The notes under the pieces were generated by a model. It made no database searches. It saw only the letters and a program-made list of their open reading frames with translations, and was not told the origin of the DNA. Shown here in pieces: positions 1-32,000 of a stretch of DNA of 32,000 bases. Location: contig OW818675.1 of the NCBI GenBank assembly GCA_942493095.1, positions 1,290,001-1,322,000 of the forward strand. The letters are read 5' to 3'. Every line of letters begins with the position of its first letter. The first letter of the stretch is position 1. A program made the translations under genes and the position numbers. Source of the DNA: Candidatus Electronema halotolerans (GTDB lineage Bacteria; Desulfobacterota; Desulfobulbia; Desulfobulbales; Desulfobulbaceae).

Positions 1-1542
1 GTAGGCCCGATTGGCCCGCAAGGTCTGAAGGGTGATAAAGGTGACAAGGGCGACACCGGCGATCAGGGAGAAGTAGGTCCCGAAGGCCCGACCGGTGCTC
101 AAGGCCCGCAGGGCGAAGTAGGCCCGATTGGCCCGCAAGGTCTGAAGGGTGATAAAGGTGACAAGGGCGACACTGGCGATCAGGGTCTGCCTGGCAACGA
201 CGGTGCTCAAGGCCCGCAGGGTGAAGTAGGCCCGATTGGCCCGCAAGGTCTGAAGGGTGACAAGGGCGACACTGGCGATCAGGGTCTGCCTGGCAACGAC
301 GGTGCTCAAGGCCCGCAGGGTGAAGTAGGCCCGATTGGCCCGCAAGGTCTGAAGGGTGACAAGGGCGACACTGGCGATCAGGGTCTGCCTGGCAACGACG
401 GTGCTCAAGGCCCGCAGGGCGAAGTAGGCCCGATTGGCCCGCAAGGTCTGAAGGGTGATAAAGGTGACAAGGGCGACACCGGCGATCAGGGAGAAGTAGG
501 TCCCGAAGGCCCGACCGGTGCTCAAGGCCCGCAAGGCGAAGTAGGCCCGATTGGCCCGCAAGGTCTGAAGGGTGACAAGGGCGACACTGGCGATCAGGGT
601 CTGCCTGGCAACGACGGTGCTCAAGGCCCGCAGGGTGAAGTAGGCCCGATTGGCCCGCAAGGTCTGAAGGGTGACAAGGGCGACACTGGCGATCAGGGTC
701 TGCCTGGCAACGACGGTGCTCAAGGCCCGCAGGGCGAAGTAGGCCCGATTGGCCCGCAAGGTCTGAAGGGTGATAAAGGTGACAAGGGCGACACCGGCGA
801 TCAGGGAGAAGTAGGTCCCGAAGGCCCGACCGGTGCTCAAGGCCCGCAAGGCGAAGTAGGCCCGATTGGCCCGCAAGGCCCGCAGGGCGAAGTAGGCCCG
901 ATTGGCCCCGAAGGCCCGCAAGGTCTGAAGGGTGATAAAGGTGACAAGGGCGACACCGGCGATCAGGGTCTGCCTGGCAACGACGGCGCTCAAGGCCCGC
1001 AGGGCGAAGTAGGCCCGATTGGCCCGCAAGGTCTGAAGGGTGATAAAGGTGACAAGGGCGACACTGGCGATCAGGGTCTGCCTGGCAACGACGGTGCTCA
1101 AGGCCCGCAGGGTGAAGTAGGCCCGATTGGCCCGCAAGGTCCCGAAGGCCCGACCGGTGCTCAAGGCCCGCAGGGTGAAGTAGGCCCGATTGGCCCGCAA
1201 GGTCTGAAGGGTGATAAAGGTGACAAGGGCGACACTGGCGATCAGGGTCTGCCTGGCAACGACGGTGCTCAAGGCCTGCAGGGTGAAGTAGGCCCGCAGG
1301 GTGAAGTAGGCCCGATTGGCCCGCAAGGTCCCGAAGGCCCGCAAGGTCTGAAAGGTGACAAGGGCGACACCGGCGATCAGGGAGAAGTAGGTCCCGAAGG
1401 CCCGACCGGTGCTCAAGGCCCGCAGGGTGAAGTAGGCCCCGAAGGCCCGCAAGGTCCCGCTGGTCCTGAAGGCCCGCAGGGGGCAACTGGTCCGCAGGGT
1501 GAACAAGGTCCGCAAGGTCCGAAGGGTGACACCGGCGAATGC
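1..1542 (+). repeat. Tandem near-identical coding modules of 99, 108 and 117 bp, plus short 18/36/63-bp variants, within the collagen-like gene
   Basis: The module start GAAGTAGGCCCGATTGGCCCGCAAGG recurs at 115, 223, 322, 421, 538, 637, 736, 853, 889, 1006, 1114, 1177 and 1303. A shorter variant module, sharing only GAAGTAGGCCCG, starts at 1285. Modules 223-321 and 322-420 differ at only the last base. All length variants are multiples of 9 nt, so the G-X-Y phase is kept. Confidence 0.95.
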
Positions 1543-2046
1543 GAGTTGCCGTCAGTTCAGTGTGACTTCGGCCAGATATTGACTGGTTGGATCAATGGTC
1601 AACCAATCTGTGAAGATATGCCGGTTAACCTGATCGGTGGCTGCGAAACTGCCTTTGCTTACGGTGACACGACACTGAATTCCTTCCTCAACACCAATCG
1701 TTGGGGATGGCAAAACACTGTAGCCCCAGGAACGACGCTGACTCAGCCGATTTATGCCGGAGCTGGACAGAATGATATAACCAAGGGAACCAAGGTTGGT
1801 GATCTGACTATAGATTACACCGATACCACCAAAGTGACCGTCACCTACACCATGACAGCAGATGATATTATCATGAAGGAAACCCATCTGTATGTGGGTG
1901 AGGAGAGTGTCACAACGGCTGCACCGGGTCAGTATGGCCTTCAGGATGAAGGTTTGCTCAACGCAACCACTGACAGCTACACAGTGAATGTCAGCGGCAA
2001 GCCGGTCAAGGTCGTTGCTCATGCTGTAACCTGCACAAAAGACTAA
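1..2046 (+). CDS. Collagen-like (Gly-X-Y) triple-helix repeat protein, 5' end outside the window, with a ~168-aa non-collagenous Cys-containing C-terminal domain
   Basis: Frame 1 reads open from base 1 to the TAA at 2044-2046. About 514 codons keep an unbroken G-X-Y register ([39 protein letters not shown]...), ending at GDTGEC near 1542. The ORF-track entry 1546..2046 is only the tail of this same frame, starting at its first in-frame TTG. No LPXTG or other C-terminal anchor is visible. Confidence 0.85.
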
Positions 2047-2078
2047 CAGCGCAGGCTGACGGCAGAGGATGAGCCGAA

Positions 2079-2113
2079 AGGAGCATATCCGAAAGGGTCT
2101 GCTCCTTTTTGTT
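2079..2113 (+). terminator. Rho-independent terminator after the collagen-like gene
   Basis: Stem AGGAGCA (2079-2085) pairs with TGCTCCT (2100-2106). It is followed by TTTTGTT, 33 nt after the stop codon. Confidence 0.6.
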
Positions 2114-2252
2114 CTTCACGCTCCGGTAGTCAAAATTCAACTCCGCAGTGCATCAGTGGTGCTCTGTCTGTCAAAAGTAATTCTCCCTTTGCTTTTTTCT
2201 CCACAGTTCCCTAAAATACCCCTGCACGAATATACGCACGGAGGAGAACAAT

Positions 2253-3425
2253 ATGAATTTGATAATTTATCTACAGCACCCCTTAATCCTGACCGGAATT
2301 GGGCTGTTTTTTGCAGCATTGGCAGTCAAGGTGATATTCCTCGGCAAGGACAAGTCTTCTGGAACCGCAAGGAAGGCTATGCATCTTCTGCTGGTGCTTG
2401 CTATGCTGGCAACAGTGAGCGGTGCTCTCCTCAGTTGGCAAGGTGCTTCAATAGATGCCGTCGTTGAAATTTCGCCCACAGCAGTAATGAAGCCTGCCCA
2501 AACTGCCCAGCAAGCCTTTGAGAGCGGTCTGGAAGCTGAAAAGAAAATTGATTACAAGAACGCTTTGCTTCACTACAGCAAGGCACTGGAACTGGTGCCA
2601 GACAAACCGGAATATTTGCTTGCTGCGGGAAGGACAGATAGAAAGTTCGGCAAGTTTATCCAAGCGCAGGATTGGTTGGAGCGGCTCTTGCAACTGCGCG
2701 AGGCAGAAGGAAAGGATACTGCTGCCTTTGCTGAAGCGCAGAACGAATTGGCTCAACTCTATTATGATCAGGGCAAATATGCCAAAGCAGAATCTCTTTA
2801 TCAAAGTTCCTTGGAAATCAGAAAGGTGGTGTTTGGTGACGATGCTCCTGAAGTCGCGCAAAGCTTGAACAATCTCGCAGCAGCGTATCGTGAGCAGGGA
2901 AAATACGAGGCAGCAGAATCATTATGCGAACGCGCTTTGGCAATCCAAGAGCAGACTCTTGGTAAGGAAAATCCAGCAGTAGCTGAAACGCTCAACAATT
3001 TGGCCCTGCTGTATCGAGTGCAAAGAAAATATAAGGAAGCGGAACCGCTGCATCAGCGCGCTCTGAAAATCAGAGAGCAGACTTTTGGCAAGGATTATCC
3101 GGCAGTAGCTGAAACCCTTAACAATCTTGGTTCGCTGTATTATCAGCAAGGACGCTATAACGAGGCGGAACCGCTGTATCAGCGCGCTCTGAAAATCAGG
3201 GAGCAATTCCTTGGGAAAGAGCATCCGGCTGTGGCTGAAATCCTTAGCAATCTTGCCTTGATCTACAAAGCGCAAAGAAAATACACAGAGGCAGAGTCCC
3301 TGTATCAGCGCAGCATAGCTATTCTCACAGCAGCCTTCCCTGATGGGCATCTCAATATTACCCGCTATCAGGCAAATTACGATGAACTGAAGCGTAAGAT
3401 GGCTGAACAAGAACAGCAGCAGTAA
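2253..3425 (+). CDS. Membrane-anchored tetratricopeptide-repeat protein (TPR_12 / kinesin-light-chain-type repeats)
   Basis: A GGAGGAG RBS lies upstream of the ATG. The N-terminus has two hydrophobic segments. About six 42-aa repeats follow, of the form AxxLNNLAxLYxxQGKYxEAEPLYQRALKIREQxLGKxHPxVA. Confidence 0.85.
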   Translation: MNLIIYLQHPLILTGIGLFFAALAVKVIFLGKDKSSGTARKAMHLLLVLAMLATVSGALLSWQGASIDAVVEISPTAVMKPAQTAQQAFESGLEAEKKIDYKNALLHYSKALELVPDKPEYLLAAGRTDRKFGKFIQAQDWLERLLQLREAEGKDTAAFAEAQNELAQLYYDQGKYAKAESLYQSSLEIRKVVFGDDAPEVAQSLNNLAAAYREQGKYEAAESLCERALAIQEQTLGKENPAVAETLNNLALLYRVQRKYKEAEPLHQRALKIREQTFGKDYPAVAETLNNLGSLYYQQGRYNEAEPLYQRALKIREQFLGKEHPAVAEILSNLALIYKAQRKYTEAESLYQRSIAILTAAFPDGHLNITRYQANYDELKRKMAEQEQQQ

Positions 3426-3458
3426 CGACTGAATAACGCTGCTTTTGACGTTTATCAA

Positions 3459-3493
3459 CACCCCGTCCCTTTCCTTGGGGACGGGGTGTTTTT
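3459..3493 (+). terminator. Rho-independent terminator after the TPR gene
   Basis: An 11-bp perfect stem, CACCCCGTCCC (3459-3469) with GGGACGGGGTG (3478-3488), has an 8-nt loop and is followed by TTTTT. Confidence 0.8.
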
Positions 3494-3698
3494 ATTGCAA
3501 ATTCGTTAAGGTATGACTCAAAAAAATAGGTTGACAGGCTGCTGCAACCTTGCTGCGCAGCTCTGAACGACATGAAAGGAGTATAATGAACAGGGCGGCA
3601 TTAGGCAAGAAAAAGGGAAACAGCTTCATGATTCAGCCAAGTTTGGCAGCCTGCGGAAAAAAAACAGCTTGACAGTTTCCTGCCTGAAGGTTAATTTT

Positions 3699-3718
3699 AT
3701 AGTTAATTACTTAACTAT
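3699..3718. promoter_or_regulatory. Candidate ArsR-family operator (perfect 8-4-8 inverted repeat) in the arsR-like promoter region
   Basis: ATAGTTAA-TTAC-TTAACTAT lies 14 nt upstream of the ATG at 3732. A TTGACA -35-like hexamer sits at 3669-3674. ArsR/SmtB repressors typically bind AT-rich dyads overlapping their own promoter. Confidence 0.45.
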
Positions 3719-3731
3719 CACGCTTGCCGCC

Positions 3732-4019
3732 ATGAACGACAATCAAGTCAGCGACCTCGCGCTCCTGCTCAAATCCATTTCCCATCCCATCCGGCTGCAA
3801 ATCCTCTGCCTGCTGCAAAACAGGGAGCTGTCAGTCGGCGAGCTGCGCGAGGGGATGGCGACCAGCGGGGCCAACATCAGCCAGCACCTCAACATCATGC
3901 GCAATCATGGCATCATCGCTTCCCGCAAGGAGGCCAACTTTGTCTATAATCGGATTGCGGATAATCGGATCATCGAATTGATGCAAACCATGAAACAGCT
4001 CTTTTGCAGCATTAACTGA
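3732..4019 (+). CDS. ArsR/SmtB-family winged-helix transcriptional regulator
   Basis: The sequence ISHPIRLQILCLLQNRELSVGELREGMATSGANISQHLNIMRNHGIIASRKEANFVYNRI matches the ArsR HTH signature. I chose the ATG at 3732 over the TTG at 3669 given in the track. Confidence 0.85.
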   Translation: MNDNQVSDLALLLKSISHPIRLQILCLLQNRELSVGELREGMATSGANISQHLNIMRNHGIIASRKEANFVYNRIADNRIIELMQTMKQLFCSIN

Positions 4020-4052
4020 ACAGCACAGCTTTGCAAGAACAAGGAGGAAATC

Positions 4053-6680
4053 ATGCAGGCGGAGAAAATCATCGGCTTTTCCCTGAAAAAGCCCAAGGCG
4101 GTGATCGCGGCCATGCTTGCGGCCACTTTGATCATCGGGGCCTTCATTGTCCGGGTCCACGTTGACACAGACCCGGAAAACATGCTCTCTGAGGACGAGC
4201 ATGTCCGCGTTTTTCATGCCCAGACCAAAAAGGAATTTGGTCTGCACGACGTGGTGGTGCTGGGCGTGGTCAACGAGGAGAACCCGGACGGTGTGTTCAA
4301 CCCGGCAACCCTGAAAAAGGTTCATGCCCTGAGCAAGTTCGCAGGCACCTTGGCTGACCCGGACGACCCGACCCGGAAAGTGGTGGCGCGGGACATCATT
4401 GCCCCGGACAATGTGGACAACATTATTCAGGCCGGGCTGGGGCAGGTGCGCTTTGAGTGGCTGATGCAGGAACCGCCGACCACCCGTGAAGGTGCCCTGA
4501 AAGTCCGGGATGCGGCCTTGGATAATCCGCTCCTCAAAGGGACAATGGTTTCTGAGGACGGCAAAGCCTTGGCCATTTATCTGCCCATCACCAAGAAGGA
4601 TTTCGCCCATGCCACTGCCGAGCGGCTGCGGGAGAAAATCCAGGAGCTGGGGCCTGCGAACGGTGACGAGTTCCATATCACCGGCCTGCCTGTGGCGGAA
4701 GACACCTTTGGCAAGGAGATGTTTGTCCAGATGGCGATTTCCGCGCCTATGGCCATGCTGATGATCTTCCTGCTCATGTACTATTTCTTCCGCAATTTGC
4801 AGCTCATCATTGCGCCGATGATCTTGGCGGGCTGCGCTGTGGTCATCACGATGGGGCTGCTGATCGGCACCGGCCACACCCTGCACATCATGAGTTCGAT
4901 GATTCCGATCTTCATCATGCCGATTGCAGTGGTCGATTCGGTGCATATTCTCTCGGAATTCTTTGACCTCTACCAGAAAAAGAAGAACCGGCGCGAGACC
5001 TTGATCTATGTGATGGGCGACCTGTTCTGGCCCATGCTCTTCACCTCGCTGACCTCTTCAGTCGGCTTCATCTCCCTGGCATGGACACCGATTCCGCCGG
5101 TGCGGGCCTTTGGCATTTTTGTCGGCATCGGCATCTTGCTGGCTTGGGTGATGACCATCCTCTTCATCCCAGCCTATGTCATGCTCATCCCGGAGAAAAA
5201 GCTGGAGAGCTTTGGCGCGTCCGCTGATCATGCGGATCACAAAAATTCGCCGCTCAACCGGCATCTGCGCTGGGTCGGCAAAACTTCGATCAGCAAGCCG
5301 TGGGTAGTGATCGGCGTGAACCTTGGCATCATGTTCATCGGCGTGATCGGCATGTTCCTGATTCAGGTCAATGACAACCCGGTCAAATGGTTCAAGAAGA
5401 CGCACGAGGTGCGGGTGGCGGACAAAGTTTTGAATCGGCATTTCGGCGGCACATACGAAGCCTATCTGGTGCTGTCCGGCAATGCCAAGGAGCTGACTGC
5501 GCCTGAGACTGTCGCTTTGCTGGAAAAAGAAGTACAATCAATCCCAAGCGCCAACCCGGCCCTGCAAGAGACTGCGCTGAACAGCATCAAGGCCGAAGCT
5601 GAGGGCCTGCAAACCGGCACGGAATTGTTGGACAGCCTGAATCAGGCATGGAACAGTCAGTTGGACAATGTGGCGGCGGATGACGATGCAGGCTATGAGT
5701 TCTGGACTGCGGCAATCAACACGATTGGCAAAGTGGGCGCCAGCAAGGAAGTCTTCAAACGGCCTGAGCTGCTGCGCTGGATTGCTGATTTTCAGGCGCA
5801 TATAGCCAAGCAGGGCGATGTGGGCAAGTCGAACAGCATCAGCGACGTGGTCAAGAAGGTGCATCAGGAGCTGTACGAGGGCAATCCGCAGCATTTCACC
5901 ATCCCGGACACAGTCAATGCAGTGGCGGAAACCCTGATTTCCTTTCAGAACAGTCACAAGCCGGATGATCTCTGGCATTTGGTCACGCCAGACTACACCA
6001 AGGCCAATCTCTGGATTCAGCTACGCAGCGGCGACAACAAGGACATGGAGCGGGTGGTTGAGGATGTGGAGCAGTATTTTGCCAGCAATCCGCCGCCGGT
6101 GAAACTGACGCACGAATGGGCGGGGCTGACCTATATCAATGTGGTCTGGCAGAACAAGATGGTTGTCGGCATGATGGAGTCTTTCCTGTCCAGTTTTGTG
6201 CTGGTCTTCCTGATGATGGCCTTCCTGTTCCGCTCGCCGACTTGGGGCCTGCTGGCGATGATTCCGTTGACTTTCACCATTGGTTTCATCTATGGTTTTA
6301 TTGGTCTGATCGGCAAGGATTACGACATGCCAGTGGCGGTGCTCTCCTCGCTGGCCTTGGGCTTGGCGGTTGACTTTGCCATTCATTTCCTCCAGCGCAC
6401 CCGGATGACAATGGCCAAGACTGGCGACTGGAACGCGACGATCACGGATATGTTTGACGAGCCAGCGCGGGCGATTTTCCGCAATATCATTGTGATTGCG
6501 GTGGGATTCACGCCGCTGCTGCTCGCGCCGCTGGTCCCGTATCAGACAGTGGGCGTGTTCTTGGCCACGATCATGTTCTACTCCGGCCTTGCGACCCTGT
6601 GGATTCTTCCTGCATTGCTGACGGTGATGAAGGGCTGGGTCTTTAAGCGGGAGTTGAAGGCGTTTGCGGAGAAGGGTTGA
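4053..6680 (+). CDS. RND-superfamily exporter, MMPL/COG1033 type (two 6-TM bundles with large periplasmic loops)
   Basis: 875 aa with an AAGGAGG RBS. It has two hydrophobic blocks (about aa 225-385 and 700-860) separated by soluble loops. This architecture is typical of MMPL/HpnN-like exporters. Confidence 0.9.
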   Translation: MQAEKIIGFSLKKPKAVIAAMLAATLIIGAFIVRVHVDTDPENMLSEDEHVRVFHAQTKKEFGLHDVVVLGVVNEENPDGVFNPATLKKVHALSKFAGTLADPDDPTRKVVARDIIAPDNVDNIIQAGLGQVRFEWLMQEPPTTREGALKVRDAALDNPLLKGTMVSEDGKALAIYLPITKKDFAHATAERLREKIQELGPANGDEFHITGLPVAEDTFGKEMFVQMAISAPMAMLMIFLLMYYFFRNLQLIIAPMILAGCAVVITMGLLIGTGHTLHIMSSMIPIFIMPIAVVDSVHILSEFFDLYQKKKNRRETLIYVMGDLFWPMLFTSLTSSVGFISLAWTPIPPVRAFGIFVGIGILLAWVMTILFIPAYVMLIPEKKLESFGASADHADHKNSPLNRHLRWVGKTSISKPWVVIGVNLGIMFIGVIGMFLIQVNDNPVKWFKKTHEVRVADKVLNRHFGGTYEAYLVLSGNAKELTAPETVALLEKEVQSIPSANPALQETALNSIKAEAEGLQTGTELLDSLNQAWNSQLDNVAADDDAGYEFWTAAINTIGKVGASKEVFKRPELLRWIADFQAHIAKQGDVGKSNSISDVVKKVHQELYEGNPQHFTIPDTVNAVAETLISFQNSHKPDDLWHLVTPDYTKANLWIQLRSGDNKDMERVVEDVEQYFASNPPPVKLTHEWAGLTYINVVWQNKMVVGMMESFLSSFVLVFLMMAFLFRSPTWGLLAMIPLTFTIGFIYGFIGLIGKDYDMPVAVLSSLALGLAVDFAIHFLQRTRMTMAKTGDWNATITDMFDEPARAIFRNIIVIAVGFTPLLLAPLVPYQTVGVFLATIMFYSGLATLWILPALLTVMKGWVFKRELKAFAEKG

Positions 6681-6774
6681 GAGGTGGACTTTCTCGGCAA
6701 CATTCCGGTAACGGGGTGTTGCCGGAGAGGAAACTCTTGCTCAATTAATACGTATTGCTGAAATTGAACATATT

Positions 6775-7229
6775 ATGATTCTTGAATTTTATAAATCACA
6801 TCTTTCTATCACCGAGTTAGCACAAACTGAACTTCCAGAGTTTACTGTGTTGACTGGAGTGAACGGCTCTGGAAAAAGTCATCTGCTATCTGCCATTGCA
6901 AGCCAGAGTATACGGATTCAAGGAATGGAGCAGCCAAGAATTGTCCTGTTTAACTATGCAACATTCAAGTTGGATAATGAACCTGTTTTAAACTCGCATC
7001 AACTTTTTTCTGAAAAAGAGGCAGCTTGGCAATTTTGTCAACAGGTTAAAAAAAACGCTTGGCGTGCTCAATTTGGTGAAGATTATGAGACTATTAGACA
7101 TGAATGTATTAATTCCAACTTGCCCTTCTGGGAAGTGACAGACTCAAGAATAGAACCATACAGGCAAAATCTTAAAAATTGGTACAGTCAGGCGAAACTA
7201 AAGAATACCCAGCAAGCTCAAGGCATCTA
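6775..7229 (+). pseudogene. N-terminal fragment of an ABC-type ATPase/Toprim (OLD-family-like) gene, interrupted by IS630
   Basis: Walker A is present as LTGVNGSGKSHLL. The frame is broken at the IS630 left end, and the track ORF 6775..7269 simply runs into IS sequence. It rejoins in frame with 8277..9504 when 7230-8276 is removed. Confidence 0.8.
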
Positions 7230-8274
7230 TAGCGGTTTCGTATTGAACAGATATCAAACCCAGCAATGACGGAAAAACGATTTGATTGATTTTGACTTAA
7301 CCGTTTTCAGAGATATATCATAAGCTTCCATCAGCTCACGCTCTGTTCTCGGCTTCAATTTTCTTATAGTGTTTTTCATTACTGACCAGCAGTATTCAAT
7401 AGGGTTCAGTTCAGGACGATAAGGAGGGAGGAAAATGATCTTCGCTCCTGTACTTCTGATCAAAGCGAGAGCTTCTTTGTTTTTATGAGGACTGGCATTG
7501 TCAAGAACGACTGTCTTGCTGCTGTCAAGATATTTCAAAAGATAATTTTTTATATAGAAATAAAAGACATCTCCTGTCATGGTGCCTTTAAATTTCATGC
7601 ACTTCAATATTTTTCCAAACTTTACAGCTCCTATCATGCTTATTCTTTTCCCTTTACCTGAAGGTCTTTTTGAAAAAGCTCTTGTTCCTTTTCTTGATCT
7701 TGCAAATTTTCTCGACATGTTCAAACAGCATCCTGTCTCATCAATAAAGATGAAATTCTTTTTGTCAGCCTCGAGCAGGCCTGCAAGGTAATTAACTGTC
7801 TTTGCTATATTTTCCTCTTTATACGCCGCCGGATCGCGGAAAGTTTTTTTTTCCGGCTGATTTTCAGTCTGGCGAGAGTTTCGCACAGCGTGGAAGGTGC
7901 TATTTTTAAATTGAATTTCTCGTATAAGCGATCACACATCTCTTCAAGCGTAAGATCGTTCTCGTCATCAATCATGCTGGTCAGAAAAGGCATATGAACT
8001 TCCTTGATTTTCGGAGGATTTCCGCCTTTATGAGGCTTCGGCTCAAGCGTCCCCTCAGTCTTCCATCTTTTTACAAGACTTTGAACAAATTTATAGGAAA
8101 CGTCAAGCAAATCTGCAGTTCTTCTCAATGATTTCTGTTTTTCATAAACAGACAAGACTTTCTTTCTGAAATCAATAGAATAAATCATGGCAGACCTCCG
8201 TGTGTAAAAAAATGGAAAAAACAGACAAGTCAAGTTTAATCTTTTTCTGATAACCATACAACCTGAAACCGCTA
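7230..8274 (-). mobile_element. IS630/Tc1-mariner-family insertion sequence (1045 bp) flanked by a TA target duplication
   Basis: Terminal inverted repeats are TAGCGGTTTC (7230-7239) and GAAACCGCTA (8265-8274), extendable to about 26 bp with mismatches. TA lies at 7228-7229 and at 8275-8276. The element encodes a DDE transposase. Confidence 0.85.
7254..8188 (-). CDS. IS630-family DDE transposase in two overlapping frames (orfA 8188->7805, orfB 7886->7254) joined by a -1 shift at an A9 run
   Basis: A GGAGG RBS precedes the ATG at 8186-8188. The N-terminal HTH region reads MIYSIDFRKKVLSVYEKQKS.... The catalytic triad context is IFIDETG / VLDNASPH / PELNPIEYCW. The A9 tract (T9 on the + strand, 7844-7852) lies inside the frame-overlap window. 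Confidence 0.85.
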
Positions 8275-8276
8275 TA

Positions 8277-9504
8277 TGCAATGGCAAGAAAGCTGCCGTA
8301 TGGAATAGATGATATTGAGCATGATGATTTTTTTTCTCTGTATAAGCCATTCATTGTCAAGGACGATTTTTTACCGAGTCAACTTGGACGTGTTTTTTGG
8401 GATTACTATGTAACATATCAACAAAATCAGCTACACGAATACCAAAACGAAAAGTACAATAAGAATTATCCGGTTTTATCAGAAGACGAATTCATTAGGA
8501 AGCACGGTGAAAAACCTTGGGATATAGTTAACCTGATATTGGAAAAATTAAATACAGTAACATATAGGGTAAACTCACCAGAAGGTGAAGATATTTTTGG
8601 AAATTTCAAGCTAAAAATATACCATACCGAAAAGAAAGAACTTCAGATAGATTTCAGCAATCTTTCATCCGGCGAACAGGTGCTTATGGCCTTGGTCGCC
8701 TCTGTTTATAAAGCATCTGCCGACAATCTTTTTCCAGATGTATTGCTGCTTGACGAAGTGGACGCATCACTGCATCCGTCTATGATGAAAAATATGCTTG
8801 AAGTCATAGAGGATGTATTTCTTCGTCAGTCCGTCAAAGTCATTCTTGTCACACATTCTCCTACCACCATTGCCTTAGCACCGGAAGATTCTGTTCATAT
8901 TATGAATCCAAGCGGTGCCCAGCGAATTATCAAGACAACGAGACAGGAGGCTTTGGCCATCCTGACTCAAGGTTATGCTACTCTTGATGAAGGACTAAAG
9001 CTGTTTGATGAGATCGGCCATGAAAAACTGACCATTATCACAGAAGGCTATAATACTTCTTTTTTGCGTAAAGCTCTGGAACTTAATCGGATAAACGGGG
9101 TGAACATTTTGGATGACTTGGAATCCATCACTGGAGATTCTCAACTCAGAACATTGTTTGATTTCTTTACAAAAATACAGCATGATAACAAAGTGCTCTT
9201 TGTGTGGGACTGCGATGTTTGGCCTAAGTACAATAAACTCACCGAGTCTAATAACACCTATCCTTTTATCTTTGAACGGAATAACGAGAATAAACTGACA
9301 GAAAATGGTATCGAAAATCTATTTTCAGAAAGTCTATTCTCAGGCATGATCACATGTACAACATCAAGTCTTGGTAAAAAACGAGAAGCTTTTGATAGCA
9401 ACAGAAAGCGAGACTTTGAGAAACTCATTATGGAGCATAACGATCCTGAAGATTTCAAGCTGTTCGCTCCGTTTGTAACGAAGGTTCAGGAGCTTATTTC
9501 ATAA
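8277..9504 (+). pseudogene. C-terminal fragment of the same ABC-type ATPase/Toprim gene
   Basis: It carries an ABC-signature-like LSSGEQ, Walker B LLLDEVDASLHP and H-loop VILVTHSP. A Toprim/DUF4435-like module follows, with TIITEGYN (Glu) and VLFVWDCDV (DxD). Confidence 0.8.
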
Positions 9505-9597
9505 CAGAAGCAGCTTCCCAACCTTGTAAGTTGGGACAAGGAACGTCCCGATAAAACCGGAAGATGGATTCAGAGGGACAACTTACGGGACAAACGC

Positions 9598-9975
9598 ACG
9601 GCCCAATTCAACAGACGAACCGCAGCCTCCTTGAACCGCAGCTCTCCGTTCGTTGCAAGAACGTCTTCGCTTAAAAAGAGGAGCAGCCCTTTCTTGAAAA
9701 GCAGTCGTGAGTTTTTAAAGAGCACCTTCCAGCTTTTTAAGTTGGGCCGTCTTCTCAAGAGGTGGACAAGCCCTCTTTAAAAGGGGAGAGATCAACTTTA
9801 CAAAAGAAGCAGTCCGTTCGTTGAGAGCAGCCTTCCTCTTTTTAAGAGAGGAAGCGCGTTCGTTAAGAGGAGCTGTCCGAGAAAGAAATGCAACTCTCGT
9901 TTCAAAAAAAGAACAGTCCCTTTTTTCGAGAGGACTTGAGCGCGCAAAAGAAGGAAGCAGCGCAGACAAAAAAGA
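9598..9975. repeat. About 18 tandem degenerate 21-bp repeats with a T-tract/A-tract pseudo-palindromic core
   Basis: I aligned the region by hand in 21-nt rows from 9598. Column 1 is A in 16/18 rows, column 20 is G in 17/18 rows, columns 10-14 are T-rich and columns 15-19 are A-rich. TTCGTT recurs at 9649, 9817 and 9859, spacings of 168 and 42 nt (8x21 and 2x21). Confidence 0.85.
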
Positions 9976-9982
9976 GAATTAA

Positions 9983-10229
9983 ATGAAATGCGCAATCTGT
10001 GTCGGCGGAAGAACTGAAAAAAAACTTTTCAACCGTGCTGCTGGAAAAAGATGAAATGATATTGCTTTTTAAGCAGGTTCCTTCAGAGATTTGTGAGAAT
10101 TGCGGAGAAGAATATATTTCATCTGAAGTGAACAGAATGCTGCTCCGCCATGCAAGAGAAGAGCTGAATCGAAATGTCTCTCTTGAGATGCTGAATTTCT
10201 CTCCCAGAGAATCTATGAAATCAGCTTGA
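9983..10229 (+). pseudogene. YgiT-type zinc-ribbon (MqsA N-terminal-like) antitoxin-like gene, frameshifted in an A8 tract
   Basis: The ATG at 9983 gives MKCAICVGGRTEKK in frame 2. The rest (NFSTVLLEKDEMILLFKQVPSEICENCGEEY...) is in frame 3. The switch point is the A8 run at 10017-10024. Removing one A gives an 81-aa CxxC...CxxC protein. Confidence 0.6.
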
Positions 10230-10257
10230 CAGAATATAGGGAAATTTTCGTGATGCT

Positions 10258-10509
10258 ATGAACTGCCCGAAAGTGCGCTCAGTCAAGGCGGCTGACAATC
10301 ACATCCTGATCGTTGAGTTTGATAATAACAAAAAGAGACAGTATGACGTAAGTCTGTTGCTGGACAAGGAGATGTTTGCGCCATTAAAAAATACCGCTCT
10401 GTTCAAGGCCGTCCGAGTGGAGCAGGGAGGCTGGGCTGTTGCTTGGAATGATGACATCGACCTCAGCGAATTTGAGCTGTGGAGCAAAGGAAAAGAAGTA
10501 GTCTGCTGA
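10258..10509 (+). CDS. DUF2442-domain protein
   Basis: The 83-aa sequence VKAADNHILIVEFDNNKKRQYDVSLLLDKEMFAPLKNTALFKAVRVEQGGWAVAWNDDIDLSEFELW fits the DUF2442 pattern. Confidence 0.75.
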   Translation: MNCPKVRSVKAADNHILIVEFDNNKKRQYDVSLLLDKEMFAPLKNTALFKAVRVEQGGWAVAWNDDIDLSEFELWSKGKEVVC

Positions 10510-10724
10510 ACAGATTAAAGGCCATGACATGTTTTGAAGATTTGACCGGCTTTCAGGAAACAGGAGCAGAATAGGTTCGCCGGAATTTTATTGTCGAAGA
10601 AACAAAGCTGATCTTCAAAGCACGATTGACAGTTATCTTTATCCGTTTAAAGACGGAAGAAAGATTGTCAGTATTTTGAAATCGTTTATTGACTACAGCA
10701 AATAGCTTTAGCAAAGAGGTGATC

Positions 10725-10958
10725 ATGGCACTTAATCAAGAAGTGAAAAATCTTTCCTGCACAGGTTCAGTCTTGAGCAATGTGCAGATGGAGCTTATCA
10801 AGTTGTATGCAACAAACTTGAATAACAATGAGCTGATGGAGCTGAAAAGCATCTTGGCTGATCATTTCAGTCGAAAAGCAATTGATGAAGCTGACAAAAT
10901 ATGGATGCAGAAGGATATGTCAACACAGACAATGGACGACTGGCTGAATGAAGAATAA
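10725..10958 (+). CDS. Putative antitoxin partner of the downstream PIN toxin
   Basis: This 77-aa ORF has an AGAGG RBS before the ATG at 10725. It overlaps the PIN gene start by 11 nt. The family was not recognised. Confidence 0.55.
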   Translation: MALNQEVKNLSCTGSVLSNVQMELIKLYATNLNNNELMELKSILADHFSRKAIDEADKIWMQKDMSTQTMDDWLNEE

Positions 10959-11370
10959 GCTGCGCCTTGTCATTGACACAAATGTGCTGCTGGTCTCAAT
11001 ATCCAGCAAATCACAGTATCATTGGCTGTTTCAGGCTTTGCTGAATCAGGAGTTTGAACTGGCCTTCACAACGGAAATACTCGAAGAATACGAAGAGATT
11101 ATTGCATCAAAATACTCTGTTTCTGTTGCTCGCAACGTTATACGGACGATACTGCTGCTTCCGAATGCAATCAGAACAGTTGTTTACTACAATTGGAATC
11201 TGATTTCCATCGATGAAGATGACAACAAATTTTCAGACTGCGCTGTGTCCGCAAATGCGCATGCGATAGTCACGCACGACAGACACTTTGATATGCTGAA
11301 GGATATTTCGTTCCCAACTGTGAACGTGGTTACGATCCATGAATTGAAAAAACTGTTGGACAAGGATTGA
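10948..11370 (+). CDS. PIN-domain ribonuclease toxin (TIGR00305-like PIN family)
   Basis: The N-terminal LVIDTNVLLVSISS supplies the first acidic PIN residue, and ILEEYEEI and VTHDRHF motifs follow. The 140-aa size and the overlap with the upstream small ORF also fit. Confidence 0.85.
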   Translation: MKNKLRLVIDTNVLLVSISSKSQYHWLFQALLNQEFELAFTTEILEEYEEIIASKYSVSVARNVIRTILLLPNAIRTVVYYNWNLISIDEDDNKFSDCAVSANAHAIVTHDRHFDMLKDISFPTVNVVTIHELKKLLDKD

Positions 11371-11415
11371 TCAACACTCATTTCCTTATTATCAAAACAA
11401 AAGGAGCATATTGTC

Positions 11416-12204
11416 ATGAAGAAAAAAACAATGCTGTTCGGTCTGCTGGCCATGCTGGTTTCCACTTCGGCCTTTGCCGCTGATCCCAGCGTGGATGAAA
11501 TCGTCAGCAAAGCCAACTTGGCAGCCTATTATGGCGGCGATGACGGCAGGGCTGAGGTCAATATGACGATCAAGGACAGCCAAGGACGGGAGCGGACGCG
11601 GGAATTCATCATCCTGCGCAAGGACAAGGAGGACGGCGGCCAGCAATTCTTCTATGTCTATTTTAAGAAGCCCAGCGATGTCAGCAAAATGGTCTTCATG
11701 GTCCATAAATACACGGACAAGGACGATGACCGCTGGATGTATCTGCCTGCCTTGGACTTGGTCAAGCGGATTGCCGCCTCAGACAAGCGCACCTCCTTTG
11801 TTGGCAGCAATTTCATGTACGAGGATGTATCTGGCCGGAATCTGAACGAGGACACGCATGAGCTGGTGAAAAGCGATGGCAAGTATTATGTGGTCAAAAA
11901 CACGCCGAAAAAGCCGGGCGAGGTCGAGTTCTCTTCCTATACTGTGGAGATCGACAAAAAGACCTTCCTGCCGGTGAAAGCGGTTTATCTGGACAAGAAC
12001 GGCAAGGAATACCGGATTGTCGAGGCCGTGAAAACAGCCGTGGTTGACGGCATTCCGACTGTCACCGAATCCAAGGTCACGGACATCGCCGCAGGCAGCT
12101 CCACCGTGTCCAAGTTCACCAATATCAAGTACAATATTGGCTTGCAGGAAGACATTTTCACAGAACGCTACCTGCGCCGCCCGCCCCGCGAAGTGCGGCG
12201 GTGA
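11416..12204 (+). CDS. LolA-like outer-membrane lipoprotein-sorting family protein (secreted)
   Basis: A signal peptide MKKKTMLFGLLAMLVSTSAFA is present. The motif DRWMYLPALDLVKRIAASDKRTSFVGSNFMYEDV is characteristic of the LolA_like / DUF1329-type family. An AAAAGGAG RBS precedes the start. Confidence 0.85.
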   Translation: MKKKTMLFGLLAMLVSTSAFAADPSVDEIVSKANLAAYYGGDDGRAEVNMTIKDSQGRERTREFIILRKDKEDGGQQFFYVYFKKPSDVSKMVFMVHKYTDKDDDRWMYLPALDLVKRIAASDKRTSFVGSNFMYEDVSGRNLNEDTHELVKSDGKYYVVKNTPKKPGEVEFSSYTVEIDKKTFLPVKAVYLDKNGKEYRIVEAVKTAVVDGIPTVTESKVTDIAAGSSTVSKFTNIKYNIGLQEDIFTERYLRRPPREVRR

Positions 12205-12268
12205 AAGGCAGCCTTTGGGACGGCTGAAGCGGGCCGTCCCGAAAAAAACAATCCATCAGGAGCAGATC

Positions 12269-13555
12269 ATGAACAAGAAAATTGCCGCCGCCCTGCTGCT
12301 CTGCTCATTGCCGTCTGCTGCTGCATGGGCGGCTGACGAGGAGCAGACCTCTATTGCCGACCGGCTCTACGACAAGTACGGCATTGAAATGCTTGGTTTT
12401 GCCGAAAGCCGCATCGGCGCACGTCTCGTTGATGATGCGGACGAGGACACCTTGAGCCTTGGCGAAGCCCGTCTTCAGCTTCGCTTGAACAAAGATTTTG
12501 AGTCGTTTTTTGTCCAGTTCAAAGGCGACCTGCTCGCTGACGCGGTCACAGCGGAAGGAGACGCGGACATCCGCGAGATGAGCGCTTCATTCCGGCCTGC
12601 GGACTGGGCTGATGTCAAAGTGGGCCGGATGGTCTCCACGTGGGGCACGGGCGACATGATTTTCATCAACGACATGTTTCCCAAGGACTGGGAGTCCTTT
12701 TTCATTGGCCGGGATGACGAGTACCTGAAGCAGGCTTCCAATGTCCTCAAGTCGAGTTTTTTCCTCAATGACTGGAGCTTGGATGTGGTTTACACACCGC
12801 TCTTTCAGGGATCAGAGTACATTGACGGCGAGCGGCTTTCCTATTTCAATCCGGCGGCTGGCAAAATTGTCGGCGAGAGCATGGTGATGGAGGACAGCGA
12901 GCCGAACAGCTGGTTCAAGGACGATGAGCTGGCCCTGCGCCTCTCGCATCGCTTTGATCAGGTCGAGGCGGCCCTGTACGGCTACATGGGTTTCTGGCAG
13001 GAGCCGGAAGGCATGGACCCGGCATCTGGCAAGGCAGCCTATCCGCCGCTCAATGTCTGGGGTGCGTCGGCCCGTTCGCCCATGCTCGGCGGCATTGGCA
13101 ATGCTGAGTTTGGTTATTATGATTCCACGGACGACGAGGGCGGCGGCAATCCTTACGTCCGGCCTTCAGAGTTCCGCTTTTTGGCTGGCTTTGAGCGCGA
13201 GCTGGCCCATGAGCTGACCGGCAGCGTGCAGTATTATCTGGAGGTTATTGACGGCTATGATGACTATGAGCAGACCGTGCCTGCGGGCATGGCGGCGCGG
13301 GATGAATACCGGCACCTGCTGACCCTGCGCCTGACCAAGCTGCTCATGAACCAGAATTTGATTCTCTCGCTCTTTGCCTATTATTCGCCCTCGGACAATG
13401 ACGGCTACCTGCGGCCCAAGGCAAAGTACAAATTGAGCGACCACTGGCAGATCGACGGCGGCCTGAATCTGTTCTTCGGCGAAGAGGAGCACACCTTCTG
13501 GGGCCGCTTCCAAGACAACACCAACGCCTATATTGGCCTGCGTTATTCCTTCTAA
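12269..13555 (+). CDS. Outer-membrane beta-barrel protein (unassigned family)
   Basis: I chose the ATG at 12269, which has a CAGGAG RBS and a signal peptide MNKKIAAALLLCSLPSAAAWA. The sequence shows an alternating amphipathic pattern. The C-terminus YIGLRYSF ends in Phe, as is typical of OMPs. The track start at 12044 overlaps the upstream gene. Confidence 0.75.
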   Translation: MNKKIAAALLLCSLPSAAAWAADEEQTSIADRLYDKYGIEMLGFAESRIGARLVDDADEDTLSLGEARLQLRLNKDFESFFVQFKGDLLADAVTAEGDADIREMSASFRPADWADVKVGRMVSTWGTGDMIFINDMFPKDWESFFIGRDDEYLKQASNVLKSSFFLNDWSLDVVYTPLFQGSEYIDGERLSYFNPAAGKIVGESMVMEDSEPNSWFKDDELALRLSHRFDQVEAALYGYMGFWQEPEGMDPASGKAAYPPLNVWGASARSPMLGGIGNAEFGYYDSTDDEGGGNPYVRPSEFRFLAGFERELAHELTGSVQYYLEVIDGYDDYEQTVPAGMAARDEYRHLLTLRLTKLLMNQNLILSLFAYYSPSDNDGYLRPKAKYKLSDHWQIDGGLNLFFGEEEHTFWGRFQDNTNAYIGLRYSF

Positions 13556-13580
13556 AAACTCTATTTACGGAGACTGCATC

Positions 13581-13832
13581 ATGATTGTTACCGACTGGAT
13601 TCACACCCTCGCTGGCACCTTCATCATCATCGGCCTGACCTTGGGCTATGACTGCAATGGCGGCAATCCGCTCTTTATCCATCATTACTTCCTCTTCCTG
13701 TCGCTTTTTGTCGGTTTAAACCTCTTCCAGTTCGGCTTCAGCAAGTTCTGTCCGCTCGGCATCATCTTGAAAAAGCTGGGCGTGCCGGAAACACGGGACA
13801 AGTGCAAGACAGGCTCAGGCTGCTGCGGATAA
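13581..13832 (+). CDS. DUF2892 (YgaP-like transmembrane domain) protein
   Basis: 83 aa with two TM helices and the FSKFCPLGIILKKLGV motif. An ACGGAG RBS precedes the ATG at 13581. Confidence 0.7.
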   Translation: MIVTDWIHTLAGTFIIIGLTLGYDCNGGNPLFIHHYFLFLSLFVGLNLFQFGFSKFCPLGIILKKLGVPETRDKCKTGSGCCG

Positions 13833-13865
13833 GGAGCAGAGAATTTAGGAATCTTCTGAGCAAGA

Positions 13866-15497
13866 TCAGGAGATTCCTGTTGCAGAGGGCCAGCGTCTGC
13901 CGCAGCCGAATGCTTTGCTCGTCACCTTCAGGCCGAGCGGTGCCTGCTTGCGCTTGTGCTCGTTGCGAATGACGCGGCGGATGATGCCCTGCACCACAGC
14001 CCGGTCAAAGCCTTGGGCAACAATCTCTTCTGCGCTGCAATGCTCTTCAAGATACGCAGCCAAAATCGGGTCCAGCACCTCATAAGGCGGCAGATCGTCC
14101 TGATCCGTCTGCTCCGGCTTCAGCTCCGCAGTGGGCGGGCGGCTGATGATCCGCTCTGGAATCACTGCGCCGCTGCGGTTCATCCAGCGGGCCAGTTCAT
14201 AGACCATCACCTTGGGCACGTCAGCAAGCGCGGCCAAGCCGCCGCTCATGTCGCCGTACAGGGTGCAGTAGCCCACCGCCATTTCTGACTTGTTGCCAGT
14301 GCTCAGAAGCAACCTGCCAAACTTATTCGACAAAGCCATGAGCAGATTGCCGCGAATGCGGGCCTGAATATTTTGTTCGGTCAGGTCTTCCGGCAGCCCG
14401 GCAAAAAGCGGGGCCAGCATCTGCTGATACGATTTCATTGCTTCAGCTATCGGGATGACCTCAAAGCCGCAGCCGAGATTGCGGCTCAAGGCCTGTGCGT
14501 CGTCAATGCTCATCTGCGCGGTGTAGGGCGATGGCAGGGCCACACAGAGGACGTTCTCCGGGCCAAGGGCCTGCGCTGCCAAGACCGCTGTCACGGCTGA
14601 ATCAATGCCGCCGGACAGGCCGATCACCGCCTTGCTGAAGCCGGTCTTGCCCAAGTAGTCGCGCAGGCCGAGGACAAGGGCAGCTTCAACCTGAGCAATC
14701 GAGTCCTCCGGCGCGGCGCAGATAGTACTGTTCTGCTGCAAGTCTGCTGAGTCAATCAGCAGCATGTCTTCGACAAATCCCGCCGCAGCAGCGCAGATAT
14801 TTCCCTTGCAGTTGACAGCTGCGGAATGGCCGTCAAAGATGAGGGAATCCTGTCCGCCGACCTGATTGACATAGAGCAAAGGCAGCTTGTGCCGCTGGCA
14901 GAGTTTGCTGAAGAGCAGCCTGCGCTCGCCGAGCTTGCCGTGATGATAGGGCGAGGCGGAAATGTTGATCAGCAGGTCCGCCTGTGCGCCGTTGCGGAGC
15001 AGGGCTGCGACCGGATCATGACTGTACGAGCCGCAGGAGCCGGGCCAGATGTCCTCGCAGACTGTCAGGCCGAGATGCAGGCCCTTGAAAAGCACGGGCA
15101 GCGACGGGCCGCCCGGCTCAAAATAGCGGCTCTCGTCAAAGACATCATAAGTGGGCAGGAGCTGCTTGCGCACCCGCTGCACAACCTTGCCCTGATGGAT
15201 GAGCAAGGCCGAGTTGTGGAGCGGCTTGCCTGGACCCTGCCGCTGCTCAACCACACCGACCACCACCCCAGTTTCGCCGACAGCACCAATCAGTTTGTCC
15301 AAGGCCTGATCATGGGCCTGAAGGAAATCGCGCCGTTCAAGCAGGTCTTGGGGCGGATAGCCGCACAGGGCCAGCTCCGGGAAAATGGCTAGGGCGCAGC
15401 CTGTCTGCCCGGCCTGCCGGAGACGGTCAAGCAGCAGGCCAAGGTTGCGCGTGAAATCACCGATGAGCGGGTTGGTTTGAATGAGGGCAATTTTCAT
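13866..15497 (-). CDS. nadE: Glutamine-dependent NAD+ synthetase (CN-hydrolase domain plus NAD synthase domain)
   Basis: 543 aa. The N-terminal nitrilase-type domain reads MKIALIQTNP...FPELALCGYPPQDL...VCEDIW. The C-terminal PP-loop GLSGGIDSAV is also present. Confidence 0.92.
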   Translation of the reverse strand: MKIALIQTNPLIGDFTRNLGLLLDRLRQAGQTGCALAIFPELALCGYPPQDLLERRDFLQAHDQALDKLIGAVGETGVVVGVVEQRQGPGKPLHNSALLIHQGKVVQRVRKQLLPTYDVFDESRYFEPGGPSLPVLFKGLHLGLTVCEDIWPGSCGSYSHDPVAALLRNGAQADLLINISASPYHHGKLGERRLLFSKLCQRHKLPLLYVNQVGGQDSLIFDGHSAAVNCKGNICAAAAGFVEDMLLIDSADLQQNSTICAAPEDSIAQVEAALVLGLRDYLGKTGFSKAVIGLSGGIDSAVTAVLAAQALGPENVLCVALPSPYTAQMSIDDAQALSRNLGCGFEVIPIAEAMKSYQQMLAPLFAGLPEDLTEQNIQARIRGNLLMALSNKFGRLLLSTGNKSEMAVGYCTLYGDMSGGLAALADVPKVMVYELARWMNRSGAVIPERIISRPPTAELKPEQTDQDDLPPYEVLDPILAAYLEEHCSAEEIVAQGFDRAVVQGIIRRVIRNEHKRKQAPLGLKVTSKAFGCGRRWPSATGIS

Positions 15498-15566
15498 CTT
15501 GCTGGCAAGAAATATATGGAAACAGAAGGGATTGCGGTCTGATTTCAGATTTCAAGATGCGGTTAT

Positions 15567-15602
15567 AAAAAAAGCGGAAGCATCAAAAAGATGCCCCCGC
15601 TT
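15567..15602 (-). terminator. Rho-independent terminator of the Cys-rich protein gene
   Basis: The minus strand reads AAGCGGGGGCATC-TTTTT-GATGCTTCCGCTT followed by TTTTTTTAT. This lies about 27 nt after the stop at 15629. Confidence 0.6.
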
Positions 15603-15628
15603 GAGTGTGCCGCTGTATGGCTGTGAGT

Positions 15629-16861
15629 TTACTCTTGAATGCCCAGAGCCTGAACAGTTTCCTGCGTCAGCGTGCCACCCACGGCAAGACCGCGAGCCTG
15701 CTGGAAGGCGCGGACAGCCTGTCTGGTCTGCTCGCCCATCACGCCGTCAACTGGGCCAGGATCAAAGCCTTCCTGCTGGAGGGCGATCTGCACCCTTCTG
15801 ACATCCTGCGCCGCCTGGTTGTAATCACAGTGCCACTCTCTATGCCACTCGAGGAACGGCTCGCAGACCTGAACCTGCTGGGAAACGCATTGGGTCGTTG
15901 CCTGGCCACCCTCGCACAGCTCCTTGAAGGCCGGCACTGAGCAGGTCACCGGTGCTGTCTCAGCAGAAACAGGAACCTTCCGCACTTTGCCTGGACTGCA
16001 AACCTCGACAATCACCGGAACTTTCTCATACACAGGCGCTGTTGTCACCTCAACCGTGCGCTCTTCGCATTGCGGTTTAGGCAGATGCGGCGTGACGCAC
16101 TGCTCCACATCATAAGAGCAGGTTGTGTATTTTTTCTTGTGACCAAAGGAGCACTGCTGGTTTTTGCCTGAACAGGTGTATCCGGTTATCCAGTCGAATT
16201 CAGGCCCTTCTGTCTCGCGGCAGACATCTGTGCAGTCCCAGCAGGTGGATTTTTTCCTGTACAGATGATCCCATTCCGATTTAACCTGCACTTTCACTTT
16301 GTTTGCAGTCTCTTTGTGCGGCATTCCATAGGGTTCCTCGTATCCGACCTTCATCGAATCTGTTGTGGTCCGATAGGCTGCGGGAACTTCCTGCTCTTCA
16401 CAAGTGCGATAAGTGATTGTTTTGGTTTCTGGTTCCTTCACGAGTTTATACGTCCAGCCAACCCGCTTGTCTTTACAGTGAACCGTTCTTTTAAGACCGT
16501 AACATTTCTCCCGGACTGTCTTATTGGCAGTCACTGTCTTGTCACCGTCCTGCTCCACACGCGGCTCAGGACAGGAGGTGCCTGTTTCCACTTTGTTACA
16601 GACAGTTTTGAATTGTCCGGGATGAATGCACTGCGACCAGCATTCGCCTGTCTTAATCTGTGGATAACAGCCTTCAGGGGGACATTCGGGCTGCTTGCAC
16701 ACCGGCGGCGGCGTGGTCGGCTGTGAACACTCGCCATTCGGCCCAACCGTGCAGGTCTCGCACTGTTCTTGCTGCTGCTGTTGTTGCGCATAGGCAGAAC
16801 CGGCGGCAAAGCCGACCAGTGCCAAAATGATGCTTCCAACCGCAACCTTTCTTCTCTTCAT
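15629..16861 (-). CDS. Secreted cysteine-rich protein with a C-terminal peptidoglycan-binding (PG_binding_1) domain
   Basis: An AAGGAG RBS lies 7 nt before the ATG at 16861. The signal peptide is MKRRKVAVGSIILALVGFAAGSAYA, followed by a Q6 run. I counted about 27 Cys in roughly 310 residues. The C-terminus VRRVQIALQQEGFDPGPVDGVMGEQTRQAVRAFQQARGL is a PG_binding_1 signature. Confidence 0.8.
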   Translation of the reverse strand: MKRRKVAVGSIILALVGFAAGSAYAQQQQQQEQCETCTVGPNGECSQPTTPPPVCKQPECPPEGCYPQIKTGECWSQCIHPGQFKTVCNKVETGTSCPEPRVEQDGDKTVTANKTVREKCYGLKRTVHCKDKRVGWTYKLVKEPETKTITYRTCEEQEVPAAYRTTTDSMKVGYEEPYGMPHKETANKVKVQVKSEWDHLYRKKSTCWDCTDVCRETEGPEFDWITGYTCSGKNQQCSFGHKKKYTTCSYDVEQCVTPHLPKPQCEERTVEVTTAPVYEKVPVIVEVCSPGKVRKVPVSAETAPVTCSVPAFKELCEGGQATTQCVSQQVQVCEPFLEWHREWHCDYNQAAQDVRRVQIALQQEGFDPGPVDGVMGEQTRQAVRAFQQARGLAVGGTLTQETVQALGIQE

Positions 16862-17181
16862 TTTCAATCTCCTTTTTCTCAACAGCCTTGTTTGGAACAG
16901 CTATAACGGAAAAACGCCACAATAAGAAACAGGTGCCTCATAGTTATTTTTCTTCACATTCAGCAATTTGTCAATAGCAATATATCGAGCAAACCAGTAA
17001 TTTTCATCATACTGTCAGATCATGGACAAACCCATTTTTTGCTGGTTGAGAAAAAATCGCAATGTTGTACCATGATAGCTCATTTTTTACGATATGGCAA
17101 GAGGAGCGCATTAAAGAACTGCCACACGACTCAGCAAATCAGAATGCAACTCAACTGCCGAAAAAAACTTACAAATCAGCC

Positions 17182-18048
17182 ATGAACGCATTTATCAGCA
17201 CCCTGCCCGCAACAGAAAGCGGGGAGGAAGCCTGCGCCTTCACTGCCCGCTGCCGGAACATGGGGTTGTTCCTTTGCACTGTCCTCATGCTGCTCATGCC
17301 GCTGCTCTTGGCAGCCGCTGCTGAACCGCCTCTTGTTCCTGAGCAGCAGGCCTTGGCGGTCATCAGCGCAGGGCAGGAGACCATGCACTTTGCCATCTCC
17401 TGGTCTGGCGGCATCAAAATCGGCGACCTGCGCCTCAGCCTTGCTTTGGCAGACAAAGGCGGCCTGCGCCTCACTGCCCGCGTCACCGACTACGGCCTGT
17501 TCCGGCTCGTCTATCCGGTTGATGACACCTTTGTCACCCGCATCCGCAGCCCGCTGCTCCTGCCGGAACGCTACGAGGTGACGCAGATTGAGCGGGGCAA
17601 GACTGTGCATCGCCTGACCCTTTATGACCAAAAGCACGGCAAAGTTGTCTATCAGCGGCAGGATGAGTCGCCGCAGAGCTGGCAGGTCAGCGGCCCGGTT
17701 TATAACGAGTTCTCCGCTTTTTTCATCACCCGCGCCCTGCGCTTGCAGCCGCAGGAGCGGCAGCTTGTGCCGACCTTTGCTGATAAGAAACGCCAGCTCG
17801 TGTCGGTCAAAGTCTATGGCCGGGAAGTCAGGGACAGCATTTTGGGCAGGGTGCGCACCATCAAGGTGCAGCCGAAGATGCGCTTCAAGGGACTCTACGA
17901 CAAGGACGGCGACACGGTCTTTTGGCTCACTGACGATGCCTGCCGGGTGCCGGTGGAAATCAGGTCAAAGATTCTCATCGGCTCCCTGACCGCCGAGCTG
18001 GTGGAATACAGCAATCCTGCCTGCCCGCAGCACAGCGGCAGACCATGA
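17182..18048 (+). CDS. DUF3108-family protein (secreted); start uncertain (17182 or 17260)
   Basis: The core is MHFAISWSGGIKIGDLRLSL...VYPVDDTF...LTLYDQKHGKVVYQ...YNEFSAFFITRAL. A hydrophobic leader MGLFLCTVLMLLMPLLLAAAA begins at 17260. No strong RBS precedes any candidate start. Confidence 0.7.
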   Translation: MNAFISTLPATESGEEACAFTARCRNMGLFLCTVLMLLMPLLLAAAAEPPLVPEQQALAVISAGQETMHFAISWSGGIKIGDLRLSLALADKGGLRLTARVTDYGLFRLVYPVDDTFVTRIRSPLLLPERYEVTQIERGKTVHRLTLYDQKHGKVVYQRQDESPQSWQVSGPVYNEFSAFFITRALRLQPQERQLVPTFADKKRQLVSVKVYGREVRDSILGRVRTIKVQPKMRFKGLYDKDGDTVFWLTDDACRVPVEIRSKILIGSLTAELVEYSNPACPQHSGRP

Positions 18049-20075
18049 AGAAACGCCTTCTTCTCCTGCTGCTGGCTGTCCTCATCTTTGCCGGGAGCGG
18101 TTTCTGGTTATACCTTCTCCAGCCGCTGCCGGACGGCATTCCTGTGCCCTGCTCGGCCCAAGCGGTTGATCAGCAGGGCAGACTGCTCCGGCTCTTCACC
18201 ACCGTTGACGGCTATTGGCGATTGCCCGCGCATTTAGACCATATTGACCCGCAGTTCACCCGCCTGCTCTTGGCCTGCGAGGACAAACGTTTCTGGTCGC
18301 ATCATGGCGTTGATCCGCTCGCTCTGGGCCGCGCCGTGCAACAGCTGATATGGCATGGCCGGATCATCTCCGGTGCTTCCACGATCACCATGCAAACCGT
18401 GCGCCTGCTTCATCCCCGGCCCCGCACCCTGCGCAGCAAGCTGATCGAAATGGCCGAGGCCCTGCGCTTGGAATGGCATCTGAGCAAACGGCAGATTCTC
18501 GAAACCTACCTGACCTTGGCACCCTATGGCGGCAACTTGGAAGGCATCGAGGCAGCTTGCCGTTTTTACTTTGAGAAAACGGCGGCCCAGCTCACGCCCT
18601 CTGAGGCGGCATTGCTGATCAGTCTGCCGCAGTCGCCGGAACGGCGGCGGCCTGACCGCCACCCGGACCAAGCCAAGGCGGCCCGCAACCAAGTGCTGGT
18701 CAGGCTCTTGGACAACGGGCAGCTCAGTGCCGAGCAGGCATCCTTGGCCCAAGCCCAGCCAGTGCCGGAGCGACGGCAGCGCGCCCCTTTTCTTGACCCG
18801 CAGCTCACTGGTCGGCTGCATGCCCTGTATCCGCACCGGGAACTGCTCCGAACCACGCTTGAGCAGCCGTTGCAGGAGAAGATGGAACGCATCGCCGCAC
18901 AGGCGCAGCAGCGGTTCAGCAGCCGGAAGCAGACGCTGGCTCTGCTGGTCGTGGACAATCAGAGCCGCCATGTGCTCGCTCATATCGGCTCCGGTGGCTG
19001 GCGGATCAGCAGCCTTGACCTGACCAAGGCACGTCGTTCGCCCGGCTCGGCCTTGAAGCCGTTCATCTATGGACTGGCCTTTGAGCAGGGCATTCTCCAC
19101 CCGGAAACCCTGATGTTGGATCAGCCGACACGCTTTGGCAGCTATGGCCCGGACAATTTTGACCGGCAACATCATGGCTGGATTCCGGCGCGGGAGGCCC
19201 TGCGCCGCTCCCTTAATCTGCCTGCGGTGCAGGTGCTGGACCGGCTGAGGCCGCAGCGGCTGGTGGCCCGCTTTGCCAAGCTGGGCGTAGTCTTGGGCAG
19301 CGGCAGACCGGAGGAGGAGCAGCCGGGCCTGTCCATTGCCTTGGGCGGCACCGCCATCACCCTGCGTGATCTGACTGCTCTTTATGCAGCCTTGGCCGAC
19401 CAGGGCCGCTACCTGCCCATCACCTTCAACCCTGCGGCCCGGCCCGGCCCGGAGCTGCGTCTGCTGGCTCCGACAGCCGCGTGGCAGATTGACCGCATTC
19501 TCCGCTCCATGCCCCGCTCAGGGGGCAGAATCCGCTACAAGACCGGCACCTCCTACGGCTTCCGCGATGCTTGGGCAATTGGCTACACCCAGCAGCACAC
19601 GGTCGGAGTCTGGGTCGGGCGGCCTGATGGCGGCTATGGCAAGCACCAGACCGGGGCCGCGCTGGCCGTGCCCATCCTCCTGCAAGTCTTTGCCGCTCTG
19701 CCGCAGCAGGCCGAAGAACTGGAGCGCATTCCTGCCGGAGTCAGGCGGCTGGCGCACAGCGAGCTGCCTCCGCATCTGCAATATTTCACGCAGTCAGCAC
19801 TGCCCGGACAGCCCAGCAGGCCGCATATCTATTTTCCTGTTGACGGCAGCACAGTGCAGCTTGGCAGCACGCCGCTTTTAGCTCTCAAGGCCCACGGCGG
19901 CGCACCGCCCTTCCACTGGCTGATCAACGGCCTGCCCCTGCCTGCGGAGCAGCAGAACGCCATTGCCTCCTGCGTCCCGCCGGGCGCGGGCATGACGGAA
20001 ATCACGCTGGTGGACAGCAGCGGCCAGCAGGACAAGGTCGCCGTGTGGGTGGAGATGGATGCGGCCATGCGTTGA
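18045..20075 (+). CDS. pbpC: Penicillin-binding protein 1C (bifunctional glycosyltransferase/transpeptidase family)
   Basis: The GT51 motifs EDKRFWSHHGVD and RKLIEMAEALRLE are present, along with the transpeptidase SxxK (SALKP) and the C-terminal PBP1C-specific domain. The ATG overlaps the DUF3108 stop (ATGA at 18045-18048). Confidence 0.9.
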   Translation: MKKRLLLLLLAVLIFAGSGFWLYLLQPLPDGIPVPCSAQAVDQQGRLLRLFTTVDGYWRLPAHLDHIDPQFTRLLLACEDKRFWSHHGVDPLALGRAVQQLIWHGRIISGASTITMQTVRLLHPRPRTLRSKLIEMAEALRLEWHLSKRQILETYLTLAPYGGNLEGIEAACRFYFEKTAAQLTPSEAALLISLPQSPERRRPDRHPDQAKAARNQVLVRLLDNGQLSAEQASLAQAQPVPERRQRAPFLDPQLTGRLHALYPHRELLRTTLEQPLQEKMERIAAQAQQRFSSRKQTLALLVVDNQSRHVLAHIGSGGWRISSLDLTKARRSPGSALKPFIYGLAFEQGILHPETLMLDQPTRFGSYGPDNFDRQHHGWIPAREALRRSLNLPAVQVLDRLRPQRLVARFAKLGVVLGSGRPEEEQPGLSIALGGTAITLRDLTALYAALADQGRYLPITFNPAARPGPELRLLAPTAAWQIDRILRSMPRSGGRIRYKTGTSYGFRDAWAIGYTQQHTVGVWVGRPDGGYGKHQTGAALAVPILLQVFAALPQQAEELERIPAGVRRLAHSELPPHLQYFTQSALPGQPSRPHIYFPVDGSTVQLGSTPLLALKAHGGAPPFHWLINGLPLPAEQQNAIASCVPPGAGMTEITLVDSSGQQDKVAVWVEMDAAMR

Positions 20076-20085
20076 GAGCAGGAGG

Positions 20086-21546
20086 TCAAACGTGGACTTT
20101 GACTAACGTGCGGAGTCGTTCCAGCAGCTTTGCATGAATATTGTCAAATCCGCCATTGGAAAGAATGGCGATGACATCACCGCCCTGAACCTGTGCTAAG
20201 AGAAAAGCAAGAATCTCGTCCGTATCCGGGAAATACTCCGCCTGAATCCCTTGCCTCTTCAGAGCTGCTGCAAGCTGCTGCGAAGAAAAGCTGTCACCCT
20301 GCGCGGCCTGAGCAAGCGGGACAATCTCCCGGACAAGCACCATGTCCGCCCCGTTGAAAGCGGTCTCATAGTCGTGCTGAAAGACCGCCCGGCGGCTGGT
20401 GTTGGTGCGCGGTTCAAAGACCACCAGCAGACGGCGTTCCGGCCAGGCCAGCCGCAGCGCGCTGATGGTCTCCCGCACCGCAGTGGGATGATGGGCAAAA
20501 TCATCAATCACCGTGATGCCATTGACCTCGCCCCTGATCTGCTGCCGCCGCTTCACGCCCTCAAAGGTGGCCAGCCCGTGCTGAATTTCCTCTGCGCTCA
20601 GGCCGACATGCTCCAGCAGGGCAATCACGGCCAAGGCATTGAGCGCGTTATGCTTTCCCGGCATGGGCAGAAAAAACTCACCGAACAAGCTGCCATCCTT
20701 GTGCGCGGCAAAGGTTGCGCTGAGTCCCTTGGCTGTGAAATCCTTCAGTTGCCAGCGGCAATTTGCATCCCTGCCGTAGCTGATCACCCTTCCGGGACAA
20801 AGGGAAGCAATTTCCTCCACTAACGGATCATCCATGCAGCAGACCAACGCGCCTTCTGCTGGAATAAGCTGAACAAACTGGCGGAAGGAAGCCTTGATCT
20901 GCTCCAAATCGGCGAAAATGTCGGCATGATCAAACTCAATTGAGGTGAGAATGGCGTAATAGGGCCGGTAGTGGAGAAACTTGGACACCTTGTTGAAAAA
21001 GGCGGTGTCGTACTCATCCCCTTCAATGACAAAAAATTCGCTTTCGCCGATGCGGTAATTGCTGCTGAATGCCTCAACAATGCCGCCGATGAAAAAGCCG
21101 GGCGAGCGGTCAGCCCGGTGCAGGGCTGTGGCCAAGAGCGAGGAAGTTGTGGTCTTGCCGTGGGTGCCTGCCACGACCATCGGCCTGATGCTGTCAGGCA
21201 AAAAGAAATGCCTCAGAGCTTGGGGCATGGACAGATACGGAATGCGCAGCTCGGCCAGCCGTTCGGTTTCCGGGTAAATAGCCCGGATGACATTGCCGAC
21301 AATGACCAAGTCTGGGCGCGGCTCCAAGTTCTCCGGCCTGTAGCCCTGCATGACCGCGATGCCGCTGCGGGCAAGAAAGTCCGACATGGGCGGATAGACG
21401 TTCTGATCTGAGCCGCTGACCCTGTAGCCGCGCTCCTTGAGCATTCCGGCCAAGGCCGCCATTGCCGTGCCGCAGATGCCCATGAGATGCACGTGCCGAA
21501 TCTGCTCCGGCGCATGGTTGAGCTGCGGCTCAAGCTGCGCTGTCAT
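20086..21546 (-). CDS. mpl: UDP-N-acetylmuramate:L-alanyl-gamma-D-glutamyl-meso-diaminopimelate ligase (murein peptide recycling)
   Basis: The sequence HVHLMGICGTAMAALAGMLKERGYRVSGSDQNVYPPMS matches the Mpl N-terminus. The Mur-ligase P-loop AGTHGKTTT is present, and the size is 486 aa. Confidence 0.88.
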   Translation of the reverse strand: MTAQLEPQLNHAPEQIRHVHLMGICGTAMAALAGMLKERGYRVSGSDQNVYPPMSDFLARSGIAVMQGYRPENLEPRPDLVIVGNVIRAIYPETERLAELRIPYLSMPQALRHFFLPDSIRPMVVAGTHGKTTTSSLLATALHRADRSPGFFIGGIVEAFSSNYRIGESEFFVIEGDEYDTAFFNKVSKFLHYRPYYAILTSIEFDHADIFADLEQIKASFRQFVQLIPAEGALVCCMDDPLVEEIASLCPGRVISYGRDANCRWQLKDFTAKGLSATFAAHKDGSLFGEFFLPMPGKHNALNALAVIALLEHVGLSAEEIQHGLATFEGVKRRQQIRGEVNGITVIDDFAHHPTAVRETISALRLAWPERRLLVVFEPRTNTSRRAVFQHDYETAFNGADMVLVREIVPLAQAAQGDSFSSQQLAAALKRQGIQAEYFPDTDEILAFLLAQVQGGDVIAILSNGGFDNIHAKLLERLRTLVKVHV

Positions 21547-21736
21547 GATGCAGCTCCTCTGCTGACTGCTTCACGGTCTTGAAAATTTTCTCGTAATTTT
21601 CCTCAAAATTGCCCGGAGTTACCCTGCCGATTTCAATGAATTTGACCATGATTTCCTTGGTTGTTTTCAAAATAGCCTCATCGGTCACAGGACGGGTGAA
21701 GGACGGTCTTTTCTGCTGCTCAGGCATGATGTTCAT
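21530..21736 (-). CDS. Small hypothetical protein upstream of and overlapping mpl
   Basis: The ORF overlaps the mpl start by 17 nt. The start is uncertain (21736 or 21727) and has no clear RBS. The family was not recognised. Confidence 0.4.
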   Translation of the reverse strand: MNIMPEQQKRPSFTRPVTDEAILKTTKEIMVKFIEIGRVTPGNFEENYEKIFKTVKQSAEELHHDSAA

Positions 21737-22043
21737 GAAAAAGAAGGGATGCAAAGAACCCCTGCCGCCGCGAAGAAGGCCAATTCCAGTTTGGCGGCAA
21801 GGGCTGTCTCACACAGGAAAAACCTTTTCAGCACTTCCTGGGAGGAAAAAATGACTGCGGGTTTTATACTCCATGCCTGCCAGCGGCGCAAGGGCTGGGA
21901 CGGCAGTCCTGACGGCTGTCTCCCCATTTTTCATGCCAAGAAAAACCGTCAGCCACAGGAGAACTCTTGCCAAGCCGGGTTTGCCGGAATATTATGGCCA
22001 AAGCGGATTTTTCGCTGGAACTGCTTATTCAAGGAGAGAGGGC

Positions 22044-22670
22044 GTGAAACTGACAGGGCGTGTGTGTATCACTGGCCTGCTGGGGCTGGCGGTTCTGACC
22101 GGCGGCTGCGGCAGGATGAGGGACAACAGACTTGAGCAGCCTGCTTTCAAGCTGCAATGCGCGGCAGTGCTGCCTGCGCAGGCTGCGGCTGATGCAGACC
22201 AGCCGCTGACCGCTGCCGAGGAGCGGCTGCTGCGGCAGGAGGCTGAGGTCTTGGATAAGGTCTTGAGTGATCATTTCGCAGGCAGAAATGACATCAAAAT
22301 GATCAGTCACGAGCAGGCTGGAAAGGCTGTCGGCCCTCGGCAGGCTTTGGAGCGGGCCAAGAGGATTGCGGCCCAGTCCGGCTGCAATGCAGTGCTGGAG
22401 ACTGCCGCGCATCGCTACAAGGAGCGGGTTGGCGGCGAATATGCTGCTGAGGAGCCTGCGGCTGCCGCCTTTTCCTGGCGGCTTCTGGCCATGCCGGAAG
22501 GCGAGGTGCTCTGTCATGGCCGCTTTGACGAGGAGCAGCAGCCGCTCTTTGCCAACCTGCTCAATTTTGGCCGCAGCGCGGAAAATTCCTTCACTTGGGT
22601 GACAGCGGAACGGCTGCTGTCCCAAAATTTGCGCGAGCAGCTTGCGGACTGTCCGTATTTGAAAAAATAA
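22044..22670 (+). CDS. Putative lipoprotein of unknown function
   Basis: A GTG at 22044 is preceded by a GGAGAGAGGG RBS. The lipobox-type signal is VKLTGRVCITGLLGLAVLTGGC. Confidence 0.6.
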   Translation: MKLTGRVCITGLLGLAVLTGGCGRMRDNRLEQPAFKLQCAAVLPAQAAADADQPLTAAEERLLRQEAEVLDKVLSDHFAGRNDIKMISHEQAGKAVGPRQALERAKRIAAQSGCNAVLETAAHRYKERVGGEYAAEEPAAAAFSWRLLAMPEGEVLCHGRFDEEQQPLFANLLNFGRSAENSFTWVTAERLLSQNLREQLADCPYLKK

Positions 22671-22697
22671 CCTGACCGCCACACTGCTGTCCTGCGC

Positions 22698-23462
22698 ATG
22701 AGAGGCATTCTCACGGCTGGCCAAAACCGGCGTGTTGCCCAAGCCATGCTTGCTTACCAGATGCTGGCGGCAGGCGACCGGGTGCTGATCGCCGTGTCCG
22801 GCGGCCTTGACTCCTTGGTCTTGGCATGGCTCCTGCATGACTGGCAGCGGAAAACGCCTTTTGTCTATGATGTGCAGGCCGTGCATATTGACATGGCAGC
22901 AGGCGATGGCCAGCCCGGCTGTCGGGCGGCGCAGACTGCGGCGCAGTTGGCCGCGCTCGGCATTCCCTGCACGATTTTGCCCGCAGAACAGCCGATCAGG
23001 CTGACTGAAGGAGCTGATCCGAAAGGAATTTGCCATCACTGCGCCCGCGCCCGGCGGCGGCAGCTCTTTGAGCTGGCTCGGCAGGAGGGCTTCAGCAGCC
23101 TGGCTCTGGGGCATCATCGGGACGACATTGTGGAAACCTTTTTCATCAACCTCACGTCTGGCGGCAATATCAGCACCATGCGCCCCAAGCAGGAGCTGTT
23201 CTCTGGCAGGCTGGCCCTGCTCCGGCCCTTGGCCTATTTGTGCAAGGAGGAGATACAGGCCATTGCCCAGCGGCTGGGGCTGACAGCAGTGCCTTCCAAC
23301 TGCCCCTTGGCGGAGCAGACCCGACGAACCGACATCCGCAGTCTGCTGGCGCATATTTACCAGCAGCTTCCCGGCAGCCGGGAGCAGATATTTGCCGCGC
23401 TCGGCAATGTGCGGTCAGAATACTTATTGATTCAGGAAGATCACCATGCGGACAAGTCTTGA
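22698..23462 (+). CDS. PP-loop ATPase of the TtcA / tRNA-thiolation family
   Basis: The PP-loop IAVSGGLDSLVLAWLL is present. The motif CHHCARARRRQLF resembles the TtcA CxxC-xx-RR motif. Confidence 0.78.
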   Translation: MRGILTAGQNRRVAQAMLAYQMLAAGDRVLIAVSGGLDSLVLAWLLHDWQRKTPFVYDVQAVHIDMAAGDGQPGCRAAQTAAQLAALGIPCTILPAEQPIRLTEGADPKGICHHCARARRRQLFELARQEGFSSLALGHHRDDIVETFFINLTSGGNISTMRPKQELFSGRLALLRPLAYLCKEEIQAIAQRLGLTAVPSNCPLAEQTRRTDIRSLLAHIYQQLPGSREQIFAALGNVRSEYLLIQEDHHADKS

Positions 23463-24333
23463 TTGTCTGGTTTGTTATCTCCGCCAGGCCAGATCGCTGG
23501 GCCTGCGCACCAGCACGGATTTGGCAGTGCAGCGGCGGCTGCTGGACGAGACAGGCCGATTTCTTGCCACAGTTGACACTGACCTGCCGCCGCCGGAAAA
23601 TTCAGGCCGTCTCTATCCGCTCTTTGCCAAGGTTTTAGGAACAGCTGATCCCTTTGCTCAAGTCAAGGAGGAGAGCAATGCCTTGGCTCTGTCCCTGCGT
23701 GAGGAAATCCGCCAGCGGATTGAGCAGGCTGATGATTCGCTGCGGGCGGCAGTGCGGGCTGCGATTGGCGGCAATATTATTGATTACGGCTCACTGCACA
23801 ATTTTGATGTGGCGCAGACCATGCAGGACTGCTTTGCCCGCGACTTTGCTGTAGATGACTATCCGGCCCTGCGGCAGGCGGTCAGCACAAAAGGGCGGAA
23901 AGTTCTTTATCTCTGCGACAACAGCGGCGAGATTGTCTTTGACGGCCTGCTGATTGAGCAGCTTCAGCAGCTGGGCTGCCACGTCACGACAGCAGTGCGC
24001 GAATCGCCGATTATTAACGATGCCACTTTGGCCGATGCCCGCGCCTGCGGCTTGGATCAACTCTGCCCGGTGATCAGCAGCGGCATGTCCTGTCCAGGCA
24101 CAGTGCTGTCGCAGTGCAGCGAGGAATTTCTGACCCATTTTCAAGCTGCTGACCTGATCATCAGCAAGGGCATGGGCAATTTTGAAAGCCTGTCTGATCA
24201 GGCCGCGCCGCTCTTTTTTCTGCTTACCGTTAAATGCGCTGAGGTGGTTCGGTATATCCAAGAGAAGCGGCAGCTTGCCCCCGGCATCTTACAGGGCAAG
24301 GGCGAGATGGTTCTGCTGCGGCAGCAGCTCTGA
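23446..24333 (+). CDS. DUF89 / ARMT1-like damage-control phosphatase family protein
   Basis: The N-terminal SLDCLVCYLRQA motif is present, with CDNSGEIVFDGLLIE and ISKGMGNFESL motifs further on. The gene overlaps the upstream gene by 17 nt. Confidence 0.78.
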   Translation: MRTSLDCLVCYLRQARSLGLRTSTDLAVQRRLLDETGRFLATVDTDLPPPENSGRLYPLFAKVLGTADPFAQVKEESNALALSLREEIRQRIEQADDSLRAAVRAAIGGNIIDYGSLHNFDVAQTMQDCFARDFAVDDYPALRQAVSTKGRKVLYLCDNSGEIVFDGLLIEQLQQLGCHVTTAVRESPIINDATLADARACGLDQLCPVISSGMSCPGTVLSQCSEEFLTHFQAADLIISKGMGNFESLSDQAAPLFFLLTVKCAEVVRYIQEKRQLAPGILQGKGEMVLLRQQL

Positions 24334-24440
24334 TAGCAAAGGAAAGAATGGCCTGCTTCCTGCGGAACAGGCTGTGGTGATGTCAACATAATCAGATGGT
24401 GCAGGAAAAAACCGTCTGATACAAACTCTGCATAACGATT

Positions 24441-25160
24441 ATGAACAAGAATGGCATAGAGAAAGTCTATAATCAATATTCGGCTGTGTATGATAAAATA
24501 TTTGGCCGGGTCTATGAGAATGGACGCAATGAAGCAGTCAAGATGATCTCGCTAAATGGCCAAGAACAAATCTTGGAGATCGGAGTCGGCACCGGCATCA
24601 GCCTGACTAAATATCCAAAAAATGTTGGCATCGTCGGCATTGATCTGTCTAAAGACATGCTGGAAAAAGCCAAAGACCGGGTGAATAAATACGGACTGAA
24701 TAATGTTGAGCTGAAAATAGAAAATGCGGAGGAGATGTCCTTTGCCGAGAATCAGTTTGACAAGGTCATCATCATGTATGTCCTTTCTGTTACGCCCAAT
24801 CCTGAGCGGCTCATCGACAAGGCCTTCAGTGTCTGCAAGGAGGGCGGTGAAGTTCTTATCGTCAATCATTTCAGCAAGCGACGTGCTCTGCGCAAATTTG
24901 CCGACTATGACTTTCTTCAGCGGGTGGAGCGCAGGCTCGGCTTCCGGGTCTATTTCCCTATGGACAAGTATATTCAGCACATCAACCGGCTGGGCTATTC
25001 CTTAGTTGAGGTGAAAAAAGTCAACTACGGTTTGTCGCGCATCATCCGGGTCAGGAAGGAGCGGACAGGCGCGCAGCCGCATTTTGATGACTGCGCGATG
25101 CCGATCATGCCGCCGCCCGCCTCGGTTGTTGACCGCCCGCTCAACGGCCAGAGAATCTGA
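24441..25160 (+). CDS. Class I SAM-dependent methyltransferase (PmtA/UbiE-like)
   Basis: Motif I is ILEIGVGTGISL. It is followed by GIDLSKDMLEKAKDRV and FDKVIIMYVLSVTPNPERL. The gene body is AT-rich and the last ~100 nt are GC-rich. Confidence 0.8.
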   Translation: MNKNGIEKVYNQYSAVYDKIFGRVYENGRNEAVKMISLNGQEQILEIGVGTGISLTKYPKNVGIVGIDLSKDMLEKAKDRVNKYGLNNVELKIENAEEMSFAENQFDKVIIMYVLSVTPNPERLIDKAFSVCKEGGEVLIVNHFSKRRALRKFADYDFLQRVERRLGFRVYFPMDKYIQHINRLGYSLVEVKKVNYGLSRIIRVRKERTGAQPHFDDCAMPIMPPPASVVDRPLNGQRI

Positions 25161-25181
25161 GCGCAGGCAGGATGCCTGATG

Positions 25182-25298
25182 CGAAGCTGTCATGATACGT
25201 ATAACGAATCTGTCATTATAGGTGTCATGACTTTGTCGTTATAGGTATAACGAAGCTGTCGTGATACCTATCATGAATTTGCCGTGATATGTATCATG
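25182..25298. repeat. Five 23-bp tandem units, each containing a 16-bp imperfect palindrome CRTKATA-NN-TATMAYG
   Basis: The palindromes start at 25191, 25214, 25237, 25260 and 25283, exactly 23 bp apart. Unit 3, CGTTATA-GG-TATAACG, is a perfect 7-2-7 dyad. The spacers are AAKCTGT-like. Confidence 0.9.
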
Positions 25299-25372
25299 AC
25301 GCAAAAAGGCTTGGCATGTTTGACGCGGGCAGATTGGAGCAGAGAGCAGACGGACAGAGCATCTGAGTACAC

Positions 25373-26047
25373 ATGAATACAGTCATTGTCATCCCAGTTT
25401 ATAACGAGGCCAAGGTCATCGGCGAGGTGATTGAGGGCGTGCGGGCGCAGGGCTTTGAGCATGTTGTGGTCGTCGATGACGGCAGCAGGGATGACAGCTT
25501 TGTGGTCGCATCCGCTCACGATGCCCTGACTCTGCGGCTGAAGATCAACCGGGGCAAGGGCGCGGCAGTGAAGACCGGCATCATGGCCGCCAATCTTCTT
25601 GATGCGGATGTTGTCGTGACTATGGACGGCGACGGACAGCACGATCCGGCGGATATCCGTCCCCTGATCACCCCGATTCTGGCAGGCCGGAGCGATGTGG
25701 TGCTTGGCTCGCGCCTGCTCAAACGGGAGGCGATGCCCTTCAAGAAGGTCATTGCCAACCGCATCGGCAATGTGCTGACGTGGCTTTTCTACGGCCTGCT
25801 GGTCTCAGACAGTCAGTCCGGCTTCCGGGCCTATTCTCGTTACGCCGCCTTGATCATTGACACTAAAGCGGATAAATACGAATATGACAGCAAAGTCATC
25901 CGGGAGATCAAGAACAACCGGCTGCGCTTCACCGAAGTGCCGGTGCATACCCGCTACACCGAATACGCGAGCACAAAAAAGACCAAGCAGGGCTTGATCA
26001 ACGGGCTGATCACCCTGTACCGGATGATCTGGAAGCTGATTGCCTGA
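25373..26047 (+). CDS. Family 2 glycosyltransferase (polyprenyl-phosphate sugar transferase, GtrB/DPM1-like)
   Basis: The sequence VIVIPVYNEAKVIGEVI...VVVVDDGSRD...TMDGDGQHDP shows the GT-A fold DxD-type motifs. Size is 224 aa. Confidence 0.88.
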   Translation: MNTVIVIPVYNEAKVIGEVIEGVRAQGFEHVVVVDDGSRDDSFVVASAHDALTLRLKINRGKGAAVKTGIMAANLLDADVVVTMDGDGQHDPADIRPLITPILAGRSDVVLGSRLLKREAMPFKKVIANRIGNVLTWLFYGLLVSDSQSGFRAYSRYAALIIDTKADKYEYDSKVIREIKNNRLRFTEVPVHTRYTEYASTKKTKQGLINGLITLYRMIWKLIA

Positions 26048-26068
26048 GTGCAGAGGAGAAACAGAAAC

Positions 26069-26461
26069 GTGCATCTGTATCAAGTAATAGTGGTGGCAAT
26101 TTCATCAGTCATGCTCTATCTCGGCATCAAGGAGTTTGTCAATCGGGAGACCGGCCAGACCCTGCTCAAGCTGGCAGTGCGGCTGGTGGTCTGGGGCGGC
26201 ATGGGCTTAGTCGCCATCTACCCGGATTTCACCCTGATCCTTGCCCGGATCATGGGCGTGGTGGACAATTTCAATGCCGTGGTCCTGATGGGCTTTCTCC
26301 TTGTTTTCCTGCTGATCTTCAAGCTGCTTTCCGCGATTGAGAAGGTTGAGCAGAACATCTCGGAACTGACCCGGAAAGAGGCCTTGAACGAGGCGCACAA
26401 GCGCATTGAGGAGCTGCGGCAGGAAATCAAGGCCAAGAAGAAAGAGCGGGAGACCAGCTGA
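26069..26461 (+). CDS. DUF2304-family small membrane protein (usual partner of GtrB-like GT2)
   Basis: A GTG at 26069 follows a GAGGAG RBS. The alternative GTG at 26048 abuts the GT2 stop. The protein has three TM segments, the AIYPDF...ARIMGVVDNFNAV motif and a C-terminal charged helix. Confidence 0.7.
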   Translation: MHLYQVIVVAISSVMLYLGIKEFVNRETGQTLLKLAVRLVVWGGMGLVAIYPDFTLILARIMGVVDNFNAVVLMGFLLVFLLIFKLLSAIEKVEQNISELTRKEALNEAHKRIEELRQEIKAKKKERETS

Positions 26462-26566
26462 TCCGTTTCAAGCCTGCCTTGCATTCAAGAGCAAAGAACG
26501 GTATGATGCGTTGTTCCGATGCAGCATGATGTTTCCTTAACTCTTTTCCGCAAAGGAGAAACAACA

Positions 26567-26986
26567 ATGATTGAAATCGACAGACGGGATTTTCTCAAGA
26601 CTGCCGCCGCTGCAACTGCCGCCGCTGCGGCTGGTTCTGCTGTGTCCGCCTTTGCCGCCGAGGAGGCTGCGCCGTCGCTGCCCGGCATCATCTACACCAA
26701 AGAGCAGCAGGGCCGATGGGAAGGCAAAGCAGGCGGCCATGCCCCGCAGATCACCGTTGAAGGCGGAAAAGTTTCTCTGATTACCGCTCATCCCATGACA
26801 GCGGCACACTTCATTGTCCGGCACACGCTTGTGCTTGCTGACGGCACGGTTGTCGGCGACAAGACCTTCACGCCCAGCGACAAGCCGGAATCCTCCTACG
26901 AGCTGCCCAAGGACTACAAGGGCAAAATTTGCGCCACCAGCTTCTGCAATCTGCATGATTTCTGGTTGAGCGAGGCCATTGTCTGA
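26567..26986 (+). CDS. Tat-signal superoxide-reductase-like (desulfoferrodoxin Fe-binding domain) protein
   Basis: An AAGGAG RBS precedes the start. The twin-arginine leader is IDRRDFLKTAAAATAAAAAGSAVSAFA. The SOR centre-II ligand contexts GGHAPQI, AHPMTAAHFI and SFCNLHDFW are present. Confidence 0.8.
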   Translation: MIEIDRRDFLKTAAAATAAAAAGSAVSAFAAEEAAPSLPGIIYTKEQQGRWEGKAGGHAPQITVEGGKVSLITAHPMTAAHFIVRHTLVLADGTVVGDKTFTPSDKPESSYELPKDYKGKICATSFCNLHDFWLSEAIV

Positions 26987-27013
26987 GCACCGCCCTGTCC
27001 TTTGTCTTGGCCG

Positions 27014-27047
27014 AGCCGCACCAGTTTTGATGGTGCGGCTTTTTTTT
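27014..27047 (+). terminator. Rho-independent terminator after the SOR-like gene
   Basis: A 10-bp perfect stem, AGCCGCACCA with TGGTGCGGCT, has a 7-nt loop and is followed by T7. Confidence 0.8.
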
Positions 27048-27099
27048 CCTTTGCCCCTGCCGAGTTCTGCCCTGCGTTGCCGCAGTTGAGTTCTGACGC

Positions 27100-28887
27100 A
27101 TGAAACGACGCATTCTTTTTCTTCTGCTGCTGACCGGTGTGGCTGCTGCCGCCCTGTACTGCACGGTCATCCGGCCCAAGATGAGCGGCACCGCCTTCAT
27201 CAAGACACTGGAGGGCAGTGTGCGGGAAGCAGCCCATTCCTCCTGCGTCCGCCAGCTTGTCTCCGGCGACTGGCTCTATCCCCAGCCTCTGGACCCGCTG
27301 ACCTTGGTGCCGCAGGATGCCCTGCTCATGCTTGACACTGCCAATGCCGCTGCGGCTGGCCAGACCTTTCTCCAATCCCGCTTCGGCCAGACCGTGACAG
27401 CGGTCAACTGGCCTGCGGTGCTGAGAAAATTGGATGCGCCGCCGCTCTTGTCCATCATGTTCAAAAAGCAGGCCGCCAGTTTCAAGACTTTGTTGCGCAA
27501 GCCATTTCTTCAAGACATTTTCAGCCGCAGAACCGTCCTTGCCCTGCTGCCGCCGGACAACACAGAGCAGCTCTGGGCCAATCCGGTGCAGCAGCTGCTT
27601 GCTCAGACCATGCTGATCTCTGCTCCGGGCAAGCAAGGAACAACCGCTGCCCTGCTGGCCTTGCGCAAGACAAAGCAGCGGACTGATCTGTTCTATTATC
27701 AAGGCATCAGCATCCTGACCGTGGACTTGGACCAGGGCCGCAGGCTTCATGCCGCCGCGCTGGGCGGGCAGCTCGTCTTTTCCTTCAGCCCGGCTCCCTT
27801 GCAGCGAAGCATTGATGCCTTTATTCGGCATTTCATCTGCAAAAAAAATGGCCTGCTCCGGGTCAGCGACTATGTGGAGATGAAAGCCGCAACAGAGGGG
27901 CAGGATGATTTTTTCCTCTATGCCAACCTTGCCAAACTGAAGCAGCTGCTTGGCCAGCAGGATGAGGCTGCCATGCCGTCCGGCATCCGCAGCATGAGCC
28001 TCTTGCATCAGCGCAGGGAGGAGACAGAATATTTCAAGACCATGATCCGTTTTTCCCCGGAACACCTGCTGCCTTTGCAGAAACAATGTTATACTGCCGA
28101 GCCGCAGCGCGACCGCAGCTTGGCCCTGATGCCCGCCAATCTGCTGCTCTATTTCTGGACCAACTGGCTGGAGCCGGAGTTCTGGCAGCAGGCGGTGCTG
28201 GCCGATGCGGCAGAAAACCAGTTCCTTGCCAGTGCAGAGGCTTGGCTGCGCAAGCAGACCGGCATGGGGCTGGAGGAAACCATTGCTCTGTTCGGGCAGG
28301 AGTTCAGCTTTAACACCAATGAGATCAGCACAGCAGGCTTTTTCCCTGTGCCCCGCCTCTGCTTTGTCTTGGAGGTGCGGGAGCGGAAAAAGGCCGAGCG
28401 TTTTCTCGGCAAGCTGCTGGCTGGTCTGCCGCTCAAACGGAAAAAGGTCAATGGCGCAACCGTGGTCTCACTGCAAGCGGCCAAGGGCATGATGCAGCCC
28501 TCATACACCTTTGTGGACGATTTTCTGATCTTGGCCGACAGCCGGGAGCAGGTGCTTGACATTCTCAGCCCGGACAAGAAAAAAATGCTCCAAGACAGCG
28601 CGTTTCAGGCGGTCAACACGGGCATGACCCAACCCTCGAACCTGCTCGTCTTTGCCCGGGTGGCTGAATTGGTCCATGGCCTCAAAGAGCTGGCTGCCTG
28701 GGCCGGGGCCATGATTGCGGTGCGTGATGAGGAGGCCGGGGCCAAGAGCAAGGTGCTGGTTGATGAGGTCATCTCCCCTGTGCTCGACAGTCTCAGCACC
28801 TTTGCAACCGTCAGTCTGCGCAGTCAGGTCAGGCCGGGCGAGCTGATGCTGGAAACCGCAGCCTGGCGGGATGAGCAGAAAAAATAA
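27100..28887 (+). CDS. Membrane-anchored or secreted protein of unknown function (595 aa)
   Basis: This is the longest ORF in the region. It has the N-terminal hydrophobic anchor MKRRILFLLLLTGVAAAALY and protein-like composition. It may be DUF3352-like, but I cannot verify that by eye. Confidence 0.7.
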   Translation: MKRRILFLLLLTGVAAAALYCTVIRPKMSGTAFIKTLEGSVREAAHSSCVRQLVSGDWLYPQPLDPLTLVPQDALLMLDTANAAAAGQTFLQSRFGQTVTAVNWPAVLRKLDAPPLLSIMFKKQAASFKTLLRKPFLQDIFSRRTVLALLPPDNTEQLWANPVQQLLAQTMLISAPGKQGTTAALLALRKTKQRTDLFYYQGISILTVDLDQGRRLHAAALGGQLVFSFSPAPLQRSIDAFIRHFICKKNGLLRVSDYVEMKAATEGQDDFFLYANLAKLKQLLGQQDEAAMPSGIRSMSLLHQRREETEYFKTMIRFSPEHLLPLQKQCYTAEPQRDRSLALMPANLLLYFWTNWLEPEFWQQAVLADAAENQFLASAEAWLRKQTGMGLEETIALFGQEFSFNTNEISTAGFFPVPRLCFVLEVRERKKAERFLGKLLAGLPLKRKKVNGATVVSLQAAKGMMQPSYTFVDDFLILADSREQVLDILSPDKKKMLQDSAFQAVNTGMTQPSNLLVFARVAELVHGLKELAAWAGAMIAVRDEEAGAKSKVLVDEVISPVLDSLSTFATVSLRSQVRPGELMLETAAWRDEQKK

Positions 28888-29056
28888 GCGGACAGACATG
28901 GAAAACGAATTATATCTTGAAGCAATCCATATTTTTGTGTAACAATAACAGCTCAGACAGCGCGCAGGCCGTTTCCAGCGGCTGCGTTGAGGAAGCAGCG
29001 TCTTTTTCAAAGATACTTCATATATTTATCTCAATATCAACTAGGGAGCAACACAG

Positions 29057-29953
29057 ATGGCTATCACAGTGCAGGCAATCGCCGAGAGCATCAATATCAT
29101 GGGCAAGCGCAGCGGCGGAGCCATGAAGGAGCGGATTCCAGGGCCGATTCAGGAAATGGCGCGGGAGGAGGCTGAGGCCGGCGCATCCTATCTGGACCTC
29201 AACATCGGCCCGGCCCGCAAGGATGGCACAGAGCTGATGCCTTGGATGGTTGAGACGGTGCAGAGCACAGTGGACACGCCGCTCTGTCTGGACACCACCA
29301 ACACTGATGCCATGACCGCAGGCTTCAAGGTGGTCAGCAACAAGACCGGCGCGATCATGAATTCCATTTCCGCCCAGCCGGAGCGGATGGAGAAGCTGAT
29401 CCCTGTGGCTGCCGAGGCGGGCTGCAATGTCATCGCCCTGCTCTGGGGACCGGAAGGCATGCCCCGCGATTACAACGAGCGGGCGGAAATGGCTGTCGGG
29501 CTGATGATGGCTCTGAGCGAGGCTGGCATCCCGAACGAGAAGATGCTTTTTGATCCCATTGCCACCCCGATCACCCTTGGCTCAGATCAGCTTGCCGCTG
29601 GTTTGGATTTTCTGCGGGATTTGCAGGAAATCGCTCCGGGTGCAGGCTCCACGGTCGGGCTGTCCAATGTTTCCAATGGCGTGGCCGAGCACCTGCGCAA
29701 GTATCTCGACCGCACGTATTTGATCATGCTCATGAAGCACGGCATCAAAACCGCGATTGTCAATGCCTATGACAAGGAGCTGATGGCCATCTGCAAGGGC
29801 GAGCAGCAGGATATGGTTGATCTGGTGCATGGCATGATGGACGGCAATGATCCTGATCCTGCCGGTCTGAGCGGTGCCGCGCTGGAGCACTATAAGACCT
29901 ACAAGGTGCTCTCTGGTCAGACCGTGTTTTCCGAGTCCTGGCTGGAGCTGTGA
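29057..29953 (+). CDS. Pterin-binding-domain methyltransferase (methyltetrahydrofolate:corrinoid methyltransferase / AcsE-MetH-like)
   Basis: The sequence IAESINIMGKR...EAGASYLDLNIGP...PLCLDTTN...INSIS...LFDPI...GLSNVSNG matches the pterin-binding TIM-barrel pattern. Confidence 0.75.
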   Translation: MAITVQAIAESINIMGKRSGGAMKERIPGPIQEMAREEAEAGASYLDLNIGPARKDGTELMPWMVETVQSTVDTPLCLDTTNTDAMTAGFKVVSNKTGAIMNSISAQPERMEKLIPVAAEAGCNVIALLWGPEGMPRDYNERAEMAVGLMMALSEAGIPNEKMLFDPIATPITLGSDQLAAGLDFLRDLQEIAPGAGSTVGLSNVSNGVAEHLRKYLDRTYLIMLMKHGIKTAIVNAYDKELMAICKGEQQDMVDLVHGMMDGNDPDPAGLSGAALEHYKTYKVLSGQTVFSESWLEL

Positions 29954-30104
29954 CAGGGGCGGCGCACTTGGTTAGGTGCGCCAGGGATGGAGGCGGCGCC
30001 AAGCCGCCTTTGTCCTGCATGAGAACATACGAAGAGCAACCTGCGGCTGAATCAAGGGCTGGCCGTCTGCCGCCCGGCAAGCCGCGTGTCACAAAGGAGA
30101 ATTC

Positions 30105-31193
30105 ATGAAGACAAACACCCTGCGGAAACCGCTGCTCTGGACAACAGGCATTCTTGCTTTTCTGCTGGTCATGCTTGCCATCAAGATCGCCAATCCAGAA
30201 GCGACCTTGTTGGGGTCAATCGGCCTGATCCTTCTGACAGTGCTGCGCAGTCTGCAATGGCTGCTCGCCCTGTCTCTGGGCGTGCTGTTCTGTCTGATCT
30301 TTCTTTTTGCAGTCTTTTTTGGCGCAGTTGGATTGGCAAGCAAAAAGGAGGCGGCCCGCATGTACGGAGAGCTGCTCAAGACTGTGGGCGGCTGGTGGCA
30401 GCCTGCGCTGAACTGGCTGCCGCAGTGCGACTGCAAGAACCAGCCTCCTGTTGTCAGCTTTGAGCCGGTGCGCCAAGAAGTGCAGACGGATATCAAGGCC
30501 ATCCAAGATCAGCTTCATGCCACCAAAGACCTGCTCTCCGCCAAAGTGGAGCGGCTGTCCGAGCGGATTGACACGCTGGAGGAAATGACCGCCAGCATGG
30601 CTGACAGCGGCCAAGTTGAGAGCCTGCGGCAGGAGGTCAGCGGGGCGATGGACTCCTTGGCCGGAATCCAGAGCGCGGTGGACGGCATGAAGACCTGCGT
30701 GGAGCAGACTGCCGCCCAGTTGAGCGAAGTCACACCGGAGAAAGTGCTCGGCGATCTGCCGGAGCGGCTGCGGACGCTGGAGGAACGGCCCCAGCAGGTG
30801 CTCGACATTGCGCCGTTAGAAAAGGACATTGCCGTCATGCAGGAAGAGCTGGCCTCAGTCCGGGAAAAGGCGGACAAGGCGCTGTCCTCTGCCGCCGCAC
30901 TGCCAGAGCCAAAAACAGAAGAAGCAGCTTCTGCCGCTCCGGTTCAGCAGGAGGATGAGGAACTGCCTGATCAGGCAGGCACTGGCGAGCATCGGATATT
31001 CAGCTACTTTGATGACCCTGCTGACAAGGTCAAGGTGGCGGAAATGGTTGATGCGGCTTTGGATAAGAACATGAATTACAAGCAGGTGATTGATGCGGTG
31101 GTCAAAGGGCTGGGTCCGAAAAAGGGCAAGATCATCAGCTCGCACCCCTCACTGATCAAAGATTACATCCGCAGCTGCCGCAGCACTGATTGA
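30105..31193 (+). CDS. Membrane protein with a long coiled-coil, an acidic linker and a small C-terminal globular domain (unknown function)
   Basis: An AAGGAG RBS precedes the start. The N-terminus has 2-3 TM helices. A heptad-rich region (LSAKVERLSERIDTLEE...) follows, then an E/A/P-rich linker. Confidence 0.7.
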   Translation: MKTNTLRKPLLWTTGILAFLLVMLAIKIANPEATLLGSIGLILLTVLRSLQWLLALSLGVLFCLIFLFAVFFGAVGLASKKEAARMYGELLKTVGGWWQPALNWLPQCDCKNQPPVVSFEPVRQEVQTDIKAIQDQLHATKDLLSAKVERLSERIDTLEEMTASMADSGQVESLRQEVSGAMDSLAGIQSAVDGMKTCVEQTAAQLSEVTPEKVLGDLPERLRTLEERPQQVLDIAPLEKDIAVMQEELASVREKADKALSSAAALPEPKTEEAASAAPVQQEDEELPDQAGTGEHRIFSYFDDPADKVKVAEMVDAALDKNMNYKQVIDAVVKGLGPKKGKIISSHPSLIKDYIRSCRSTD

Positions 31194-31199
31194 TTTTTG

Positions 31200-32000
31200 T
31201 AAGGGCGAAAGTAACTACTCAGGCATCCGCCAAGCCTCTTGACAAAATCAACAGGTAAAGATTATGCTGCCGTTATGAATTTCAGTGTTCCTAGTGAAAA
31301 AGAAGTCCGTGCTGCATACGCAGAAGGCGAAGAAGCGGTCGTCGCCCTGTTTAGCAGTATAACTGCGCAGGTTGAAAACCTCGCCGCTCAGTCAGCCAAG
31401 CAGTCCGAGATATTGAAGGATTTGCAGGCCCGGCTGTCGAAAAACAGTCGGAACAGCGGGAAACCGCCTTCGAGCGATGGATACGGTAAAGCGAAGCGAA
31501 CGGAAAGTCTGAGAGAGTCCGGCAGGAAGCCGAACGGCGGCCAGCCAGGTCATCAAGGGCATACTCTTGAGCGGTCTGCGGCACCGGATTCTACGGAGAG
31601 GTATAAACCCGAGGAATGCGCGGCTTGCAAAATGTCGCTTGCGGATGTCGTCGCTGTCGGAGAGGAGGAACGGCAGGTTTATGATATTCCGGCGATTCGG
31701 ATTGAAGTGACCTCGCATCGAGCGGAAATAAAAATCTGTCCCGGCTGCGGCACGGAAAACAGAGGCAAATTCCCGGAAAACGTCGGACAGGGCATCCGTT
31801 ACGGCACGGGGGTGAAAACTTGGGCGGCATATTTCGCGAACCAGCATCATATTCCGCTTGAACGGGCTGCGCAGATTATCGAAGACCTGACCGGGCATTC
31901 CGTCTCCGAGGGTTCGCTGCTGAAGGCATCGGAAGAGCTTTGCGGATGCGTGCGTCCTTCAACGGAAGCAGTCGAAAAACTGCTCATGAATACCGATGTG
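31200..32000 (+). mobile_element. IS66-family insertion sequence, left end and 5' part (continues beyond the window)
   Basis: A candidate left terminal repeat begins GTAAGGGCG at 31200; many IS66-family ends start with GTAA. The transposase ORF starts 75 nt downstream. Confidence 0.65.
31275..32000 (+). CDS. IS66-family transposase (TnpC-type), 3'-truncated by the window edge
   Basis: The frame is open from the ATG at 31275 to the window end (242 codons). It contains LKDLQARLSKNSRNSGKPPSSDG, GGQPGHQGHTL and a zinc-ribbon CAACK...CPGCG, all typical of the IS66 TnpC N-terminus. The ORF is absent from the track because it has no stop in the window. Confidence 0.9.
   Translation, partial: MNFSVPSEKEVRAAYAEGEEAVVALFSSITAQVENLAAQSAKQSEILKDLQARLSKNSRNSGKPPSSDGYGKAKRTESLRESGRKPNGGQPGHQGHTLERSAAPDSTERYKPEECAACKMSLADVVAVGEEERQVYDIPAIRIEVTSHRAEIKICPGCGTENRGKFPENVGQGIRYGTGVKTWAAYFANQHHIPLERAAQIIEDLTGHSVSEGSLLKASEELCGCVRPSTEAVEKLLMNTDV

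Follow-up and report, generated by a model that had tools for sequence, protein, structure and literature searches.

A stand-alone gene for an ABC ATPase with a Toprim-like domain, a candidate anti-phage gene, is split by an IS630-family insertion in Candidatus Electronema halotolerans

Organization of the Interrupted Locus

The window analysed here (the whole 32,000-nucleotide stretch of the Candidatus Electronema halotolerans genome, with positions counted from its first letter) contains two ORFs, 6775..7269 and 8281..9504, both on the plus strand and in frame 1, separated by an insertion sequence on the minus strand. The 5′ fragment is annotated as a 164-aa hypothetical protein (CAK8716503.1) and the 3′ fragment as a 407-aa hypothetical protein (CAK8716513.1). 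The following features were found in this region:

6775..7229, plus strand: 5′ part of the split gene, codons 1–151 plus the first two bases (TA) of Tyr152, colinear with uninterrupted orthologues
7228..7229, no strand: left TA of the target-site duplication, a single TA at the empty sites of loci L001–L004
7230..8274, minus strand: IS630-family insertion sequence, 1045 bp, from its inverted repeats, its transposase domains and the absence of this segment from orthologous genes
7254..7886, minus strand: transposase orfB frame, DDE_3 catalytic part (Pfam DDE_3, E 7.7e-34)
7805..8188, minus strand: transposase orfA, 127 aa, helix-turn-helix DNA-binding part (Pfam HTH_32, 1.5e-8; HTH_Tnp_IS630, 4e-7)
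8275..8276, no strand: right TA of the target-site duplication, a single TA at the orthologous empty sites
8277..9504, plus strand: 3′ part of the split gene, from the last base of codon 152 to the stop, from ORF, domain and alignment evidence

The element is bounded by perfect terminal inverted repeats of 10 bp (TAGCGGTTTC at 7230–7239 and its reverse complement GAAACCGCTA at 8265–8274), and it encodes a DDE_3-type DDE transposase whose N-terminal part is an IS630-type helix-turn-helix. Insertion took place at a TA, with a 2-bp TA duplication, and TA targeting with TA duplication is the hallmark of IS630 (PMC2170065). When the transposase was used in tblastn searches, it matched features annotated as "IS630 family transposase", with 36–39% identity to cyanobacterial ones. 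Thus, the original prediction of a 1045-bp IS630 element with inverted repeats and flanking TAs was verified in all its coordinates. In its helix-turn-helix and DDE_3 domains, short inverted repeats, size (~1.0–1.2 kb) and duplicated TA, the element resembles members of the IS630/Tc1-mariner group such as IS630 and ISY100, from which it differs in having its transposase in two frames, orfB being shifted by -1 from the frame of orfA, with a run of nine A residues (minus strand, 7852–7844) inside their overlap at which they are joined. That this frameshift reflects decay or a homopolymer sequencing error is unlikely, because related IS630 transposases carried on plasmids were also mostly matched in two pieces by tblastn and because an independent assembly is 100% identical. 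Judged from its sequence, the element is new; its left end had no exact match in any of 185,579 representative genomes. No further copy was found within the window, and a public contig of 1046 bp corresponds to positions 7230..8275 with 100% identity and therefore ends at the IS ends. A second insertion site was not recovered from the public contigs, which stop at the IS ends, as expected of a repeat.

In silico deletion of positions 7230–8276 (1047 bp) joined ...AQGIY to AMARK... in frame, yielding an ORF of 1683 nt that encodes 560 aa. The predicted in-frame join thus stood, with a correction at the junction itself: the split codon is Tyr152 (TA/T), and the initial Met of the 407-aa ORF is residue 154.

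Uninterrupted Orthologues and Age of the Insertion

An uninterrupted allele, which the original prediction had proposed to look for in related genomes, was found in four other cable-bacterium genomes, in which a gene of ~563 aa occupies the syntenic locus, with an ArsR/MMPL gene pair on one side and an MqsA-like gene on the other. In blastn comparisons with the orthologous loci L001, L003, L004, and L013, the alignment breaks at window positions 7230 and 8275, and the two subject segments share 3 nt at the break, so the empty site has one TA. Full-length homologues of ~561 aa, with 50–82% identity, number more than 100 and align across the junction with no gap; an alignment of 44 homologues of about 561 aa was likewise gapless at the join. 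As the orthologues are uninterrupted, the breakpoints coincide with the IS ends and the homologues run through the junction without gaps, the two ORFs can be regarded as the halves of one gene, and the alignments rule out a chance join.

The right-hand junction between the IS and the gene (26 nt of the IS, the TA and the 3′ gene part) was also found in the public assemblies ERR9669565 and ERR9670067, with 100% and 99.99% identity. These correspond to independent sequencing runs, in which the interrupted junction alone was assembled. The source genome, a closed MAG obtained from long reads, belongs to a cable bacterium that is uncultured (PMC10030654). Such genomes are rich in IS elements, so an IS copy misplaced during assembly had to be considered; however, the recovery of the same junction in these two assemblies and the textbook TA duplication at the junctions make this artefact the least probable of all the explanations weighed here.

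In the most likely account, an IS630-family copy inserted by cut and paste into the TA inside the Tyr152 codon, duplicating the TA. As a result, Walker A is left in the 164-aa ORF, and the 407-aa ORF holds the ABC signature, the Walker B motif, the H-loop and the nuclease part. With Walker A separated from the rest of the protein, the gene would be inactivated. Each half is still an open frame, and all the residues invariant in the family are intact in both. Because of this, and because the IS is identical to the other assembled copies, the insertion appears from its sequence to be recent.

Could function persist, either through the two halves acting together as a split protein or through the 407-aa product alone? 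Both ORFs are intact, and the ATG of the 407-aa ORF lies 5 nt past the IS end. However, neither Walker A nor any of the N-terminal lobe is present in the 407-aa product, the break falls inside a predicted helix of the ATPase insert (residues 146–157), and none of the homologues checked is split at this position. In addition, promoter and terminator consensus sites were no more numerous in positions 6600–10000 than after shuffling: the 407-aa ORF has no promoter-like site reading into it from the right IS end, the one plus-strand site in the IS (7292–7321) lies ~1 kb upstream within a count expected from the shuffles, and no Shine–Dalgarno-like sequence is visible directly upstream of 8281. Activity of the separate halves is therefore very improbable.

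Only slightly less improbable is a reversible switch, the alternative raised in the original prediction, by which precise excision of the IS would restore the gene in a fraction of the population and make a phase-variable defence. Exact removal of the IS and one TA does restore the frame, the transposase frames are open in a two-frame layout that is typical of related IS630 elements, and the gene halves show no visible decay. Nevertheless, any insertion that is clean and duplicates 2 bp would give back the frame in this way. A search of a collection of 15 billion proteins found both fragments and not the exact 560-aa restored protein, public data hold no uninterrupted allele of the strain itself, and the two sequencing runs assembled the interrupted junction only. 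Moreover, IS630-family elements excise by a cut-and-paste process through double-strand breaks with staggered cuts, which by itself does not precisely reseal the donor (PMC2170065). The proposal of switching was thus not sustained, and a simple inactivating insertion is retained below.

The Restored Protein: An ABC ATPase Followed by a Toprim-like Domain

The restored protein of 560 aa would consist of an ABC-type ATPase head with a helical insert and a compact, Toprim-like, metal-dependent nuclease. The motifs announced for it (GVNGSGKS, LSSGEQ, LLLDEVD, VTHSP, ITEGYN, and WDCDV) were every one found. The corresponding features, all on the plus strand, are:

6856–6879, plus strand: Walker A, GVNGSGKS, in the 5′ gene part
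8662–8676, plus strand: ABC signature, LSSGE, in the 3′ gene part
8743–8763, plus strand: Walker B, LLLDEVD, in the 3′ gene part
8854–8856, plus strand: H-loop, His345, in the 3′ gene part
9019..9501, plus strand: C-terminal Toprim-like domain, residues ~400–560, from invariant residues, the AF2 model, PADLOC and Eco2/Ec67 motifs
9043–9045, plus strand: codon of E408
9208–9210, plus strand: codon of D463
9214–9216, plus strand: codon of D465
9313–9315, plus strand: codon of E498

An N-terminal ABC-type ATPase, as originally proposed, was borne out by Pfam (AAA_21, 1e-20; AAA_15, 4e-11), by profile matches in the PDB to the retron Ec83 ATPase, PtuA and AriA, and by Foldseek matches to PtuA, SMC heads, the Thermus OLD protein (TsOLD), and AriA. 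The ABC motifs were all invariant in an alignment of 45 sequences, and a helical insert of ~170 residues separates the two ATPase lobes. ATPases of the AAA_21/AAA_15 type are also found in OLD, PARIS AriA, Septu PtuA, and retron ATPases.

The C-terminal domain, of ~170 aa, follows the ATPase and is covered by none of the Pfam models. Across the family, E408, G409, N411, D463, D465, and G496 are invariant and E498 nearly so; hence the Glu and DxD predicted for the C-terminal module are precisely the family-invariant residues. The AF2 model (pLDDT 88) shows a beta-alpha-beta-alpha-beta order in which the Glu follows strand 1 and the DxD follows strand 3, an arrangement compatible with Toprim. 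Together, this modelled topology and the invariant E408, D463xD465, and E498 are moderately good grounds for regarding the domain as consistent with a Toprim fold.

Among the HMMs, those for ABC ATPases matched as anticipated and the Pfam Toprim_Old and DUF4435 models did not; the Toprim match came instead from PADLOC, whose RT-Toprim_I-C model hits 20 of the 31 members examined (best 3.4e-6). Pfam Toprim, Toprim_Old, OLD-like_TOPRIM, and DUF4435 were found neither on the domain alone, nor in the 31 members (E up to 10), nor in a set of 10 divergent members. A PDB sequence search with the profile of the domain from the close family returned no match. With the broader family profile (A3), retron Ec67/Eco2 ranked first (E 0.17), aligned in three colinear segments, in which E408 falls opposite E374, and D463/D465 opposite D460/D462. 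In Eco2, E374, D460, and D462 are catalytic residues validated by mutation (PMC12916289). The alignment to the PADLOC AriAB model extends through residue 481, and the hhalign match with an OLD-like protein starts at the ABC signature and continues into the motifs TIITEG/VVLCEG. On the domain by itself, hhalign stayed at noise level against the OLD-like_TOPRIM protein (probability 0.1%) and against the HEC-04 Toprim (probability 2%). When the model of the isolated domain was searched with Foldseek, neither PDB nor BFVD gave a significant match; its sole meaningful neighbour was AriB (8ux9_A; probability 0.84, E 0.023, TM 0.39), with generic Rossmann-like folds scoring similarly. By sequence, then, the relatives of the putative nuclease domain are limited to the Toprim of type I-C retrons (Eco2) and, weakly, to PARIS AriB.

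The absence of a Pfam Toprim-type match, the similar scores of generic Rossmann-like folds and the metabolic genes around several homologues would also suit an ABC ATPase with a non-nuclease alpha/beta domain at its C-terminus, of housekeeping or regulatory function, in which the Toprim-like motifs had arisen by convergence. We consider this unlikely, though it deserves more attention than the alternatives above. Among members that are 30–40% identical, the sole invariant residues are the Toprim Glu, the DxD and the second Glu; the independent retron I-C Toprim HMMs match 20 of 31 members; the first PDB match sets these residues on validated catalytic ones; and a patchy distribution over distant phyla, together with location in a low-GC islet, is typical of a mobile accessory gene. 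A Toprim-like nuclease is thus the reading preferred here.

Distribution of the Family and Gene Neighbourhood

The C-terminal domain was found in 552 clusters at 50% identity, nearly all of 550–640 aa, and Walker A was present in 93 of 94 full-length cluster members. The family occurs in 202 species-representative genomes from many phyla, in a patchy distribution that reaches distant ones, including CPR and an archaeon (Nitrosopumilus). In a sister subfamily, the same ATPase carries a different C-terminus, which also gives an RT-Toprim_I-C match. In databases, nothing beyond "AAA family ATPase" was found as a family name; the family is unnamed, and no current Pfam or PADLOC v2 model represents it as such.

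The split gene lies in a small islet with the following features:

6700..11400, no strand: low-GC islet, 38–45% GC against 54% for the window, from composition and Pfam
9999–10229: MqsA-like ORF, from a weak MqsA_antitoxin match on the orthologue
10258–10509: DUF2442 gene, from Pfam
10689–11370: an 89-aa ORF and a PIN_3 gene, from Pfam

The suggestion of an uncharacterised variant beside TA modules therefore agrees with a stand-alone gene in a low-GC islet adjoining genes of that type. Nine homologous contexts shared no conserved partner gene; the neighbours across homologous loci include TA gene pairs, an HNH gene, a polymorphic toxin, an OLD-like gene, and BrxC/BrxD, and several loci lie amid housekeeping or metabolic genes. 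The family was absent from phage genomes in tblastn searches with the protein, and plasmids gave matches to the ATPase part only, with about 30% identity. Rfam and tRNA scans of the window returned nothing, so it has neither a retron ncRNA nor a tRNA-linked island border. A defence-type genomic context is hence weakly indicated, since no phage carries the family and several loci are found among housekeeping genes.

Proposed Function and Significance

The most likely account of the locus, which we hold with fair though not full confidence, is that an IS630-family element split a stand-alone gene for an ABC ATPase with a Toprim-like nuclease, for which a role in abortive-infection defence, exerted by the protein on its own, is proposed. 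By analogy with known systems, the ATPase would be the sensor and switch, and the Toprim domain, once triggered, might cut nucleic acid, either RNA/tRNA or DNA. The outcome would be an abortive-infection type of phage defence exerted by one protein, as with class 1 OLD and HEC-04. Within the original claim of an IS-inactivated, single-gene anti-phage module, the IS split and the stand-alone gene held, and the anti-phage role is one that we infer from architecture and context by analogy.

A broader and more tentative proposal, which we rate as possible rather than probable, is that the family represents undescribed, widespread single-protein immune nucleases in which an OLD/PARIS-like ATPase controls an Eco2-type Toprim, possibly an RNase or tRNase, with the effector exchanged in the sister subfamily. 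Behind this lies a family whose clusters at 50% identity number at least 550 and whose range extends from Proteobacteria to CPR and a Nitrosopumilus archaeon. The effector of Eco2, a type I-C retron, is an RNase/tRNase.

The knockout of an accessory gene by an IS is routine and carries little information alone; the value here is in the restored gene, which provides a clean full-length sequence of an unnamed ABC-ATPase–Toprim family. Through this sequence, the Toprim of retron Eco2, an effector that cuts tRNA/RNA, becomes linked with the putative nuclease domain that single-gene proteins of the OLD-like kind carry. The family and its sister subfamily together also display a swap of effector domains while the ATPase is conserved. 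Should the defence role be true, the protein would be a compact one-gene addition to the OLD/PARIS/HEC-04 group, and it would bear on whether stand-alone ATPase–Toprim proteins can defend alone, and on whether their target is RNA or DNA. For cable bacteria, whose genomes are rich in IS elements, the locus is a concrete case of IS activity eroding accessory genes.

Comparison with Known Defence Systems

The original prediction had placed the protein with OLD or with a fused PARIS, and neither membership was upheld, as Toprim_Old, OLD-like_TOPRIM, and DUF4435 were all absent from the 31 members. Like PARIS, the protein has an ABC ATPase together with a small Toprim-like domain, a putative nuclease, and the PADLOC AriAB model aligns to residues 257–481 (E 1.4e-16). 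However, only one third of that model is matched (positions 288–511 of 694), DUF4435 is absent, and AriA reached only E 0.007 in the PDB-profile search. The PADLOC "AriA" model PDLC02980 has 304 positions, the same length as Pfam AAA_21, so its match was taken as generic. By the tests applied, with DUF4435 lacking, a partial AriAB match and a non-significant Foldseek match to AriB, the protein is not a member of PARIS. The Septu PtuA/retron I-A ATPases, whose partner is the HNH nuclease PtuB, were rejected too, as the PtuA models match residues ~255–385 only and no adjacent HNH gene was found in the window. More generally, the protein did not qualify for any PADLOC-v2 family.

The class 1 OLD proteins (P2 Old, Thermus scotoductus OLD, and Vibrio cholerae OLD) are likewise stand-alone single genes of ~560–590 aa, with an ABC ATPase carrying a helical insert followed by a C-terminal Toprim-type Glu and DxD, and Foldseek matched TsOLD (6p74) over the full length (E 4.7e-6) with a low TM-score of 0.22. 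Therefore, the ABC ATPase motifs and the single gene with no partner agree with class 1, and the OLD-type Toprim does not: unlike in OLD, the C-terminal domain gives no OLD-like_TOPRIM or Toprim_Old match, is smaller (~170 aa) and carries EGxN in place of the usual EGxxD/E. As the Pfam OLD Toprims were absent in the 31 members and hhalign of the domain gave noise, OLD-family membership was rejected.

HEC-04 (Hma-embedded candidate 04, from E. coli) is a single ABC ATPase–Toprim protein that was shown to defend, with a requirement for its Walker A and its E/D/D site (preprint 10.1101/2024.01.29.577857). The Glu-to-DxD spacing is alike, 56 residues there and 55 here, whereas HEC-04 is only 490 aa long, its Walker A and Toprim Glu being closer together by ~117 residues. 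Against residues 1–399 of the 490 of HEC-04, hhalign covered 75 columns of the core from ABC signature to H-loop (probability 74%) and gave 2% for the Toprim. As the Toprim parts showed no significant alignment over these first 399 residues, again at the noise level of hhalign, membership in HEC-04 was rejected.

Type I-C retrons (Eco2/Ec67) differ in that they have a reverse transcriptase and an msr/msd ncRNA; here, there is no reverse transcriptase domain and no Rfam ncRNA, the partner domain is an ABC ATPase, and the inserts between the motifs are shorter than those of the Eco2 Toprim. Even so, an Eco2-type Toprim with Glu and DxD was detected (E 0.17 in the PDB search), and the type I-C retron is the nearest detectable relative of the putative nuclease domain, with the motifs TIITEG, hhhhDxD, and (I/M)E(N/D)LFP colinear in both.

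Insertion of an IS630 Element and Restoration of the ORF

Re-reading of the window confirmed all the coordinates of the original prediction and reproduced its 560-aa join. The features involved are the following:

6775..7269, + strand, frame 1: ORF of 164 aa
7228-7229: TA flanking the element on the left
7230-8274, transposase on the minus strand: inserted element of 1045 bp, between the two frame-1 ORFs
7230-7239 (TAGCGGTTTC) and 8265-8274 (GAAACCGCTA): perfect 10-bp inverted repeat at the ends of the element
8275-8276: TA flanking the element on the right
8281..9504, + strand, frame 1: ORF of 407 aa

In silico removal of positions 7230-8276 (1047 bp) left a 1683-nt ORF of 560 codons, in which ...QQAQGIY is joined to AMARKLPY... 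The join was in frame as predicted, with the correction that the insertion point lies within the codon of Tyr152 (TA/T), inside a helix (146-157) of the AlphaFold2 model, and that the Met starting the 407-aa ORF is residue 154. By exact look-up, the fragments correspond to CAK8716503.1 and CAK8716513.1 on a 3.2-Mb contig of Candidatus Electronema halotolerans, where each is annotated as a hypothetical protein. Because the break parts Walker A from the remainder of the protein, the gene is off in this genome. Both the split gene and the element have a G+C content of 38%, versus 54% for the window, and are enclosed in a low-GC islet (~6700-11400).

The element is an insertion sequence of the IS630 family, as originally proposed, with Pfam matches on its minus strand to an HTH part (HTH_32, 1.5e-8; HTH_Tnp_IS630, 4e-7) and a catalytic part (DDE_3, 7.7e-34). 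The HTH and catalytic parts are read in different frames, with an A9 run (minus strand, 7852-7844; CGG AAA AAA AAA CTT) in their overlap, where a -1 shift would join them into a 311-aa transposase. This conceptual fusion was 36-39% identical to cyanobacterial plasmid genes annotated as "IS630 family transposase", most of which likewise matched in two pieces, so the two-frame layout seems to be a group trait and not a sign of decay, and suggests programmed frameshifting or transcriptional slippage at the A9 run.

Empty Sites in Related Genomes

An empty-site comparison was carried out with four other cable-bacterium assemblies: Candidatus Electronema sp. KV (L001, GCA_026645415.1), L003 (GCA_022766045.1), L004 (GCA_022765985.1), and Electrothrix AUS3 (L013). 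The uninterrupted allele sought in related genomes was found in the first three, with the same gene order (ArsR-type regulator, 875-aa MMPL transporter, uninterrupted 563-aa gene, and a MqsA-like gene downstream); the L013 copy is continuous over the junction but truncated by the end of a 2.2-kb contig. Blastn alignments of the window with the four loci stopped exactly at 7230 and restarted at 8275, with a subject overlap of 3 nt. A single TA is present at the orthologous empty sites, and the excised 61-mer differs from L001 by four substitutions and no indels. In addition, a protein search with the joined sequence retrieved more than 100 proteins of 558-577 aa (identity 50-82%, coverage 99-100%), and the junction forms a gap-free block, AQGIYSLAKKLPY, in an alignment of 45 homologues, and none of the homologues checked is split there.

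A 1046-bp contig from run ERR9670067 was identical (100%) to window 7230..8275, and contigs from ERR9669565 and ERR9670067 begin within the element, 26 nt from its right end, and run on into the 3' gene part. The right junction therefore did not arise as an artefact in assembling the source genome, and the contig breaks at the IS ends are of the type that repeats cause. Orthologous empty sites, homologues, and independent assemblies all agree that the join is real and not a coincidence.

The proposal that the gene could be switched by IS excision found no support, as both fragments are present in public data and the exact restored 560-aa protein was not found in a collection of 15 billion proteins. 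In-frame restoration is expected whenever an insertion is clean and duplicates 2 bp, and the ISY100/IS630 family inserts at TA with TA duplication and excises by cut-and-paste via double-strand breaks (PMC2170065). Since IS elements are abundant in cable-bacterium genomes (PMC10030654), the simplest reading is a recent insertion with a neutral or slightly deleterious effect, and the IS event is an ordinary one.

Domains of the Restored Protein

Residues 1 to ~387 constitute an ABC-type ATPase, as had been claimed (Pfam AAA_21, 1e-20; AAA_15, 4e-11; SMC_N, 7e-10), with Walker A (G28-S35), LSSGE (281-285), LLLDEVDAS (308-316, Walker B and D-loop), and the H-loop His345 invariant in 45 sequences, and with a helical insert (~74-245) between both ATPase lobes. 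The AlphaFold2 model (pLDDT 83.8) had as Foldseek neighbours retron Eco7/Ec78 PtuA, SMC heads, Septu PtuA, Thermus OLD (E 4.7e-6, 578 columns), and AriA. A profile search of PDB sequences matched the ATPase part only (retron Ec83 ATPase, 1.7e-10; PtuA, 7e-7; AriA, 0.007), and the best PADLOC v2 matches (mad3, the AAA_21-like AriA model, ATPase-Toprim_I-B, and PtuA) covered portions of the ATPase (1e-22 to 1e-17). No full-length PADLOC v2 model was found for the restored protein, and nothing in NCBIfam exceeded its cut-offs.

Of the HMM families originally suggested, AAA_21 and AAA_15 matched but Toprim_Old and DUF4435 did not: the C-terminal domain (~400-560) gave no Pfam match by itself, in 31 members, or in 10 divergent members, and its close-family profile found none among PDB sequences. 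The isolated domain model (pLDDT 88.3, pTM 0.85) had no significant Foldseek match and none in a viral structure library, the only meaningful neighbour being PARIS AriB (E 0.023, probability 0.84, TM 0.39). An OLD-type Toprim was rejected, with an hhalign probability of 0.1% against the Toprim of a Pfam-annotated OLD-like protein.

The predicted Toprim-type Glu and DxD motifs were borne out by conservation. Across members 30-41% identical to the window's domain, E408, G409, N411, D463, D465, and G496 are invariant and E498, N490, and K529 nearly so, the acidic set being Glu, DxD, and a second Glu. The domain model has the order beta-alpha-beta-alpha-beta, with the Glu placed after strand 1 (TIITE) and the DxD after strand 3 (LFVWDCD), which is the Toprim arrangement. 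PADLOC models of retron type I-C (RT-Toprim_I-C) matched the domain in 20 of 31 members (best 3.4e-6), and the top PDB match of a broader profile, among 177,635 sequences, was retron Ec67/Eco2 (9i2f, 9lm3), with a whole-sequence E of only 0.17. Colinear segments were TIitEGnN with 370-TIITEGKTD, vlfvwDcD with 451-PVIMVLDND, and IEnlfpe with 514-MEDLFPK. Combined alanine substitution of the Eco2 catalytic residues E374, D378, D460, and D462 abolishes RNA/tRNA cleavage (PMC12916289); three of them, E374, D460, and D462, align with the domain motifs. In addition, the PADLOC AriAB alignment reached residue 481, and hhalign of the full-length family with an OLD-like protein ran from the ABC signature into TIITEG/VVLCEG (probability 71%). 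The positive and negative results together indicate, with moderate confidence, that the domain is probably a divergent Toprim of the Eco2/AriB kind.

Distribution and Gene Neighbourhoods

The C-terminal domain profile, run against 1.84 billion representatives, recruited 552 clusters at 50% identity, 307 of them at E <= 1e-10. In the best 150 of the 552, almost all proteins measured 550-640 aa and carried the domain C-terminally, and Walker A was present in 93 of 94 full-length members. A scan of one genome per species detected relatives in 202 genomes, including cable bacteria, Gamma-, Beta-, and Alphaproteobacteria, Acidobacteria, many CPR lineages, Bacteroidota, Cyanobacteria, Spirochaetes, Planctomycetota, and one Nitrosopumilus. 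Such a scattered distribution, and the low GC at the window locus, point to horizontal transfer.

A sister subfamily, at two other homologous loci (L033 2387-4333, L039 2495-4348), shares 52-58% identity in the ATPase up to residue ~390, followed by a different C-terminus of ~230 aa with motifs LFTEGITD, FDFDAEG, and SIELLF. This C-terminus had no Pfam match, yet weakly matched RT-Toprim_I-C over its full length (1.3e-4), so one Toprim variant has been exchanged for another on the same ATPase chassis, as an effector-domain exchange.

No shared neighbour was found in the nine homologous loci compared. Among the neighbours were TA pairs (PhdYeFM/ParE, PIN/FitA), an HNH gene, and a polymorphic toxin accompanied by its immunity gene; an OLD-like_TOPRIM gene occurred two genes downstream and BrxC/BrxD ~8 kb upstream. 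Other neighbours were plain metabolic genes. The window islet also contains a MqsA-like ORF, DUF2442, and a PIN_3 gene (Pfam). These neighbourhoods fit a stand-alone accessory gene, a pattern described for class 1 OLD (PMC10568477), and are weak evidence for a defence role. The family was absent from the phage genomes searched.

In a Burkholderiaceae genome (L008 8692-10473), a 593-aa AAA_15/OLD-like_TOPRIM gene is found two genes downstream of a homologue of the split gene, placing two different ATPase-Toprim proteins adjacent to each other. Bounded by the conserved MMPL and LolA-like genes, the islet (window 6700-11400, L003 10001-18800) varies in content among cable-bacterium genomes and is a variable accessory-gene hotspot: that of Electrothrix AW1 (L003) contains two Unstab_antitox genes, RNase_H, NYN, and others, versus MqsA-like, DUF2442, and PIN_3 in the window. 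Downstream of the split gene, the ~490-bp spacer leading up to the MqsA-like ORF (9505-9998) is ~83% conserved with the Electronema sp. KV locus. It carries direct repeats of ~42 nt that are degenerate (9670-9710, 9796-9836, 9838-9878), as well as several imperfect inverted repeats, with no Rfam match.

Other Features of the Window

Long tandem repeats at 1-1520 (periods of 18 to 315 nt, GC ~65%) encode the Gly-X-Y triplets of a collagen-like repeat protein, whose gene extends beyond the window start. About three 126-nt (42-codon) tandem repeats at 2948-3311 lie within a 390-aa ORF (2253-3425); from this period, a protein repeat of the TPR kind could be guessed. The gap separating ORF 24441-25160 from ORF 25373-26047 contains five tandem 23-nt repeats (25183-25299, consensus GAATCTGTCGTGATACGTATCAT), possibly an array for protein binding.

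Comparison with Known Systems

By analogy, a phage cue would be sensed, ATP binding or hydrolysis would gate the Toprim, the helical insert could mediate oligomerisation, and nucleic acid cleavage by the Toprim would stop growth. Kinship with Eco2 and AriB, and the description of P2 OLD as an abortive tRNase in a 2026 preprint (10.64898/2026.07.10.737580), make an RNA/tRNA target plausible, with DNA equally possible.

Class 1 OLD shares the architecture of the restored protein, as does HEC-04, a 490-aa ATPase-Toprim fusion of E. coli that protects against phage and requires its Walker A lysine and E/D/D site (preprint 10.1101/2024.01.29.577857). The family matched the HEC-04 sequence (first 399 of 490 residues) in the ABC core only (probability 74%), with no significant match between the HEC-04 Toprim and the Toprim-like domain. 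The OLD or PARIS membership first proposed did not hold up, given the 0.1% for OLD Toprim, the marginal AriB similarity, and the lack of Pfam Toprim or DUF4435 matches, while the reading as an uncharacterised variant does. The restored protein would thus act like an ATPase-nuclease of the OLD/PARIS/HEC-04 type, being a member of none by the tests run, and its gene family appears to be a variant outside the OLD, PARIS, and HEC-04 families.

Follow-up and report, generated by a model that had tools for sequence, protein, structure and literature searches.

In this study, we describe a tandem array of 21-base units in the genome of Candidatus Electronema halotolerans that is selectively maintained, non-coding and strand-asymmetric. 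The array lies in a stretch of 32,000 nucleotides, here called the window, and comparison of orthologous loci indicates that it is part of the conserved MMPL locus of cable bacteria; it is older than the ATPase and toxin-antitoxin genes that flank it. It is probably a functional array bound by protein without being translated, either as RNA or as DNA. In agreement with the first-pass annotation, which had presented it as an undescribed periodic element, we found no match to any described RNA family, iteron, centromere or repeat class.

The core of the array (9598-9954, plus strand) comprises 17 in-phase 21-base units, as delimited by autocorrelation, shuffles, column information content and matrix scores, with a consensus of roughly A-S-N-N-N-Y-C-C-N-Y-T-Y-W-W-N-A-A-R-A-G-N and a register that is unbroken by indels from end to end. 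At lags of 21, 42, 63, 84 and 105 its self-identity reaches 0.43-0.49, the largest value in 2000 shuffles over lags 6-69 being 0.356, and the period-21 signal is the strongest in the window (0.456 vs a mean of 0.284, sd 0.025). With a position weight matrix derived from one of the orthologous arrays, 16 of the 17 units exceeded the 99th percentile of the window, the weak scorer being the unit at 9619. Column information content amounts to about 12-14 bits per unit and favors the purine side over the pyrimidine side, the conserved core being T11, W14, A16, A17, R18, A19 and G20, followed by A1 of the next unit. Re-counting rows of 21 nt from 9598 gave the previously noted columns exactly (A in 16 of 18 rows at column 1, G in 17 of 18 at column 20), and the T-rich block followed by an A-rich block was seen again in this layout. 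The earlier figure of about 18 units holds for the 17 that run in phase to 9954, and fails for the one at 9955-9975, which does not pass the matrix score. Tandem Repeats Finder, at a minimum score of 30, does not report the array because its units are only about 45% alike; of the repeat-finding checks on the period, this program was thus silent, and autocorrelation against shuffles clearly gave a period of 21.

Two conserved non-periodic elements border the units. At the 3' end, a terminal motif, ACTTGAGCGCGCAAAAGAAGGAAGCAG (9934-9960, plus strand), has a core, TTGAGCGC, that is kept in six of eight orthologous arrays. Immediately 5' of the array, the alignments define a conserved leader, CAGAGGGACAACTTACGGGACAAACGC... 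(9566-9597, plus strand), common to the orthologous arrays examined, including that of Electronema sp. V4, which has no ATPase gene, and truncated in Candidatus Electronema aureum. As judged from these alignments, the leader is the right-hand edge of the ATPase insertion. RNAalifold gives it -8.5 kcal/mol, with a positive covariation term.

The closest relatives of the ATPase and MMPL genes of the window are found in Candidatus Electrothrix and Electronema, that is, in cable bacteria. Seven further genomes of cable bacteria have, at this locus 3' of the MMPL gene, arrays of 10-24 units that are orthologous unit by unit, so the array is far from missing in all related islets, which had been named as part of a refuting outcome; unit-by-unit alignments with the window array were obtained for L003, L005, L008 and L150, and two metagenome contigs are identical or nearly so to the window. 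In Ca. Electronema sp. KV (L003/L007), Electrothrix sp. AW1 (L005) and E. gigas AU1_5 (L008) the array lies 3' of an orthologous ATPase gene, as it does, in a shorter and partly out-of-register form, in a more distant metagenome contig (L026). Four loci lacking the ATPase or the array (the L148-L152 set) were reached by searching with the MMPL protein. Electronema sp. GCA_011391865.1 (L148) has the order MMPL, array, a 201-aa gene and a TP_0789-like gene; Electronema sp. V4 (L149) has MMPL, array, a VapBC-like pair and the TP_0789-like gene; and E. aureum (L150/L151) has MMPL, an unrelated 301-aa gene, array, a 199-aa gene and the TP_0789-like gene, its array being in perfect register and orthologous to that of the window unit by unit. 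Electrothrix sp. YB6 (L152) carries the MMPL gene and no array. The array is kept beside five different downstream neighbors, and the MMPL/RND-type exporter gene (4053-6680, plus strand) is the sole neighbor common to all eight array-bearing loci, on the strand of the array in every one of them (8/8).

As the array is present in three genomes without the ATPase gene, it is assigned to the MMPL locus. The idea that it travels with the ATPase gene, which the first-pass annotation had proposed to check, looked correct after five loci and was overturned by the MMPL orthologues that have the array and no ATPase (L148-L151). The placement in a defence and toxin-antitoxin islet, once taken to be meaningful, is likewise incidental: in genomes with no ATPase and with other neighbors, the array still stands beside the MMPL gene. 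Copies of the ATPase gene in other genomic contexts (L006, L023-L025, L147) have no array, nor have the 13 non-cable loci from other phyla (L009-L021). Among distant homologues of the ATPase, neither a conserved gene downstream nor a heptad tail is present; we accordingly rejected the idea that the array is what remains of a conserved gene that was partner to the ATPase.

A degenerate pattern spanning three units matched all five array lineages compared and nothing else in 214 kb. In a metagenome collection the same pattern matched at least 120 loci, with no ATPase gene among the matches listed; the most periodic among these were set aside as unrelated minisatellites or coiled-coil coding repeats. 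Two of the matches listed, L127 and L103 (the latter 3' of a Bacteroidetes SusD-like gene), resemble the array in design only. Literature on cable-bacterial repeats, on Hfq or CsrA in Electrothrix and on 21-bp repeats yielded nothing useful.

The genes on both sides of the array, namely the ATPase, the 301-aa gene and the toxin-antitoxin genes, are inserted cargo. Right after the MMPL stop codon, the alignment reveals a hairpin, CTCGGCAACA...TGTTGCCGGAG (6693-6727, plus strand), which is maintained in orthologues by compensatory changes; genomes without the ATPase have a different GC-rich hairpin about 50 bases upstream of the array (L148/L149 sequence). The ATPase gene (6775-9504, plus strand), of low G+C, entered as cargo at a point between the MMPL gene and the array and is no partner of the array; in the window, an IS630-family element splits it (about 7234-8271). 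The ATPase had been called a Toprim-ATPase: Pfam and NCBIfam identify an ABC-type AAA_15/AAA_21 ATPase with an SMC/Rad50-like head, and neither detects Toprim, whereas the invariant E-G and D-x-D motifs and the PADLOC matches (ATPase-Toprim_I-B and AriAB) are compatible with it. The predicted structure matches SMC/Rad50 heads, the best PDB matches being retron-associated PtuA ATPases; the whole-protein fold search is dominated by the ATPase head. Between the ATPase stop and the leader, a spacer (9505-9565, plus strand) with no conserved structure and no terminator is alignable only among ATPase-carrying genomes, and for this reason it probably entered together with the ATPase cassette. On the 3' side, the cargo (9984-11370, plus strand) is variable. 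In the window it comprises a zinc-ribbon gene of the YgiT/MqsA-like kind, which is frameshifted, together with DUF2442 and a PIN gene accompanied by a small antitoxin-like gene; different genes occupy this position in other genomes. The first conserved gene beyond the insertion hotspot in Electronema-type genomes is a TP_0789-like (LolA-like) gene (11416-12204, plus strand), and a TP_0789-like operon belongs to the MMPL locus in most genomes examined. With the exception of the IS630 transposase, all inserted genes are co-oriented with the array.

Such a setting might also be expected from a REP-like dispersed family or from a recombination or integration hotspot element, the conservation of which would reflect spread or cassette capture instead of a local function. 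The array is intergenic in a string of co-directional genes, as REP/BIME elements are, and foreign genes have settled on both sides of it (the ATPase, the 301-aa gene, several toxin-antitoxin pairs and the 199-201-aa genes). Nevertheless, scanning of the 32-kb window and of the available cable-bacterial loci turned up no second array, conserved hairpins are absent from the units, and no recombinase is linked to the locus; the boundaries of the insertions vary from event to event, which indicates that there is no site-specific target. We therefore regard this explanation as quite improbable.

The alignments indicate that the array is kept by purifying selection in several cable bacteria. When the window is compared with E. 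aureum, array identity is 81% over 353 nt vs 48% for the fourfold-degenerate sites of the MMPL gene, and between the window and AW1 the values are 79% and 55%; in both comparisons tested, the array is as conserved as the MMPL protein sequence. Even in the L026/L148/V4 lineage, where indels of 1-2 nt break the register, array identity is still 89-93% vs 73-86% at fourfold sites. Substitutions among orthologues are concentrated in the columns of low information (Spearman -0.60, p 0.004), and A residues are changed in 20% of cases in conserved columns vs 52% in variable ones (p 0.002), a difference that points to more than base-specific mutation. The gaps are equally distinctive. Over about 350-410 aligned bases, the window and AW1 differ by internal gaps of 105 and 21 nt only, and over 353 bases the window and E. 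aureum differ by gaps of 21 and 3 nt, in contrast to the MMPL-ATPase spacer (84 nt), in which four small gaps are seen at an equal identity of 77%. In the best-phased genomes, gaps are thus whole units or 3 bases. The L005 and L008 pair was left out of the constraint measurement because there the region is a recombination mosaic.

Since 21 bases are seven codons, the units might derive from a heptad-repeat coding region, [S/T]-S-P-F-[L/V]-K-[R/S] in plus frame 1, as a pseudogene or in recoded form, and the first-pass annotation had listed a decayed heptad-repeat gene among the possible origins. Several features agree with this. Plus frame 1 is the frame of the upstream ATPase gene, as had been stated, and the C-terminus of the ATPase reads FAPFV in that same frame; the window has just two stops in it, confirmed at 9778 and 9937; third codon positions are the least conserved in the window (information 0.39 vs 0.76 and 0.87) and changed fastest in the first four orthologues compared; and every gap between well-phased orthologues is a multiple of 3. 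On the minus strand, which had been thought to need three different frames, a single frame lying codon-for-codon opposite plus frame 1 spans the array with one stop. The remaining observations speak against translation. As first noted for the window, every frame is broken, and no frame is open in any of the eight orthologues, none of which contains the clean heptad-repeat ORF that would have marked the region as a pseudogene. Frame 1 has 2-10 stops in six orthologues, each translated from its stop codon, a TAA stop in this frame is common to three lineages, and a conserved start codon is absent. Heptad position 7 is AGA, AGG, AGC or AGT, with free swapping of Arg and Ser, whereas the core genes of the host encode Arg by CGN, 68 to 4. 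The three-base periodicity of conservation is marginal (permutation p 0.059), and once E. aureum is added phase 2 becomes the most conserved, with phases 1 and 3 alike. The heptad tail is absent from ATPase homologues, and the array belongs to no protein family: a word-indexed search of 5.8 billion clusters with the plus-frame heptads found no homologous protein, and an exhaustive HMMER search of 1.84 billion representatives returned only two weak singleton ORFs, which are unrelated repeats. A pseudogene should drift as neutral sites do, and the identity of the array (79-81%) is far above that of the fourfold sites (48-55%). The frame-1 stops of AW1, E. gigas and the window (9778) sit at the junction of T-tract and A-tract (TTT TAA AAA), which points to a motif at the nucleotide level. 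A coding origin, whether relic or cryptic, is hence the least probable of the explanations that we have weighed.

Structure formed by the nucleic acid itself does not account for the array either. The units had been described as pseudo-palindromic, an appearance that arises from column composition: among 40 possible dyad axes, none shows significant within-unit covariation in the window or beats column-shuffled controls, and the best result in L005 (p 0.004) is lost under multiple testing. The suggestion of a multi-hairpin RNA did not survive these tests, the folding z-scores of the two strands being an unconvincing -1.3 and -2.2 and Rfam giving nothing relevant to the array at E<=1. Intrinsically curved DNA, also put forward earlier, is not predicted by a wedge model, in which the end-to-end ratio of 0.95-0.99 falls between the 17th and 93rd percentiles of the window; it was run with background values for its parameters, and the controls behaved as expected (A6N4 0.40, A4T4N2 0.50, T4A4N2 1.00). 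The array has one T-then-A block per 21 bp, not A-tracts every ~10.5 bp, and the order of T-tract then A-tract is reportedly the non-bent arrangement (Hagerman 1986).

Comparison with known systems helps to place the array. Iterons and partition centromeres (the 22-bp iterons of R6K and pPS10, F sopC, and parC of R1 and pSK41) consist, like the array, of repeats that follow one another directly, head to tail, and recur about every two helical turns; unit number and total length are of the same order, the changes are of whole units in both, and the array consists of tandem direct repeats in the ~20-22 bp range characteristic of iterons. In contrast to these elements, its units are only about 45% alike (0.43-0.49), it resides in a conserved core locus of the chromosome, and in eight genomes no Rep, ParA/ParB/ParR or other cognate gene is found by it; the adjacent ATPase is an SMC/Rad50-like ABC protein rather than a ParA, and three genomes that carry the array lack it. 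The degenerate units, the chromosomal core locus and the absence of a gene for a cognate binding protein led us to reject an iteron or centromere in the strict sense. The REP/BIME palindromes of enterobacteria share with the array an intergenic position in co-directional strings and a pseudo-palindromic look, from which it departs by its lack of stable covarying hairpins, its strict tandem 21-base register and its single known locus.

Among RNA systems, an array RNA of ~350-480 nt would carry ~13-24 short purine-rich motifs, as do the sponge RNAs CsrB, RsmY and RsmZ. Unlike in CsrB, GGA occurs in only about 8 of 18 units and outside conserved hairpin loops, with G at column 21 in 7 of 18; the sites of CsrB are irregularly spaced, whereas those of the array are strictly spaced, and neither a promoter and terminator of its own nor an Rfam match was found for the array. 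The RNA antitoxins of type III toxin-antitoxin systems (ToxI, CptI, TenpI) are tandem repeats next to defence or toxin genes, as is the array in the window. Their repeats are near-identical, 34-45 nt long and few, and precede a ToxN/AbiQ-type endoribonuclease gene with a terminator in between, none of which applies to the array, which also exists without any neighboring toxin gene. This candidate was discarded, as the units are degenerate, the downstream genes are variable and type II antitoxin-like or of no known kind, and there is no terminator. In the case of Hfq, the distal-face (A-R-N)n sites find a counterpart in the best columns of the array, A-A-R / A-G-N / A-S-N on the plus strand beside a U-rich tract; the Hfq sites described so far occur singly or in small numbers on an RNA, whereas those of the array are phased and number about 20.

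These likenesses bring us to how the array might work. Of the four roles listed in the first-pass annotation, three failed the tests above, and the nucleoprotein scaffold is the one still under consideration. We tentatively favor a periodic protein-binding platform within a co-directional transcript. The array would act at the level of the nucleic acid: within the transcript of the co-directional gene string it would form a long spacer that is not translated, and each 21-nt unit would present a pyrimidine/U tract free of structure and, after it, a purine tract of the A-R-N type (AARAG.A). The latter is a type of motif recognized by single-strand RNA-binding proteins such as Hfq, and binding would protect or regulate the spacer together with the surrounding genes. 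By analogy, Hfq-like recognition may serve as a lead. The conserved motif is strand-asymmetric (T..W.AARAG.A), its strongest columns, A1, A16, A17 and G20, having dyad partners that are weak or non-complementary. Runs of at least three A-R-N triplets are enriched on the plus strand only, in the window (25 triplets vs 15.3 expected, p 0.036) as well as in L003 and L005 (p 0.002 each), and no intrinsic terminator was found between the upstream gene and the array. It is because of these plus-strand runs, the constant orientation relative to the MMPL gene, the co-oriented inserts and the lack of a terminator that we lean toward RNA. On the other side, no consistent promoter or terminator delimits an RNA in four genomes, the enrichment in A-R-N triplets is modest and forms one signal with the marginal three-base periodicity, and a linear array of motifs would not need a strict register, the whole-unit gaps fitting the helical phasing of DNA better.

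This last point belongs to a close rival, itself only a possibility, in which about 13-24 head-to-tail sites placed exactly two helical turns apart would be bound cooperatively, on one face of the duplex, by a DNA-binding protein such as a nucleoid-associated protein, the HTH protein of ArsR type whose gene lies upstream of the MMPL gene, or another factor. The period is exactly 21.0 bp, the arrays of the window, AW1, E. gigas and E. aureum have no small indels, and unit number changes in whole-unit steps; the 12-14 bits per unit are typical for a protein site; and the core of T-tract and A-tract with a central TpA step suits minor-groove readout. Moreover, the array is retained whatever its flanking genes, and the MMPL gene comes after a gene of the HTH_5/ArsR family in all orthologous loci for which the gene table extends that far. 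That gene, however, is also present in Electrothrix YB6, which has no array, and the array has no DNA-binding gene specifically tied to it; L026, L148 and V4 have conserved the sequence in spite of the 1-2 nt indels that break their register, no intrinsic curvature is predicted, and the asymmetry of the motif makes a symmetric dimer unlikely.

Beyond the RNA platform that we favor and its DNA counterpart, the array could be an autonomous periodic element of a new kind, specific to cable bacteria, in which ~13-24 strand-asymmetric sites in a strict 21-base register (seven triplets, two turns) would nucleate the regular assembly of a protein filament on either nucleic acid. Such an element would have no relation to iterons, centromeres, sponge RNAs or REP elements, and would mark or even organize a hotspot for the capture of defence and toxin-antitoxin cassettes on its two sides. 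We consider this improbable; in its extreme version, the heptad frame would still be decoded through the stop codons.

All together, our results describe an element of 350-500 bases without an ORF that is held by selection across two candidate genera, and that marks a site of repeated insertion of defence and toxin-antitoxin genes. From a methodological point of view, they illustrate that what looks like a tie to a defence gene can arise by chance insertion. To our knowledge, no cable bacterium is available in pure culture and the non-coding part of their genomes is essentially unexplored; in these organisms, the array provides a concrete, testable target toward a new nucleic-acid-binding system.

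The gene for the ABC-type ATPase (6775-9504, + strand) has a G+C content of 38-39%, against 53-61% in the flanking core genes, and its arginine codons are AGR, in contrast to those of the host; both features are consistent with horizontal acquisition of the gene. Its insertion point lies between the leader of the 21-base array and a hairpin located directly 3' of the MMPL stop codon (window 6693-6727; about 4910-4950 in L003, the locus of Ca. Electronema sp. KV, and about 4925-4965 in L005, that of Electrothrix sp. AW1). Across the window, L003 and L005 the stems of this hairpin are maintained by compensatory changes (GGCAAC/GTTGCC, GACGAC/GTTGTC, TATAAT/GTTATA), and no U-tail follows it; the structure may serve as a 3' stabiliser of the mRNA or as an attenuator.

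In Electrothrix, the ATPase gene also appears to be mosaic, as judged from a comparison of L005 (5001-6692) with L008 of E. gigas AU1_5 (3998-5692) and with L006, a copy without an array (1433-3121). At fourfold sites, the two close Electrothrix genomes, L005 and L008, are identical over the first 380 codons and share 58% identity over the last 185, and the C-terminal part of the AW1 ATPase has 90% nucleotide identity to the array-less paralogue of Electrothrix ATG2. This pattern looks like the outcome of gene conversion or domain swapping, ending near the stop codon.

In the window, the ATPase gene is interrupted by an IS630-family element (7234-8271), with residues 1-156 of the ATPase encoded by 6775-7233 and residues 154-563 by 8272-9501. 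The ORFs of the element, on the - strand (DDE_3 and HTH_Tnp_IS630), apparently carry a frameshift of their own. The YgiT/MqsA-like zinc-ribbon gene (9984-10229) is likewise frameshifted in the window, whereas in the metagenome contig L001 (1735-1980) it is intact and encodes 81 amino acids, this contig being otherwise 99.99% identical to the window, from which one 1-base gap sets it apart. We infer that the frameshift is located in the A-run near 10016-10024, and it is either genuine and recent or an error of assembly.

Two unrelated metagenome contigs contain 21-base arrays resembling the window array in design, with a T-tract/A-tract core and a G+C-rich spacer: L127 (1396-1704), with about 15 degenerate units and every frame open, and L103 (about 11180-11330), with 5-6 near-identical units (CCCCTTTTTAAAAAAGACCAC) directly 3' of a Bacteroidetes SusD-like gene. 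This likeness may in part be by construction, because both were picked by the search pattern. Other repeats in the window comprise a long collagen-like G-X-Y coding region (1-1525, continuing past the left end), with a 9-base period within 99-315-base repeats, a 126-base tetratricopeptide-like repeat (2948-3311), and five intergenic 23-base direct repeats (25183-25299; about GAATCTGTCGTGATACGTATCAT, alternatively read as 46-base units) upstream of the ORF beginning at 25373, which look like a candidate regulator-binding or iteron-like site.

The interval between the MMPL and TP_0789-like genes, as seen in the window (9505-11415) and in the equivalent stretches of L005, the more distant metagenome contig L026 and the Electronema loci L148-L151, is an insertion hotspot, whose cargo varies by genome (the ATPase, a 301-aa gene, VapBC-like, MqsA-like/DUF2442 and Unstab_antitox/RelE-like genes, and genes of 199-201 aa) and may be found 5' or 3' of the array, with every one of these genes encoded by the + strand.
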